A stretch of DNA of 64,000 bases from Candidatus Magasanikiibacteriota bacterium (lineage in GTDB: Bacteria > Patescibacteriota > Patescibacteriia > Magasanikbacterales > UBA922). Under the pieces are notes generated by a model. It had not been told where the DNA came from. It ran no database searches and saw nothing but the letters and a program-made list of their open reading frames with translations. A program made the position numbers and the translations under genes. Of the stretch, positions 1 through 64,000 are shown piece after piece. The stretch covers positions 24,379 to 88,378 of the forward strand of contig JABIFP010000027.1 in NCBI GenBank assembly GCA_018650645.1, read 5' to 3'. The number at the start of each line of letters is the position of its first letter. Within the stretch, counting starts at the first letter, position 1.

Positions 1-243
1 TTAAAAGAAGAAATGGGTGTTATGCGTGAAAAATTGAAGAGTCTTGAGGCTACTATTAAAGATGGATTTTCAGGAGAATTTACACAGATGGATGATTTAA
101 AAATCGATGTAGCAAGTGACATGGAACTGCTTACGGACATTGCCATGACTCAGCTCATGAAGGGGCAAACGGTAGCAGTAACGGATGAATATGATAATGA
201 ATACGAGCCACTGTTTAAAGTGAATTTTAAGAAGGTGAAGTAG
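1..243 (+). CDS. hypothetical protein, C-terminal fragment (ORF open to window edge)
   Basis: Frame is open from position 1 with no stop before 243. AT-rich host-like composition. Followed by a hairpin plus T-run at about 313-336. Confidence 0.4.
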   Translation, partial: LKEEMGVMREKLKSLEATIKDGFSGEFTQMDDLKIDVASDMELLTDIAMTQLMKGQTVAVTDEYDNEYEPLFKVNFKKVK

Positions 244-500
244 AACTACTATGTCATCCTGAATAACCGCGAGCTTTGCTCGTGGCATTGAAGGATCTGA
301 CTGCGTATAAAGGCCGTGCATATGCGCGGTTTTTGTATTGACAAAATCGATTTAGTATGGTACAAGAGTGCTACACCAAGGCGGTGTAACAGTGATGCAT
401 AGCGGGCGCCATAGGTGGCGGACGTGAGCTCTACCGAGCGTACATGACTGACAATTCCTTGCTGGCCGAGACAAGCGGGGCAAGGTGAAAGGTGTGACGG

Positions 501-1364
501 ATGTCACCCGAAGAGAGTAAGAGGGAGCTCAGCCCAGGGGCTGCGTGGGTTGGATACTACCTGTATGATCGGGTTGGAAAGACCTTGGTCATCATCGCAG
601 CGGGCCTGGCGCTCCTTGTGGGTGCGTTCTGGTGCTTGCTGAAGGTGGCGACGCTCGCGGAAGACGCATGGCGGCCGATGGAGTGGCCGACTTTTCTGCA
701 GTTCATGCCGGACGTGCCGAATGGCGTTCCGGCACTCGCAGGTTTCAGCATGGTGATCATCATCATGCTTGTGACTATCATCGCGAAGCTGACTTGGGAC
801 ATTCCGGGTTACAGGCAGCAGATGCGCAGTAATCTGGTGCAGATCAGCATGCTCCGGGGTGAAAAGGGCGTGCTCAAGGAGAAGCTCAAGACTGCCTTTG
901 AGGGTTCCGTGCAGAAGACGCGCAAGCTCCGCGCAGGCGATGTCTCCGATGTCATCGGCACGTTCATGAACTTCATCGCCGACCAGGCGCTGCGGATCAA
1001 GGAGTGCCCGTCTGACGAACTGGATGCCCTGGCGAGGAGGATTCGCAAGGAGAACGCAGGGCTCCTGCATCATCTCTCGAACACGTACGGGAACATTCCC
1101 GCCTGTCGGAATTTCGAGGATTCGGAGAGGCAGCAGGCCCTGGAGAGGGCTGGGGCATACAGTCGCCACTGTACAGCCCACGAAATCAGTGAGCTGACCG
1201 CACTTGTCAATGACGGCATGCTGCGGTACTGGAAGGATGCTGCAGTGGAGGCCGGTCTCGATAAGCATCAGTTTGGTGGAGAGGAGATCTTCGGTAAGGA
1301 CTACACGGTCCCTCGCGCTCCCGCCAACTGGACCATGTTCACCGGGGGCTCCCTCATCACCTAG
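501..1364 (+). CDS. hypothetical membrane-anchored protein (two predicted TM helices, then a soluble domain), GC-rich foreign-looking gene
   Basis: 287-aa ORF. SD-like AAGGTG about 8 nt upstream. Hydrophobic stretches LVIIAAGLALLVGAFWCLL and FSMVIIIMLVTIIAKL. Strong rho-independent terminator at 1431-1458. GC content visibly higher than flanks. The antisense ORF 504..1268 is R/P/H-rich and judged spurious. Confidence 0.55.
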   Translation: MSPEESKRELSPGAAWVGYYLYDRVGKTLVIIAAGLALLVGAFWCLLKVATLAEDAWRPMEWPTFLQFMPDVPNGVPALAGFSMVIIIMLVTIIAKLTWDIPGYRQQMRSNLVQISMLRGEKGVLKEKLKTAFEGSVQKTRKLRAGDVSDVIGTFMNFIADQALRIKECPSDELDALARRIRKENAGLLHHLSNTYGNIPACRNFEDSERQQALERAGAYSRHCTAHEISELTALVNDGMLRYWKDAAVEAGLDKHQFGGEEIFGKDYTVPRAPANWTMFTGGSLIT

Positions 1365-1430
1365 CAGGAACTAGCACACCCTGCGCAATTCCCACCACGT
1401 GCTCAGCTCGCTTCACTGCGGGCTGCTCAA

Positions 1431-1458
1431 GCCGGGCTTCGTGCCCGGCACTTTTTTT
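1431..1458 (+). terminator. rho-independent terminator (GCCGGGC-TTCGT-GCCCGGC followed by T7)
   Basis: Perfect 7-bp GC stem followed by ACTTTTTTT. Confidence 0.7.
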
Positions 1459-1501
1459 ATATAAAACAAAAATCTCCTATTATGGAGATTTTTGCATATT
1501 G

Positions 1502-1574
1502 TGACCCGGGTGGGATTCGAACCCACGACCGTCGGCTTAAAAGGCCGCTGCTCTACCAACTGAGCTACCAGGTC
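1502..1574 (-). tRNA. tRNA-Lys (anticodon UUU), CCA not encoded
   Basis: Reverse complement gives GACCTGGTAGCTCAGTTGGTAGAGCAGCGGCCTTTTAAGCCG...GGTTCGAATCCCACCCGGGTCA. The 7-bp acceptor stem, D, anticodon and T arms all fold. Anticodon loop is CUUUUAA. Confidence 0.85.
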
Positions 1575-1704
1575 ATATCTACCGCAATATAGTACATCAC
1601 TATGTGGGGAATGTCAATATAATACAGGAAAATCTGTGCATATGCAATATCCATTGCAATCAGGCGCATGTTTGCTATACTTAGGTCATTAAATATACAT
1701 CCTT

Positions 1705-2280
1705 ATGATAGATCAACCATACATGCAAACGCTAAAAGCGCACTTGCATAGCTACGCAGAACTCAGACGAGAAGTGATCACTATTTCTGGCGCTGCATTG
1801 CATGTTGCAAAGCGTGCCATCTTTTCTATGCACCGGCTTGATATGAAGGAGGCAGAGAAGAAGATTGCTGAAGCAAAAGAGGGGTTGAAACGCGTACAAA
1901 AACTTGCAAAAAAACAGCCAAAGTTACTTGGTGAAGGGTCATATAAAGCTGCGCTTGAAGAATATGTAGAAGCAGTACTTTTTATGCGGTTTATGAAAAA
2001 GAAACCTATTGGCCCAATCAAAGGCATGCCAATTTCAGAAGAAATATATATTGCGGGGCTTGGTGATGTCCCAGGCGAGTTGTATAGATATGCGATTAGA
2101 TCAGCAACAGAAGGAAATGCAGATGAAGTAAAACGCGCGCATGAGCAGGGAAGTGCCATTATTGAATCGCTTATGGAATGTGATTTAACAAAGTATTTAC
2201 GTACCAAATTTGATCAAGCAAAGAGTGCATTGCAGAAGCTAGAAATTGTCATGTACGAATTGAAAATCAGAGAGAAATAA
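1705..2280 (+). CDS. translin-family-like alpha-helical protein (tentative)
   Basis: 191 aa. The C-terminal pattern E-x-Y-x-GL-x-D-x-x-GEL-x-R ... LRTKFDQAKSALQKLEIVMYELKIR parallels the translin signature EDYLSG...LRKRYDGLKYDVKKVEEVVYDLSIR. Confidence 0.5.
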   Translation: MIDQPYMQTLKAHLHSYAELRREVITISGAALHVAKRAIFSMHRLDMKEAEKKIAEAKEGLKRVQKLAKKQPKLLGEGSYKAALEEYVEAVLFMRFMKKKPIGPIKGMPISEEIYIAGLGDVPGELYRYAIRSATEGNADEVKRAHEQGSAIIESLMECDLTKYLRTKFDQAKSALQKLEIVMYELKIREK

Positions 2281-2329
2281 AAAAATGGCGGCCCCGAAGG
2301 ACCGCCTGGTCGGTGCCAGCACGTGTGTG

Positions 2330-2596
2330 CTAGCCAATCACGAACCCGCACACTCGTCGAGCGTGCATGACAGTTCCGCTGCCGTCGACGCGCAAATTGG
2401 CGTCGATGGCGTAGCTGACATCCCCTCGCACAGCGAGCAAGGCAAAGTGGCACTTAGGGCAATAGACCTGATCGCCGTGAAGACGGAGTCTAGTCAAACC
2501 CTCGGTTTTGCCTTTGCTTGCCAGCTTCTCTCGCGCTTGCTTCGCGAGATCAGCCAGAATGGTTGAACTGCCAGTTGTCGTTGCCTGAACGCCCAT
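2330..2596 (-). CDS. small hypothetical protein in GC-rich islet (contains a CPKC motif)
   Basis: 88-aa ORF with strong SD (GGAGGG 3-4 nt upstream of ATG). GC-rich. The alternative plus-strand ORF 2285..2566 has only a weak SD, so strand choice is uncertain. Confidence 0.3.
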   Translation of the reverse strand: MGVQATTTGSSTILADLAKQAREKLASKGKTEGLTRLRLHGDQVYCPKCHFALLAVRGDVSYAIDANLRVDGSGTVMHARRVCGFVIG

Positions 2597-2648
2597 TAAC
2601 CCTCCCTCTGGAAATTGAGCAGCCTGACTATATCACAATTATCTGAAT

Positions 2649-3995
2649 TTGTCCACTATGATCAAGACATTAGTCAAAAAAATACTCCCAAAGTCAGTCT
2701 GGAACCTTAGGCATCTATTTTATGCTGCATATGGTGCTTTTAAGTATAAGTTTCCGTCAAAAAAACTATTTATTATTGGTGTGACAGGAACAAGTGGAAA
2801 GAGTAGTACAATATACATTTTACATCAGCTCCTAGAAAATGCTGGTTTTACAGTTGGTTCACTCTCAACAATCGAGTTTCATATTGGGCAAGACGCAAAG
2901 CTCAACGATAAAAAGATGACCATGCTTGGCCGCACAGCAATACAGAGATATTTGCGCCGCATGGTAGACGAAGGAATAGATATAGCTATTGTAGAAACAA
3001 CCTCTGAGGGGCGCGTACAGCACAGACATCGCTTTATTGAGTATGATGTCATGATGCTCACAAATTTGTATCCGGAACATATTGAATCGCATGGAAGTTT
3101 TAAGGCATACAAACAAGCAAAGGTTGATATTTTTGATTACGCAGCTTCATTAAAAAGAAAAAATCGATCAGCACTTACTACACGTGTGCAAAAAGTACTA
3201 CAGTCGCCAAAAGTTCAAAAGCAAGCAATTATATGCAAAGACGTTGATCACCACGGTCCGTTTGCAAGCGATGCTTTTGACAGCGTGAAATATTTTGGGC
3301 ACAAGCCAAGTGAATTTCAATTTACAAAAGTAGGACAAAGTGCAGAAGGATTACACTTCTCTATTAATGATACAAAAGTGCAGGCACCATTATTTGCCGC
3401 ATACAATGCACACAACATTACCGCTGCGGTTGCTGCTGCGGCATCGCTTGGCTGCAGCGAGGAGTCATTAAAAGAAGCGCTTACTACATTGAAACCTATT
3501 CCAGGAAGAATAGAGTTTATAACTGCAGCTGAGCAGTACGGGTTTAAAGCAATTGTAGATTACGCATTTGAACCAGTTGCAATCGCGGCATTGTATGAAG
3601 TGGTAAGACTCCTAAAACCCAATAAGATTATTCATGTATTCGGTTCTACTGGTGGAGGAAGAGATGTAGCCAGAAGATTTTCTGTTGGTGAATTTGTTGG
3701 TCTTAACGCAGATTACTGTATTGTTACAGATGAAGACCCATATGATGATGATCCTATGGAAATTATGAACGATGTGGCAAAGGCGCTACGTGATGTAGGG
3801 AAGAAAGAAGGAGTAGATATGATTATTGAGCCAGATAGGTCAAGAGCTATTGCTCTAGCGGTAAAAAGGGCTGCCCCTGGCGATGTTGTGCTCGTCACAG
3901 GGAAAGGTTCTGAGCAGGCAATGTTCGTAAAGGGAGAGCTTCTCCCATGGGACGATAGAGTTGAGCTTCGAAAAGCACTCAGCAGCAAAGCGTAA
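2649..3995 (+). CDS. Mur ligase family protein (MurE/MurF-like UDP-N-acetylmuramoyl peptide ligase)
   Basis: P-loop GVTGTSGKSST, the central Mur ligase domain, and a C-terminal GDVVLVTGKGSE motif. Confidence 0.75.
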   Translation: MSTMIKTLVKKILPKSVWNLRHLFYAAYGAFKYKFPSKKLFIIGVTGTSGKSSTIYILHQLLENAGFTVGSLSTIEFHIGQDAKLNDKKMTMLGRTAIQRYLRRMVDEGIDIAIVETTSEGRVQHRHRFIEYDVMMLTNLYPEHIESHGSFKAYKQAKVDIFDYAASLKRKNRSALTTRVQKVLQSPKVQKQAIICKDVDHHGPFASDAFDSVKYFGHKPSEFQFTKVGQSAEGLHFSINDTKVQAPLFAAYNAHNITAAVAAAASLGCSEESLKEALTTLKPIPGRIEFITAAEQYGFKAIVDYAFEPVAIAALYEVVRLLKPNKIIHVFGSTGGGRDVARRFSVGEFVGLNADYCIVTDEDPYDDDPMEIMNDVAKALRDVGKKEGVDMIIEPDRSRAIALAVKRAAPGDVVLVTGKGSEQAMFVKGELLPWDDRVELRKALSSKA

Positions 3996-4037
3996 TCCAC
4001 CTTGATCTATAGAGATGCTGTGCTATACTAAGCGCAT

Positions 4038-4439
4038 ATGAGAGTTCAAGAACCATCACTCGTGTCACGATTTTTTTCGTCTCGACTCTTTCTTGTTGCC
4101 ACAACAGTGGTTCTTTTAATTACGTCGCTGAGTTTTGCGCGGGCATATTATAGGAACTATCAGGTACAGCAAGAAATCAGAGAGCTTAAGCAAGAGGTGA
4201 CAGCCTTAGAGGGGAAAACGCTTGAATCGATGGATATATTAGAATATGTAAAAAGCGACTCGTTTGTTGAAGAAACAGCTCGTATTGATCAGAATATGAA
4301 GCGGCCTGGTGAAAAGGTTATTGTCATAAAGGAGGTATCTGATGTACAATATGGCAACGCTGCAAGGACAGAAGTTTCTAAGCGTGGATTATTCACCAAT
4401 CCGGTAAAATGGTGGAATTATTTTACAAAACATAAATAG
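4038..4439 (+). CDS. septum formation initiator FtsB/DivIC-like protein
   Basis: 133 aa with an N-terminal TM helix, then a coiled coil (QEIRELKQEVTALEGK). Sits upstream of the PPIase gene and ftsEX. Confidence 0.5.
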   Translation: MRVQEPSLVSRFFSSRLFLVATTVVLLITSLSFARAYYRNYQVQQEIRELKQEVTALEGKTLESMDILEYVKSDSFVEETARIDQNMKRPGEKVIVIKEVSDVQYGNAARTEVSKRGLFTNPVKWWNYFTKHK

Positions 4440-4446
4440 TTGTTGT

Positions 4447-5448
4447 ATGGAAGAACAAACACCGCAAAGCGTTGAGCCAAAAGCAAAGTGCTGCAAAAAA
4501 ATGAAACCCTTGATTGGTGGAATCGTTGTTGCTGCAATTGTTGCCATTGGTGGAATGTATATGTATACACTCTCTGAGGCAAAACAATTACATGATTCTA
4601 ATTTTGTGGTGAAAGCTGCAAAAGTATTTTCAATTGATGTTGCAACAATTAATGGCGAGTCGATTGGGTATGATGAATACCTAAAGAATATTGAGATTCT
4701 GACACACGTGTATAATGCGCAAGCACAAGGTGGAGCTGCACTTCCTGAAGAAACTATTTCTGATCTTGCAATTAGTCAATCGTTTGTAGAAAAACTTACT
4801 GATGACATGCTGGATGAGTATGATTTAGAAATTACGGATGCAGATTTAAATACATATAAAGAAGAACTCGTTGCTGGGCTTGGCGGGCAAGAGGGAGCAG
4901 AAGCAGAAATCTTGGTGCGATTCAATCTTTCTTACGATGATTACATCAAGTTTGTTCTGACACCATATGCAAAAGAAGAAAAAGTAAAAGCTGCATATGC
5001 AGAGCGAGTAGATCCTGTAGCAGAAGAAGACCTACTTGCGCAGGCCGCAGAAATTAGAGAGCAAATTGCTTCAGAAGAAAAGACATTCGAAGAAATTGCT
5101 GGTGAGGTAAATGTTGATGCAACAAAAGCAAAAGGTGGAGATCTTGGGTGGTTTGGAAAGGGAACAATGGTTGCTCAATTTGAAGAAGCGGCATTCTCTC
5201 AAGACATTGGCGTTATCAGCGAACCTGTTATCACTGAATTTGGTCTTCACTTGATTAAAGTAACAGAGAAAAGAACAACCTCAACACCAGACGGAAGTGC
5301 TGAAGAAGTAAAGGCAAGTCATATTCATCTTTCACCATATGCTGACGCTGTTCCGTATGAAGAGTATAGAAGAAATATGCTTTCAGAAAGTGTGATTGAA
5401 TTAGAACTTCCAATTCATGATCCATTTGATGGAATCTTAAAACAATAA
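4447..5448 (+). CDS. membrane-anchored parvulin-type peptidyl-prolyl cis-trans isomerase (PrsA/SurA-like)
   Basis: N-terminal TM helix. C-terminal PpiC domain with SHIHLSPY...GGDLGWFGKG...FGLHLIKV. Confidence 0.75.
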   Translation: MEEQTPQSVEPKAKCCKKMKPLIGGIVVAAIVAIGGMYMYTLSEAKQLHDSNFVVKAAKVFSIDVATINGESIGYDEYLKNIEILTHVYNAQAQGGAALPEETISDLAISQSFVEKLTDDMLDEYDLEITDADLNTYKEELVAGLGGQEGAEAEILVRFNLSYDDYIKFVLTPYAKEEKVKAAYAERVDPVAEEDLLAQAAEIREQIASEEKTFEEIAGEVNVDATKAKGGDLGWFGKGTMVAQFEEAAFSQDIGVISEPVITEFGLHLIKVTEKRTTSTPDGSAEEVKASHIHLSPYADAVPYEEYRRNMLSESVIELELPIHDPFDGILKQ

Positions 5449-5529
5449 TACAGAGTAACAGAGTACACGCGAATATACACATGCACCCGCATGTGTTTTC
5501 GCTTTTCTTTGTGGTATACTTAGCGAAGT

Positions 5530-6210
5530 ATGATCAACTTACAAGGCATTTCAAAATTTTATACACGGGACTCTGTAGGATTACACGATGTTTCACTCTC
5601 CATTGACCATGGTGAGTTTGTTTCTGTTGTGGGGCAAAGTGGTACAGGAAAAACAACGTTAGTAAAACTCCTTATTGCAGAAGAAAGACCAACGCAAGGA
5701 ACTATTTCTATTGGCGATTGGGATATCACAAAAATTTCACAGCGAGATATTCCACTGCTGCGAAGACAAATTGGGGTAATTTTTCAAGACTTTAAGCTAT
5801 TACCTGGTAAAACAGTAGAAGAAAATGTGGCATTTGCTATGCAGGTTGCTGGTGAATCAATTAAGCGAATTAGAAATGTTGTTCCAAAAGTGCTAGACAT
5901 TGTAGGCCTTGCGCATAAGTCGCATAGATATCCAACTCAGCTTTCAGGTGGAGAACAGCAACGAGTTGCAATTGCTCGTTCATTAGTACACAGACCTAAA
6001 ATTTTAGTAGCAGACGAACCGACAGGAAATCTGGATACCGTAAATTCACAAGAAATTATTGAAATTCTCAAAAAGATTAATGAGTTTGGGACAACTATTG
6101 TACTTGTTACACATGACAAAGACATTGTGAATCAATTAAGAAAGCGTGTGATTACTATTGATAACGGAAAAATAATTTCAGACGCAGATCACGCTAAATA
6201 TCGTTTGTAA
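5530..6210 (+). CDS. ftsE: cell division ATP-binding protein FtsE
   Basis: Walker A GQSGTGKTT, ABC signature LSGGEQQR, Walker B ILVADEP. Immediately followed by ftsX. Confidence 0.9.
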   Translation: MINLQGISKFYTRDSVGLHDVSLSIDHGEFVSVVGQSGTGKTTLVKLLIAEERPTQGTISIGDWDITKISQRDIPLLRRQIGVIFQDFKLLPGKTVEENVAFAMQVAGESIKRIRNVVPKVLDIVGLAHKSHRYPTQLSGGEQQRVAIARSLVHRPKILVADEPTGNLDTVNSQEIIEILKKINEFGTTIVLVTHDKDIVNQLRKRVITIDNGKIISDADHAKYRL

Positions 6211-6211
6211 T

Positions 6212-7120
6212 ATGATTTCTTTTTTCAGAGTAATAAAATTTGCATTGCAAGACATGGTACGAAACATGTCACTTTCGCTCATGACAGTAGTGATTTTGGT
6301 GTTGATGCTTCTTTCTGTAAACACCCTTGTTGTGGTAAAAACTATAACAGGAGAAGCGGTGCGAACAGTAAAAGATCAGATTGATGTCAGTTTATATTTT
6401 GCAAGTGATGTAGAGCAAGAGCAGGTTGATGAACTAACATCGTTTATTGAAAGTTTTCCGGAAGTTACTGAAATTGTCTATTTTGATTCAAACGAGGTGT
6501 TGAATGATTTTAAGTCTTCTCACCAGGAGAGAGATTATGTTATTGATGCACTAGACGAAATTGTACAAAATCCGTTTGGACCAACACTGGTTGTAAAAAC
6601 AAGAGAGCCAAACGATTATCAAAAGGTGATTGAAGCGGTATCAATTCCGGAATACGCAGATGTTATTGAAGCAAAAACATTTGGAGACACGCAAGAATAT
6701 ATTAGACGCATTGATGTGATCACACAGCAAGTAGAGGGATTTGTACTCATGCTGACAGGACTGTTTGCAGTGATTGCATTCTTCGTTATTTTCAATACTG
6801 TGCGCGTTGCGATCTATACACAAAGAGAAGAAATTGGCATTAAGAAACTTGTTGGAGCTACTAATTGGTTTGTTCGTGGTCCTTATATTGTTGAATCGAT
6901 TGTATTTTCTGCAGTAGCCGTAGCTATTACTCTTACAGCTGTGTATATGGCAGTTCAGGTGATTGATCCGTATGTTGCCGTTATGCTTGAAACTGAGGGG
7001 CTTCTGACAGCCTTTTATGACCAGAACATGATGCAGCAGGTGCTCATGCAGTTTGGTGTGGTGCTAGCCCTTACTATTACCACAAGTGGCCTTGCTATGA
7101 GGCGCTATCTGCGCCGATAG
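6212..7120 (+). CDS. ftsX: cell division permease-like protein FtsX
   Basis: 302 aa. One N-terminal TM, a large extracytoplasmic loop, and three C-terminal TMs. Directly downstream of ftsE. Confidence 0.85.
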   Translation: MISFFRVIKFALQDMVRNMSLSLMTVVILVLMLLSVNTLVVVKTITGEAVRTVKDQIDVSLYFASDVEQEQVDELTSFIESFPEVTEIVYFDSNEVLNDFKSSHQERDYVIDALDEIVQNPFGPTLVVKTREPNDYQKVIEAVSIPEYADVIEAKTFGDTQEYIRRIDVITQQVEGFVLMLTGLFAVIAFFVIFNTVRVAIYTQREEIGIKKLVGATNWFVRGPYIVESIVFSAVAVAITLTAVYMAVQVIDPYVAVMLETEGLLTAFYDQNMMQQVLMQFGVVLALTITTSGLAMRRYLRR

Positions 7121-7136
7121 TGGGGAAGAAATAGCC

Positions 7137-7165
7137 TTGACAGTGGACGACAATTATTATATACT
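7137..7165 (+). promoter_or_regulatory. sigma70-like promoter TTGACA-N17-TATACT upstream of tRNA-Gln
   Basis: TTGACA at 7137-7142, 17-nt spacer, TATACT at 7160-7165. Confidence 0.5.
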
Positions 7166-7213
7166 TTCGCACGCAGGTTGTTCTCAATCTGCGTGTTTCT
7201 TTCAAGTAAATAT

Positions 7214-7284
7214 TCGGAGATCGTCTAATGGTAGGACTCTAGGTTTTGATCCTAGCTATCGGGGTTCGAATCCCTGTCTCCGAG
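7214..7284 (+). tRNA. tRNA-Gln (anticodon UUG)
   Basis: TCGGAGATCGTCTAATGGTAGGACTCTAGGTTTTGATCCTAGCTATCGGGGTTCGAATCCCTGTCTCCGAG. The cloverleaf folds, with a U1-A72 acceptor pair and anticodon loop UUUUGAU. Confidence 0.8.
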
Positions 7285-7426
7285 CGAATAAAAAAGCTCT
7301 GCTTTTTTATTTGAGAGGTGCAGGAGATGAGAACCTTTAGGTTCGACCGCCTAGTGGAGCGAGTCAAGAGGGTAGTTCTATCCTTTTGTGAGCGAAGTGC
7401 CGGTGGAACGAGGGCGTAGCCCGAGT

Positions 7427-7443
7427 AATCCCTGTCTCCGAGC
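7427..7443 (+). repeat. exact 17-bp direct repeat of the tRNA-Gln 3' end (AATCCCTGTCTCCGAGC), first copy at 7269-7285
   Basis: Identical 17-mer found 158 bp downstream of the tRNA 3' end. A palindromic terminator-like AAAAAAGCTCTGCTTTTTT lies in between. Confidence 0.8.
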
Positions 7444-7510
7444 AAGCAGTATTGATGTGATAAGAATAATCACGTATACTACTGCCAGCGCATATGCGCA
7501 ACCATACCAT

Positions 7511-7931
7511 TCGACGGTAGCTCAGTGGTAGAGCAGTTGGCTGTATCCAACATGTAAGTCGAAGTGAAAACCGTCATGTTTCCACCTTCATCGGTGGGGC
7601 AGGGCAAGCTACGACTGCAAAAATGCAGCCCTCAACAGGAATGTTGAGGTGAATAACGAGGTGAACTGCTGGAAGCCCTCTATTGATGCAAATCAATCGG
7701 GTAATCAGCAGCCAAGCCCCACGCACTTTTTCTTTATTGATGTGTGGGGAAGGTTCAGAGACTATCCCTTGCGGGAGTACTCTCCACATTTGTGGAGGGG
7801 AAGCGCCTCGCACCCGGCCGTCCCTTTCCAAGAGAAGGGTTATGACGAGGGTGATGATATAGTCCACGCTTCAGTGAGAATTGAAGATTGCGTGTAACCA
7901 ATTGGTCGCGAGTTCGAATCTCGCCCGTCGA
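7511..7931 (+). tRNA. tRNA-Asn (anticodon GUU) interrupted by a group I intron in the anticodon loop (exons 7511-7544 and 7895-7931)
   Basis: Joined exons give TCGACGGTAGCTCAGTGGTAGAGCAGTTGGCTGT|TAACCAATTGGTCGCGAGTTCGAATCTCGCCCGTCGAG. This is nearly identical in D-arm and anticodon arm to bacterial tRNA-Asn (e.g. GGCTGTTAACC). The 7-bp acceptor stem is TCGACGG/CCGTCGA. Confidence 0.8.
7545..7894 (+). ncRNA. group I self-splicing intron (tRNA-Leu/IC3-like core) inserted between anticodon positions 35 and 36
   Basis: 5' exon ends in U and the intron ends in G. Conserved R element GGTTCAGAGACTA at 7752-7764 and S element GATATAGTCC at about 7855-7866. CTTGCGGGAG follows R, as in the Anabaena tRNA-Leu intron. 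An 8-bp P2-like hairpin CCTCAACA-GGAA-TGTTGAGG follows a candidate internal guide GCAGCC. Confidence 0.7.
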
Positions 7932-7933
7932 GC

Positions 7934-7970
7934 AAAAAAAACGAAGCCTAGGTTTGGCTTCGTTTTTTTG
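7934..7970 (+). terminator. rho-independent terminator after tRNA-Asn (AACGAAGCC-TAGGTTT-GGCTTCGTT followed by a T-run)
   Basis: Perfect 9-bp stem flanked by an A8 run and a T7 run. Confidence 0.75.
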
Positions 7971-8307
7971 TTTTATTTCAGCCAAAAGTGAGTGGTAATT
8001 ACAGCTTGTATATGATTGCATTTCCATCTATGTATGGTTTTTGTAGGTTTTTTTATGAAAAAAAACCTTACACGAACAGTGGATAACATGATTGACAGAA
8101 CTGCTTTTTTCTGATACATTAGGCCGTTAGTTTGTTTTTTATGTCGAGGATCCCCGCCTTCTTTTGGTTTATTTTAGCGTAAATAACCCGAAAGAAGGCT
8201 GTGAATTTCCTCCAGTCATTGCGGTGTCTGTTTGACAATGGCAGTAATATGCTCGACATGGGGTCGGGTGTAGAGCTGTTTGTCGGCAGATGCAAGGATG
8301 AGAGAAG

Positions 8308-8880
8308 ATGGACAAGCTAATCACGGCCAACCAGATCTTCGAGCTCCTCGGAGAGAACAAGCTCGGGCGCATTACCCGGGATCAACTGCAGGCGTTTTTG
8401 ATGTACCCTCTGGGCTGGAGGAACACCGGCGAGATCATCGAGTACGATCTCAAGCTCGGGCGCGATGCGATTAGTGCGCACGTGGCCGAAGGCAACTACG
8501 AGCACTTCGTCAGCCCTAACATCAGCACATTAGTCCACCACCTCGCCGGGCGGGGCTTTCGCACGGTGAGGTTCAAGCTTGTCCCGGGCAAGCTGTTCCA
8601 GAAACCTGAGCCGCACTTCCACTACTGCGAACGCGAGGACTTCCAGCTGTACTGCCAAGATCACCAACTCCGAGAGCCCAACGCGGCCGAGGCGACGCTG
8701 TACCCCGCCATGGACAGGCAGGTCGGGATCAAGAGCGGACCGCTGTACGCCTTCATCCACGAAGAGGATGCAATGTTCTCCGTGAGTTCTGAAGATGGCA
8801 AACGACAGCTCCTCTGGCAGAAAGCCAGCTGTACTCGTGGCTACTCTAGCGACCGGCTGTTCCTGGCCGTCTGCGTTTAG
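8308..8880 (+). CDS. hypothetical protein in GC-rich islet
   Basis: 190 aa. AGGA SD about 10 nt upstream. Balanced amino-acid composition. The antisense ORF 8530..9084 is R/G/P-rich and judged spurious. Downstream hairpin CCCCCGAC-GTA-GTCGGGGG at about 8936-8955. Confidence 0.5.
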   Translation: MDKLITANQIFELLGENKLGRITRDQLQAFLMYPLGWRNTGEIIEYDLKLGRDAISAHVAEGNYEHFVSPNISTLVHHLAGRGFRTVRFKLVPGKLFQKPEPHFHYCEREDFQLYCQDHQLREPNAAEATLYPAMDRQVGIKSGPLYAFIHEEDAMFSVSSEDGKRQLLWQKASCTRGYSSDRLFLAVCV

Positions 8881-9205
8881 TCGCTTGGGTCCTTGCGGAC
8901 TTTGCCCTCGGGCATTGGTTCCTTGGACACTTGGTTTCTTCCCCCGACGTAGTCGGGGGTCGACGCCGACCGGGCGACTACCTACACCCCGTGTGTGAAA
9001 GTTCGAAAGAACGAGTAACGCGCGGGTTTTTTCATATTCAAAAATTTTGTATAAAGAAAGAATTGTCGCTATCGCAAGCAGCATAATTTCTTTGTCACAT
9101 ATTGCAAAAAATAAAGCTACAATAAATTGCCAGGTTAATTTTCACTTTGCTACGTTAAGCAAAGAATCAAGGATTCTGTTTCGAACTACATCCAGCTGCC
9201 CGAGC

Positions 9206-9240
9206 AAAAAAAAGAAGATGCACTTGCATCTTCTTTTTTG
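9206..9240 (+). terminator. terminator-like hairpin AAGATGCA-CTT-GCATCTT flanked by A8 and T6, next to a degenerate copy of the tRNA-Asn 3' end
   Basis: Region 9165-9245 aligns imperfectly to 7905-7975 (GCCCG-AGCAAAAAAAA-GAAG ... CTTCTTTTTTGTT). Confidence 0.5.
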
Positions 9241-9350
9241 TTACCTTCAATTGCTTCAACGTATTAAAGCGATATTTAGGTAGGGATCTTGCGATCCCTG
9301 ACCTCCTTTCGTCAGTTGTTGTTTGGTTCATTCAGCCAGCGGTGTTGCCG

Positions 9351-9872
9351 CTAGCCCATGCTGATGTGCATGACCAGCACCGACTCGACGTCGAAGCTGT
9401 GCGGGTGCACCAGGGGCAGGTCGGCGGCCAGGGCCGTCTTCATGATGCCGATCGCCGTGGGGATGTCCATGAGGGACTTGCCCACGATATCCACCATAGC
9501 GCTGAGCGTACCGCTGAAGCAGCAGGTGGTGAGCCCACGCTTGTCTTCGTCACGCCGGATCACGAGGCACTGGTCCTCGATCACGGCGGTGAAGCCCTGC
9601 ATGGTGCACGCACCCGGGTAGCTGCGGACGAGCTCCGCAATAGCGGCGGCGTCCTTCGGCAGGTCCTTGCCCACCTTCCGGAGGAAGGGGGCGCCGATCT
9701 CGATGATGTCGAGATCTCGGCTGTCGGCCAGGTGACCGACCTCGGCGTTCAGCATCTGGCGCGTGTAGATCAGCTGCGACTCGTAGTCGTCATGATCCGT
9801 GACGTTGCCCTGCTTGATGCCGAGAGCCTGGAGAAGCGGGTTGTTCCCGCTGGTGAAGGAAACTTCCTTCAT
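9351..9872 (-). CDS. hypothetical protein in GC-rich islet
   Basis: 173 aa with protein-like composition. The overlapping plus-strand ORF 9342..9935 is H/R/G/D-rich and judged spurious. The GC-rich block runs about 9285-9960. Confidence 0.5.
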   Translation of the reverse strand: MKEVSFTSGNNPLLQALGIKQGNVTDHDDYESQLIYTRQMLNAEVGHLADSRDLDIIEIGAPFLRKVGKDLPKDAAAIAELVRSYPGACTMQGFTAVIEDQCLVIRRDEDKRGLTTCCFSGTLSAMVDIVGKSLMDIPTAIGIMKTALAADLPLVHPHSFDVESVLVMHISMG

Positions 9873-10089
9873 GATGCATCCGTTTCTAGAAAACTGACTT
9901 CAGCTCGTTGCTGTCCCCAAGTCGTTCTCTTGTAGTGGTTGTGAGGGGAAGAAAAGCTTGTGATGACCTTTCTTCCTCCCAAAACAGATTGATATAGGAC
10001 TATAGACTATATTCACACTTTTGTCAATGATCGAGTAAAATTGTTATACACATAGGGCATTCACCAGAATTCCTCTATACTGCATATAT

Positions 10090-10446
10090 ATGAAACAACT
10101 TCTCTTTGTCTACAATGCAGATTCGGGTCTCTTTAATGCGCTCACTGATGCTGCGCATAAGGTTCTTTCGCCAAAAACATATTCCTGTGCACTCTGTAAG
10201 TTGACGCACGGCTCTGTAAGTATGAAAAAAGAATGGGCTGATTATATTGCTTCACTGCCAATACAAAGCACGTTTTTGCATAAAGACGAACTGCCAAAAG
10301 ATTTTGCCATTGGAGGATTGGAGCTACCCGCGGTATTACTAAAAGAGGGTAATAGTGCTGATATATTGATTTCTGCTACAGAGCTCGAGCAAACAGCGTC
10401 ATTAGAAAACCTGATTTCATTACTCTCTGATCGTCTGTCTTTATGA
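10090..10446 (+). CDS. hypothetical protein (contains CALC motif; possibly thioredoxin-fold, unverified)
   Basis: 118-aa ORF immediately upstream of a secreted protein and the TlpA/CcdA pair. Host-like composition. Confidence 0.5.
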   Translation: MKQLLFVYNADSGLFNALTDAAHKVLSPKTYSCALCKLTHGSVSMKKEWADYIASLPIQSTFLHKDELPKDFAIGGLELPAVLLKEGNSADILISATELEQTASLENLISLLSDRLSL

Positions 10447-11426
10447 AAAAATTAGAAATTATTATTGCTGTATTGCTACTATTTGGTACGGGATTATATT
10501 TAGTACTGACAAATAGTGGCAAGTCAGAATTGCCTGTTCTCAATCGAGCTGATCAGGTAGCTGAGCAAGAGATTTCAGGCAAGGCACACCCAACGCCGCT
10601 CGTTGATCCTTCAGAGATTATTGGCGGTGGTCCGCCGCAAGATGGTATCCCTTCAATTGATGCCCCTCTCTTTGATGCCGCTTCAGAAGTTGATTATTTA
10701 GATGAAACAGAACCAGGAATTGCGCTTTCAATTGGTGGTACGCATCGATTTTATCCGTATCAAATTTTGGTATGGCATGAAATTGTAAACGATACGATGG
10801 ATGGATCAAGAGTACTTATTACATATTGTCCACTTTGTTTTTCAGGCATTGTATTTGATCCAATTGTAAAAGGAGAAGAAGTGGAATTTGGTACAAGTGG
10901 AAAGCTGTGGCAATCGAATTTGGTGATGTATGACAGAAAAACACGGTCGTATTGGTCACAAATTTTAGGGCAAGCGATTATGGGAGAAGTAGCAGGGCAA
11001 TCACTTAATATTATTCCTTCAGACATCATGACCTTTGGCGAGTGGAGCGAATTGTATCCGAATGGGCAAGTGCTCTCACGTGACACGGGGTTTGTGCGAT
11101 TTTACGGAGCGGATCCATATGGGGACTACTATACAACTCCCGGGACAATTTTTGATGTGCGCGCAAGTGATGACAGACTGCATGAAAAAGAAGTGGTGTT
11201 AGGAGTTGTGGTAGACGGAAGCGCACATGCGTGGAAGACAAGTACAATAGAAGAGATGGGAACTATAGAGGCTGTTGTTGGTGAAAAACAGCTTATAGCT
11301 ACATACAATGAGGAAAAGAAGACTATCAGAATTACAGATGCGCAGTCAGGAGATATAGTAGGTGCATCACCGACATTTTGGTTTGCTTGGGTAGCCGCGT
11401 ATCCAGAAACTGGTTTATCACAGTAA
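10443..11426 (+). CDS. hypothetical secreted protein (N-terminal signal/TM anchor)
   Basis: 327 aa. N-terminal hydrophobic helix followed by a soluble domain. Start overlaps the upstream stop (ATGA). Confidence 0.6.
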   Translation: MKKLEIIIAVLLLFGTGLYLVLTNSGKSELPVLNRADQVAEQEISGKAHPTPLVDPSEIIGGGPPQDGIPSIDAPLFDAASEVDYLDETEPGIALSIGGTHRFYPYQILVWHEIVNDTMDGSRVLITYCPLCFSGIVFDPIVKGEEVEFGTSGKLWQSNLVMYDRKTRSYWSQILGQAIMGEVAGQSLNIIPSDIMTFGEWSELYPNGQVLSRDTGFVRFYGADPYGDYYTTPGTIFDVRASDDRLHEKEVVLGVVVDGSAHAWKTSTIEEMGTIEAVVGEKQLIATYNEEKKTIRITDAQSGDIVGASPTFWFAWVAAYPETGLSQ

Positions 11427-11427
11427 T

Positions 11428-11901
11428 ATGAAATATATTCTTTCAATTGTAGCGGCATTGATACTGTCTGGATGTGGTCATGTATTGCCAGATCAGCATC
11501 CTGTAATGGATGTGCCTTTTGAAAATGATGTGCAAGAGGAAATCACTCTCTCATCATTTGACACACCGCTTGTAGTGAATGCCTGGGCCTCCTGGTGCGA
11601 ATTCTGTAAAAGAGAATTACCAGATTTTATTTCTTTAACCGATCAGTATCCAGACATAACATTTGTTGCCATAAATAGGGGAGAGAGTGCAGAGGCTGCA
11701 AGTGACTACATAGCAACTATTGCTGATAATGAAGCACTTACATGGCTCCGCGATCCCGATGATGACTTTTACAAAGCAATAGGTGGATTCGCCATGCCAG
11801 AAACAATCTTCGTATCAAAGGAAGGAAAAATCCTTCTACATAAACGTGGATTCATGACGAAAGATCAAATGACGGATATAATTAATGAACACCTCAATTA
11901 A
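11428..11901 (+). CDS. TlpA/ResA-family thiol-disulfide oxidoreductase lipoprotein
   Basis: Lipobox LILSGCG. WCEFC active site in a thioredoxin-fold context. Confidence 0.8.
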   Translation: MKYILSIVAALILSGCGHVLPDQHPVMDVPFENDVQEEITLSSFDTPLVVNAWASWCEFCKRELPDFISLTDQYPDITFVAINRGESAEAASDYIATIADNEALTWLRDPDDDFYKAIGGFAMPETIFVSKEGKILLHKRGFMTKDQMTDIINEHLN

Positions 11902-12676
11902 TATGGAAATAGAAGCTATTAGCCTTATCATCCCAGCATTTATTGCCGGATTACTCACGTTTCTTGCGCCATGTACGCTTCCGCTTGTACCCGGCTTCTT
12001 AGGATTTATTGCTGGAGTTTCAGCAAAAGAACTTGCAGGTGAAGGAGTGAAACTTTCTGCAAGAAAACGCGTGCTTAAAAACGGCCTCATGTACGTACTA
12101 GGGTTTTCTGTTGTCTTTATACTCCTTGGGTCGTTATTCGGCGCTGCGGGTGCATTTTTGGCGCCATACAGAGTCTGGTTATCGCGTATTGGTGGTGTAG
12201 TTATCATCTTTTTTGGTCTGTATTTAATGCATGCATTTGATCTCAAGTTTTTGCAATTTCTTAGCAGGCAAAAAAGATTTTCGTTTACAAAAAAACTTAC
12301 TCCAGGTAAGCCATTATCATCATTTGTATTTGGTGCCACGTTTGCTCTTGGATGGACACCTTGTGTTGGGCCAGTGCTTGGAACAGTATTACTGCTCGCT
12401 TCTACCAGCGGACAGGTACTTCAAGGAGCCTTCTTGCTTGCTGTGTTTTCAGCAGGACTCGCGATTCCATTCTTACTACTAGCACTTGGAATTGGACATG
12501 CCCAGGCATATGTCAGAAAGCTTTCTAAAGTACTCAATATTATTTCTATTGTTGGCGGGGTATTCCTCATCTTTATTGGAGTACTCCTTTTGACTGATTC
12601 TTTTGGTGCCTGGATTGGGACATTCTATCAGTACTTTAACTTCTTAAATGCTGATGCACTTCTTAACTATCTATAA
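11885..12676 (+). CDS. ccdA: cytochrome c-type biogenesis protein CcdA (DsbD transmembrane domain)
   Basis: Two conserved cysteines in TM segments (LAPCTLPLVPG and GWTPCVGPVLG). About six TM helices. Confidence 0.85.
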   Translation: MNTSINMEIEAISLIIPAFIAGLLTFLAPCTLPLVPGFLGFIAGVSAKELAGEGVKLSARKRVLKNGLMYVLGFSVVFILLGSLFGAAGAFLAPYRVWLSRIGGVVIIFFGLYLMHAFDLKFLQFLSRQKRFSFTKKLTPGKPLSSFVFGATFALGWTPCVGPVLGTVLLLASTSGQVLQGAFLLAVFSAGLAIPFLLLALGIGHAQAYVRKLSKVLNIISIVGGVFLIFIGVLLLTDSFGAWIGTFYQYFNFLNADALLNYL

Positions 12677-13091
12677 ACTTCTTATAGGCAGCAACACAAT
12701 CAATTATCATATTTTTTGAGCAGTGCTCAGGCAGATCATCGATTGAAAACCACCGTAATTCATCACACTTATGGGGCTCCAAATTTGTTGGGGTTCCTTT
12801 TATTGTTGCGACGTAGTCAATAGATAGCCAATGCTGTTTTTCATCAGGTAAGATATGATCGTATACGCGCAATTCTCTGACCGATGTCATCTCGCAACCA
12901 ATCTCCTCTAAGATCTCTCTTCTGAGAGCTTTCTCTCTTGTCTCACCAAATTCAACGCTTCCACCAGGTTTACTCCAGCAGTTAGGTTCTACTTTTGCCG
13001 TTGCTGGTCTATGCAACAGCAAGACCTCCTTTTTTTCGTTCACAATTAAGGCACCAACGCCAATGCCTATATAATCGATACCCTGTTTCAT
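12663..13091 (-). CDS. NUDIX hydrolase
   Basis: Nudix box GGSVEFGETREKALRREILEEIG. Confidence 0.8.
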   Translation of the reverse strand: MKQGIDYIGIGVGALIVNEKKEVLLLHRPATAKVEPNCWSKPGGSVEFGETREKALRREILEEIGCEMTSVRELRVYDHILPDEKQHWLSIDYVATIKGTPTNLEPHKCDELRWFSIDDLPEHCSKNMIIDCVAAYKKFIDS

Positions 13092-13098
13092 ATGTTCA

Positions 13099-14502
13099 CT
13101 ATAAGAATTTCACAATGATCTGTGAATAGATAGTGTACGCGCTAAACACGGCAAATACAAGGAAAATAGTCAGCATAACGAGCTTGCGGAACATACCCGG
13201 CTGTACTGGCTTTGGAAGGGCTACTCGATTAAGAATTTGTACAAGACCAATATGTACAAACATGGCAAATGCATTGATTACCGCCCCAAGGATGATGAGA
13301 AGCTTAGGCTCCGTGATCCCAATGAGGAATAAGAAAATGCCAAACGCAATTTGCGCCCATAAAAAGGTAAAGTAATATTTTGAAAGATTGACAGTGGTTT
13401 TCTTATGTTTCGCAATTGATCGGAGTGCAGCATTTTCTGCCATGATACGACTTGTAGAATCGAGCACACCAAGCTGTGTTTGGAATAACATTACTGTTAC
13501 TGCAATCAAGAACAGAGCACCTACAAAAGGGGAGAGTGTGCTACTCAGTAGCGTTCCCTGATTCATAACAAACTGAATGCCTTCTAGATTGGTAGGATTA
13601 CCAAAGGTAAGCACATAAGAAAGCAGCATTAAAAGCATCATCGCAAGCGCACCTAAGAACCAGAATACAATACCGTGCTCAATATTAATGCGTCTCCACC
13701 AGACATCAAATCGACTAAGATTTTCTTTTGTGAGCGCAAAGTCATGTCCTTCTAAACGAATCTGCTTATGTCCACCTTTTTTTCTAAAGAGTCCAGAAAT
13801 GCGTTCAGAATATGCACCCATGCCGTAGCCTTTTTCTTTTACATAAATCGATTGTGTCAGATTGAGGTTTCCACCAGCTCCAGAGTAGGCAAATGCGGCA
13901 AAAAAGGCTGCAAACGGAATTCCTGCAGGAAGCCATCTGTATCCATCACCATGCCCACCAATACCCTGAAGGAGCGCTGTCCAATCGGCCTTTGTTGCAA
14001 GGTACAATGCCAACACAAGAATGAACGGTACACAGATAAAAATAACTCGCGTAGTAAGCCACTCCATCATGCCGTACACCGTTTTTCCGAGTGAAAGAAA
14101 GATACCAATTCCAATGAGCATGATAATTGCAAGGAATGCATGCGATTCAAATCCAAGAAGTGAAGCGAATACCTGCGCAGAGGCTGCAATGATACCCGGA
14201 AGCCCAAACCCAACAAAGGTAGAAAAGATGAACCATGCTGGTGCCGCCTTCCACATTTTTGCAAGACCGACAAATACACTTTCTCCCTTAACTAATCCAT
14301 ACCGTTCAATCTCCATGTTCATAAAGAACTGGAACGTAATACCAAGGAGCGCACCCCATGCAATTCCAAGTCCGTAGTTCGAAGCCAAATATGGCCAAAG
14401 GATAACCTCACCAGAACCGAGTCCTAGCGCAAGGATAATAAAACTTGGTCCAATCAGCTTTTTGAGCGGCAGTGGCTTTGGAAACGGTTTCTTATGTGAC
14501 AT
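13099..14502 (-). CDS. polytopic membrane transporter-like protein (NRAMP/APC-like fold suggested; canonical DPGN motif absent)
   Basis: 467 aa with about 11 hydrophobic helices. N-terminal GPSFIILALGLGSG resembles the NRAMP TM1 region but lacks DPGN. Confidence 0.55.
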   Translation of the reverse strand: MSHKKPFPKPLPLKKLIGPSFIILALGLGSGEVILWPYLASNYGLGIAWGALLGITFQFFMNMEIERYGLVKGESVFVGLAKMWKAAPAWFIFSTFVGFGLPGIIAASAQVFASLLGFESHAFLAIIMLIGIGIFLSLGKTVYGMMEWLTTRVIFICVPFILVLALYLATKADWTALLQGIGGHGDGYRWLPAGIPFAAFFAAFAYSGAGGNLNLTQSIYVKEKGYGMGAYSERISGLFRKKGGHKQIRLEGHDFALTKENLSRFDVWWRRINIEHGIVFWFLGALAMMLLMLLSYVLTFGNPTNLEGIQFVMNQGTLLSSTLSPFVGALFLIAVTVMLFQTQLGVLDSTSRIMAENAALRSIAKHKKTTVNLSKYYFTFLWAQIAFGIFLFLIGITEPKLLIILGAVINAFAMFVHIGLVQILNRVALPKPVQPGMFRKLVMLTIFLVFAVFSAYTIYSQIIVKFL

Positions 14503-14535
14503 ACAGGCAATTATAATGCCACTACTATACCATAT

Positions 14536-17500
14536 ATGCGTATAGTTGCCGAGCGCGCGTCTATGCGGTACAATGCACCCACTATGTCAGAATTTGTCCA
14601 TCTACATCAACACACGCACTATTCGCTGCTTAATGGGCTTACAAAAGTAAAGCCTCTTGTGAAGGCCGCAAAGAAGCGTGGATTCAAGGCAGTAGCGCTT
14701 ACAGATTACGGTTCCATGTATGGAGCAATCGAATTTTATAAGGAGTGTAAGAAACAAGAGATCAAACCTCTGATTGGATTTGTGGCCTACATTGCACCGC
14801 GTACCATGCAGGATATGGATCCTGAAAAAGATAAGGATCTGTTTACTCTTGTGTTACATGCAGAAAATACAGAGGGATATAAAAATTTGCTCAAGCTTAC
14901 TTCGGCTGGACATTTAGATGGATTTTATAATGGAAAGCCTCGATTAGATAAAGCGTTACTACGCACATACAGTAGCAGCATTATTGCGCTTTCTGGCGGT
15001 ATTAGTGGAGAAATTCCACAGGCGATTGTTCGTGGTAAATTGGATAAGGCAAGAGAACTCGCAGAAGAGTACAATGATATTTTTGGTCAGGACAATTTCT
15101 ACTTAGAGTTACAAGATCATCCCGCACTGGAGGGACAAATGGCTGTGAATACAGAACTCATCGCCATTTCTAAAGAGCTTAACATTCCAATGGTTGTTAC
15201 GCGTGATATCCATTACCTAAATCCTGATGAAGCAGAGGCACAAGATATTTTGCGCTGTGTTGGAGCCGGATGGAAGGTTGGCTATTCAGATAGAGAGGAT
15301 TTGCGTCATGTGGACCGATCCATGAATAGTGCAGAAGACATTACGTCTCGATTTAGACATGTCCCAGAGGCATTAGAAAATACAGCAAAGATTGCAGCAA
15401 GAATTGATATTAAAATCGAGCTAGATAATTGGCATTTTGCGCCAGTAGAGATTCCAGATGGGACAACGTATGATGAAGTGCTACGTAAAGAAGCGTATAA
15501 ATGCGCACCAGCATTCTATCCAGAAATGGGAGACGTTATTAATGAACGTATTGAATACGAGCTCGATATTATTAAAACAAAAGGATATTCTCCGTACTTT
15601 TTATGTGTAGCAGATTATGTTCGCTATGCAAAATCAAAGGGAATTGTAGAATCTACTCGTGGATCGGCAGCGGGGTCGCTTGTTTCATATGTTATTGGGA
15701 TTACAACTGTAGATCCGATTCGATTTAAATTACCGTTTGAACGATTTTTAAACCCATTCCGTCCGTCTGCTCCTGATGTTGATACAGATTTTGCCGATGA
15801 TAGACGGCAAGAGATGATTGAATACGTAACAGAAAAATACGGAGTAGATAAAGTTGCGCAGATTATTACCTTTGGAACGATGCAGGCGAGAGCTGCGGTG
15901 CGTGATGTTGGACGCGCGCTTGGTCTTTCATACTCGTTTTGTGATCAGGTAGCAAAACTAATTCCAGCAGGGGCACAGGGATTCCCAATGACTTTGGAGC
16001 GCGCAATGGCCGAAGAGCCTGATTTGAAAAAATTGTTTGATACCAATGAAGATGTAAATCGATTGTTAACATTGGCGCAAAAAGTTGAAGGGTGTGCACG
16101 GCATACCTCTATCCATGCCGCCGGTGTGGTTATTTCGCCAACACCACTTACAGACTTTACGCCAGTTCAGAGAGAAACAGGTGGAGATAGATTAGTTACA
16201 CAGTATGAAATGCATTCTGTGGAAGCAGCGGGTGTACTAAAGAATGATTTTTTGGGAATTAGAAATCTTACAATTTTAGGTAAGGCCGTAGAAATTGTAA
16301 AAGCAACAATGAACGAGGATGTTGATATTTATTCGCTTCCACTAGAAGATAAACCAACCTTTGACATGCTTGCACGTGGGGAAACCATGGGAGTATTCCA
16401 AATGGCAAGTTCAGGTATGACACGTTGGTTGAAAGAGCTAGCACCAACAAGTATCGATGACATCATGGCGATGGTAGCCCTGTACCGACCAGGACCGATG
16501 GACTTTATCCCTGAATATATTGAACGAGCGCATGATGCCAGTAAAATTGATTATCCTCATCCGGATTTAGAGGAAATTTTGGAAAAGTCGCTTGGATTAT
16601 TGATTTACCAGGATGACGTGATGCTTACTGCTATTAAGTTAGCAGGATACGATTGGTTAGAAGCGGATAAATTCCGTAAAGCCATGGGAAAAAAGATTCC
16701 TGAGCTGATGAAGGAACAGGAATCGAAGTTTAAGGGTGGTTGTGTAAAGAATGGTATTGCAAAATCAATTGCAGATGAACTTTGGGAACGAATTAAACCG
16801 TTTGCTACGTATGCGTTTAATAAAGCGCATGCTGCGAGTTACGGAATGGTTGCGTACCAAACGGCATACATGAAAGCACATTACCCAGTGCAGTTTATGA
16901 CTGCTATTTTGCATGCAGAAGCCGGTGATATCGAAAAAGTTGCCGCAATTGTTGGCGCTTGTAGGCAAATGAAAATTGAAGTACTTCCACCGGATGTGAA
17001 TGAAAGTTTCAAGAACTTTGCTATGGTAAGTAAAGCGGACGAGAAGCCGGGAAGAATTCGGTTTGGTTTAACAGCAATTAAAAATGTAGGAGAACATATC
17101 TGTGAGGTTATATATAAAGAGAGAAAGGCAAATGGACAATATGCATCGCTTGAAGACCTTTTAGAGAGGGTGCAAGACAAAGACATGAATAAAAGATCAT
17201 TAGATAGTTTGATTAAGGTTGGTGCGCTCGATTGTTTTGGACATGATAGAGGATTACTCATAAGTAACCTTGAGCATTTACAATTTTATAATAAGCAAGT
17301 AAAAGAACACGCTACTTCGCATCAGGATTCACTTTTTGCAGGAACGGCAATTGAATTTGATGAAAAAGTTGTACTTAAGCCAGCAAATGATGCAACCTTA
17401 GATGAAATGCTTACCTGGGAGAAGCAACTCCTTGGGTTATATATCAGTTCGCATCCTGTCATAAAATATGAAAAATATTTTAAAGAATCCCAAACTGCGC

Positions 17501-18093
17501 TTATTGATGTTGAGCATGCTGAGCGAGATGATTGGGTCATAACTCTTGGTGTTATTGAGTACACAAAGAAGAAAATCACCAAAAAAGGAGATGTGATGAT
17601 GTTTGTGACGATTCAGGACACAACAGCAAACATGGAACTTTTGGTATTTCCAAAAACATATGCCAAAACGCAGTCAATTTGGGTAGAAGGAACGGTGGTA
17701 TGCGTAGTTGGTAAAACCCCAAGAGAACATGGGGACAATAAAATATTTGTAGAAAATGCACATGTGCTGGATGAAGCGAATGCAGAAGTGATTGGAAGAC
17801 AGGTTTCAATGGGATCAAGTCACGCCGCTCCAAAGAAGAACTTCCATCAGAGTGCTGAGGCTGTGCCTGAAGAAAAAGAACAATCTCTTACAATTTTTTT
17901 GAGCAAAGCAGATGCGCAGCTCCACGCAGGAAGAATAAAAAGTATTTGCGGTGCGTATCCGGGTGATATGCAGGTAATTATCGATATTGAAGGAGCTAAA
18001 ATAGAGGCAAATTTCACCTGTGATGGCGGATCGGATCTCATCGACGAACTGGAAGATATAGTAGGTCTCTCATCAATTAGCCTTGACAAATAG
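14536..18093 (+). CDS. dnaE: DNA polymerase III alpha subunit DnaE
   Basis: N-terminal PHP domain (FVHLHQHTHYSLLNG). 1185 aa. Polymerase core and OB-fold region. Confidence 0.95.
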   Translation: MRIVAERASMRYNAPTMSEFVHLHQHTHYSLLNGLTKVKPLVKAAKKRGFKAVALTDYGSMYGAIEFYKECKKQEIKPLIGFVAYIAPRTMQDMDPEKDKDLFTLVLHAENTEGYKNLLKLTSAGHLDGFYNGKPRLDKALLRTYSSSIIALSGGISGEIPQAIVRGKLDKARELAEEYNDIFGQDNFYLELQDHPALEGQMAVNTELIAISKELNIPMVVTRDIHYLNPDEAEAQDILRCVGAGWKVGYSDREDLRHVDRSMNSAEDITSRFRHVPEALENTAKIAARIDIKIELDNWHFAPVEIPDGTTYDEVLRKEAYKCAPAFYPEMGDVINERIEYELDIIKTKGYSPYFLCVADYVRYAKSKGIVESTRGSAAGSLVSYVIGITTVDPIRFKLPFERFLNPFRPSAPDVDTDFADDRRQEMIEYVTEKYGVDKVAQIITFGTMQARAAVRDVGRALGLSYSFCDQVAKLIPAGAQGFPMTLERAMAEEPDLKKLFDTNEDVNRLLTLAQKVEGCARHTSIHAAGVVISPTPLTDFTPVQRETGGDRLVTQYEMHSVEAAGVLKNDFLGIRNLTILGKAVEIVKATMNEDVDIYSLPLEDKPTFDMLARGETMGVFQMASSGMTRWLKELAPTSIDDIMAMVALYRPGPMDFIPEYIERAHDASKIDYPHPDLEEILEKSLGLLIYQDDVMLTAIKLAGYDWLEADKFRKAMGKKIPELMKEQESKFKGGCVKNGIAKSIADELWERIKPFATYAFNKAHAASYGMVAYQTAYMKAHYPVQFMTAILHAEAGDIEKVAAIVGACRQMKIEVLPPDVNESFKNFAMVSKADEKPGRIRFGLTAIKNVGEHICEVIYKERKANGQYASLEDLLERVQDKDMNKRSLDSLIKVGALDCFGHDRGLLISNLEHLQFYNKQVKEHATSHQDSLFAGTAIEFDEKVVLKPANDATLDEMLTWEKQLLGLYISSHPVIKYEKYFKESQTALIDVEHAERDDWVITLGVIEYTKKKITKKGDVMMFVTIQDTTANMELLVFPKTYAKTQSIWVEGTVVCVVGKTPREHGDNKIFVENAHVLDEANAEVIGRQVSMGSSHAAPKKNFHQSAEAVPEEKEQSLTIFLSKADAQLHAGRIKSICGAYPGDMQVIIDIEGAKIEANFTCDGGSDLIDELEDIVGLSSISLDK

Positions 18094-18159
18094 GGCTTTT
18101 TAGTGTTTTATACCTTTGGACATAGGGGCCCGTTAGCGCGGGAGAGAGGAAGCGGGGTT

Positions 18160-18297
18160 ATGCCTCGACCGAAGTGTTTCATTTGCAGCAAGAAGAGCGT
18201 CTCCCAAGCGGGACAGGCGTGCAGTGCATGCAAGAGGAAGGCGGAAGCGGAGACGCGTCAAGCTGACTCGGTCCGTCGCGGCAAGCGCCATCGATAG
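18160..18297 (+). CDS. small basic zinc-ribbon protein (CxxC...CxxC), GC-rich islet
   Basis: 45-aa MPRPKCFICSKK...CSACKRK... Strong SD GAGAGAGGAAG 8 nt upstream. Terminator hairpin at 18372-18400. The track ORF 18103..18297 contains this internal start. Confidence 0.4.
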   Translation: MPRPKCFICSKKSVSQAGQACSACKRKAEAETRQADSVRRGKRHR

Positions 18298-18371
18298 AGC
18301 ATAAGCGGCAAAGCACCATCGGTAGAGTATATTTCAACCTCAAGTCCTACAGGAGAAAGGAGGGCTATATA

Positions 18372-18400
18372 AAGGACACCACTAGTTGGTGTCCTTTTGT
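18372..18400 (+). terminator. rho-independent terminator (AAGGACACC-ACTAGT-TGGTGTCCTT followed by TTTG)
   Basis: Perfect 9-10 bp stem followed by a T-rich tail. Immediately followed by TTGACA-N16-TAGTAT, a promoter for the AbrB/efflux operon. Confidence 0.7.
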
Positions 18401-18474
18401 ATTGACATATATTTGCATCGTGGTAGTATACCTGCTCACTTTACCTTTTAATCCTACATGTAGGAAATATACCT

Positions 18475-18717
18475 ATGTCTACCATGTGTCATAATCAGTT
18501 CTTTGGATCAACAACCGTTGGGGAAAAAGGACAAATTGTCATTCCAGCGGAAGCCAGAAAACTGCTCAATCTGGAAAAAGGAGAGAAGCTTCTCGTATTT
18601 GGCCTTAATGGCGATACGCTTGCACTTGCCAAACTATCTCAATTAGAAGAATTTGCTGCTCACTTGGCCAAAAAATCGACCGACTTAAAGAATATCATTA
18701 ATGAATCGAAAGAATAG
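18475..18717 (+). CDS. AbrB/MazE/SpoVT-family DNA-binding protein
   Basis: VGEKGQIVIPAEARKLLNLEKGEKL swapped-hairpin motif. 80 aa. Heads the HlyD/RND operon. Confidence 0.7.
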   Translation: MSTMCHNQFFGSTTVGEKGQIVIPAEARKLLNLEKGEKLLVFGLNGDTLALAKLSQLEEFAAHLAKKSTDLKNIINESKE

Positions 18718-18723
18718 AACGAT

Positions 18724-20544
18724 ATGTTGAACATTTTTCATAGAAATAAACATTGGTGGGAAGACAAGAAAAAACGACCTATTTTAATTATTGGAGTACT
18801 TGTTATTGCGCTACTTCTTTTTCGTGTTGGACAAGGGCTTATTGGTTCAGCGGATACAGCAATTGATAGTTCGACAGCTGAAGTTGAATTAATTGCAGCA
18901 GCAGATACCATTGCTGCACTCAGTACTGTTCAGGCAAGTGGGGAAGTTAAAGCTGAGGCGCAAGTAGAATTACGCAGTGAGGTTTCAGCTCGCGTGGCCA
19001 GAGTAAATGTGTCGCTAGGGCAAGAAGTTTATGCGGGACAAGTGCTTGTTGTATTTAATAATGGAGGAGTAGTTTCACAGAGAAATGACGCTTGGGCACG
19101 CGTACAAGGGGCACAGGCAGGATTGGAGCAATTTGCGGCAAGTGTAGAGGCTCAGGAAGCGAGATTAGATGAGCTAAAGCGTGGACCTCGTCCAGAAGAA
19201 CTCTCTTCTGCTCAATCTGCATTTGCAAACGCAGACACATCTGTTGAAGTTGCAGAAGCGGCGTATGATGCAGCAATAGAAAAGGCTGCTCAAGATTACG
19301 ACAGTTTGCTCAAAAGCTCTGTTGCAAAACTCGCGCAATCAACGCAGTCTGCAAAAGATGCGACATATACCGTAACAAATGCACAATATACCTATTTTAG
19401 ATCAGTTAATAATGAAGATTCTCGTCAGATTGCTGCAGCTAAAGCGCGTGTAAATAGTATTCTTTTTAATAAAGAAGATACCGGCTTATGGACAGTAGAG
19501 GCGCTATCAAGTATTTCGGGTGGTGTAGAAGATACACTTCTTGCAAATCTTCAGGACCCTTCTGAAACAGAGACTAGAGCTGCTGCGCTAGTTGTAGTAC
19601 AGGGATTGCAGCAAGCAGTGTTGATGTATAACGCTGTTCCACTCAAATCAAATATGACAGCTGCAGACATTGCACTGCTGCAAGCTGGTAAGCAAAGCAT
19701 ACAAGCGGCACTTACGTCAGCAACATCAGTCTCAGAATCATTAGATGTACAGAAAGCTGCAAACGATTCAGCCATTCAGGCTGCTGAAGGAGCTCGGCAG
19801 AATGCTGAGTCAGCATACGATGCCGCAAGAGAGAGATTGCAGCTCGTAAAAGCAGGAGCCGCTCCAGAGCAAATTACAGCTCAAGAGGCTTCATTAAGAC
19901 AGGCTGAAGCATCATATAGAGCGCAACTCGCTCAGCTTAGAAGTGCTCAAGCCTCAGTAGGAAGCGCAGCAGACCAAGTACAAAAAACAATTATCACTGC
20001 ACCAATTAGCGGTAAAATTTCTACTTTGCCAGTAAGAGTAGGGGAACTTGCTTCACCTGGTGCAGTTGTTACATCAATAGTAAATACAAATGCTCTTAAA
20101 GTTACCGCATATATTGATAGCAGTCAGCTTTCATATATTCGGCAAGGAGCTGCAGTAACCATTGGGAACAATGCGACAGGAACCGTAACATTTATTTCAC
20201 CTGCTATTGATCCACTGACTAGAAAAGTAGAGGTTGCGATTAGTGTTGCTGAGCAGCAAACAAACGCTCCACTTGTTGTTGGTCAATATGTCGATGTAGC
20301 AATTGATGCAGCAGAGGCGGATAGAACAATGTTGCAAGCAATTTTACCTTTGCAAGCGGTTGAAGTTACTCCAGAAGGAACAGCGGTATTCATCATTGAA
20401 GACAATATGGTAAAGGCCGTGCCAGTAGAACTCGGAAGAGTGCGAGGAAAATCTGTTGAGGTTATTGCAGGACTTGAAGACGCTCACAATGTTATTTCAT
20501 CTGTGCGCGGACTAGAGGTGGGCGAAACGGTTACAGCAAAATAA
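18724..20544 (+). CDS. efflux transporter periplasmic adaptor (HlyD/membrane-fusion family) with extended coiled coil
   Basis: N-terminal TM, long alpha-helical hairpin region, C-terminal beta-barrel/lipoyl-like segments. Immediately upstream of the RND permease. Confidence 0.75.
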   Translation: MLNIFHRNKHWWEDKKKRPILIIGVLVIALLLFRVGQGLIGSADTAIDSSTAEVELIAAADTIAALSTVQASGEVKAEAQVELRSEVSARVARVNVSLGQEVYAGQVLVVFNNGGVVSQRNDAWARVQGAQAGLEQFAASVEAQEARLDELKRGPRPEELSSAQSAFANADTSVEVAEAAYDAAIEKAAQDYDSLLKSSVAKLAQSTQSAKDATYTVTNAQYTYFRSVNNEDSRQIAAAKARVNSILFNKEDTGLWTVEALSSISGGVEDTLLANLQDPSETETRAAALVVVQGLQQAVLMYNAVPLKSNMTAADIALLQAGKQSIQAALTSATSVSESLDVQKAANDSAIQAAEGARQNAESAYDAARERLQLVKAGAAPEQITAQEASLRQAEASYRAQLAQLRSAQASVGSAADQVQKTIITAPISGKISTLPVRVGELASPGAVVTSIVNTNALKVTAYIDSSQLSYIRQGAAVTIGNNATGTVTFISPAIDPLTRKVEVAISVAEQQTNAPLVVGQYVDVAIDAAEADRTMLQAILPLQAVEVTPEGTAVFIIEDNMVKAVPVELGRVRGKSVEVIAGLEDAHNVISSVRGLEVGETVTAK

Positions 20545-20545
20545 T

Positions 20546-23500
20546 ATGTTACAGTTTTGGAATTTCTTCATTAAGAATAGTAAATTTACGCTCCTTCTTG
20601 CTGCTTCAGCAGCCTTATTTGGGCTTGTTGCAGCTGCACAAATGCCAAAAGAATCTCAGCCACAGGTAAACATTCCAATTGGCGTAGTAAATACAGTATT
20701 TCCTGGAGCCAGTGTAGAAGATGTAGAAGAACTTATTACAAATACGATTGAAGATAAGCTCTCTGGTCTTGATCAAGTAGAGGAAATTACTTCGCAGTCA
20801 AAGAGTGGAATCTCTTCGGTTGTTGTCCAGTTTAGTGCTGACGCAGATACAGATGAAATGATTGGCGATCTAAAAGATGCTGTTGATCTCGCTAAAATCG
20901 ACTTACCTGATGAGGCTAATGATCCAATTGTTAGACAAGTGAGTTTAGATGATCAGCCATTTCTTACCCTAGCACTAAGCGGGCCGTTTGATGTGGCACA
21001 GCTAAAAGTGTATGCAGATGAATTGAAATCTGAAATTGAACGAGTTGGAAATATTTCAGCCGTACAAATTTTGGGTGGAAGAGATAGGGAAGTGCAGGTC
21101 GTTGTAAATAAAGAATCATTAGACAACTTCAATCTGTCACTGCCAGCTGTAGTTCAGGCAATCTCACAGGCAAATTCAGACATTCCCATCGGATCGATTA
21201 TTACTGGTGGAGAGGAATTTTCACTTCGATTTGCCGGAAGATTAGCGTCAGCTGATGAAGTAGCTAATGTTGCTATTACTGCAATTGATGGTGTGCCAGT
21301 ATTTGTAAGAGATATTGCTACCGTAAGTGATGGTTATACTGAGCCTGTTAAATCAGTGCAACTAAGTACCGCTGGAGCTTCAGCAGAAGCTGCGGTTTCA
21401 ATTCGAGTATTTAAATCTGACGGCGGGGGAGACGTGACGAAAATCGCAGCAGAGATTATTGAGCTATCAAAAACTGTTTCAGCAGAACGATTTCCTGGCG
21501 CAGTAAGCGTGCAAACAACTGAAAACCTGGCTGATTATATTCAGGAGGACCTTACGGGTCTCATGAGAAATGGAATTGCTACAGTAATAATTGTATCGCT
21601 TCTTCTTGCACTCTTTTTGGGGTGGAGAGAAGCGCTTATGGCTGCAATCGCCATTCCAATGTCGTTTCTGATTACCTTCATTATTCTGTTTTACGCAGGA
21701 TACACAATTAATTTCATGACATTGTTTTCACTTATCCTTTCATTGGGGATTTTGGTGGATAGTACTATTGTGATTAATGAGAGTCTGAACAAAAAAATGC
21801 TAACCGGAAAGCCGGCGCGAGAAGCTGCGTTAGAGAGTGTAAAAGAATTGCAGTTTCCACTCATTACCGGAACACTCACAACAATTTTTGCTTTTTTGCC
21901 TATGCTTTTGACTGGCGGCATGATGGGGCAATTCATTAAAACCATTCCTATTACCGTAACAGCAGTACTTACAGCATCACTATTTGTTGCGTTAGCAATT
22001 TTAACAACACTTACGGTAGTTATTACAGAAAGAAAACGAAAGAAGCTAAAAGTTGCTGACCATCCCGTGCAGGCAGAAAAGACTCGCTTTTCAAAGATTT
22101 TTGACGATGCAAGAACAGCGTACGGAGTACAGTTACGTTCATTTATGAATAGCGCCGCAAAAAGAAAGAACCTCAAGCGTTTGCTTATTGTGCTCTTTAT
22201 TCTTATGTATGCGCTTCCAATGTCTGGGATTTTGCGCACAGAGCTGTTTCCACCAGAAGATGCAGACTCGTTTGCGATCGATTTACAAAAAGATTTTGGA
22301 ACACCACTTGAACAAACCCAGCTATCCATAACAAGCTTGGCTGAAGAGCTATACGCAGACGAGCGAGTTGCATCGCTTGTTATTAATAGCGGATTCAGTG
22401 GAGCGCTCGGAAGTCAGTCTGGCGGCGGTGAGGGATCTCACTTGGCGCACATTATGGTAAACCTTAATAAAGATCGTGATCAAGCGAGCTTTGATGTACT
22501 TGATGAGTATCAGGAAAAGTTTGCATCAGCACCGCAAGGAACGATTTCTGTTACGCAACCCGGATATGGTCCTGGAGCAGCAGCCCCGGTTGAACTTACA
22601 ATCACGGGAGACGATCTAAAAACCCTTGATGAACTCGCAGCTCAAATTACGACGCTGGTGAGTTCTATTGAAGGAACACAAAACGTAAAAAGTTCAGTTA
22701 TTAGTACAAATGGACAGTTTGTGACCTATATTGATCGCGCACGAGCGGCACAATATGGTGTAACCGCATCAGATGTTGCCTTTGTGCTCAGAACAGCGGT
22801 TAATGGCGTATCTGCAACAGAAATCTCTCAAGACGGAGAGGATGTTGATGTAACCGTACGCTATGGACTCTCTAACGCCGCATTTGCTCCTGAGACAGTA
22901 AATAAGCGTTCAGTTGACCTATCTACCATAGAAGGTCTTACTATCTCAACACGGGAAGGCAACGTGCCGCTTTTGGCACTTGCAGATATACGATTAGATA
23001 ATAGCAGATCTGGAATTTCTCATGAAGACACAAATCGTGTGGTAAAGGTAACCAGTTACTTAAGTAGCGCCGTTTCGCCGGCGCAAGTATTTGGAGCTAT
23101 TGATAGTCGACTCAGTGAAATTGAGCTGCCAGAGGGCTATACAGTAGCTGCAGGTGGAGAAGATGAGGAAACACAGGAATCACTTAACGATATGTTCCGT
23201 GCAATGATACTTGCCGCAATTTTGATTGCCGCACTTATGGTCTTGCAGTTCCAATCGTTCAGACAGGCATTCATTATTCTGACAACTATTCCTCTTGCAC
23301 TGATTGGTGTATTCCCAGGATTGCTGCTCGTTGGGCAACCACTGAGTTTCCCGGGAATGATTGGGATTGTTGCGCTTGCAGGTATTGTGGTAAATAATGC
23401 CATTATCCTTATCGATAAAATTAACTTGAGTCAAAAGCAGGGAATGAATGTGCAAGACGCATTAGTGGCTGGAGGACAGGCAAGACTAGAGCCGATTATT

Positions 23501-23665
23501 CTGACAACTATTACAACAGTGTTTGGTATTTTACCACTCGCACTTACACAGCCACTTTGGGCATCGCTTGGATATGCAATTATCTTTGGGCTATTGTTCT
23601 CAACAATGTTGACGCTGTTTGTTGTGCCACTGCTGTATAATCGATTGTATAAAAACAAAAAGTAA
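20546..23665 (+). CDS. RND superfamily efflux permease (AcrB/AcrD/AcrF family)
   Basis: 1039 aa with 12 TM helices and two large periplasmic loops. Conserved AcrB-like TM4/TM10 regions. Confidence 0.9.
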   Translation: MLQFWNFFIKNSKFTLLLAASAALFGLVAAAQMPKESQPQVNIPIGVVNTVFPGASVEDVEELITNTIEDKLSGLDQVEEITSQSKSGISSVVVQFSADADTDEMIGDLKDAVDLAKIDLPDEANDPIVRQVSLDDQPFLTLALSGPFDVAQLKVYADELKSEIERVGNISAVQILGGRDREVQVVVNKESLDNFNLSLPAVVQAISQANSDIPIGSIITGGEEFSLRFAGRLASADEVANVAITAIDGVPVFVRDIATVSDGYTEPVKSVQLSTAGASAEAAVSIRVFKSDGGGDVTKIAAEIIELSKTVSAERFPGAVSVQTTENLADYIQEDLTGLMRNGIATVIIVSLLLALFLGWREALMAAIAIPMSFLITFIILFYAGYTINFMTLFSLILSLGILVDSTIVINESLNKKMLTGKPAREAALESVKELQFPLITGTLTTIFAFLPMLLTGGMMGQFIKTIPITVTAVLTASLFVALAILTTLTVVITERKRKKLKVADHPVQAEKTRFSKIFDDARTAYGVQLRSFMNSAAKRKNLKRLLIVLFILMYALPMSGILRTELFPPEDADSFAIDLQKDFGTPLEQTQLSITSLAEELYADERVASLVINSGFSGALGSQSGGGEGSHLAHIMVNLNKDRDQASFDVLDEYQEKFASAPQGTISVTQPGYGPGAAAPVELTITGDDLKTLDELAAQITTLVSSIEGTQNVKSSVISTNGQFVTYIDRARAAQYGVTASDVAFVLRTAVNGVSATEISQDGEDVDVTVRYGLSNAAFAPETVNKRSVDLSTIEGLTISTREGNVPLLALADIRLDNSRSGISHEDTNRVVKVTSYLSSAVSPAQVFGAIDSRLSEIELPEGYTVAAGGEDEETQESLNDMFRAMILAAILIAALMVLQFQSFRQAFIILTTIPLALIGVFPGLLLVGQPLSFPGMIGIVALAGIVVNNAIILIDKINLSQKQGMNVQDALVAGGQARLEPIILTTITTVFGILPLALTQPLWASLGYAIIFGLLFSTMLTLFVVPLLYNRLYKNKK

Positions 23666-23682
23666 TTTCTAGGACATAATAA

Positions 23683-23712
23683 AAGATGCGCTTTGATGCG
23701 CATCTTTTATTA
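23683..23712 (+). terminator. bidirectional terminator hairpin AAAAGATGCGC-TTTGAT-GCGCATCTTTT
   Basis: Perfect 11-bp palindromic stem with A/T flanks, just after the RND gene stop. Confidence 0.7.
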
Positions 23713-24495
23713 TAGAACCACTAAGAAGGGGAGAGAGAGCCTATTTCAGGAGGATAAACATCTAGTGGCAACAAACTATATGTTCCTTGCCAGAGATGTG
23801 CAGGTTTGTTTGTAACTGAGCAAATATACGTATGAATAGGAATGGCAAAAAATAAAGTTGCAGGCGAAGCAATAATTCTGTGGAAGCGGGGAAGACAGAA
23901 GAAAGTGATGGATGGTTTGATATGTAAGGCTGAGTAGCCAAGATTATATGTCAGGAGAGAATATATGCGGCGTCGCACAATGTATCTTATGCGACACATA
24001 CACACTGGAATAGGTATAATGAACCGTATTAGCGCCGCAGGAATCACTTGTACATTGGTTCCTTTGTTTATTAAAATATATATAAACTCTCGTGTGCAAT
24101 TTCATTTTTTATCAAAAACATATATCTGACTAATCAAATACGTTCGCATTCAAGCCTGCCCATAGGCCTATCATTGGTGTTTACATGAGTTCTACTAGGT
24201 CTTTTCTGTAACTCCTTGCCCTACTTCCCCGTTCTTGTCGTGCGTGCATCAATGTGCGACACAACAGCAAGTCGGTTTAAATACACAAGGTATGGTAGGC
24301 CATCTTTTATTCAAAATAATTGGGCTGAGTGTAGGTAATTATACTCTTTATCCATAGCTCCCCCTGCTCCCCTGTGACAGTTAGATAATAATACCGCTAC
24401 ACAATGTGCGACACCTAATAAACCCTGCGGGTATGCCTGAACAAAAAAAACAGAACATGCTATGCATGCCCTGCTCTTCTTCCCTACGTAGTAGT

Positions 24496-25236
24496 TTATA
24501 GGAACTGTTCAATCATCGGTTTTACATTTTCAAATGGTAGTGCTCCGTTAATCGGTAACTTGTCTCCGTTAGGACCAACAATTACTGAGTATGGAGTTCC
24601 ATTCGCACCAGCTCTTGAACCACTGGCTGTATCGTCAGCAAGTTTTGAGGCAAATGTTTGCTTCTGAACACAGGTTTCATATTTAGCAGTGTTTAGACCA
24701 ACTTCAGCAGCAATCTTCTTTAATCCTGCTGTATCAATACCACTCTGCTGTCGTTCTATTGCAAGGTCTAAGAACTCCCAGAATTTTCCTTGATCACCTG
24801 CGCACTCAGCTGCCAATGCCGCAGGTTTTGCATTCGGGTGAAAGCTCAGTGGAAAATGTCTGTACACCCACCGTACATCACCATCAAATTCATCCATTAC
24901 TTGATTCATTGTTGCGTGGAATTTTGAACAGAATGGGCATTCAATATCTGAGTATTCAACAATTGTGATCTTAGCATCTTTGTCTCCTCTAATGTGGTCT
25001 TTCTTTTCATCTACCTCCGCAAGGTTGATAGCTACTGGTGCAGACGGTGCGTTATTATCTGCTGGAAGAACAACACTCGGTGCATTATCCCGCGCTGGCG
25101 CTGTGTCACCATTTAGGTATCCAGGCAGAAGAATAAAAAAGAAGATTGTACATAGTACGAGGATTCCTTCTACAATACCAAATACAAAAATTTGCATCGG
25201 GCTAAGAGAATCCATAAAAGATTGCTTTTGCTCCAT
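24496..25236 (-). CDS. DsbA-family thiol:disulfide oxidoreductase, membrane-anchored
   Basis: CPFC active site (IECPFCSKFH). N-terminal TM helix. Confidence 0.8.
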   Translation of the reverse strand: MEQKQSFMDSLSPMQIFVFGIVEGILVLCTIFFFILLPGYLNGDTAPARDNAPSVVLPADNNAPSAPVAINLAEVDEKKDHIRGDKDAKITIVEYSDIECPFCSKFHATMNQVMDEFDGDVRWVYRHFPLSFHPNAKPAALAAECAGDQGKFWEFLDLAIERQQSGIDTAGLKKIAAEVGLNTAKYETCVQKQTFASKLADDTASGSRAGANGTPYSVIVGPNGDKLPINGALPFENVKPMIEQFL

Positions 25237-25315
25237 AACATTACGTTTAGTGAATAGTTGCTGTAGTGTATCATGCGGTACCTAACCAAACAAGACAGGT
25301 ATATCTGTGTATAAC

Positions 25316-26587
25316 CTAGTAGTCCTTCATGAGGTATGCAATTGGGTTGACTGGAATACCATCTTTTCTTACTTCAAAGTGCAAATGCGGACCTGTTACA
25401 AATGGTCCCGCTCCTACCGTTCCAGGAGTTCCACCTGAATATCCTATAACATCTCCCCTGGCTACAAATTGATCCTGTGAGACAGTAATGCGGCTCATAT
25501 GACCATATACCGTTGACATTCCATTAGAATGCACGAGCATGACATACGAGTAGCAAGAAGCTGAATCACAATGTCTTGCGCGCCCAACATAGCCTGATGC
25601 AGCAGCCTTTAGCGGTGTGCCATGTGCGGCTCTAATATCAACAGCATTATGTTCAAAAATATGTCTATACGGATAACTCGGGTCTCTAAACCGAGCAGTA
25701 ATATACCGGCTCTGTGTTGGCCAAGATAATATAAAGTCACCATCTTCCTCAATGTTTTTAAACTTGTCTTGCTCTCTGAGCTTCCGTCTTACTTCCTGCT
25801 CAATACCTGTAATATCATTCTCAATGCGTTGGTATTGGCTCTTTAAACTTGAAATAAGCGATTTAAATGTAAGCTCAGACGATCTCGTCTGCGCTAAAAG
25901 ATCTTCTTTTGCAAACTGCTGCTCAACTAAATCTTTTTTCTTTTGCTCAAGTTCTTTAGCAAGCGCAGCGTAGCGAATCTGTCTGTCTTCTCGCTGCTCG
26001 CGTTCTGACTTTAGCTGCAATGAATGCTTCTTCATTGATGCAATTGATCCCCCTAAACTCCTATCAATCGTCTTTAGGTATTGAAGGTTATCGTAAAACT
26101 GCGAAAGGTTGTCATGTGTAAGTGCAACTTCTAAATATGATCGCTGTTCTTGAATGTAGAGCATTCGCAGCAATTGCGACAAAATATCGCGCTGTTTTTC
26201 AATAACCGTTTCTTTTTCTTCAATAGATACATTAAGTGATTCAATTTCGAGTGCAAGCGCTTCGCCCTTTTGCTCAACAAGCTCAACATCAAGCCCTACT
26301 TGCGCAACGTGATTATCTAAAAGACCAATTTGATTTGAAAGTGAAATCGCCTCTACCTTTGTACCTGCAATTCTGCGTTTGTACTCATTAATACTCCTCT
26401 CAATCTGCTTCACCTCTTGCCGTTTTGATTCAATTTTTTTGTTTAATTCAATGAGGTCTTGTTTTGATGAAGCCGTCTCCCCTTCTTGTGAATATGAAAC
26501 TCCTGGTAACCAAATAAGGCTCAGTAAGAGAAATAAAAATGGGACATAGCGCCAGAATCTGCTCATATGTCCCATAGTATACCACAC
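25316..26587 (-). CDS. M23-family peptidoglycan metalloendopeptidase with N-terminal coiled coil (EnvC-like)
   Basis: Signal peptide, long coiled coil, and a C-terminal LytM domain (HNAVDI...GPHLHFEV). Confidence 0.85.
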   Translation of the reverse strand: MWYTMGHMSRFWRYVPFLFLLLSLIWLPGVSYSQEGETASSKQDLIELNKKIESKRQEVKQIERSINEYKRRIAGTKVEAISLSNQIGLLDNHVAQVGLDVELVEQKGEALALEIESLNVSIEEKETVIEKQRDILSQLLRMLYIQEQRSYLEVALTHDNLSQFYDNLQYLKTIDRSLGGSIASMKKHSLQLKSEREQREDRQIRYAALAKELEQKKKDLVEQQFAKEDLLAQTRSSELTFKSLISSLKSQYQRIENDITGIEQEVRRKLREQDKFKNIEEDGDFILSWPTQSRYITARFRDPSYPYRHIFEHNAVDIRAAHGTPLKAAASGYVGRARHCDSASCYSYVMLVHSNGMSTVYGHMSRITVSQDQFVARGDVIGYSGGTPGTVGAGPFVTGPHLHFEVRKDGIPVNPIAYLMKDY

Positions 26588-26604
26588 GATTGTGTGTCCT
26601 GGAA

Positions 26605-28086
26605 TTATAGTTGTGCAATAGCTTCCTCAATTCTGCCTTTAGTCTTACCCTTCCCTATTGCTGCGGCTATTTCAAATGGACTTGGTGAATTTTTTTGCCC
26701 TGATAGAGAAATTCGTAACGGCCAAAGGACATTACCTGCGCCATATCCCTTTTCGGTTATCCATCCGCGTAATGACGATTCAATGTTCTCAAGTGTCCAT
26801 TCGCTTATTCCCTCTAAAAGCGCCTTAGCCTCTGTTAACATGTGCTTTGCCTCTGCTGCATCTGCTTTCTTCCAAACAAGAAGAGAAGGTTCATAACTAA
26901 GTGAGTCTGCAAACACAAACCCAAGCGCTTCAGGAAGCTCCTGTAGCGCACTTACGCGTGAACGCTCCATATCAATCGCCTGTAAATACATGCTATCTGA
27001 TGCAGTAAGATCAGAAACATCTATTCCCGAATTTACAAAATGCGGCCACGCACGTTTTCCAATTTCCTCAAGTGGCAAACTCATTAGATACTGCTTATTC
27101 ATCCACGCTAGTTTTTCTCTATTAAACACTGACGCCGAATTTCCTACTCCACTCAGACTGAACGCTTCTTCAAGTTCTGCAACGGTAAACAATTCTCGCT
27201 CATCGCCTGGATTCCAACCTAGTAGTGCAACAAAATTTACTAATGCTTCCGGCAAAATACCGTTTTCTTTAAAGTCCTCAATGCTTACATCACCATGTCT
27301 CTTGCTAAGCTTTTGCTTTTGCTCATTTATTAAGAGTGAAAGATGCCCATAAGAAGGCACGTCCCATCCAAATGCTTCAAATAAAAGCACATGTTTTGGT
27401 GTAGATGGTAACCATTCTTCCCCACGAATTACATGGGTCACTTCCATAAGATGATCATCAACCACATGCGCTAAATGGTATGTTGGGAACCCATCAGCTT
27501 TCTGCAATACTTGATCATCAATTTCTTTTGTACTAAACGAAATTTCTCCTCGTACCAAATCAGTAAAGGCTACTCGTCCGTCTTCTGGAACAGCAAAACG
27601 CACAACATGCGGTTCTTTGGCATCAAGTTTAGTTTGCAACTCCTCAGCACTAAGCGTAAAGCTGTTTTTCATTGCATGACGCTCATATCTGGTTGGCTGT
27701 TTGTTGAGCATCTGTCGATTTCTCATTTCTTCTAATTCTTCTGATGTATCAAAAGCGTAATATGCCTTTTTTGCATCTACAAGTTCTTGTGTATATTTAC
27801 TATATAGTTCTAAACGCTCTGACTGAATATAAGGACCAAGCGTTCCTTTCTGTACAACTGAATCACTTTCTAAATCTACTCCCTCATCAATTGTGATTCC
27901 TGCCCATTGTAAGGCTCGTACCATGTTTTCAACGGCACCATCGACTAGTCGAGTTCTGTCGGTGTCTTCAACGCGAAGCATAAATGTTCCACCCTGTTTT
28001 CGCGCATAAAGATATGCAAAGAGAGCCGTTCTGAGGCCTCCTACATGGAGAAATCCGGTTGGACTTGGGGCAAATCGAGTTTTCAT
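26605..28086 (-). CDS. gltX: glutamate--tRNA ligase
   Basis: Class I HIGH motif (PSPTGFLHVGG) and KMSKS-type KLSKR. Confidence 0.9.
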   Translation of the reverse strand: MKTRFAPSPTGFLHVGGLRTALFAYLYARKQGGTFMLRVEDTDRTRLVDGAVENMVRALQWAGITIDEGVDLESDSVVQKGTLGPYIQSERLELYSKYTQELVDAKKAYYAFDTSEELEEMRNRQMLNKQPTRYERHAMKNSFTLSAEELQTKLDAKEPHVVRFAVPEDGRVAFTDLVRGEISFSTKEIDDQVLQKADGFPTYHLAHVVDDHLMEVTHVIRGEEWLPSTPKHVLLFEAFGWDVPSYGHLSLLINEQKQKLSKRHGDVSIEDFKENGILPEALVNFVALLGWNPGDERELFTVAELEEAFSLSGVGNSASVFNREKLAWMNKQYLMSLPLEEIGKRAWPHFVNSGIDVSDLTASDSMYLQAIDMERSRVSALQELPEALGFVFADSLSYEPSLLVWKKADAAEAKHMLTEAKALLEGISEWTLENIESSLRGWITEKGYGAGNVLWPLRISLSGQKNSPSPFEIAAAIGKGKTKGRIEEAIAQL

Positions 28087-28811
28087 ACAGTTAATCTTGA
28101 AAATACTATAGCTGCTGCAATGGCAGCGTTGAGCGATTCTGTTTCATTTCCTCCGGCAATAGTGTAACGATTATCAAGAGCAGTTTCAAGTTCAGGAGAT
28201 ATGCCATGTGACTCACTTCCAACAACAAGTACAACATTCCCCTCAAGAAGAGAAGCATCATCGCTTCCCTGCATATCAAGTCCTGTAATCGTATACCCAT
28301 CTTGTTTCAGTATTTCAATAAGAGCTGGGTCGCCAACACGCGGTACTATTCTAAAGAGTGATCCCATAGATGCACGGAGCGCCTTCTCATTATATGGATC
28401 GCTACAGCCAGGCCCCAATACTATCTGTGTAATACCAAACCATTCAGCTGTTCTAAATATTGTTCCAAGATTACCTGGGTCTGCAATACCATCAAGATAC
28501 ACAATTGGTCCCTTTCGCACGAGCTCTTTAGCCTGTGGAATAGCAACCACTGCTAAAATGCCAGAAAAAGTTACTGTTGATGTCAGTTTTTTTGCTTCAT
28601 CATCAAAAATATCGAAAATTTCAATCTCATGCTCGGCAGGAATCGGTGCCCCTCTATATGAATCCGCGAGTACAATAAACGCTACCTGTGCTCCTGAACG
28701 AATCGCTTCAAATACTCCCTTCTCGCCTTCAATAATACACTTCTGCATTTCTGTGCGATGCTTTTTGTTTTGGAGTTTACGTATCAATGTTTTTTTTGCG
28801 TCTGAAAGCAT
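28083..28811 (-). CDS. TrmH/SpoU-family RNA 2'-O-methyltransferase
   Basis: SPOUT motifs LDGIADPGNLGTIFRTAEWFG and a C-terminal knot region. Confidence 0.8.
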   Translation of the reverse strand: MLSDAKKTLIRKLQNKKHRTEMQKCIIEGEKGVFEAIRSGAQVAFIVLADSYRGAPIPAEHEIEIFDIFDDEAKKLTSTVTFSGILAVVAIPQAKELVRKGPIVYLDGIADPGNLGTIFRTAEWFGITQIVLGPGCSDPYNEKALRASMGSLFRIVPRVGDPALIEILKQDGYTITGLDMQGSDDASLLEGNVVLVVGSESHGISPELETALDNRYTIAGGNETESLNAAIAAAIVFSRLTV

Positions 28812-29565
28812 ATGACCAAATTAGTAATAAGGGGAATGTAATGAGAGCTTTATACACGCGAGCAATTCTTCTAGGCTCCCGGCAGAGACGATACAGCGAT
28901 TCAGCTCTCAGAATTCGCATAAGTTTGGGTGCGCGCTTCACTTTGCCTGAGATAAAATCAAGTGAACCGCCAACTCCCATTGCAAGAGTAACACTTGTGA
29001 GCTCATTTTGAAACTGATGGATCCAGGCTTCCTGCTTTTTGTGCCCAAGCGCCACAAGTAGAACTGATGCACCCGAGGTCTGTATGTGTTTAATAATTTG
29101 CCTGTGTAATGCCAGATCATCAGCAAATACAGTACCTTTGTGATATGTATACTGTGGTCCAACAGCCATTCCAGAGACTGCATCCTTCCCAAGGGCCAAT
29201 GAAGCGCGTTCTAGCACCTCATGCGATTGTGTGCCCAGTAAAAACACACGTTGCTCCTTCTGTTTTGCAATAGCAACCACATCTTTCACAAAATCTACAC
29301 CCGGTATACGAGTTAATTTTCTGAATGTTAACATTTCAGGCCCCGAAGAGTCGCAAATATTGAGGTCTCCACTATTGAGAATGTCTCTAAATGCTGCATC
29401 TCTGTATGCATCAACAAGCATCTCAGAATTTGGAGTGAACAAAGAGTGCTGTCTGCGCGTTGGCAGCTGCAAAACCCAGTCTCTTGCCTCAGCCCTGGTT
29501 ACCTGATCAATTCGGGTGCCTAATAGTTCCACAATATTTTGCTTAGTATGGTACAATTTAACCAC
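28777..29565 (-). CDS. WecB/TagA/CpsF-family glycosyltransferase (tentative)
   Basis: 262 aa. DILNSGDLNICDSSG resembles the TagA family motif. Size is typical of the family. Confidence 0.5.
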   Translation of the reverse strand: MVKLYHTKQNIVELLGTRIDQVTRAEARDWVLQLPTRRQHSLFTPNSEMLVDAYRDAAFRDILNSGDLNICDSSGPEMLTFRKLTRIPGVDFVKDVVAIAKQKEQRVFLLGTQSHEVLERASLALGKDAVSGMAVGPQYTYHKGTVFADDLALHRQIIKHIQTSGASVLLVALGHKKQEAWIHQFQNELTSVTLAMGVGGSLDFISGKVKRAPKLMRILRAESLYRLCREPRRIARVYKALITFPLLLIWSYAFRRKKNIDT

Positions 29566-29633
29566 AGTTGACAGTTTTTTTCAATATTGTATACTCGAAT
29601 TAGCACTCGTATATATGGAGTGATAATATTTCT

Positions 29634-32282
29634 ATGTTACATCCTCAGAATTTTACAAATAAATCTCAGGAGGCTCTGCAAAGAGCTTCTCAAATTGCTC
29701 ATGATCACGGACAACCGCAAATAGAACCGCCTCACCTTTTTATGGCTCTCATTAGCCAAGAAGAGGGTGTTGTTGTGTCTGTTCTTTCCAAATTGCAGGT
29801 AGACAAGAATCATCTGAAGGGACATATCCAAACGATGATTAATGCCATGCCAAAACAGTTTGGGTCACATGCGCAGGCAGGGCTTGGTCAAATTATGATG
29901 GGTCAGGCAATGATGTTTGTGTTACAGCGTGCGCAAGAGGAAGCAACGCAAATGGGTGACGAATATATTTCTGTTGAGCATTTACTGCTCGCGTATTTAA
30001 AAAATAAGAATCCCGTCTCAGATTTACTTCTAGCAAATGGAGTTCGTCATGAAGATGCGATGAAAGTACTCGCTCAAGTTCGCGGATCACAAAAAGTAGA
30101 CTCCCCTACTCCAGAAAGTAAATATAATGCACTCGAAAAATACGGGCAAAACTTTACGCAGCGCGCAAGAGAAGAAAAACTCGATCCAGTAATTGGCAGA
30201 GACGAAGAAATTCGTCGCGTTATGCAGGTGATTACCCGAAGAACAAAAAATAATCCTGTGCTTATTGGAGAACCGGGCGTTGGTAAGACAGCTATTGCTG
30301 AGGGACTTGCGCAGCGCATAGTGAATGGCGACGTGCCTGAATCGCTCGCTAATAAAGAACTTATTGCATTAGATATTGGTGCGCTTATTGCCGGAACAAA
30401 GTTCCGTGGTGAATTTGAGGAGCGATTTAAAGCGGTGCTCCGAGAAGTAAAAGATGCCGCGGGCCAAGTTATTCTGTTTATTGATGAGCTTCACACCATG
30501 GTTGGCGCAGGAGCGAGCGATGGAGCTGTTGATGCGTCTAACATGCTGAAACCTGCACTTGCTCGCGGAGAAATTCATACAATTGGTGCCACAACAATTA
30601 AAGAATATCAAAAGCATATAGAGAAGGATGCAGCTTTTGAGCGTCGGTTTCAGCCTATTACAGTGAAAGAACCGAATAAGTCAGATGCTATTGCTATTTT
30701 ACGTGGTATTAAAGAGAAGTATGAAGTACATCATGGTGTACGTATTACTGATCCTGCAGTTGTTGCCGCAGTTGAGCTGTCTAGTCGCTATATTTCAGAC
30801 CGATTTTTGCCAGATAAGGCTATTGATCTTATTGATGAAGCAACATCGGCACTGCGCATGGAAATTGATTCTATGCCAGACGATTTAGACCGAATGAAAC
30901 GAAAGATCATGAAGTTTGAGATTGAAATTGAGGCGCTTAAAAAAGAATCGGATGAAGATTCTGCTGCGCGTATGACAAAGCTAAAAGAAGAGCTTGAAAA
31001 TTTACGAGAGAAAAGTAATGAACTTGAAGTTCACTGGAAAAATGAGAAGGATATCATCATGCAAATCCGTGACGCAAAGAAACAAATTGATAGCTATAAA
31101 CAAGAAGCTGAAATTACAGAGCGCCGCGGTGACTTGCAAAAGGTTGCTGAAATCCGCTATGACAGAATTCCACAGAAGGAACGTCAGATTACAGACCTTG
31201 AAAAGCAGCTTTCTGAAGTACAAAAAGGTCATGCTATTTTGAAAGAGGAAGTGACAGAAGAAGATATCGCTACTGTGGTATCAAAGTGGACAGGCATTCC
31301 TGTATCGAAAATGCTTGAGGATGAAGTAAAAAAACTCGCACATATTGAAAAAGAGCTTGCAAAACAAGTTATTGGTCAAGAAGAAGCTATTCTAGCTGTT
31401 TCAAATGCCATTCGCCGATCACGTGCGGGTGTATCTGAAGAAACAAAACCAATAGGATCCTTTATATTTATGGGGCCTACTGGTGTTGGAAAAACAGAAC
31501 TTGCAAAGGCCCTGGCCACCTTCCTATTCAACTCAGAAGAATCCATGGTACGCGTTGACATGAGTGAATACATGGAAAAACAATCGGTGAGCAAAATGAT
31601 TGGTTCTGCCCCCGGGTATGTTGGATATGAGGAAGGCGGACAGCTCACTGAGCAAATCAGACGACGTCCCTACTCCGTTATTCTTTTTGATGAAATTGAA
31701 AAAGCACACCCGGATGTATTTAATATGATGCTCCAGATTCTTGATGACGGGCAACTTACTGATGCAAAGGGTCGCAAAGTCAATTTTAAGAACACCGTTA
31801 TTATCATGACAAGCAATGTTGGCTCAGAAATGATTATGCAAATGAGTAAACAAGGTGAACTCGGATTTGGTGAATCTCAATCAGTAGGAATTAAAGAAAA
31901 CGAAGATAATATTAGAGTGCGCGTACTAGAAAAACTGCGTGATCACTTTAAACCTGAATTCCTTAATAGGATTGATGAAATCATTATGTTCCATCCGCTA
32001 GAAGAGGATCAAGTTCGTAAAATTGTTGATATTCAACTCAGTATTATTCAAAAGCGCCTGGATGAAAAGAAAATCATTCTTGATGTGAGTACACTTGCAA
32101 GAGACTGGCTCGGTAAAAAAGGATTTGATCCTGATTATGGCGCACGGCCGTTAAAGCGAGTATTACAGACGAAGCTACTTGATCTACTGGCCATGGATAT
32201 TATTGAAGGCAAGGTTGGAAATGGTATCACTATAGATGTGGGTGTAAAAGAAGATGCACTTGTACTCTCTGGTCGCACATAA
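29634..32282 (+). CDS. clpB: ATP-dependent chaperone ClpB
   Basis: Two AAA+ modules (GEPGVGKTA and GPTGVGKTE), a middle coiled-coil domain, and the N-terminal Clp repeat. Confidence 0.95.
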
Positions 32283-32318
32283 AAAAAAGAAGAGCAATAC
32301 GCTCTTCTTTTTTTTACA
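32281..32318 (+). terminator. bidirectional terminator AAAAAAAAGAAGAGC-AATAC-GCTCTTCTTTTTTTT
   Basis: Perfect palindrome between convergent clpB and the ferredoxin gene. Confidence 0.75.
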
Positions 32319-32664
32319 TATCTGGAAAAAGTTTATTTCCACCCTTGTCATATAAGTGAATGGCAAGTACCGGGCAAGACTCTGCAGAGAGCCGGACGGT
32401 CTCGTCATCATAGCTGTCTGGATCAACAACAAAAGCGAGGTTGTCGTCATCAAGTTGAAAAAGCTCGTCTGTAAATACAACACATGATCCCGCTCCGATA
32501 CATCCCTGTCTATCTACAACGACTCGAGCAATCTCAGTCCCCTCTTTTTTACGCACTCCCTGAGAAATATCATCCATTAAATCATCTGGCACGGTTACAT
32601 CAGTTGCCGCATCTGCTGCGGCATTGTTTTTTTGCATGAACTGCATTGCTTGTGCTTGATCCAT
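32314..32664 (-). CDS. ferredoxin-like Fe-S protein
   Basis: Cys cluster CIGAGSC...C. Adjacent to the suf genes. Confidence 0.55.
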   Translation of the reverse strand: MDQAQAMQFMQKNNAAADAATDVTVPDDLMDDISQGVRKKEGTEIARVVVDRQGCIGAGSCVVFTDELFQLDDDNLAFVVDPDSYDDETVRLSAESCPVLAIHLYDKGGNKLFPDM

Positions 32665-32666
32665 AT

Positions 32667-32975
32667 TTATATATCACCTAAAAAATCATCTTTGATGGGT
32701 ACTGCTGTAATTTCTGACGCACTCATATCAGTTCCCTCTCCATTATCAATTCGTTGTACCACAGAGTCAGTTTCACAATCCATTATAATTTTTGTGTTGT
32801 CCACCTCAACATTCGGCGCATTTGAGCACCAACCCAAGCATCCGCAATAGTCTAAATCATACTCTTCAGTCTTATCGCCCACCTCAAGACCAATTCCCTT
32901 CTTAATTGACTGCATGATATCATCAGCACCAAAGGAACTGCAAGCGCGACTGTTACAAACTCGAATAGTCTTCAT
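32667..32975 (-). CDS. thioredoxin-like [2Fe-2S] ferredoxin
   Basis: Cys pattern C-x4-C ... CGC-x3-C, typical of NuoE-like 2Fe-2S ferredoxins. Confidence 0.55.
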   Translation of the reverse strand: MKTIRVCNSRACSSFGADDIMQSIKKGIGLEVGDKTEEYDLDYCGCLGWCSNAPNVEVDNTKIIMDCETDSVVQRIDNGEGTDMSASEITAVPIKDDFLGDI

Positions 32976-32976
32976 A

Positions 32977-33309
32977 CTAAATACCTAATATATCCCTCAG
33001 TTCAGCGGGCGGCTCCCATGAGGGTTTAAACGTTAGCTCAATTTCTACTTCCGCAAAACCAATAGCCTTAAGCGCATCCTCCACCTCCTGTTTTAACTGC
33101 CCACCAAATGGACAAAGCGGCGTAGTAAATGTCATGAGCACATGCACTTTTTTCGGAGTGGGTGTTGTGACATGATAAATAAGACCGAGCGTCCATACAT
33201 CGATTCCGATTTCAGGATCAATGACAGTTTCTAAGGCTTCAATAATTTTTTGTTGCTGTTTGTCTTTATCCATATGATTCAAATCCTTCAGTTTCAATAG
33301 TTTCCGCAA
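32977..33309 (-). CDS. Fe-S cluster assembly protein SufT/DUF59 (MIP18 family)
   Basis: DPEIGIDVWTLGLIY ... TTPLCPFGG, characteristic of the DUF59 family. Confidence 0.7.
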   Translation of the reverse strand: MRKLLKLKDLNHMDKDKQQQKIIEALETVIDPEIGIDVWTLGLIYHVTTPTPKKVHVLMTFTTPLCPFGGQLKQEVEDALKAIGFAEVEIELTFKPSWEPPAELRDILGI

Positions 33310-33994
33310 GAGAAATATCTCCTTCTTTCACAATCTTTCCTGATGCCATTATATATACGTTATCTGGTGTCATCTCTTTTAAAAAAGCGATGTGGTGAGT
33401 AATAAGTAATACTCCCTTTCCAGCTTTTCTCATCGCTTGAATTTTTGCAGCAATAAGCTTCAGTGCGTCTACATCAAGTCCGGAATCTGTTTCATCGAGT
33501 ATGGCATAGCTAGGATCAAACAATTCGAGCTGCATCATTTCAAGTCGCTTCTTTTCTCCACCAGAAAACCCGACGCCAACGTGACGCTTTAATACATCAT
33601 GAGGAAGTTTTACTCCATCACAGAGTTCCTTCAGCTGTCTATAAAACTTTGCAGGATTTACCTTCGTCTCAAATCGAGCATTGTATGCTGTACGCAAAAA
33701 ATTCGTTACTGTTAACCCTTCAATTGCTGGAATGTGCTGCATTGAAAGCATAAGTCCAGCCTTTGCACGTTCTTCTGGCTTTGAAAATGTAATATCTGTT
33801 TTATCAAGAACAATGGAGCCTGACTCAACGGTGTAATTTGGGTGTCCGCCAAGTGCATTTGCGAGTGTTGACTTCCCTGCGCCATTTGGTCCCATGACAA
33901 TATGTAACTCCCCCGGATTAACCGTAATAGAAACATCTGTATCAATAACAGCATCTTCTGCGCTAATTGTGAGGTCTGTAATTACTAAACTCAT
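33266..33994 (-). CDS. sufC: Fe-S cluster assembly ATPase SufC
   Basis: Walker A GPNGAGKST, ABC signature FSGGEKKR, Walker B LDETDSGLD. Confidence 0.9.
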   Translation of the reverse strand: MSLVITDLTISAEDAVIDTDVSITVNPGELHIVMGPNGAGKSTLANALGGHPNYTVESGSIVLDKTDITFSKPEERAKAGLMLSMQHIPAIEGLTVTNFLRTAYNARFETKVNPAKFYRQLKELCDGVKLPHDVLKRHVGVGFSGGEKKRLEMMQLELFDPSYAILDETDSGLDVDALKLIAAKIQAMRKAGKGVLLITHHIAFLKEMTPDNVYIMASGKIVKEGDISLAETIETEGFESYG

Positions 33995-33995
33995 A

Positions 33996-34394
33996 TTATT
34001 GTATTGCTTGTTTAAGCGCCTTCACTCCAATCATGGCGCATTTATGGCGCGTATGTGATATTGGGATCCCTAGCAGCTCCTTGACTGTCTCAAAGGTGAT
34101 CTGCTGCAGATCCTCAACCTGTTTCCCTATATACTCATCGAGTACAAGCGATGTAGCAGCTTTTGAAATTGCACAGCCATGTCCGGAATGTGCAGCATTT
34201 TGCAAGACGCCACTAGCCACCAATACATCCATCTGCACAATATCGCCACAACTCTGATTATGCGAGGTTGCGCTACCGGTCTTCTCTTTCAATGAACCTG
34301 CATGAAGCGGTTCATGATACAGTTCTAACATGTATGCGCGTTGCATGTCCATTAATACTTGATCCATACTATGCGATATTTCTATAGTGAGCAT
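33996..34394 (-). CDS. sufU: Fe-S cluster scaffold SufU/NifU-like
   Basis: Conserved Cys residues (NQSCGD, GHGCAISKA) and SUF-type scaffold length. Confidence 0.8.
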   Translation of the reverse strand: MLTIEISHSMDQVLMDMQRAYMLELYHEPLHAGSLKEKTGSATSHNQSCGDIVQMDVLVASGVLQNAAHSGHGCAISKAATSLVLDEYIGKQVEDLQQITFETVKELLGIPISHTRHKCAMIGVKALKQAIQ

Positions 34395-35577
34395 CGAGTC
34401 CTGACGTTCTTGCTACGGCAGCTGCTTTTGCTTGATTATTGATCTTTACCGTTTTTTCTAGTGCCTTCCCTAATGTATCAGCATCTTCTGCCTTTGAATA
34501 CATACCAAGAGATACACGAACCACACCTTCTTTTGAAATGTATTGCATAAGAGGCATTGCGCAATGATGACCAGCTCTGACTGCGATATTCTGTACAGCA
34601 AGAAGCTGAGCAATATCGTGCGGATGCATGTCAGTCATGGTAAAACTGATTATTGGTCCGCGATCTGTATGATGTGCTGATTCAATAATACTTGCATGTT
34701 TTGCAATAGCTTCTGCATACACTGCGCGAACTGTGTCGAGTTCAACTTGCTGTGTTGTCATCATTTGTAATGCTGCAGCCATACCAATCGCACCAGAAAT
34801 ATTTGGCGTACCAGCTTCAAATTTGCCAGATCCTTCTGCCCATGTTGCACGTTCATATGTTACGGAATCTACCATATCGCCTCCAAATACCACCGGTTGT
34901 AATTGTTGTTGTAGTTCTTTTGAAATAAACAGTGCCCCAATTCCAGTAGGACCGTACACTTTATGCCCAGAGAATGCCAGAACATCAATACCAAACTCCT
35001 GAACGTCTATCTTGTAATGCGCAATGAACTGCGCGCCATCAGCAACTACAATTGCGCCAACTTCCTTTGCTCTTGCAATAATTTGCTTATATGGCGTAAC
35101 CGTTCCCGTTACATTAGACATAAGCGTGAATGCAACCACATCGGTTTGCTGTGTAATAATTGTTTCTAGTTCATCAATAACAACATCTGTATTCATGTCG
35201 ACAGGAATAACCGCAACCCGCGCGGCATGCTGCTGCCAAGGAATCATATTTGCATGATGTTCAAGAGCGGTAATGGCAACCTGCATATCAGGCTTTGCTG
35301 CAGCGAGCATTTGCGCAATCATGTTGAGTGACTGCGTTGTACCGCTGGTGAAGATGATTTCATCAGTATGTGCACCAATATATGTAGCCACTACCTTGCG
35401 TGCAGCGTTAAACGCTTCATCTGCCTGCTCTGCCTGTTTATACATGCCGCGGTGTACATTTACAGGATACTGCGTGTTGTACGCGTGCACGGCATCTATA
35501 GCCTCCTGACACATGAGTGCTGAAGAAGCGCTATCCAGATAGAGCTGAGCAGCATTGTTGGCTGGAAAATTATTCAT
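34369..35577 (-). CDS. sufS: cysteine desulfurase SufS (class V aminotransferase)
   Basis: PLP lysine context FSGHKVYGPTGIGAL. Conserved C-terminal Cys loop. Confidence 0.85.
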   Translation of the reverse strand: MNNFPANNAAQLYLDSASSALMCQEAIDAVHAYNTQYPVNVHRGMYKQAEQADEAFNAARKVVATYIGAHTDEIIFTSGTTQSLNMIAQMLAAAKPDMQVAITALEHHANMIPWQQHAARVAVIPVDMNTDVVIDELETIITQQTDVVAFTLMSNVTGTVTPYKQIIARAKEVGAIVVADGAQFIAHYKIDVQEFGIDVLAFSGHKVYGPTGIGALFISKELQQQLQPVVFGGDMVDSVTYERATWAEGSGKFEAGTPNISGAIGMAAALQMMTTQQVELDTVRAVYAEAIAKHASIIESAHHTDRGPIISFTMTDMHPHDIAQLLAVQNIAVRAGHHCAMPLMQYISKEGVVRVSLGMYSKAEDADTLGKALEKTVKINNQAKAAAVARTSGLDAHYRNIA

Positions 35578-36292
35578 ATGATAAAAAATGTGTAGCTATA
35601 GCTTGCTCAGCTTCTGTGGCACTAAGCCCTCGGCTTTGCAAGTAAAAAATTTCTTCTTCTTTAGGTTTTGCAATGGTAACAGCATGTGAACAAGCAACTT
35701 CCTTACATGCAATATCGAGCATCGGAATCGCATCAATTCTTGCACGCTTATCTAATAGTAACACACGCGCTTCTTGATGTGCAGTGCAATGCATTGCGGT
35801 ACTTGGAATACTCATTGACGCGCGGTAGATTTCCCGCGCATTTCCTTTTAGTGCACTGCGATGATTAATCTGACATGTTGAGTTTGATCCTACATGCTGC
35901 ACCTCGTCCAAAATATCTACCACACCACCTGCATTTGATAACGCACCTTTAATATTCACTTGGGCTCCCTCTTCTAATAGTACTGATGTATGAGAAAGTA
36001 GTTCATCGCAGAGATCAATGCGCATATGCAATTGCAGCGAAGCACCTTTCCCTAATCTGAATGTTCTCATGGTCGCCGATGTTGAAATTTGATTCGCACT
36101 AACGGCATATGATGCGGTTGCACCAGGCTGGACTTGGATATCAATGTTACTTTGGGTATCTGATTGCATCTGCTCGTCATACCATTCTCCATCTTTTAAG
36201 ATAATGCTTGTATTCGAAACATCCACAGGCTTTTCAAGCCCCACAATTCCTGGTCCGTATTGTTGTTTGCTTAATACTGACATATTATCCAA
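35570..36292 (-). CDS. sufD: SufD-like Fe-S assembly protein (short form)
   Basis: Beta-helix SufB/SufD family C-terminal region. Positioned between sufB and sufS. Confidence 0.6.
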   Translation of the reverse strand: MDNMSVLSKQQYGPGIVGLEKPVDVSNTSIILKDGEWYDEQMQSDTQSNIDIQVQPGATASYAVSANQISTSATMRTFRLGKGASLQLHMRIDLCDELLSHTSVLLEEGAQVNIKGALSNAGGVVDILDEVQHVGSNSTCQINHRSALKGNAREIYRASMSIPSTAMHCTAHQEARVLLLDKRARIDAIPMLDIACKEVACSHAVTIAKPKEEEIFYLQSRGLSATEAEQAIATHFLSYE

Positions 36293-37730
36293 CGGATCCT
36301 TCCATCTCTAACTGAATAAGTCGATTCAATTCTACTGCATATTCAAGCGGCAGCGCTTTTACGACTGGTTCAACAAAGCCGGCAACAACTGCGCGTTGTG
36401 CTTCATCGGCTGTTAATCCTCTCGATTGCAGATAAAACAATTCATCATCGCCAATTCTACCAACAGTTGCTTCATGTGCAATAGTTGCAGAATCATTTTT
36501 TACAGACATAACAGGAATCGTAATCGATCGGCTTAGTTCGTTCATGAGTAGCGCGTCGCATTCCACAGTGGTTTTTACTCCGGTTGCATTAGGAAGGACA
36601 TTCACATACCCACGATAACTCGCAACGCCATCTCCTTTTGAAATTGATTTAGCGCGAATCGTTGAATACGTATTTGGTGCTGCATGAATCGCTTTTGCAC
36701 CGGTGTCTTGATATTGTCCTGGCCCAGCAAACGCAATCCCTAAGCTGTCACTTTTTGCTCCTTCTCCCCTCAGCACTGAAGAGGGATAGAGCATAGTTAC
36801 TCCTGACCCCATATTTCCATTAATCCATTCGATTGAGCCATGTGCATCCACAAGCGCTCGTTTCGTATTTAAATTAAAGGTATTCTTTGACCAATTTTCA
36901 ATCGAGTAATATTTCACTGATGCATTTTTATGGACAAAGATTTCTACACATCCTGCGTGAAGTGAATTTGTTGTATAGCGCGGTGCACTACATCCTTCAA
37001 TATACGAAACACTTGATCCCTCATCTGCAATAATAAGTGTATGTTCAAACTGCCCACCATTTTGCGTGTTCATGCGGAAATAGGCTTGCAGTGGCAGATC
37101 TACCTGTACACCCTTTGGTACATATATAAACGTCCCACCAGACCAAACAGCTGCGTGAATCATGGCAAAATAATGATCAGTCATTGGTACACACTGCGTC
37201 ATGAAGTATTTTTTGATAAGTTCTTCATGTTCAAGGAGAGCGGCATCCATGTTCATGAAAATAACGCCCTGCTTTGCAAGATCTTCTTGGATACTATGAT
37301 ACACCACATCAGAATCGTACTGCGCTCCCACTCCTGCAAGTGCAGCACGCTCAGCCTCTGGAATTCCTAATCTTTCAAACGTAGAACGAATCTCTTCAGG
37401 AACATCTTCCCATGCATGCTGCTCACCAGTTCCTGGTGGCATGTAATACACAATTGTTTCAAGGTCGAGATCAGATAATACTGGTCCCCAATTCGGAACA
37501 CTTGTTTCTTGCAATGCAAATAGCGCTTTCTTTCTGCGCGCCCGCATCCAATCAGGTTCACCTTTTGTATCAGAAATCAGATCAACGACATCTTCTCGAA
37601 TACCAGGTTTCACAATAATGGCAGCTGTTACATCATCTGCTTTATCTAAATCCATTCGTTTTCTTGCAAGATCTTGATCCATATTATTTGCTGCGAAGTA
37701 CCTCTTTAATTGCTTGAAGTACAGCATCAA
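36285..37730 (-). CDS. sufB: Fe-S cluster assembly protein SufB
   Basis: ADEGSSVSYIEGCSAP motif. 481 aa. Confidence 0.9.
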   Translation of the reverse strand: MMLYFKQLKRYFAANNMDQDLARKRMDLDKADDVTAAIIVKPGIREDVVDLISDTKGEPDWMRARRKKALFALQETSVPNWGPVLSDLDLETIVYYMPPGTGEQHAWEDVPEEIRSTFERLGIPEAERAALAGVGAQYDSDVVYHSIQEDLAKQGVIFMNMDAALLEHEELIKKYFMTQCVPMTDHYFAMIHAAVWSGGTFIYVPKGVQVDLPLQAYFRMNTQNGGQFEHTLIIADEGSSVSYIEGCSAPRYTTNSLHAGCVEIFVHKNASVKYYSIENWSKNTFNLNTKRALVDAHGSIEWINGNMGSGVTMLYPSSVLRGEGAKSDSLGIAFAGPGQYQDTGAKAIHAAPNTYSTIRAKSISKGDGVASYRGYVNVLPNATGVKTTVECDALLMNELSRSITIPVMSVKNDSATIAHEATVGRIGDDELFYLQSRGLTADEAQRAVVAGFVEPVVKALPLEYAVELNRLIQLEMEGSVG

Positions 37731-38820
37731 CTTCTTCTTTTGTTACTGAAGGCAGAAATGAAAATCGAATAGCTCCTTCTTCTCTAAGCCCCATGGCCTT
37801 AAGAACATGACTTCCCGATTTCTTTTGAGAATCACACGCTGCGCCAGTGCCGACTGCAATTCCTCGTGCATCCATATATAATACAAATGCCTCCGCATCA
37901 ATATCATTAAACTGTACATAGTGCATACCAGATTTTTTATGCGGTCCTGGCATACCACCCACAACGTATGCATCCGGTGCAAGTTGCTTTAGCTTATCTA
38001 TAAAATACGTATCAACATCAGTATCAACATGTTGAAATTTCATAGCAGCTGCAAAGGCAGCAGCACCTGCCACCCGCTCTGTTCCAGACCGCATACCAAA
38101 TTCTTGTCCTCCACCATGTATAATTGGTGTAAAGGCGATATCGTCTTTCATGATAAGCGCACCTACTCCTTTTGGACCACCAACTTTTCCTGCTGATAAT
38201 ACTAAAAAATCCGTATGCAGCTGCCGAACATCTAATGCAATACTGCCGAGTGCTTGAGACGCATCACACATAAATAGTACTGTGCTATCTAAACGCTGTA
38301 ATCCTTTCCCAAGTACCGTTACTTCCTGATGTACGCCAGTTTCATTATTCGTTGCCATTAATATAACGAGTACAGTGTCATCAGTAATCGCCTTTAGCAT
38401 GTCATTTGCTGAAACAACACCCTCTGCGCTAGGTGATACATAGGTAACTGCTACACCTGCAGCTTGTAGTGATGCTAAAACCGCACTATGTTCAATTGCG
38501 CTACACACTACGTGTGCTTTCTTATGTGGGTTTAATTTTTTATAGGTTTCCAACACACCTGTAATTGCCATATTGCAACTCTCTGTTCCACCTGATGTGA
38601 AGATAGTTTTATATCCGCTTGCAGCACCAACAGTATCTGCAATTGCTTTTCTTGAAGACTCTAAAAGTTTTTTTGCGGCAACCCCTTCTTTATGGAGAGA
38701 TCCCGGATTGCCAAACAAAGCCAGCGCCTCAATCATAGCTTTTTTTGCTTCCAAAGAAAGCGGTCTTGCTGCCGCTGCATCTGCGTAAATTCGAGTTGTT
38801 TCAGTCATTGTATTTAACAT
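37684..38820 (-). CDS. second cysteine desulfurase (NifS/IscS-like, class V)
   Basis: PLP-lysine motif SAGKVGGPKGVGAL. 378 aa. Confidence 0.8.
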   Translation of the reverse strand: MLNTMTETTRIYADAAAARPLSLEAKKAMIEALALFGNPGSLHKEGVAAKKLLESSRKAIADTVGAASGYKTIFTSGGTESCNMAITGVLETYKKLNPHKKAHVVCSAIEHSAVLASLQAAGVAVTYVSPSAEGVVSANDMLKAITDDTVLVILMATNNETGVHQEVTVLGKGLQRLDSTVLFMCDASQALGSIALDVRQLHTDFLVLSAGKVGGPKGVGALIMKDDIAFTPIIHGGGQEFGMRSGTERVAGAAAFAAAMKFQHVDTDVDTYFIDKLKQLAPDAYVVGGMPGPHKKSGMHYVQFNDIDAEAFVLYMDARGIAVGTGAACDSQKKSGSHVLKAMGLREEGAIRFSFLPSVTKEEVDAVLQAIKEVLRSK

Positions 38821-39209
38821 ACGCCTTCTTTCATTGTTGCTATAGAAAAATGTAATGCATCATGCACACGTTTTTCAATCATTTGCATAGCACCTTTTCC
38901 CTTGCAGCTATCTGCCACCTTGCAACCAGATGCGCAGGCTGACACAAATTCTGGCTCTACCGCTCTAATGATATCGATCACCTGCAATTCGCTAATACTT
39001 GCGCGCAAATAGTATCCACCGTTTGCTCCGCGTACAGAATCAACAATACCCGCAATTCTGAGGGAACGAACAATTCGCTGCATAAAGGCAAAAGAGAGGT
39101 TGCGAGAGTCACAAAAATCACGTATACTCAGCACCGTTCCTGCATGCTTATCTGGAAGATCCATGACAAGCTGCAACGCGTAATCAGATTGTTTTGAGAG
39201 GAGTTTCAT
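38814..39209 (-). CDS. Rrf2-family transcriptional regulator (IscR/SufR-like)
   Basis: N-terminal wHTH (SDYALQLVMDL...) and a three-Cys cluster in the C-terminal half. Confidence 0.8.
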   Translation of the reverse strand: MKLLSKQSDYALQLVMDLPDKHAGTVLSIRDFCDSRNLSFAFMQRIVRSLRIAGIVDSVRGANGGYYLRASISELQVIDIIRAVEPEFVSACASGCKVADSCKGKGAMQMIEKRVHDALHFSIATMKEGVC

Positions 39210-39252
39210 AGTAATTCATACTGAAACAGTATATTATAGATTTTTACCTAGG

Positions 39253-39951
39253 TTGTCAATAGATATGGCTTTACACATGCATAGCTCACACATCATCCGC
39301 AAGTACTTCATGACAGAGGACATGCTCGTCCTGAAGCTTCAGAAACCAGATGGATTTACCTTCAAAGCGGGTCAATTTGTTCAAGTTCAGGTACCTGATC
39401 CAGAAAAACCTGTATTTAGGGCCTATTCTATCTGCTCTACCCCAACAGACCCGACACTTGATTTGTGCATTAAAATTGTTCCTGGAGGAAAAGCTTCTAT
39501 GATGTTTGCAGCAGCAAGTGAGGGAGATACCATATCATTCCGAGGTCCGCTTGGGCACTTTACCGTTCCTGAAGGAATTGCTGGAGCACATTTCATTGCA
39601 ACGGGTGCAGGTATTTCTCCAATTTTAAGCATGATTCGCGAGAGAGCAGCTAGCACATTGCCAATGACGCTATTATTTGGTATTCGTAGTCTGCAAGATG
39701 TATGTCTGCATGAAGAATTCCTTTCTCTTCAAAAAGATTACCCATCGCTGCAACTTACCTATTGTCTTTCAAGAGAACCAAACCCACCTGAGTCATGGCA
39801 GAAGCCGGGACGAGTCACGACCCATTTACCAAAAATTCTGCCTCAGGAACATGTCTTTATCTGCGGTTCTCCAGAAATGGTAAAAGAAGTTCGTGCATTT
39901 TATATGAATCAGGGCATTGATAAGCAACAAATCCATTTAGAAATTTTCTAA
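39253..39951 (+). CDS. FNR-like FAD/NAD(P)-binding oxidoreductase
   Basis: FRAYSICS (RxYS FAD-binding motif). GAGISP nucleotide-binding motif. Confidence 0.7.
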   Translation: MSIDMALHMHSSHIIRKYFMTEDMLVLKLQKPDGFTFKAGQFVQVQVPDPEKPVFRAYSICSTPTDPTLDLCIKIVPGGKASMMFAAASEGDTISFRGPLGHFTVPEGIAGAHFIATGAGISPILSMIRERAASTLPMTLLFGIRSLQDVCLHEEFLSLQKDYPSLQLTYCLSREPNPPESWQKPGRVTTHLPKILPQEHVFICGSPEMVKEVRAFYMNQGIDKQQIHLEIF

Positions 39952-39988
39952 ACAAAAGAAGAGCCTCACAGCTCTTCTTTTGTTTCTT

Positions 39989-40582
39989 CTAAAAAGGAAG
40001 TGTCATGTTTATTCCTCCGGCTGATGGAGAACCAGGTACCCCTGCCCCACCGGCAGATTCAAATGCAGAAAAGTCTACACTAAACGGCATAATTTCTCCT
40101 GTAATTGTTGGGTAATAGAGCATCTTATTCTTTAGCCCATATTCGTAGAGCTCCATAGTTACTTTTACATCTTGCTCGCAATATTCTTTAATCTGATCGA
40201 TTTTTCCTTCTTTATACCACTCCATTGCTTGAAGCCCATCAGCACTTTTACTGATCTGTAATGTCGCCTTTGCAACGTCATCAAGCTTAAACCGTTTTCC
40301 CATTGTTTCCTTTATCACCTTCAGCATATCGAGGTGCGGAATAGCAGCGAGGTCACCGGTGTAATACTTATTCAGAATTGGAACATCAAAATGAATACTA
40401 TTATATCCAATGAGCCGCGTCGCCTTTTCAAAAAAGGGCCACATCGATGAAAGCTGATGTTCATCAAAGGAATAGTATGATGCGGTGTCGTAATCATATA
40501 GCGAAACAACCGTTACCTCCATTGTAGACATGTTCCTGATATCTCCATATGTTTCGATATCAAACACGATTTCTCCTTGCAT
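39989..40582 (-). CDS. DEDD-family 3'-5' exonuclease (RNase H-like fold)
   Basis: Exo I motif FDIETYG, Exo II HFDVPIL, Exo III YCEQDV. Confidence 0.6.
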   Translation of the reverse strand: MQGEIVFDIETYGDIRNMSTMEVTVVSLYDYDTASYYSFDEHQLSSMWPFFEKATRLIGYNSIHFDVPILNKYYTGDLAAIPHLDMLKVIKETMGKRFKLDDVAKATLQISKSADGLQAMEWYKEGKIDQIKEYCEQDVKVTMELYEYGLKNKMLYYPTITGEIMPFSVDFSAFESAGGAGVPGSPSAGGINMTLPF

Positions 40583-40641
40583 AGATGCGTAGTATTAAAA
40601 AAGCGTGAGGCTATTGTATCACGCTTTTTTTGACCTCGCAA

Positions 40642-41016
40642 TTATCCGATGTGTGGTTCTCCGCTATATTCAGCTCTAATGAATCCGTTATGCTCTTTGA
40701 GGGATTTCAGTACGGCCTCGCTATCATGCTCCCAATCAGCAATTTCTGCAGCTAATACTTTCGTACCAGTCGCAACATGCCACGTGTTGGCGATAGTAAT
40801 GGCGATGCGAGTGTCTGTAAACGACCCCTTAGATCCAAATACTATGATTCCGTCTATATCATCTTTCTTTACTGAACTACTCTTAAGTAACGAAATAATA
40901 TCTCTTAGGAGGTGACGTGACGCATCAGAGACTGCATCTGATATACGTTTTCCTGCAGCATCTACAACCTTCACCTGAATAGCGGAACGCTCCGCAACAT
41001 CAATCGTAATAATCAT
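40642..41016 (-). CDS. tsaB: TsaB/YeaZ-like protein, N-terminal domain only
   Basis: GSKGSFTDTRIAITIANTW aligns to the TsaB GPGSFTGLRIG motif. 124 aa versus about 220 in canonical TsaB. Confidence 0.5.
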   Translation of the reverse strand: MIITIDVAERSAIQVKVVDAAGKRISDAVSDASRHLLRDIISLLKSSSVKKDDIDGIIVFGSKGSFTDTRIAITIANTWHVATGTKVLAAEIADWEHDSEAVLKSLKEHNGFIRAEYSGEPHIG

Positions 41017-41018
41017 AT

Positions 41019-41612
41019 CTAAACACCAAGCTCATTAACTACTTTTAGGTGGTTCGTCTCAAAAAAATCGAAGATAAATTTATCCATCACATGTCGTCTG
41101 TCTAAAAATTCTACCTTTGTCATGAAGGTATACCGAATGCCATGACCAAATTCCTTTTCATATTCTGCAATCAATTTTTCGGCAACACGATTTTTTAAGT
41201 TTCCAACAACCAACATGTCTGTGACTGCTTCTACGTCTCCTGTAAAACACCCGCCGAGCATAAGAAGCTGTACGTCACCACATTTATCTTTAAACATGTC
41301 AATAAACTCTTGCTCTCCCATTACCTTGGCCTTCATTAAGAGAGCCTGCAGTTCTGGATACATGAGAGACCCCATGTTGAGCTTATAGTATTTTCTTAGC
41401 TTTCCTCCTGGATTATCCCCAACTCCTTCTGGGGATTCAGCTTCACTCACAATACTCGACTTGAGTAATAATGATAATTCTCTTCTCACTGCGTTAATTT
41501 GTGTGTCTAATTCTCTGGTAAGTTCTCTAACAAAAAAAGCTCGTTCAGGGTGTCTGAACATAAGTCTGAGGAGCTTAAGTCTTGTCTTTGAACCAAATAA
41601 ATGTTCAAGCAT
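41019..41612 (-). CDS. winged-helix transcriptional-regulator-like protein
   Basis: N-terminal wHTH-like segment (KTRLKLLRLMFRHPERAFFVRELTRELD). C-terminal alpha/beta domain of unknown function. Confidence 0.4.
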   Translation of the reverse strand: MLEHLFGSKTRLKLLRLMFRHPERAFFVRELTRELDTQINAVRRELSLLLKSSIVSEAESPEGVGDNPGGKLRKYYKLNMGSLMYPELQALLMKAKVMGEQEFIDMFKDKCGDVQLLMLGGCFTGDVEAVTDMLVVGNLKNRVAEKLIAEYEKEFGHGIRYTFMTKVEFLDRRHVMDKFIFDFFETNHLKVVNELGV

Positions 41613-41686
41613 GCGATACTGGTAAAAATTCTTTGTTTATTTTGCTGTGTATAGTATAATGCCTACATGCAAGATGGTCAATCGTT

Positions 41687-43846
41687 ATGATACTTCCATA
41701 CATCCACGAGTACTATACAAAACGCTCTGGAGCAAAGGACCATATCCTTCTTCATATAGCAGAGCCTGATGCAAATGACACCGATCATGGGCTGTTTTTT
41801 GCTATTATCTCATTACCCTCAGAGGCTCCTCATACAATTGTTGAAGATGCACAGGATGTGGTTGGACTAATGGAACGATTATATTTTTCTACTCAGAGGA
41901 CCGACGATAAGCGTCCATTTGAAATAGCTACTGAGGTAACGAATGCAAAACATGCAACACTTGTAAAAACATTACTTGAGAATACCAGCTGTGCGATTGG
42001 TGTTATCCACAAAAAGAATATTGCTTTTGTTGCTCAAGGAGAGGATGTATATATTGACCTACTCACAACGAATGATGATGGTGATTCATCTACCCCACTC
42101 GCTCCAACAGCAAAGCAGCACACTGACAGATTCAGCGCTGTTACAGAAGGAACGTTGAACACAAAAAGTTATCTTCACATCAGTACATTTCATGCAAGAG
42201 ACATATTTACACCTGAGCGAATGCTTAAGCTTCTTAAGCAACTTTCCGCAAAAGAGCTTGCTGCACACGTGCAGAAATCGCTTGATGCTGTAAAACACGC
42301 TGCAGCCGGAGGTTGTATTTTACAAATAGAAAAAACGACCGAGAAGCCTCCTGCTCACCCAGTTCGAAGTGAAAAATCACTCAACTCTCTAAAAGCGCGT
42401 GAGCAACAAACAGCAGAGACGCTACGCCCTTCAATATTTCAAACACTCTCTAAAACCCTCGCAACAGACGATAAAAAGGCAAACACGAGAACGACGCGGG
42501 CACGGAAACGAGATGGTGATGGCACGAGCTATGCTGCTGAGCGTGGTACTGCATATGCCAAACTTGTATTTAGAGCAGTGCTTCTAGCGCTCGGTGGCAT
42601 AGCGCTCATACTTCGTCATATATTCTTTGCCATTATTTCTGGTATAAAAATTTTGTACTACTTGCTCACTAATGCAAAAGGAAAACGATCAATCATGCAG
42701 CAGCAGTTCAAAGAGCAACTTCGCAGAAAAAGAAATTGGTTTGCGGCTATGCCAATGCTCAGTAAGCTCCTACTTGTAGCAGCAACTTCGTTTACACTGA
42801 TTTTTGTCTCTAGTATTGGCTACCTTAGGTATAATGCTAACAAAGTCGTTGCACTCAAACAATCACAAACCACATTAATCGCGGCTCAGGAACATCTAGC
42901 AAGTGCAAAAAGCGCCTCCATTTATGGTAATGATACAGATGCTCTAAATGAACTGCACCAAGCGCAGGCTCAGTTTTCTTCAATCTCAGAGCGCGACGCT
43001 GATGAGTTGTCCTCATATGGTTCAACACAAACAGCCATTTCAGAATTACTTCAATCACTTAGAAAGGAACACATAATTGAGTCTACGGTTCTCCTTGCAG
43101 ATTCAGCACTTTCATCGTTTACCGAGCTGACAGCCGCTGACGATAGAATGTATGTATTCGGTGAGCAAGAATCCTCATATGCATGGTTTACACCGTTTAA
43201 GGATGCGGCGCTTCAAAACGTACCATTTGAAGCTATCAGTGATCTTACATTTTCTTCTGCCGATGAGACCTATGTACTTGCAGGAAGCGCAGCTGGAGAA
43301 ATTGCAAGAATAGAGTCCTCTGAGTCAGGACTCACAGCGCAGCAGATTTCATTTCCTGATGAAGGTGTAGTACTCGCTTCAATGGCTCAATATGGTGGAA
43401 GGCTCTATACACTAGCAAAACCTTTTGCTATCTACAAGCATGCAAAAACGCAGCTTGGATTTGATAGAGGGCTGTCCTGGATTAGTGCGCAATCAGATAC
43501 CATTAATGAACCCGTAGATCTCACAATCGATGGCAGTGTGTATGTACTCTCTCCTACGGAGGTGTTCGTATTTATGAAAGGAGCACAGCAAAGCTTCAGA
43601 CTTGAATCGGTTGATCCTGCAATGACTGGTGCGAGCAGTATTTACTCATCGCCTGAATCGGAGTATCTCTTTATTCTTGAGCCTGATCTAAAGCGCGTAT
43701 TAGTTTTCTCAAAATCTGGTTCATTTATTGCGCAATTCACTTCTCCTGAGTGGAATCACCCAACGGCTATGAGCATTAATGAAGAAGAACGAACGATTAC
43801 TGTTCTTGATGGTTCGTCTGTCTTTCAAATTTCCTTTCTTCTATAA
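41687..43846 (+). CDS. large hypothetical protein with central TM segments
   Basis: 719-aa ORF. Two hydrophobic helices around residues 290-370. No recognizable catalytic motifs. Confidence 0.6.
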   Translation: MILPYIHEYYTKRSGAKDHILLHIAEPDANDTDHGLFFAIISLPSEAPHTIVEDAQDVVGLMERLYFSTQRTDDKRPFEIATEVTNAKHATLVKTLLENTSCAIGVIHKKNIAFVAQGEDVYIDLLTTNDDGDSSTPLAPTAKQHTDRFSAVTEGTLNTKSYLHISTFHARDIFTPERMLKLLKQLSAKELAAHVQKSLDAVKHAAAGGCILQIEKTTEKPPAHPVRSEKSLNSLKAREQQTAETLRPSIFQTLSKTLATDDKKANTRTTRARKRDGDGTSYAAERGTAYAKLVFRAVLLALGGIALILRHIFFAIISGIKILYYLLTNAKGKRSIMQQQFKEQLRRKRNWFAAMPMLSKLLLVAATSFTLIFVSSIGYLRYNANKVVALKQSQTTLIAAQEHLASAKSASIYGNDTDALNELHQAQAQFSSISERDADELSSYGSTQTAISELLQSLRKEHIIESTVLLADSALSSFTELTAADDRMYVFGEQESSYAWFTPFKDAALQNVPFEAISDLTFSSADETYVLAGSAAGEIARIESSESGLTAQQISFPDEGVVLASMAQYGGRLYTLAKPFAIYKHAKTQLGFDRGLSWISAQSDTINEPVDLTIDGSVYVLSPTEVFVFMKGAQQSFRLESVDPAMTGASSIYSSPESEYLFILEPDLKRVLVFSKSGSFIAQFTSPEWNHPTAMSINEEERTITVLDGSSVFQISFLL

Positions 43847-43855
43847 TTACGTAAA

Positions 43856-43884
43856 CAAAAAAAGAGCACAAGGCTCTTTTTTTG
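43856..43884 (+). terminator. bidirectional terminator AAAAAAAGAGC-ACAAG-GCTCTTTTTTT
   Basis: Perfect palindrome between convergent ORF 41687..43846 and rplL. Confidence 0.75.
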
Positions 43885-43899
43885 TTTTGTAGTAATGAA

Positions 43900-44304
43900 T
43901 TACTTCAAAGTTACAGTAGCTCCAGCTTCCTCAAGAGATTTCTTGAGTTCTTCAGCTTCAGCTTTTGCAATTCCTTCTTTAATAGCAGTTGGCGCACCAT
44001 CTACCATTCCTTTTGCTTCAGCAAGACCAAGTCCTGTTGCCGCTTTTACTGCTTTGATAACACCAATTTTGTTGTCACCGATTGCAGTAAGTTCTACAGT
44101 AAATTCAGTTTGTTCTTCTGCAGCAGCTTCTCCGCCAGCAGCAGGAGCCGCCATCATCATAGCTGGAGCTGCAGCGCTCACACCAAACTTGTCTTCAAGG
44201 ATTGAAACAAGTTCAGAAAGATCAAGAACACTCATCTTTTCGATTTGCTCTACAAGAGCAGTGAACTTTTCAGGTACTACTACCTCTGTTTTTTCTTCTG
44301 ACAT
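43900..44304 (-). CDS. rplL: 50S ribosomal protein L7/L12
   Basis: N-terminal dimerization domain, Ala/Pro-rich hinge, and C-terminal domain [27 protein letters not shown]. Confidence 0.95.
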
Positions 44305-44313
44305 ATATATAGG

Positions 44314-44838
44314 TTATGCTTTTTTGTCCTTAATAGCATTCAAAACGGTAACTAAACCGCGTGTGTTGCCTGAAAGTACTTGAACGAATCCAGAAATAGG
44401 AGCATTCAACGTTCCAACGAGCTGACCGAGAAGCTGATGCTTGCTTGGAAGTGCTGAAAGTTGTGTTACTTTATCTTCTGTGATGTATCCACCTTCTAGG
44501 ATTCCTCCAAAGATAGTGATTACGTCATGATCCTTTGCGTACTTAGCAACGATTTGTGCTGGAGCAACTTCATCTTCGTCTGCGAAGAATGCAGCTACAC
44601 CACCTTCAAATAACTTTGTATCAACATCGCCGATACCAGCATCTGTAAGTGCACGTTTTACGAGTGTTTTCTTTGCTGCGATACAAGTAACTCCCTGTTC
44701 GCGACAAAGTCCACGAAGCTCTTCCATTTCTGAAACCTTCAAACCTTGAAAGTTAGCAAATACGGTAGCTTTTTTGCTTTTCATGAGCTCAGAAAGCTCA
44801 CTAATAGCAGTAAGTTTATGTTGTCTGGTTTTTGCCAT
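44314..44838 (-). CDS. rplJ: 50S ribosomal protein L10
   Basis: MAKTRQHK... start chosen. The track ORF extends 35 codons further upstream (to 44943), but that extension is probably leader sequence. Conserved L10 core. Confidence 0.85.
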   Translation of the reverse strand: MAKTRQHKLTAISELSELMKSKKATVFANFQGLKVSEMEELRGLCREQGVTCIAAKKTLVKRALTDAGIGDVDTKLFEGGVAAFFADEDEVAPAQIVAKYAKDHDVITIFGGILEGGYITEDKVTQLSALPSKHQLLGQLVGTLNAPISGFVQVLSGNTRGLVTVLNAIKDKKA

Positions 44839-45000
44839 AGTCTTTGTTTTTTTGTCTTGCTCATCGCAATGCGACAAACAAAAAACTGTGGAAAACCACA
44901 GACCTTCAGAGTGTTGCATCGACCTTTGAGAAATAATTCTCATGTTGCACCTCGGTAGCCTATTTAATCCCGAAGGAAGCTACTGTCTATGGTTGGCGAT

Positions 45001-45029
45001 ATTATATAGAAATTCCCCATAAATGTCAA
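45001..45029 (-). promoter_or_regulatory. consensus sigma70 promoter (TTGACA-N17-TATAAT) for the rplJ-rplL operon
   Basis: Reverse complement of 45001-45029 reads TTGACATTTATGGGGAATTTCTATATAAT. A perfect 8-bp hairpin (45032-45050) lies immediately upstream. Confidence 0.6.
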
Positions 45030-45078
45030 GAGCCGGCCCTGGGGGCCGGCTGTGGTGAGCACATTGCTCTGGCGCTGC

Positions 45079-45297
45079 CTAGCAGCAGACTTTCAAAATC
45101 CGCACCTGAGGACTCGCGAGGTGCTCGTGGACTCCTCGAGTACCGCTGATCTGGACGCGTGTTCCCGTGGACAGGTCACAGGGCTTCTGCGTCACGACCC
45201 GCGCGTTGAAAACGAGGCCGCTCTCGGTGGGGCTCACAACCTGGACCTCCGCCCACTTCCCCTTCGAACCAACCACTTGTCCATTGTAAAAGCTCAT
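45079..45297 (-). CDS. small hypothetical protein in GC-rich islet
   Basis: 72 aa. G-rich SD (AGGGGGG) upstream. Preceded by its own consensus promoter (45321-45349). Followed by hairpin GCCGGCCC-TGG-GGGCCGGC. The plus-strand overlapping ORF is judged spurious. Confidence 0.35.
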   Translation of the reverse strand: MSFYNGQVVGSKGKWAEVQVVSPTESGLVFNARVVTQKPCDLSTGTRVQISGTRGVHEHLASPQVRILKVCC

Positions 45298-45320
45298 GAA
45301 TTTCCCCCCTAGTGATGTGA

Positions 45321-45349
45321 TCTGGGCGCATTATATAGATAATTGCACC
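45321..45349 (-). promoter_or_regulatory. consensus sigma70 promoter (TTGACA-N17-TATAAT), near-duplicate of the rplJ promoter
   Basis: Reverse complement reads TTGACATGAGGTGCAATTATCTATATAAT. About 22 of 29 positions match the 45001-45029 copy. Confidence 0.5.
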
Positions 45350-45376
45350 TCATGTCAACCCCTCTGGATAAATCTA

Positions 45377-45405
45377 TTGACAGCTTCACTAAACCTCTAT
45401 ATAAT
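45377..45405 (+). promoter_or_regulatory. consensus sigma70 promoter (TTGACA-N17-TATAAT) for tRNA-Glu
   Basis: TTGACAGCTTCACTAAACCTCTATATAAT, ending 9 nt before the tRNA start. Confidence 0.6.
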
Positions 45406-45414
45406 AATGCACAT

Positions 45415-45486
45415 GTCGCCATCGTCTAGTGGTTAGGACTCCGGGTTTTCATCCCGGCAACAGGAGTTCGATTCTCCTTGGCGATA
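45415..45486 (+). tRNA. tRNA-Glu (anticodon UUC)
   Basis: GTCGCCATCGTCTAGTGGTTAGGACTCCGGGTTTTCATCCCGGCAACAGGAGTTCGATTCTCCTTGGCGATA. Cloverleaf folds with a G1-U72 wobble. Resembles bacterial tRNA-Glu. Confidence 0.8.
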
Positions 45487-45604
45487 CTACAAGGGGTGTT
45501 TACAAGAGGAATCGAACCAGGGTTGGTAAGGGACAGCGTCCCTTACATCTGGTGGAAAGGTTGGGAAAACATGAAGTGTTCCCAAAGCGCGCAGACGCGT
45601 GTGA

Positions 45605-45622
45605 GATTCTCCTTGGCGATAC
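45605..45622 (+). repeat. exact 18-bp direct repeat of the tRNA-Glu 3' end (GATTCTCCTTGGCGATAC), first copy at 45470-45487
   Basis: Identical 18-mer 135 bp downstream. The intervening segment contains a reverse-oriented T-loop-like GGTTCGATTCC fragment. Confidence 0.8.
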
Positions 45623-45680
45623 CAATAGAGTGAAATCAAAATAGTGGCCAACGGGCCACTATTTTGTTAGGATAAATTAT

Positions 45681-46697
45681 ATGAGTAAAAAATATACAAT
45701 TTTGGGTATTGAGTCATCATGTGACGATACCGGCGTTTCTATCATTTCTACTGACGGAAACTCGTTTAAAATCCTCTTTGAGAAAACAGCAAGCCAGATT
45801 GATATTCACAAACAATATGGCGGTGTTATTCCTGAAGTTGCGGGAAGACTCCACTGTGAGGCAATCGCACCGCTTCTTGAAGAAGCACTTAGTAGTGTGG
45901 CAAATATTGATGCAATTGCAGTAACTGCAATGCCTGGGCTCATTACCGGACTACACGTTGGGGTTGAAGCTGCAAAAACACTTTCTTATACAAAGGATAT
46001 TCCTCTTGTGGGTGTTCATCATATTGAAGGACACATCATGAGTCCGCTTCTTAACAAAGGGGCTGCTATTGATGCTGTCTCATTTCCACTTCTGGCACTT
46101 GTTGTAAGTGGTGGCCATACGCAGCTTGTCCATGTCCATGAGTTTGGATCTTACTCTGTTATTGGGGATACTAGAGATGATGCAGCCGGAGAATGTTTTG
46201 ATAAAGTAGGAAAGCTCATGGGATTCATCTATCCTGGAGGGCCAAAAGTTTCAAAAGCAGCAATTGGGCATGAAGACAACATTCCCTTGCCGCGACCAAT
46301 GATGCACCATGATTCACTCGACTTTAGCTTTTCTGGATTGAAAACCGCTGCAAGATATTATCTCAGAGATAATCCAAATGCTGATGTTGGAGATGTATCA
46401 GCATCATTGGAAGCAGCAATTGTAGAAACACTTGCATATAAAACAAAAAAGGCGGCCATGCAAATTGGCGCCAAAACAGTTTTTGTTGTAGGCGGCGTGA
46501 GTGCAAACAGCGCACTCCGTGAATCGCTAGCAACATCGCTTGAAACGCAACATATTGCGCTTATTGCCCCAGAACTTGCGCATTGTACTGATAACGCAGC
46601 AATGATCGCTTGCGCCGCTACAAGGAGAGTTATGCATGGATCATTTGATTCAGTCAGTGAGCTTACTGCTAGCCCCGTTGGCATGCTCCCTCAATAA
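45681..46697 (+). CDS. tsaD: tRNA N6-adenosine threonylcarbamoyltransferase TsaD
   Basis: Kae1/TsaD family: ILGIESSCDDTGVSI, HxEGH metal site (HHIEGH), C-terminal GGVSANSALR. Confidence 0.9.
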   Translation: MSKKYTILGIESSCDDTGVSIISTDGNSFKILFEKTASQIDIHKQYGGVIPEVAGRLHCEAIAPLLEEALSSVANIDAIAVTAMPGLITGLHVGVEAAKTLSYTKDIPLVGVHHIEGHIMSPLLNKGAAIDAVSFPLLALVVSGGHTQLVHVHEFGSYSVIGDTRDDAAGECFDKVGKLMGFIYPGGPKVSKAAIGHEDNIPLPRPMMHHDSLDFSFSGLKTAARYYLRDNPNADVGDVSASLEAAIVETLAYKTKKAAMQIGAKTVFVVGGVSANSALRESLATSLETQHIALIAPELAHCTDNAAMIACAATRRVMHGSFDSVSELTASPVGMLPQ

Positions 46698-47660
46698 CTA
46701 CTGCGCATATACGCGCTCAACAAACCGAACATCAATGTATCTCGCGTCTTCAAGTGAGATACTTTGTTTTAGCGCCTCATCAAATCGCATCATTTGCTGG
46801 TCATCAACAGGAAGTACTCGTGTAAGCACCTGCTGACCTGATGTCAGATGCACGGTCAAATCTCTGCCATTATTCTCAAAAATCATATACGCAACCGGTG
46901 ACTGATGCTGCCCTTGCAAATGTTTATACCACTCCACGGCATGCACAATCACTCTTCCATCAATAATTTGCTCATTGTGAATCACCTCTGGCACACTCGA
47001 ATCATGCACAACCGGAAACTGTCCATAATTTGCTGCGATGTATGCTGTATCTGGAGTATGCCATCTATTTAATACATCAACGGTTGTTCGTACCGTGCCA
47101 TCTGCGAGCGTCGTCGTTGTTATTTCACTTTCTTCAAACCACTCATGCTCCCCTACTTTTCCAAGTTGCTCAATCACCACACCATCTAAATCAACCGTCA
47201 CATACTCTTCTCCTGTATCAAAAATCACGGTTGATATTTTTTCAGCAATATCGATCTGTATTTTATTTGGAAACAACTTTGTAACAGATAACTCATCTAG
47301 TGGGTATTTACTATTAAGCGCCTCGTAAATAGTATCTTCACTTACTAAAAAGAAATTCCTTTCTGGCAAAATTAATAATCGATTATATTCAATAGCAGCA
47401 TTTGCCGTAGAGTGAAATTCTGTTCGGTCGAGCCGTACAAGACCAGACACGTCGATAACGGAAATACGAAAAAATGGATGGTACAGTAATAGACCAATCG
47501 ATGCGCAAAAACACAGTAGTGCAAACAATAATTTTATTCGCTGTCCTTTTGCAATAACACCACGTTCAGGTGCTCTCCTAATGGTTCGTGATACCGGTGT
47601 ACCATAAACGGGACGCATGACATGCGCCCTTTGTTTCTGCTTTCTTCTTTTATTCCACAT
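46698..47660 (-). CDS. cell division protein FtsQ/DivIB-like (POTRA domain)
   Basis: N-terminal basic region, TM helix, then POTRA-like FRISVIDVSG. Confidence 0.6.
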   Translation of the reverse strand: MWNKRRKQKQRAHVMRPVYGTPVSRTIRRAPERGVIAKGQRIKLLFALLCFCASIGLLLYHPFFRISVIDVSGLVRLDRTEFHSTANAAIEYNRLLILPERNFFLVSEDTIYEALNSKYPLDELSVTKLFPNKIQIDIAEKISTVIFDTGEEYVTVDLDGVVIEQLGKVGEHEWFEESEITTTTLADGTVRTTVDVLNRWHTPDTAYIAANYGQFPVVHDSSVPEVIHNEQIIDGRVIVHAVEWYKHLQGQHQSPVAYMIFENNGRDLTVHLTSGQQVLTRVLPVDDQQMMRFDEALKQSISLEDARYIDVRFVERVYAQ

Positions 47661-47669
47661 AACTGCAGA

Positions 47670-48719
47670 TTAAAATCCTCGGCGCAACTTTCTATACAAA
47701 TCGATAAGACTGCTCAGTCGATATCGTAATGGTGAGATAATCAAATCGTGACAATGAATTAGTTTTAGATATGATCCACCAAATCCTTTTTTAAAATGTG
47801 TAATGCCGTAAAATGGATGAGATGCTGAAGCTCCCTCTGGAGCAATTCCCCAGAAATTATACCATTTCATACCACGCTTTTTAGCTTCTTGAATAGCACG
47901 CCATTGAATAAGGTACGCTGAAGGTAACCGTTTATCTAACTGCATTGATGCACTATGTCTATAACACGCCATGTTTCCGTAAAAAATGATGATTGCAGAG
48001 CCGTCTATTCTTCCATCCGGCAATACCGCTTCAAATATTATCGCCTCACCCTTTTCTGCAAATGCCTTAAACTCTGCATCAACAAATGATCTTGGAAATC
48101 GCACAAAATTGTGTCGCTTCCCAATCTCATCGTGCATATCATTTAGTCTACTGAGCGCTTCATCATCAGTAAGCATATTAATCTCTACACCGTCTCGCTC
48201 ACAACGGCGCACTAAATTCCGATGATTTTTTTTCATTCCTTTTAGGAGTTCTTCTTCTGAAAGAGAAATATCAAGAAGCCAGGTATCTTCCGCAAGAATA
48301 TGTAGGGGGGCTTGTTTCATGCCAACAGCTTTCATCCACTTTTCAGTATCAGTTCCCTGCTCTTTAAATGGTGAAATTTTAATGTGCACATATCCTTCCT
48401 GCTTTGCATGTGCGTGTAACGCATCAAAAAGGATGTGCATGTCTTTTTCTGATGTTACTACAGGTCCATATGGAAGAAGTAAAAAAGACCCACGTTTTGC
48501 ATGTACTCCAACGGCAACAGCGCCCCCCACAATCTGATCGCCTGAAAAAAGACCCATAATTACAGAAGGTTCACCAATATCATTATATACCGCAGTATTT
48601 GTTGATGATTGCGTGAAGAGCGTATATGGCTGCGTTTTATAAAATGTATCCCACGTAGCAGCATTTGTAATAATTTTAGCTTCAGTCTTCATGTATATAT
48701 GGCTTAATGAGCGAAACAA
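47670..48719 (-). CDS. FemAB-family peptidoglycan interpeptide-bridge transferase-like protein (tentative)
   Basis: 349 aa with a GNAT-like duplicated-fold architecture. Local cell-wall context. Confidence 0.45.
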   Translation of the reverse strand: MFRSLSHIYMKTEAKIITNAATWDTFYKTQPYTLFTQSSTNTAVYNDIGEPSVIMGLFSGDQIVGGAVAVGVHAKRGSFLLLPYGPVVTSEKDMHILFDALHAHAKQEGYVHIKISPFKEQGTDTEKWMKAVGMKQAPLHILAEDTWLLDISLSEEELLKGMKKNHRNLVRRCERDGVEINMLTDDEALSRLNDMHDEIGKRHNFVRFPRSFVDAEFKAFAEKGEAIIFEAVLPDGRIDGSAIIIFYGNMACYRHSASMQLDKRLPSAYLIQWRAIQEAKKRGMKWYNFWGIAPEGASASHPFYGITHFKKGFGGSYLKLIHCHDLIISPLRYRLSSLIDLYRKLRRGF

Positions 48720-49965
48720 TGCGCTGAGCTTTTCGCTCGGTGATTTTTTTATGTGTGGGAAGATTTACAATATGTGATGCAAAAAATTCTGCTTGCGGAC
48801 AACTGCCTGCCACATACATCATCTGCTGCGCATCGATATCTTTTGGTCCGATTGGCGTACTATACCAATCGCCTAAAAGTACGCCCCGAAACTTGATCTG
48901 TGTAATAGCTGTAACACTATCAGCAACAAGTAAGGGATACCGACAAAATACAGCACCTGAAATCAAATCATCCTCAAACGCATCTTTATATATTCTTCCT
49001 ATCTTTTTTCTGTGCCAAGCCAGACGATCTGCTCGTTTTAATTCAGGTAGCAGCATATATGCAATAATATTATTCATCTTTGCTGGCGCATACGTTGCAA
49101 GTTCACCACTTTTTTCTGACTGCTCAATAAATTTGTGCAATACCTGCAGTTTACGAAGCGCACCAAGAATATATCTACCACCAAATGAATACATAGGCTT
49201 GAAACACCAAAACATGAGTATAGTAAACAGATGCAGTGAAACGATGCCTGTTGGCAAATATGGAAGCTCACTAAGACGTGTAAAGATATCTTTCTGATAC
49301 ATCGAATTATTAATAACAAGCGCTCCTCCTCTTCCGCATGAAATAGCTTTGTCTGAACCAAAACTGAGAACGGCAAGATCACCGAGCGTTCCTAGTAACG
49401 TTCCCTCTAGTGTAGAAGAATATGTATGCGCGCAATCTTCAATGATAGCAATATCGTGTTTTTTCACGCAATCTTTTATACCCGGTATGTCTGCGGGAAT
49501 ACCAAAGGTATGCTGCACAACAATTGCCCTTGTGCGGTCAGAAATAGCGCTCTCTAGCGCTGAAACATCAATACTGTAGCGTTTATCAACATCCACATAC
49601 ACAACTGCTGCACCTGCAGCACGAACAGCATTTACAACAACTGCACAGGTAAATGCCTGCAAGATTACTTCATCGCCCTTTTTGAGTGATAGTGTTTGTA
49701 ATGCAAGAAGTAATGCAGACCTTCCTGAATCTACAGCTACTGTTTTTGCTCCGTATCGACTCGTTAATGCGCTCTCCACTTTGTCTACGTATGATCCTTT
49801 TTTCCAGCGGAACCAAAAGAACGGCGAATATGCAAATTTTGCACGGAGCGCCTGTCGCCAACATACATGTGGACCCATGCCAGTAAATATCATACGATTA
49901 CTTATCCTTACGGATTTCTTTAAGCGTAAGTGGATATAGCCGATTTTCAAGTAGTACAACAACAT
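48682..49965 (-). CDS. DegT/DnrJ/EryC1/StrS-family PLP-dependent aminotransferase
   Basis: GDEVILQAFTCAVVVNAV and SFGSDKAISCGRGGAL (PLP-lysine motif). The true start may be internal. Confidence 0.7.
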   Translation of the reverse strand: MLLYYLKIGYIHLRLKKSVRISNRMIFTGMGPHVCWRQALRAKFAYSPFFWFRWKKGSYVDKVESALTSRYGAKTVAVDSGRSALLLALQTLSLKKGDEVILQAFTCAVVVNAVRAAGAAVVYVDVDKRYSIDVSALESAISDRTRAIVVQHTFGIPADIPGIKDCVKKHDIAIIEDCAHTYSSTLEGTLLGTLGDLAVLSFGSDKAISCGRGGALVINNSMYQKDIFTRLSELPYLPTGIVSLHLFTILMFWCFKPMYSFGGRYILGALRKLQVLHKFIEQSEKSGELATYAPAKMNNIIAYMLLPELKRADRLAWHRKKIGRIYKDAFEDDLISGAVFCRYPLLVADSVTAITQIKFRGVLLGDWYSTPIGPKDIDAQQMMYVAGSCPQAEFFASHIVNLPTHKKITERKAQRIVSLIKPYIHED

Positions 49966-51490
49966 CCTTTGAGTACAGTGATTTTACGTATGTCATAAGT
50001 GTAAGGTCTGTATCGATCACCTGCATTTCAGTGTTATATTTTCCTACCAGCCCGCGCTTCATAGGTTCTTCATATTCATTCTTTATCAAAATGAGCTCGT
50101 CTGCACTAAATGCGATTGCACCGGCAACTTCTTCATGTAACTCATCAGAGCGATCACCAAGCTCAAGCATACCTCTTGTAATGACAATTCTATGCTTGCT
50201 TGATGGATACGAAGAAAGAATAGTAAGTGCTGCCTTAAATCCATCTGGATTACTATTGTATGAATCATCCAATATAATGGCACTTCCATACATATAAGTA
50301 GTCAGCACAATTTCAGGAATAGAGAGCTCTGAAACTGCCTGCGTAATCTCCTGCTGACTCATACCAAGATGATCTGCTACAATCACACATGGTGCAATAT
50401 TCATTGCAATATGCTCTCCCATCACAGGAGCTGCAAGAATATGTGATTCTTTATATAGCGTATATTGAAATTTCAACTCTTGGTCTTTTACTTTAATATC
50501 AACTATATGAAGCCGTGGATCGTGATCGGAATCAAACCCAAACAGCGCTTTTTTTGCCTTCACCGAATCTATAAGCGACATGCAGTGCGGATTATCTGCA
50601 TTTACCACCGCTAATCCATCCTCAGGCAATGATTGCAGCAATTCATACTTTGTCTTTGTTGTGTTTTCTACAGTCTTAAAGAGTGCAAGGTGCTGTTCAT
50701 TAATTGCCGTTAAAACACCAATCTCTGGGCCAACCATATCAGAGATGATTTTTATTTCTCCCATTCTGTATGCACCCATTTCGACCACAAAAATATCCGC
50801 ATCAGCAAATGATGTTCGCAAAATAAATAGTGCAATACCAATATCCGCATTGATATTTTTTGGTGTCTTAATTACCTTAAAATTTTTCCCTAATATCTCT
50901 GAAAGAAACTCTTTCGTCGTTGTTTTTCCGTAGCTTCCTGTAATACCAATTACTCGCAATTGAGAGGCTCTCTTAATTTTTTTTGTTGCGAGCTTTACTA
51001 TCGCCCATTTGGTAATTTTAGAGGGTACACCAATCACCGCTAGCGCAGCAAAGGCAATCAGAAATCGAGCTGATAGAAGTGGTGCAATTGTCGTATCACT
51101 AACCGATAATAAGATAATGCTTCCCTCAAACAGGAGAGCAAGCAATAGCAGTAATGTTACCTTCATGGTAAATACTGGTCTACTTAACCCCCTTCTCTGC
51201 TTACGCATAACAAGCGCAAGTAGATCTGTTAGCACAACAATGGCAATAATTACCTCCAGAGAAAACCAATGTGATAAAAATCCATACACAATAATAATCC
51301 AAATCACGCGCCACAAATAGGTATATTCTAATAGCTTTGCATGCCCTTCGTGAGAATGAAAATAGTCACTTAATCTATCCCATCTATATTCCTTTAGCTG
51401 AAGCGCATAGAGATGCTCGATATATTCGAGTGCTGCCGTTGCAAGCCACACGGCCCCAAGAGCAACTAACATTGGAGTAGAAAAAATCAT
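49898..51490 (-). CDS. Mur ligase (MurF-like) with N-terminal transmembrane extension
   Basis: P-loop VIGITGSYGKTTTKEF. About 140 N-terminal residues are hydrophobic helices. Confidence 0.75.
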   Translation of the reverse strand: MIFSTPMLVALGAVWLATAALEYIEHLYALQLKEYRWDRLSDYFHSHEGHAKLLEYTYLWRVIWIIIVYGFLSHWFSLEVIIAIVVLTDLLALVMRKQRRGLSRPVFTMKVTLLLLLALLFEGSIILLSVSDTTIAPLLSARFLIAFAALAVIGVPSKITKWAIVKLATKKIKRASQLRVIGITGSYGKTTTKEFLSEILGKNFKVIKTPKNINADIGIALFILRTSFADADIFVVEMGAYRMGEIKIISDMVGPEIGVLTAINEQHLALFKTVENTTKTKYELLQSLPEDGLAVVNADNPHCMSLIDSVKAKKALFGFDSDHDPRLHIVDIKVKDQELKFQYTLYKESHILAAPVMGEHIAMNIAPCVIVADHLGMSQQEITQAVSELSIPEIVLTTYMYGSAIILDDSYNSNPDGFKAALTILSSYPSSKHRIVITRGMLELGDRSDELHEEVAGAIAFSADELILIKNEYEEPMKRGLVGKYNTEMQVIDTDLTLMTYVKSLYSKDVVVLLENRLYPLTLKEIRKDK

Positions 51491-52236
51491 AGAGTTCGTA
51501 AAAATTGCTGAATACGCTCATGTAGCTCCTGCGGCATTTTTATATGTATTCCATGCGTTGCGCCATCAAAAATGTGCATGGTAGCGTCCTTAATTTTGCT
51601 GTGAATGCGCTTTCCATGTCTAAGTGGCGTATATCTATCAGCACTACCCCACACAACAAGTGTAGGAAGGGTGATTTGTGCAAGCATATGCTGCACATCA
51701 AATCTGATAACACGCAAAAAAATCTTTTGCTTCATTCCCTTTGCATTTGTATAGTCTGGTGATCCAATGACTCTATATAGTTTGTATCGTATGTTGTTAG
51801 CAATCTTTTTTGACGTAAATGATAAAAGTACTTTTGCAAAGAATGAAGCGGCCTTTCCAAGCGCACGTCGAACAAATTTCTTCGGCCGAATAATTGCAGC
51901 GCCACTTAATACGACAGCATCAACTCCAGCCTGCCCATTATGCCCCAGCATATACGTAAGCACTTGCCCACCAAAACTATGACCAAGAACAACAATCTTT
52001 GCATGCGCATGCTTATTCTTTATTCGATGAATTTCTTGCTGAACATATGTTGCATATTCAGGAACATCCCAAACGCTTTCCGGACACGATTTTGCACCAA
52101 AACAAGGCAATTCAATCACCTCCACATCTACATACTCACCGCTTTTTTGCGCTCTATCAGTAAATTTCTTCCAACTAGAAGCATCACCTCCCCAGCCGGG
52201 AATGATTACTAATACACGTTGCGCAAAAGAAGCCAT
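51487..52236 (-). CDS. alpha/beta-fold hydrolase
   Basis: GHSFGG nucleophile elbow. Catalytic His near the C-terminus. Confidence 0.7.
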   Translation of the reverse strand: MASFAQRVLVIIPGWGGDASSWKKFTDRAQKSGEYVDVEVIELPCFGAKSCPESVWDVPEYATYVQQEIHRIKNKHAHAKIVVLGHSFGGQVLTYMLGHNGQAGVDAVVLSGAAIIRPKKFVRRALGKAASFFAKVLLSFTSKKIANNIRYKLYRVIGSPDYTNAKGMKQKIFLRVIRFDVQHMLAQITLPTLVVWGSADRYTPLRHGKRIHSKIKDATMHIFDGATHGIHIKMPQELHERIQQFLRTL

Positions 52237-52238
52237 AG

Positions 52239-53495
52239 TTATCCAATATATTCTTTACCAACGTACTTAGCGAGTACCGCTGGAAGTTTAATACGACCAT
52301 CTTCTTGCTGAAAGTTTTCTACTAATGCAATTGGGAATCTTGATAAAACGATTGCTGTTCCATTAAGTGTATGTACAAACTCCGTTTTCCCCTCGTCATT
52401 CTTATGGCGGATTTGTAATCTTCTTGCTTGGTAATCTGTGCAATTACTTGTTGATGTGATTTCTCCGTACCCCGCCACATTGTTTTCGTCTCCATTCATC
52501 ACCATGAGCGCTTCAATATCATACTTTCTGTACGCTGGCGCTCCAAGGTCCGCAGAAGGAATATCAATCACGCGGTATGGAAATTCAAGCCCATCACAAA
52601 TCTCTTTTTCAATGGCAAGAAGCTCCCGATGCATTGCTTCAGACTCTTCTTTTTTACAAAATACGAACAGCTCTAGTTTTGTAAATTGATGTACTCTGTA
52701 GAGTCCCTTACTCGTTCTTCCATATGCGCCACTTTCTTTTCTGTAGCAATGACTGATTGCAGCATATTTAACAGGACCATTTGAGAGATCCATGATCTCA
52801 TTCGCATGCAAACCAAGAGTTGTAATCTCTGCTGTTCCTATTAAAGCAAGATCCGTATTTTCTACCGTATAAATCTGATCCTCTTCTCCTCTTGGGTTAA
52901 ATCCAGCTCCCATCAATATTGATTCCTTTGCCATGTCTGGTGTCTCGATTGGCAAAAATCCATGTTTTTCTGCAATATCTAATCCATATTGCAGCAGTCC
53001 CATGTTCAGTCGTACCAAATCACCCTTTGCAAAATAAAATTTTGATCCAGTAACCTTTGCACCGCGCTCAAAATCGAGCATATCACTGGCAGAAAGTAAT
53101 TCCTCATGATCTTTTGGCGTAAAACTGAATGCCGGCATCTCTCCCTTTGTAGAAACAACAACATATGCATCTTCCTCACCAACTGGTGAATCGGGATGCA
53201 TGCGATTTGGTACACTTGCAAGAAGAGCTGTGTAGGTGTTCATTATCTCGCGCAAGGTTCCCTCTTTTTCAGAAATATTTGAACTAAGCGCCTTCATTTG
53301 TTCTAGCGCATCAGGAGATGGTTTTCCTTTTGGTTGCGCTTTTTGCTGTGCACGAAGTCCATCGAGCTCTTGCTGCATGGCTCGTCTTTGCTCATCGCTT
53401 GCAAGAAGCGCTTCAATATCACAAGAAACGTTGCGTGCTTTGCAGTTTGCCTGTACTTCCTCCACGTTTTCACGAATGTATGCAATGTCTAACAT
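52239..53495 (-). CDS. serS: serine--tRNA ligase
   Basis: N-terminal coiled-coil arm and class II motifs 1-3 (FRKESGAYGRTSKGLYRVHQF). Confidence 0.9.
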   Translation of the reverse strand: MLDIAYIRENVEEVQANCKARNVSCDIEALLASDEQRRAMQQELDGLRAQQKAQPKGKPSPDALEQMKALSSNISEKEGTLREIMNTYTALLASVPNRMHPDSPVGEEDAYVVVSTKGEMPAFSFTPKDHEELLSASDMLDFERGAKVTGSKFYFAKGDLVRLNMGLLQYGLDIAEKHGFLPIETPDMAKESILMGAGFNPRGEEDQIYTVENTDLALIGTAEITTLGLHANEIMDLSNGPVKYAAISHCYRKESGAYGRTSKGLYRVHQFTKLELFVFCKKEESEAMHRELLAIEKEICDGLEFPYRVIDIPSADLGAPAYRKYDIEALMVMNGDENNVAGYGEITSTSNCTDYQARRLQIRHKNDEGKTEFVHTLNGTAIVLSRFPIALVENFQQEDGRIKLPAVLAKYVGKEYIG

Positions 53496-54082
53496 ATGGT
53501 TGTTTCAAGATAGGTGATAATTTTTTGTAATGCCTTTCCTCTATGCGAATAACTGTTTTTTTCTGATTTACTCATCTCTGCAAATGTTTTTTCAGCCTCA
53601 TCGACATAAAACACGTGATTAAATCCCCATTTCATATGAGATGACTCATATGGTTCATCCGTTATATGACCGCTACATGAACCATATGCCGCATACAATT
53701 CCTTGCATCGTGGGTCATAGTACGCTAGCCAACCCTGAAACGTTGCCGTCCGCTTACTTGTCTCTACACCGTCAAGCTCTTTCAGAATCAACGCAAGTTT
53801 TGTTTCATGTGTTGGAGCAACTCTGGCGCTTCGTACTCCCGGCCACCCATCAAGCGCGTCACAAAACAATCCCCCATCATCAGCGAGCGTCGGTAAACCT
53901 GTTTGCTCTGCGTAGTATTGCGCTTTAAGCACAGCATTTTCTAACAGTGTCTCTCCTGTTTCTTCAGGTTCAATTATGTCTGGAAAATCTTTTAGTGTTA
54001 CTAATTCAATATCAAGATCAGCAAACGGTAAACGAAGCTCTTCAATTTTACCAGCGTTTCCTGTACCAAGAAGAAGTTTCAT
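53489..54082 (-). CDS. RdgB/HAM1-family non-canonical purine NTP pyrophosphatase
   Basis: GTGNAGKIEE N-terminal motif and SHRG C-terminal motif. Confidence 0.85.
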   Translation of the reverse strand: MKLLLGTGNAGKIEELRLPFADLDIELVTLKDFPDIIEPEETGETLLENAVLKAQYYAEQTGLPTLADDGGLFCDALDGWPGVRSARVAPTHETKLALILKELDGVETSKRTATFQGWLAYYDPRCKELYAAYGSCSGHITDEPYESSHMKWGFNHVFYVDEAEKTFAEMSKSEKNSYSHRGKALQKIITYLETTIC

Positions 54083-54083
54083 A

Positions 54084-54503
54084 CTAGACCATGTTGCTTA
54101 TATACGACTTGATTAATCCGCTTTTGTGTTGCTCTGGTTTATATGCAGTCATTCTTTTAACTTCAATCTGCAACGATTCATTGGCAATCATTTCTTGCAA
54201 TTTTTCTACGTACGCCTCCTGATCGTACCCCAGACAAATAATATCTGGCTGTAATTCTCTAACGACCTTATATACATCAGCGCTGTCACCTATAACTGCT
54301 TCATCAATAAGATCTATATGAGCTATCAGTGCTCTCCGCTCATTTTGCGTATGCACAGGTGCTTGTCCTTTTACTTTTTGCGCATTTGCATCAGTTGCAA
54401 CGACTACAATGAGTCTATCAGCAGCAGCCTTTGCTTGCTTCAGCAAATCGACATGTCCTAGGTGCAACACATCAAATGTGCCAAATACCATGGCTGTTTT
54501 CAT
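54084..54503 (-). CDS. cytidylyltransferase-family nucleotidyltransferase
   Basis: FGTFDVLHLGH (HxGH) motif. 139 aa. Confidence 0.65.
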   Translation of the reverse strand: MKTAMVFGTFDVLHLGHVDLLKQAKAAADRLIVVVATDANAQKVKGQAPVHTQNERRALIAHIDLIDEAVIGDSADVYKVVRELQPDIICLGYDQEAYVEKLQEMIANESLQIEVKRMTAYKPEQHKSGLIKSYISNMV

Positions 54504-54505
54504 AT

Positions 54506-55972
54506 CTATTCTTTTGGTTTTACAAGTGGGAACGTTGTTACCTCTCTAAGCGTATGCGATCCAGTAATAAGAGCAGCAAATCGATCAATCCCGATTCCTG
54601 TTCCCGTTGCTGGCGGCATAGCATGTTCAAGCGCCTCAACATAATCATGATCGTACTGCATTGCTTCATCATCACCATCAGCTCTGTCTTGCGCCTGCTT
54701 TTCAAATCTCTCACGCTGATCAATCGGATCATTAAGTTCAGTATAACTGTTACTTAACTCAAATCCATTCACAATTAGCTGGAACATCTCTGTATACCGT
54801 GGATCCTCTGCTTTTTTGGCAAGTGGTTTTAATTCCGCTGGGTAATTGAGAACAAATGTTGGCTGAATAATGCTTGGCCGAGCAGTTTGTTTATACAAAT
54901 TATCAACGAGCTTTCCTCGTGAAGCACTTGGATCAACGTCGTATCCTTTTTCTTTCATGATTGCTCCAAGCGATTGCTTATCAGCATAATCATTAATATC
55001 GATTCCAGAATGTTCAAGTACAACATCATGGAATGTTACTCGTGGATATGGACCAGCAAAATCAATCTTGTGCCCATCATGTTCAACAATAAGAGATCCA
55101 ACTGCTTCTTTTACAATATATGGAAGCATTCTTTCGTGAAGCACCATATTGTCTTCATAATCTGCGTATGCCCAATAGAATTCAATCATGGTGAATTCAG
55201 GATTATGCTGTCTATCTACTCCTTCGTTTCTAAAAGCTCTTCCAATTTCAAATGTTTTTTCAAACCCACCCACAAGCAGCCGCTTCTGCCACAACTCACC
55301 AATACAAATGCGTAAATGCACATCTAAATCAAATGCATTTAAATGTGTATCGAATGTTTTTGCCATGGCACCAGATGCAATCGTTTCAAGCATAGGCGTT
55401 TCAACTTCCATAAACCCTTCACCATGCAAAAAGTCTCGCATTGCACGCACCAGTCGTGAACGTACTTCAATTTTTTCTTTTTCTTCAGGATTCACCAAAA
55501 AATCGATATATCTTTTTCTATATCGAAGCTCTTCATCATTCATGCCGTGAAATTTGTCTGGAAGTGGTAATAGCGCCTTTGAAAGAAGCGTCCAACTAGC
55601 AATCATTACTGATTGTTCTCCTTTATGCGTTACAAATCTCTCACCAGTAATTTGTAAGATGTCTCCAACGTCAAGTTTTTTTACAAATACTTTATACGAT
55701 TCTTTTCCGATGTCATCTTGCTTTAATGCAATTTGCACTTGCCCAGAGGCATCACGAAGCTGACAAAATGCAAGTTTCCCCATATCTCTTTTGAGCATGA
55801 GTCTTCCGGTAATTGTAACTGTACTTCCCTCTGCTTCTTCAAGTGCCTGCTTTGCTGTATGTGTCCGCGACACACGCGCAGGATACGGATTAATACCCAA
55901 TTCTTTTAAATCCTCCAATTTCTGTAGTCGAGCTTTGCGCTCGTCGTTTACGTTGCTGTTTTCTTGTGACAT
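54506..55972 (-). CDS. lysS: lysine--tRNA ligase (class II)
   Basis: N-terminal OB anticodon-binding domain and class II motifs (FRNEG...). Confidence 0.9.
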   Translation of the reverse strand: MSQENSNVNDERKARLQKLEDLKELGINPYPARVSRTHTAKQALEEAEGSTVTITGRLMLKRDMGKLAFCQLRDASGQVQIALKQDDIGKESYKVFVKKLDVGDILQITGERFVTHKGEQSVMIASWTLLSKALLPLPDKFHGMNDEELRYRKRYIDFLVNPEEKEKIEVRSRLVRAMRDFLHGEGFMEVETPMLETIASGAMAKTFDTHLNAFDLDVHLRICIGELWQKRLLVGGFEKTFEIGRAFRNEGVDRQHNPEFTMIEFYWAYADYEDNMVLHERMLPYIVKEAVGSLIVEHDGHKIDFAGPYPRVTFHDVVLEHSGIDINDYADKQSLGAIMKEKGYDVDPSASRGKLVDNLYKQTARPSIIQPTFVLNYPAELKPLAKKAEDPRYTEMFQLIVNGFELSNSYTELNDPIDQRERFEKQAQDRADGDDEAMQYDHDYVEALEHAMPPATGTGIGIDRFAALITGSHTLREVTTFPLVKPKE

Positions 55973-56056
55973 ATATTTCTGAATAGATGAGGTCGATTTT
56001 TCCCTCAGTATAGCAAAGTTAGCAGATAAATCAAACGCCCCATGTGGGGCGCTCAG

Positions 56057-56515
56057 CTATGAAATGTTTAGAATTTCGTACTCTTGCTTTCCCGCCGGAA
56101 TCTCTACTTCCACGGTATCTCCCTTGCGCTTGCCAAAAAAGGCTTCACCTAGCGGAGATTCGTTTGAAATCTTGCCCACAAGAGGCTCAGCTTCCTGCGC
56201 GCCAACAAGCATATAGGTCTTCTCTTTACCCTTTACTCTTACCGTTACTGATGATCCAAGAGAGACTGTATCAGTCTTTCCGCCAGTAATAATCTGCGCA
56301 TTATCAATAACTGCCTGAACTTCCAAACTTCTTGCTTTTTGCCACCCAAGCTGCTCCCTCGCCGCATGATATTCTGCATTTTCAGATAAATCACCCATCT
56401 GACGAGCCTCATCAATACGTACAGCCGTTGTCGGCATACCCACTTCAATGAGATCCTTTAATTCTACTTTTAATGCCTCGAGTTTTTCTTTTGAAACGTA
56501 TTGTATATCTGCCAT
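56057..56515 (-). CDS. greA: transcription elongation factor GreA
   Basis: Coiled-coil N-domain with the conserved DLSENAEY acidic tip. FKBP-like C-domain. Confidence 0.9.
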   Translation of the reverse strand: MADIQYVSKEKLEALKVELKDLIEVGMPTTAVRIDEARQMGDLSENAEYHAAREQLGWQKARSLEVQAVIDNAQIITGGKTDTVSLGSSVTVRVKGKEKTYMLVGAQEAEPLVGKISNESPLGEAFFGKRKGDTVEVEIPAGKQEYEILNIS

Positions 56516-56581
56516 ATCAAGTGCTTATGAACCAAACACATCCGCTTGCTGCGGATGCTCAGTTAGTATAGCAAACTCTGC

Positions 56582-58681
56582 CTACTCGTCAAGCAATCTA
56601 TAGGCTGCCCACCACCGGTAAAATCGATCACCAATAGGCACCGCAGAAATTGATCCTCCCTCTCCTTCTTCAACCAAAATAGCAATGGCAATCTCAGGAT
56701 TATCAAACGGAGCAAACGATGTAAACCAGGCATGATTTTCTTTATTCCTATTCCACTGTGCTGTCCCTGTTTTCCCTGCTACAGGAATCGCCACGCTATT
56801 TAGTCGCCTACATGAACCATATGTAACACAATCTCTCATACCGAGTCGAACTGTCTGCAAATGCTCATCATGTATTGGCACTGTTCTTTTGACTTCAGCT
56901 ACCATTGGGTATTCGTCTCCCGTGACTGGATTAACAAGCGCCTCTAAAACTTGTGGAGCATACACCGTGCCACCGTTCGCAATGCTCGCGGTAACAGAAG
57001 CCATCTGCAAAGGTGTCACTAGCAAATCACCCTGCCCAATGGACAAATTATATGTATCCCCTACATACCAGCGCTCTCCTTTTTTCTCTTCTTTCCACGC
57101 TTTAGACGGCACATTTCCAGATCGTTCTCCTGGCAAATCAATGCCAAGCTCCTCAGCTAATCCAAAAGCTTCTATATATATTTTGATTTTTGCAACTCCC
57201 ATTCCTACAAAATCGCCATACCCGCCACCAATCATGTAATAAAACGTGTTAACAGAGTTTGCAATTGATTTTCTCACATCAGTTCTGCCGTGACCACCTG
57301 GTTGCCAGTCCGGAAAAAACCACTGACCAATCGCCAACCCACCAGTACTTATAAAAGTAGTCGAGCGAGTAATTATGTTCTCTTGTAGTGCGCCAGCAGC
57401 AATTGCAGGCTTTATAACTGAACCTGAAGGATACGTTCCACCAATCGCTCTATGAAAAAGTGGCCGATTTTCGTCCTCAATATATTGTTTGTATGTATCT
57501 CTATCAATTCCACCAGAAAATTCATTATTGTCGTACGTTGGAAGCGAAACAAGAGCGCGGATTTTTCCGTCTCTTGGATCAATCGCAACAGCGGCAGCTC
57601 GTGCAAGCCCTCTTCTATCGAGTTCTTCTTGCATAAAACGCTGTAAGGCAGCCTGAATCTGCAGGTCAATAGCTAAGCGCATTTGCAAGCCCGGCACAGG
57701 TGCTTCTTCTGAAAGCACGAGCTGTTTTCTTCCCATAGAATCCACCTCAACTCGGCGACGCCCATAGGTACCGCGCAGTTGCTGCTCGTATTGATACTCC
57801 ACTCCTGTTTTTCCTAAAGAGTCTGACGGAAGATATCCCTTATCATAGAGCTCATCGAGTTCCTCACGATTTAGTTTTCCCATATATCCAAGCATATGAG
57901 AAATTGAATCTACTGATGAAGTAACTCCCGTAATCACATCTTCAACCTCGTGCAAATATAAACGTTTTGAACCTTGCGCAATGGTAATTCCCGGTAAATC
58001 AGCGGCATCAATGTGAATTCTGAGCGCCTGATCATAATCAATATCTTCACGAAGGGTGATCGATTCGTAACTATACGCACCAAATTCATCAAGCGTATCG
58101 CTGAGTGACTCGGTGTCCTGTAATGTAATCTCTGAAAGCCTCGTAATTACTTCATCTCTGCTTGGCCCTACAGTATTACGAGATGTTTTTCTTGGCAGAT
58201 CTTGCGGCACAAGAGTAAGAGAAAAGTTTGGTACATTTTGCGTCAAAAGTTCTCCATTTCTGTCATAAATAAGCCCACGCTCTGCAACAATTGGAATTGT
58301 TCTCTGGCGATTTCTTTCTGCTCTTGCAAAATACCAATCACCTTCAACTATTTGCACCTGTGTAAGTCGACCTAGAATGCCTACAAAACAAAGAATAATT
58401 ATGATAAAAAAGATTCGTGCACGAGAAGATGAAAAACTTGAATCAATATACGATTTACGCTCTGCTTTTGCGCTTCCGCCACCAAAAAGAATCTCCTGAT
58501 CAACAGAATATCTATCCTCAGAAGAAATATCTTCAGAGAATAGCGCTCCCCCATCCAGTTGTGAAAATGGATCATTCATATGTGGAATACAATCGTTTTG
58601 TCGTATAAAGCGGTGTTTTTGCCATAAGCCACTGAAGGCCCAGTGAAATACCGCTCGCACCAACAATACTATACCCCACAA
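56582..58681 (-). CDS. penicillin-binding protein 2 (peptidoglycan D,D-transpeptidase, MrdA/FtsI family)
   Basis: SVIKP (SxxK), SGS, KTGTAQ motifs. Directly downstream of mreBCD. The true start may be internal. Confidence 0.85.
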   Translation of the reverse strand: MWGIVLLVRAVFHWAFSGLWQKHRFIRQNDCIPHMNDPFSQLDGGALFSEDISSEDRYSVDQEILFGGGSAKAERKSYIDSSFSSSRARIFFIIIILCFVGILGRLTQVQIVEGDWYFARAERNRQRTIPIVAERGLIYDRNGELLTQNVPNFSLTLVPQDLPRKTSRNTVGPSRDEVITRLSEITLQDTESLSDTLDEFGAYSYESITLREDIDYDQALRIHIDAADLPGITIAQGSKRLYLHEVEDVITGVTSSVDSISHMLGYMGKLNREELDELYDKGYLPSDSLGKTGVEYQYEQQLRGTYGRRRVEVDSMGRKQLVLSEEAPVPGLQMRLAIDLQIQAALQRFMQEELDRRGLARAAAVAIDPRDGKIRALVSLPTYDNNEFSGGIDRDTYKQYIEDENRPLFHRAIGGTYPSGSVIKPAIAAGALQENIITRSTTFISTGGLAIGQWFFPDWQPGGHGRTDVRKSIANSVNTFYYMIGGGYGDFVGMGVAKIKIYIEAFGLAEELGIDLPGERSGNVPSKAWKEEKKGERWYVGDTYNLSIGQGDLLVTPLQMASVTASIANGGTVYAPQVLEALVNPVTGDEYPMVAEVKRTVPIHDEHLQTVRLGMRDCVTYGSCRRLNSVAIPVAGKTGTAQWNRNKENHAWFTSFAPFDNPEIAIAILVEEGEGGSISAVPIGDRFYRWWAAYRLLDE

Positions 58682-59099
58682 AGCTAAATAATCGGCTTAC
58701 ATCGGGAAACAAGACCTCTCCGAGTAGTGCTGACGTAATAAGCAGAAGTGCAAATTTACTCACTGTAATAACCGTGGCTACCAGGATAACTCCATGCCAC
58801 ACTTGATTTGTTACCACATATGCATGTAACCAGTATCCGAGTAAAATAGAAAGGGTTCCCGCAAGCAGGTAGACGCCAAATGTTCCTCCTGAAATTGCTT
58901 CCAGTAAAAAATACCCTATAGCTCCATACCAAACAACAGCACCGCGCTCTGCCGACACAATATATACCACTGCAGCAATCGTAAAGACATCGATTGTTAC
59001 CAATGGATACGGCAGCGTATACTGAAAAAACAAATGCAAAAGCAATAGTCCTATAGTAAGCACAAGTGCAACAGAGGTTCTAATGAGTAGTGCAATCAT
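58572..59099 (-). CDS. mreD: rod shape-determining protein MreD-like membrane protein
   Basis: 175 aa. Five hydrophobic helices. Lies between mreC and the PBP2 gene. Confidence 0.6.
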   Translation of the reverse strand: MIALLIRTSVALVLTIGLLLLHLFFQYTLPYPLVTIDVFTIAAVVYIVSAERGAVVWYGAIGYFLLEAISGGTFGVYLLAGTLSILLGYWLHAYVVTNQVWHGVILVATVITVSKFALLLITSALLGEVLFPDVSRLFSFVGYSIVGASGISLGLQWLMAKTPLYTTKRLYSTYE

Positions 59100-59100
59100 A

Positions 59101-59907
59101 CTATGGAATTAACACAGATACGATGCGCAATTTATCAAGATTTACAAGCGAAGTAATTTGCGCAACTTGAAACGGCTGATAGGGCTCACGCTCAATTTGA
59201 GAAACGGTACCTATTGGTAATCCATATGGAATTGATTCTTGTAACCCGCTCGTTATCATGATGTCACCGATATCAACTCGCTCATTCTGCGGAATAAAAT
59301 TCATCTGCATACTAATACCATGCTGTCCCTCCAAAATTCCGATACTCTTATCTTGGGAATGGAGCGTGGCCGCAATTCTACTTTGATTATCATTAAGAAG
59401 ACGCACAACAGCACTTCCCCTTCTACTCTCTGCAACAGTACCAATAAATACTCCCTCGCCAGAAATTACAGGGTATCCTATTCGCACACCATGCTCATCT
59501 CCAACATTCACCACAACCGTGCTTCCAAGAGGATCAACTCGCTTACCAACAACTTCTGCACCGATATATACAGCAGTGGAACTTGCCGTAAATTTCAACT
59601 GGCTGCGAAGGGTTCTATTTTCTTCTTGCAATGATAAAAGCTGGGATCTATCAACCATGAGCGCCAGATGCCGCTTTCGTAAATCTGCATATGCCTGTTC
59701 AAGCGACTCGACTGATTCAAATTTTTCTACATTGTCTTCCGCCCCTACTGACCAGCTATACAATGTATCACTTGCAGGAATAAACAGTCCGCGAACATGT
59801 TGTTCAATCGAAGAAAGCCAACCGAGGCCATGAAAAATAATCACGAGGACAAGTACCGCCGTGATTGAGAGAAATATCTTTTTTTTGGGTTTACCTCGCA
59901 TAGGCAC
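59101..59907 (-). CDS. mreC: rod shape-determining protein MreC
   Basis: N-terminal TM, coiled coil, and C-terminal beta domains. Follows mreB. Confidence 0.8.
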   Translation of the reverse strand: MPMRGKPKKKIFLSITAVLVLVIIFHGLGWLSSIEQHVRGLFIPASDTLYSWSVGAEDNVEKFESVESLEQAYADLRKRHLALMVDRSQLLSLQEENRTLRSQLKFTASSTAVYIGAEVVGKRVDPLGSTVVVNVGDEHGVRIGYPVISGEGVFIGTVAESRRGSAVVRLLNDNQSRIAATLHSQDKSIGILEGQHGISMQMNFIPQNERVDIGDIMITSGLQESIPYGLPIGTVSQIEREPYQPFQVAQITSLVNLDKLRIVSVLIP

Positions 59908-59909
59908 TA

Positions 59910-60953
59910 CTATCTAGAACGTGCTGAAGGAAGCTTTACTTCGTGTAATAGCGCATCATCTTCTAGCAAAATACCTGTACCACGCACAACAGCAGTAAGC
60001 GGATCGTCAGCAATACGAACTGGAATTTCTGCTGCCTCTGAAATAACTTGATCTAAACCACGCAGTAGTGATCCACCACCTGTAAGTAATACTCCCCGTT
60101 CGTGAATATCACCAGTGAGTTCTGGCGGGGTAATTTCTAATGTCATTTTCACCAAATTGATAATCGAGCGAACAGTACGCTCAAGCGCCTCTCTAATATG
60201 CTGATCACTCACCATAATTTCTTTTGGTAAGCCCGTAATCACATCTCTTCCACGCATAGGAAATTCCATCGGCGTTCCCATATCAATCGCAGAACCAACA
60301 CGAAGTTTTATTTGCTCAGCATGACTTTCCCCAACAAGAAGATTAAATACCTCACGTGCATACTGAATAATATTTTTATTCATCTCGTCACCAGCAAAAT
60401 GAGAAGTTTTCCATGTTACTACTCCACTAAGCGAAATAACTGCTACTTGTGTTGTACCACCACCGATATCTACAATCATATTTCCAATTGGCTCTTGAAT
60501 TGGCATTCTTGCACCGATTGCAGCCGCCATTGGTTCTTGCACAACAAGCACTTCTCTTGCTCCAGCCGCAATGACACCATCTTCAACTGCCTTCGCTTCT
60601 ACTTCTGTTACACCAAGCGGAACAGACACCACAACGCGTGGTCTTGTTACAAATGACACTCCTCCTTCGTGTACTTTTTCAATAAAATATTTGATCATTT
60701 TTTCTGCAACCTCGTAATCTGAAATAATCCCGTTCGTAAGCGGACGAGATACAAGAATATGCGGTGGTGTTTTCCCAAGCATGTGTTTTGCTTCTGAACC
60801 AACAGCAATAATTTGACCGGATCGTTTGTTGATAGCAACCACCGTAGGTTCATCAATCACAATCCCTTTTTCAGGTACGTACACCAAAGTATTGGCGGTA
60901 CCAAGATCCATACCCATGTCTTTGCTGAATTTCTTGAAAACTGATTTTAGCAT
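59910..60953 (-). CDS. mreB: rod shape-determining protein MreB
   Basis: Actin-fold ATPase motifs (DLGTANT, DIGGGTT). Confidence 0.95.
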   Translation of the reverse strand: MLKSVFKKFSKDMGMDLGTANTLVYVPEKGIVIDEPTVVAINKRSGQIIAVGSEAKHMLGKTPPHILVSRPLTNGIISDYEVAEKMIKYFIEKVHEGGVSFVTRPRVVVSVPLGVTEVEAKAVEDGVIAAGAREVLVVQEPMAAAIGARMPIQEPIGNMIVDIGGGTTQVAVISLSGVVTWKTSHFAGDEMNKNIIQYAREVFNLLVGESHAEQIKLRVGSAIDMGTPMEFPMRGRDVITGLPKEIMVSDQHIREALERTVRSIINLVKMTLEITPPELTGDIHERGVLLTGGGSLLRGLDQVISEAAEIPVRIADDPLTAVVRGTGILLEDDALLHEVKLPSARSR

Positions 60954-60956
60954 AGC

Positions 60957-62207
60957 CTATTCCGTGAGAGCGCTAATAAGTGCTGACAGGCTTACCATGG
61001 TTGCTTCTTCTGCTGTACGTGCTTTAAGCTCAACTTCTTCATTTTTGAGTGTCCGTCCACTGATAACAACTCTCTGCGGAATCCCAATCAAATCAGCATC
61101 TGCAAATTTTTGCCCCGCTCGCGCATCTCTATCATCATATAGTACTTCGATTCCTGCAGCCTTCAGCTCTTTATATAAGGCATCTGCTTTTGCTGCATCT
61201 GCTTCATCAGAACACAAAGAAACGAGGTGAACATCGTATGGAGCAATTGATTTTGGCCATACCATACCCTTTTCATCAGAAAAGTGCTCTACAGCAACTC
61301 CCATGAGCCTCGTAATTCCAATTCCATATGATCCTAAATGCACTGGCACTTGATTTCCTTCTGCATCTGTAAAAAAGAGACCGAGTTCCTCACATTTTTT
61401 TGTTCCAAAGTTGAAAATATTTCCTACCTCTGCAGTTTTTACTTTTTCTAGTTCATCTGCAGTAACACCTAACTCTGTAAGTGTTTTTTCATTCATCACT
61501 TCTTCATTAATCGCAATATTTTTTTCTCTATTGATATAAATCACGTCTTCTCCGGCATCTGTAATTGTCTGAAATTCATGACTGAATTCAGTAAATGCTC
61601 CACCAGAAGCAAACGTGACAAATGTGTCGTCACCAAGCCCGACTCGCTCAAACACTCTGTTGTATGCCGCAATCGTTTCATCATAAAACGCCTGATGCTG
61701 CACTGGATCAATGGTATACGAATACATGTCTTTCATGACAAATTCGCGTCCTCGCATAATACCACTTTTAGCACGTAACTCATTTCTCAGTTTTGTTTGG
61801 AATTGATATACAAATGCAGGCAAATCTTTGTAGCTATGGATATATTCTTTCATCATCTGCGTAATCGGCTCTTCATGAGACCAACCAAAACCTACCTCTG
61901 TTCCATTTTTTAGCTCTGACTTAAACCAGACATCAACATTCTCATCACTCCATCTATCTGTCACTTCCCAGAGCTCTTTTTTTTGCAGCGATGTCATAAT
62001 AAGCTCTTGCCCACCAACAGCATCCATTTCTTCTCTTACGATTTGCTTAATCCGCTCAATAACTCTAAGCCCTAATGGTAAGTAACTATATACACCTGCC
62101 ATTTCCTTATTAATAAATCCGGCTTGCAATAACAGTCGTGCATTATTTGCAACTTCATCTTTTGGCGCAGTTTTCTTTGTCTTGGTAAATAATAGTGATT
62201 GTCTCAT
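60957..62207 (-). CDS. proS: proline--tRNA ligase (short form without INS editing domain)
   Basis: Aligns to ProRS motifs 1-2 (MRGREFVMKDMYSY). The C-terminal anticodon-binding domain is present. 416 aa. Confidence 0.85.
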   Translation of the reverse strand: MRQSLLFTKTKKTAPKDEVANNARLLLQAGFINKEMAGVYSYLPLGLRVIERIKQIVREEMDAVGGQELIMTSLQKKELWEVTDRWSDENVDVWFKSELKNGTEVGFGWSHEEPITQMMKEYIHSYKDLPAFVYQFQTKLRNELRAKSGIMRGREFVMKDMYSYTIDPVQHQAFYDETIAAYNRVFERVGLGDDTFVTFASGGAFTEFSHEFQTITDAGEDVIYINREKNIAINEEVMNEKTLTELGVTADELEKVKTAEVGNIFNFGTKKCEELGLFFTDAEGNQVPVHLGSYGIGITRLMGVAVEHFSDEKGMVWPKSIAPYDVHLVSLCSDEADAAKADALYKELKAAGIEVLYDDRDARAGQKFADADLIGIPQRVVISGRTLKNEEVELKARTAEEATMVSLSALISALTE

Positions 62208-62222
62208 ACATGCATTATTTCA

Positions 62223-62648
62223 TTATCTATTCGTTTTCCCCTTTGTTCCAAGTCGAAGTGATAATCGAAACAGAACAAAAAAGACAACTATCGCAAGGAA
62301 AATAGTGAAGTTCCAAATATGAAGGATTCCTTTTGCGAATAAGAGAAGGAGCAGAACTATCAGCACAGATATTCCCGTTGATAACGCAACAGAACGCTGC
62401 ACTATTCTAAAGATTGGCTCTTTGGGGTGCATCCTAGACTGAATAAAGAACATTAATAGAGATCCGAGTCCAACTAGGAACATGAGCAGACTCGTGTAAA
62501 AAAACACAAACCCAAGGCCCGTATCGGTTGTAGGGTCTACATTGAACAAAATAAATAACCAGGCAATAAAACAGAACCCTGTCCCAAGAGAAATAATTGT
62601 AAGAAATTGTCTTACGGTCATACTATGCAAGATATCGAATGCGATCAA
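62223..62648 (-). CDS. hypothetical membrane protein
   Basis: 141 aa with four hydrophobic helices. Confidence 0.5.
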   Translation of the reverse strand: MIAFDILHSMTVRQFLTIISLGTGFCFIAWLFILFNVDPTTDTGLGFVFFYTSLLMFLVGLGSLLMFFIQSRMHPKEPIFRIVQRSVALSTGISVLIVLLLLLFAKGILHIWNFTIFLAIVVFFVLFRLSLRLGTKGKTNR

Positions 62649-62931
62649 CTTCCGCTTTCCCTAGCGCTTTATTGATCTTCTTTACGATAGAACTTTGATT
62701 CAAACGAATCTCTTGTGCCACTGCTGAGCTTGAACATGTCACAGTAAGCGTTCTATTTTTGAGAAATAGTGGCTTAATGTGCATACGCATCTTTTCGTCA
62801 AAGATACTATCAAACACTGCTTGAGCAGCATCAAGAACCTCTTGGGACTCTAATTGTCCCGCAAGGGTACTGTCCTTTTGCATTTTTCCGTGGAGTGTAT
62901 CTCCAATTGGCGTAAATGAGCCCATAGGCAC
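62623..62931 (-). CDS. DUF721/DciA-like protein (tentative)
   Basis: 102 aa. The segment RTLTVTCSSSAVAQEIRLNQSSIVKKIN resembles the DciA family pattern. Confidence 0.5.
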   Translation of the reverse strand: MPMGSFTPIGDTLHGKMQKDSTLAGQLESQEVLDAAQAVFDSIFDEKMRMHIKPLFLKNRTLTVTCSSSAVAQEIRLNQSSIVKKINKALGKAEVDRIRYLA

Positions 62932-62980
62932 GAAGGGTTAATACATATATATGCTATCACGGCGAGCGTCATTTGCCTAG

Positions 62981-63934
62981 TCAGGCTGCGCGAAATGAGC
63001 AAATATCTCTAAAATCACAAAATCCACAATTCCTTTGGCTAGGTGTAGCTGAGAATTCTCTTCCTTGAATTCCGCCAAGCACTTCCCCAATATTATCTCT
63101 CATTTTCTCAAGCTCTGTATCCTTTCCAAGAAAAGATACCTTTGTATTATCATTTAAATAATAGAACGTAAGTTTTGACACAGGGCCGACATGCCGGAAC
63201 TCTGGAAGCGACTGTGCCGCATGCTGATACAAGAGTAACTGTAACTTATCGTCAGCCGAAAGCTTTTCTTTTGGTGTTCCCGTTTTATAATCAATTATTT
63301 CAAGTGATCCATCCGGCAATTGATCAATCCTATCGATTCTTCCGTGCATAGTATTTCCCTGAACATCGACGCTAAACCAGGCTTCTATTGCAAGAGGAAC
63401 TTGCCAGTCATCTTTATGCGATTCGTAAAATGCCTTTATACTTGCAAGTCCAAGCGCATAGTACTCCTTTTTATTTGCTGCCGATTCATACCAGTCATGA
63501 ATAAAACATCTCTTATATAATTCGAGGAGTTTATCAAGCGACATAACAATTAGCCCATCCGTTTCCTTCTTGACCGGCGCCTCAAATAAACTGCCCTGTG
63601 CCGCACTATTCGCTTCCAGCATGTGCTCGTAAAACTTTTGCAGCGTAAGATGCATTGACTGACCATAGCTAAACCGTGCATTTCCGCGAGTAGGAATTTT
63701 TAATATACTCCCAAGCTTATATTGATACGGACACGACTGATATGACCGTACTTGCGAAAATGAAAATTTCTTTGGGAGCTGATATAACACCTCTTGAGCT
63801 GGCTGCGTAAACGATGATTCCTGATTCTCTGTAAAGTTTTTCACAGAAACAGCCTCTTCATCAGTAAAGCCAATCTCTGAAAGAAATCTACTGAGTTTCT
63901 TCTTCCTTTTTCCTCCATAGTCTGATGAACTCAC
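62981..63934 (-). CDS. PD-(D/E)XK-family nuclease with C-terminal Fe-S Cys cluster (Cas4/AddB nuclease-domain-like)
   Basis: IIDYKTG (D-x-K) nuclease motif and C-terminal CGFCDFRDIC. An upstream partner (e.g. a helicase) may lie beyond the window. Confidence 0.6.
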   Translation of the reverse strand: MSSSDYGGKRKKKLSRFLSEIGFTDEEAVSVKNFTENQESSFTQPAQEVLYQLPKKFSFSQVRSYQSCPYQYKLGSILKIPTRGNARFSYGQSMHLTLQKFYEHMLEANSAAQGSLFEAPVKKETDGLIVMSLDKLLELYKRCFIHDWYESAANKKEYYALGLASIKAFYESHKDDWQVPLAIEAWFSVDVQGNTMHGRIDRIDQLPDGSLEIIDYKTGTPKEKLSADDKLQLLLYQHAAQSLPEFRHVGPVSKLTFYYLNDNTKVSFLGKDTELEKMRDNIGEVLGGIQGREFSATPSQRNCGFCDFRDICSFRAA

Positions 63935-64000
63935 AAAATACAGTCGTTTTTTTGCGCGTGTACACCCAACATAAAAAAGTCTACGTTCTTCTTCAATATG

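Follow-up and report, generated by a model that had tools for sequence, protein, structure and literature searches.

A block bounded by a copy of the tRNA-Glu 3′ end in a Candidatus Magasanikiibacteriota bacterium is a possible RtT-class RNA element

RNAs and insertions at the 3′ ends of tRNA genes

According to earlier reports, the RtT RNA of Escherichia coli is a stable by-product whose 3′ terminus resembles that of a tRNA. To our knowledge, it has been regarded since the early 1990s as a curiosity of enterobacteria, and neither its function nor its origin has been established; nothing on its origin or distribution was found in the literature that was searched. In the E. coli tyrT record, the genes follow each other in the order tRNA-Tyr, RtT, tRNA-Tyr, RtT, and RtT, and the annotation reads “RtT sRNA, processed from tyrT transcript.” The sequence AATCCTTCCCCCACCACCA, corresponding to positions 58-76 of tRNA-Tyr, closes two of the three units, and the first unit is off by one base. 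The 178-bp repeats are said to have been described by Rossi et al. in 1981, and the processed rtT RNA was reportedly described by Bösl and Kersten in 1991.

A further RNA of this neighborhood is 3′ETS-leuZ of E. coli, a functional tRNA 3′ external transcribed spacer that acts by pairing with sRNAs. Like the product that is proposed here for the block behind tRNA-Glu (the Glu block), it is a stable RNA from a tRNA precursor and lies downstream of the tRNA. The Glu block carries a copy of the tRNA end, whereas RNAs of the 3′ETS-leuZ kind are not known to do so.

On the DNA level, the Glu block resembles CIMEs and MITEs in that it is short, noncoding, flanked by direct target repeats, and present or absent between relatives. 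MITEs are characterized by target duplications of 2-10 bp and fixed terminal inverted repeats. Unlike in MITEs, the repeat here is a 17-19-bp piece of the tRNA, and the 5′ strand pairing with it varies from tRNA to tRNA. P4-like T-loop att sites show direct repeats of a tRNA segment and a displaced native end that keeps its native flank, which is also the layout of the Glu locus. Integrated P4-like elements, however, contain an integrase and cargo, whereas the Glu block offers 117 bp in which neither was found and a content that is structured-RNA-like. A block of identity that starts in the T-loop and extends to the 3′ end of the tRNA is reportedly the signature of T-loop att sites, as described by Reiter et al. 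in 1989 and Williams in 2002.

Layout of the tRNA-Glu locus

The stretch of DNA analyzed here (the window) comprises 64,000 nucleotides of a Candidatus Magasanikiibacteriota bacterium (contig JABIFP010000027.1 of assembly GCA_018650645.1). ARAGORN finds tRNA-Lys, tRNA-Gln(UUG), and tRNA-Glu(UUC) in it, all of which are confirmed by Rfam, and no additional tRNA genes were found in the approximately 18 kb walked beyond the window. The coordinates of all features are collected in Table 1.

The 18-mer GATTCTCCTTGGCGATAC occurs at exactly two sites in the window, 45470-45487 and 45605-45622, both on the plus strand. No further copies are present at ≤2 mismatches, nor at ≤3, and two matches were seen in 0 of 100 dinucleotide shuffles. 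This bears out an earlier note on this DNA, made from the sequence alone, that an exact 18-bp copy of the tRNA-Glu 3′ end lies 135 bp downstream. Copy 1 is the 3′ end of the tRNA-Glu gene from G57 in the T-loop to C74, with the repeat starting within the T-loop between TTC and GATT. As TA follows directly 3′ of this copy, no CCA is encoded there; the other tRNA genes here likewise have no encoded CCA. The Glu block begins at 45488, the first base past the tRNA, lies on the same strand, and measures 135 bp in total (a 117-nt body and the 18-nt copy of the tRNA end). The GC content of the spacer is ~50%, compared to 33-34% in the DNA immediately downstream. Beyond the 18-mer, a blastn-short search of the spacer against the rest of the window showed no similarity to tRNA-Glu or to any other part. 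Over 45000-45700, the window is 100% identical to five more public contigs of this organism (one of them covers 361 bases only), so misassembly of a single sample does not account for the layout.

The locus is arranged in the order rplL, rplJ (both on the minus strand) with the L10 leader, a GC-rich ORF, the promoters, tRNA-Glu, spacer, copy 2, terminator, and tsaD. The GC-rich ORF by the tRNA matches no known family, and it is not homologous to the ORF that occupies this place in the nearest relative. The hairpin at 45639-45668, which a strict consensus terminator scan missed, is the sole terminator-like structure of the tRNA-Glu unit; neither the consensus scan nor reading of the sequence revealed a terminator between tRNA-Glu and copy 2. 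Both the promoter (alignment A3) and this hairpin are kept at the tRNA-Glu of the relative (locus L006). With the Glu block placed between the tRNA and the sole terminator, transcription from the tRNA-Glu promoter would run through it.

Table 1. Features of the tRNA-Glu locus, the tRNA-Gln locus, and their surroundings in the 64-kb window.
Feature	Position	Strand	Remarks
tRNA-Lys	1501-1574	-	ARAGORN, Rfam
tRNA-Gln(UUG)	7214-7285	+	ARAGORN; first copy 7269-7285, A58 to C74
Block behind tRNA-Gln	7286-7443	+	158 bp
Terminator-like hairpin in Gln block	7291-7308		New trailer
RtT-like core of Gln block	7325-7345		GATGAGAACCTT-T-AGGTTCGA
Group I intron in tRNA neighboring tRNA-Gln	7609-7886		Rfam, 83.7 bits
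L10 leader	44868-45010		Rfam
GC-rich 72-aa ORF	45079-45297	-	Adjoins tRNA-Glu
Divergent perfect consensus promoter	45358-45330	-	Adjoins tRNA-Glu promoter
Promoter of tRNA-Glu unit	45377-45405	+	TTGACA-17-TATAAT, 12/12 consensus matches
tRNA-Glu(UUC) gene	45415-45487	+	ARAGORN; Rfam tRNA model 61.7 bits
Spacer, body of the putative inserted element	45488-45604	+	117 nt; missing from syntenic locus of nearest relative
5′ strand of predicted closing helix	45495-45513	+	GGTGTT..CAAG.GGAATC; pairs with 45605-45623
Closing-helix segment 1 (predicted)	45495-45500 with 45618-45623
Closing-helix segment 2 (predicted)	45503-45506 with 45612-45615
Closing-helix segment 3 (predicted)	45508-45513 with 45605-45610
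Hairpin 1	45516-45553	+	ACCAGG/TCTGGT around GTAAGGGAC-AGC-GTCCCTTAC; fold prediction
9-bp hairpin inside hairpin 1	45526-45546	+	GTAAGGGAC/GTCCCTTAC; core GGGAC-AGC-GTCCC
Hairpin 2	45561-45585	+	TTGGGAA...TTCCCAA; fold prediction
Hairpin 3	45587-45602	+	GCGCGC-AGAC-GCGTGT; fold prediction; directly before copy 2
Second repeat copy (45605-45622) plus CA	45605-45625	+	Reads ...GGCGATACCA
Terminator hairpin	45639-45668	+	AAATAGTGGCC-AACG-GGCCACTATTTT(G)TT; read in sequence; after copy 2
Expected empty-site junction at Glu locus			GGAGTTCGATTCTCCTTGGCGATACCAATAGAGTG
Expected junction of a circular or tandem form at Glu locus			GTGTGAGATTCTCCTTGGCGATACTACAAGG

Comparison with relatives

The nearest relative in the protein database is GCA_041294365.1, whose TsaD and FtsX are 69% and 81% identical, respectively. 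It is syntenic at both the Glu and the Gln locus, and both blocks are absent from it. The gene order rplL, rplJ, GC-rich ORF, tRNA-Glu, terminator, and tsaD is common to the two genomes. The tRNA-Glu of the relative continues directly into CCAAACGAAATAGTGGCC...GGCCACTATTTTG (L006 reads GGCGATACCAAACGAAATAGTGGCC immediately 3′ of the gene), and the same sequence stands after copy 2 in the window (CCAATAGAGTGAAATCAAAATAGTGGCC...). At the Gln locus, the tRNA of the relative is followed by AAGCGTC... and, 22 nt on, by an intron-containing tRNA; the window reads AAGCAGT... after copy 2. The difference between the window and its nearest relative amounts to exactly 135 bp at Glu and 158 bp at Gln, and at both loci it is the distal copy that is joined to the ancestral downstream DNA. 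The Glu locus thus shows an insertion/deletion difference at T-loop position 57/58, where the tRNA end is present twice and the distal copy keeps the ancestral CCA, trailer, and terminator.

The Gln block is missing in the relatives L011, L012, L064, and L065. Because L012, L064, and L065 are more distant Magasanikbacteria, a gain in the lineage of the window is favored for this block. For the Glu block, with its single comparator, either the block was gained here or the relative may have lost it precisely, from one repeat to the other; the outgroups with TsaD homologues show no synteny at the Glu locus. A downstream copy of the 3′ end is found behind 2/4 tRNA genes seen in the genome of the window and behind 0/11 tRNA genes in five loci of four related Magasanikbacteria genomes. 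These counts, the absence of both blocks in the nearest relative, and the shared breakpoint in the T-loop agree with the earlier note, which had argued for a recurrent process and against coincidence.

Predicted fold of the Glu block

The sequence 45488-45625 (138 nt) has a minimum free energy (MFE) of -55.4 kcal/mol, compared to -36.5 ± 3.6 in shuffles (z = -5.2). None of 200 shuffles was as stable, and the MFE fold is identical to the centroid fold. In both folds, the 5′ part of the spacer is predicted to pair with copy 2 in a closing helix of 16 bp that is divided into three segments and also pairs the CC of CCA. The innermost pairing would be formed by the GGAATC of GGAATCGAACC and the GATTCT of copy 2. 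The closing helix is a prediction and suggestive only, because the spacer-to-copy duplex alone reaches -20.3 kcal/mol versus -16.1 ± 2.5 in shuffles, of which 68 in 1000 are as good. A stem in the spacer that had previously been read as GGGAC-GCTGTCCC is indeed present, but its true reading is GGGAC-AGC-GTCCC, and it belongs to the 9-bp hairpin inside hairpin 1.

The tRNA-Gln block and the RtT-like family

The claim that a second tRNA in the window has the same arrangement is confirmed at tRNA-Gln, where the 17-mer AATCCCTGTCTCCGAGC is found at the tRNA end (7269-7285) and again at 7427-7443. The Gln repeat starts between TTCG and AAT and runs to C74. No further degenerate copies of its core are present in the window at ≤3 mismatches. 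The two spacers show no similarity to each other (p = 0.78).

In a permissive scan of the Gln region with the Rfam RtT model (RF00391), a match over the full model length was obtained at 7306-7444 with 19.6 bits and an E-value of 0.1-0.2, which does not reach the gathering score of 45 bits. The match ends exactly where copy 2 of the Gln block ends, and the blocks GAUGAGAACCUU, AGGUUCGA, and CGAGUAAUCC are common to both. A Smith-Waterman comparison of the Gln spacer with the E. coli RtT bodies gave p ~0.05.

The surroundings of the RtT core were surveyed by scanning GATGAGAACCTT-N(0-10)-AGGTTCGA in one genome per GTDB species. It was met at 42 loci, when ~12 would be expected by chance (an estimate based on 1.2e12 positions, 11 gap lengths, and 20 fixed bases). 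A tRNA gene on the same strand ends ≤100 nt upstream of the motif in 32 of the 42 loci, and in 29 of these 32 the 3′ end of the respective tRNA is repeated 109-237 nt past the gene. The copies in the 29 loci mostly start with AATCC and usually run through CCA. Upstream of the motif stand tRNAs for Tyr, Ser(GCU), Arg(ACG), Arg(CCU), Gln (UUG and CUG), Met, Lys, and Pro; in all, ~36 RtT-like elements were counted behind eight tRNA species (six amino-acid identities). The hosts belong to many orders of Gammaproteobacteria and to Alphaproteobacteria including a Rickettsia, and further include an Opitutaceae (Verrucomicrobiota) and a Flavobacteriales (Bacteroidota; L018). Five loci (L014, L015, L024, L033, and L044) are chance matches in coding regions. 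At its gathering score, the Rfam RtT model called none of 10 nonenteric loci. In viral contigs, the RtT core was represented only by one chance match in a coding region and one E. coli tyrT fragment.

For structural analysis, 24 units, none of them from the window, were aligned (alignment A2). RNAalifold on the raw MAFFT alignment yielded only two invariant hairpins and a structure drawn by hand was therefore needed, which contains six helices. In these helices, 75.8% of the cells pair, compared to 66.1% in shuffles, and 97 cells carry double changes, compared to 44 in shuffles (0/500 shuffles as high). When the register is slid, pairing is ≤51% throughout. The outer helix, which joins the 5′ strand to the tRNA-specific copy, covaries; one of its pairs is AU in 9, CG in 6, GC in 2, and UA in 2 units. 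This covariation indicates that the RtT-like units are structured RNAs and that their ends change with the adjacent tRNA.

A covariance model built from A2 (R1) scores 61-76 bits with E. coli RtT units outside the training set and has no match in the loci of the related Magasanikbacteria. Its sole significant match in the window is 7311-7445, the Gln block, with 36.1 bits (E 2.7e-9), a score inflated by the choice of the training loci, which were picked with a motif that the window also has. Loci that share only the motif by chance score from under 17 to 27 bits with R1, which leaves an excess of ~10-20 bits for the Gln block. On sequence and context together, the Gln block is regarded as a diverged member of the RtT kind in a phylum that is new for RtT.

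The Glu block set against RtT

By sequence, the Glu block stands apart from this family. It has no match to the Rfam RtT model at E ≤ 10, reaches 3 bits at most with R1, and contains neither the core GAUGAGAACCUU-(0-10 nt)-AGGUUCGA nor the CCCGNAGGG hairpin motif. The Smith-Waterman comparison of its spacer with the E. coli RtT bodies is marginal (p ~0.07). No match was found between the Glu spacer and the models in Rfam, nor between either spacer and 5,426 E. coli genomes by BLAST at E ≤ 10. The 20-nt Glu core GGAATCGAACCAGGGTTGGT was found in the metagenome collection in the same organism only, plus three chance matches, and no relatives of the Glu body were found in these searches.

In its architecture, the Glu block resembles RtT, which is the nearest parallel known. 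Both lie directly downstream of a same-strand tRNA, as does the Gln block, and the size of the Glu block is comparable to the 110-240 nt of RtT-like units. The copy begins at A58 in E. coli RtT, at G57/A58 in the Glu block (GATTC...), and at A58 in the Gln block (AATCC...). Like the GC-rich body of RtT, the Glu block is predicted to form several hairpins, and a helix onto the copy of the tRNA end, which closes the RtT body, may also close it. Hairpin 3 of the Glu block occupies the place of hairpin P6, which abuts the copy in RtT-like units. The invariant GGAU of these units pairs with the AUCC of the copy (as in the fold of L026), and GGAATC of the Glu block is predicted to pair likewise. Apart from sequence, the two differ in that E. 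coli RtT forms a tandem array in an enteric bacterium, whereas the Glu block is a single unit in a CPR host and its duplication stops at the tRNA end. The Glu block shares position, breakpoint, and predicted architecture with RtT and is not a sequence member of RF00391.

Alternative explanations

The main rival of an RtT-class element is an integration scar. A tyrosine integrase element of the T-loop class would have entered tRNA-Glu and brought a copy of the tRNA 3′ end with it, and a later deletion would have left attL, 117 bp, and attR. The Glu identity block, which spans the T-loop to the tRNA 3′ end, fits such an event, as do the distal copy on the ancestral flank and the proximal copy with a new CCA-less trailer, which looks as if it were supplied by an element. 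The new trailer of the Gln block has its own terminator-like hairpin, and the nearest relative is without both blocks. The 117 bp between the Glu repeats, however, have no coding capacity, and six neighboring ORFs (three GC-rich ones beside tRNA genes, a small one upstream of tRNA-Glu, and two flanking ones) have no integrase match. Among 2.9 million viral contigs, the Glu core has no match, and the Gln core has a single one, a chance hit in a coding region of a high-GC virus. BLAST of both spacers against phages gave only matches of E ~4-5, and attP-type or tandem junctions had zero exact matches in metagenome and genome contigs. Random remnants of a deletion also need not be as structured as the spacer, which clearly exceeds its shuffles. 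The sister family of ~36 elements (110-240 nt) has no genes between the repeats and covaries like an RNA, which fits a defined small unit and not independently decayed prophages. An integration scar is considered unlikely. A small non-autonomous MITE/CIME-like element that targets the tRNA T-loop, duplicates 17-19 bp, depends on an enzyme acting in trans, and occurs in two cargo families is likewise unlikely. It would account for the breakpoint 57/58, which is common to tRNA-Glu, tRNA-Gln, E. coli tRNA-Tyr, and most of the 29 copy-bearing loci, for presence and absence between relatives, and for two unrelated bodies in the same arrangement in one genome when none of the 11 tRNAs in relatives has one. 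The near-identical bodies behind Ser, Gln, and Arg tRNAs in related Gammaproteobacteria (P3 reads CAAAATCG..CGATTTTG behind all three) point in the same direction. Yet no candidate enzyme was found, neither the Glu nor the Gln body has a second copy in the 64-kb window, and the tRNA-specific pairing 5′ strand is not explained by simple target-site duplication. In many proteobacterial loci, moreover, the duplication extends into the trailer and the units are tandem, which fits tandem duplication by unequal crossing-over and shows that this process amplifies units already present.

Two further readings place a tRNA or part of one in the spacer or around it. The earlier note had raised the possibility that the spacer is a decayed opposite-strand tRNA, to which a remnant of a tandem tRNA-Glu duplicate may be added. 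The inverted T-loop-like fragment on which this was based exists, as GGAATCGAACC at 45508-45518 is the reverse complement of the T-loop-like GGTTCGATTCC, but its reverse complement is not embedded in a T-stem (CCTGG/CCTCT pair at only 2/5 positions). Neither ARAGORN nor the Rfam tRNA model finds anything in 45488-45604 on either strand at E ≤ 10, and the relative has no second gene at the site. As the spacer has no match elsewhere in the window, simple tandem duplication is excluded. A tRNA pseudogene is effectively refuted by these results. It is similarly hard to believe that the 135 nt are an intervening sequence in the T-loop of a gene composed of 45415-45469 and 45605-45625. Copy 2 and not copy 1 keeps the encoded CCA, and the 5′ acceptor strand pairs with copy 2 in the MFE fold of the whole unit, both of which would be expected of such a gene. 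An intron does not need an exact repeat, though, and copy 1 already completes a perfect cloverleaf. No group I, group II, or ribozyme model of Rfam matches the sequence, although the true group I intron nearby is readily detected (Table 1), and the E. coli RtT units come after complete tRNA genes.

Proposed mechanism and meaning

After these alternatives, a co-transcribed small tRNA-linked RNA element of the RtT class, with a body sequence not seen elsewhere, is given about an even chance of being the correct description of the Glu block. In such an element, tRNA-Glu would be excised from the common transcript at copy 1, and its CCA would be added by the CCA-adding enzyme, as in the other CCA-less tRNA genes here. 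The leftover RNA of ~135 nt, ending in ...GCGAUACCA, would fold closed through pairing of its 5′ segment with the duplicated tRNA end and would enclose three hairpins. The outcome would be a stable by-product that resembles a tRNA at its 3′ terminus. We infer these steps, i.e., co-transcription, release of the tRNA at copy 1, and a residual stable RNA capped by a tRNA end, from the layout of the locus and the likeness to RtT. As to its role, it may be speculated that the tRNA-end-capped helix mimics a tRNA minihelix and either separates or protects the tRNA 3′ end or serves as a decoy for end-binding factors.

Several routes are candidates for the installation of the block. Site-specific recombination at the T-loop has an identical signature, and a non-autonomous targeting element is a second candidate. 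The block may also derive from transfer of a tRNA 3′ half by homologous recombination that was followed by compensatory evolution of the 5′ strand. On a wider scale, RtT-like blocks could be pan-bacterial small insertion modules that are aimed at the conserved tRNA T-loop, enter at 57/58, duplicate the remainder of the gene, and are later shaped into an end-capped RNA, with the Magasanikbacteria lineage as an active one that harbors two unrelated bodies. This generalization is tentative and rather less than probable. If it is true, a machinery acting in trans is implied, as well as a function that is general enough to extend from E. coli to CPR bacteria.

The arrangement of a tRNA, a structured body, and a copy of the tRNA end recurs in at least four phyla and behind eight tRNA species, and the CPR genome described here provides a case in which it is present or absent between relatives. 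In annotation, RtT-like blocks should not be called prophage att scars or tRNA pseudogenes. Two old questions have now become testable: how the units originate, and what makes cells retain a decoy of a tRNA 3′ end.

RtT-like units beyond Enterobacterales

Units resembling RtT (Rfam RF00391, the repeats of the E. coli tyrT operon) occur well beyond Enterobacterales. In the scan of one genome per GTDB species (genome_contigs), the matches at loci L014-L055 include Flavobacteriales, Opitutaceae, Alphaproteobacteria (including Rickettsia), and many marine Gammaproteobacteria. Tandem arrays of two to four units are common among these loci, and the upstream tRNAs represent eight tRNA species with six amino-acid identities. 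At its gathering score, the Rfam model detected none of the ten non-Enterobacterales units tested.

Features of the window and examples of RtT-like units
Feature	Location	Strand	Remark
Split tRNA gene	window 7508-7933	+	acceptor TCGACGG/CCGTCGA
Group I intron	window 7609-7886		inside split tRNA gene; RF00028, 83.7 bits
Terminator-like hairpin, A6-GC-T6	window 7291-7308		brought by Gln block, directly 3' of tRNA-Gln copy 1
Small ORF, 72 aa, GC-rich (58-65%)	window 45079-45297	-	within 45040-45360
Conserved hairpin GCCGGCCC-CCA-GGGCCGGC	window 45040-45360 (region)	-	ahead of rplJ promoter
GC-rich patch with ORF	window 501-1364	+	adjoins tRNA gene
GC-rich patch with ORF	window 8308-8880	+	adjoins tRNA gene
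GC-rich patch with ORF	window 9351-9872	-	adjoins tRNA gene
RtT-like unit	L018 83-210
RtT-like unit	L034 1285-1416
RtT-like unit	L027 952-1043
RtT-like unit	L051 491-706

Surroundings of the tRNA genes

The ancestral tRNA-Glu gene encoded CCA: copy 2 of its 3' end (within 45605-45625) and the nearest relative (GCA_041294365.1) both read GGCGATACCA. Copy 1 (within 45470-45490), which is now joined to the tRNA-Glu body, is followed by CTA, and CCA is not encoded in the remaining tRNA genes of the window.

On one side of the small ORF ahead of rplJ lies a perfect consensus promoter, accompanied by the ribosome-binding site GGGGGG, and on the other the conserved hairpin; all three are kept in the relative (L006 4520-4850, minus strand). 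The ORF bodies of the two genomes are not alignable, with no BLASTP match at E <= 100, and the window ORF matches no Pfam or NCBIfam family. The region resembles a hypervariable cassette set in a constant frame.

The three GC-rich patches (50-53% GC versus about 42% for the genome) may be foreign DNA; their ORFs have no Pfam match, and no integrase was seen among them.

tRNA-Gln and the split tRNA gene

The group I intron splits the tRNA gene downstream of tRNA-Gln within its anticodon loop; ARAGORN did not call this gene, which is tRNA-Asn(GUU) or tRNA-Thr(UGU) according to the splice-site options. In the window, the stretch between this gene and the Gln block, the RtT-like block behind tRNA-Gln, holds a new promoter-like site at 7452-7480. 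The same split gene is found in the relative (L011, about 5622-6010), 22 nt after tRNA-Gln, and the two are presumably co-transcribed there. The hairpin of the Gln block would break the link between tRNA-Gln and the intron-containing tRNA gene that follows it.
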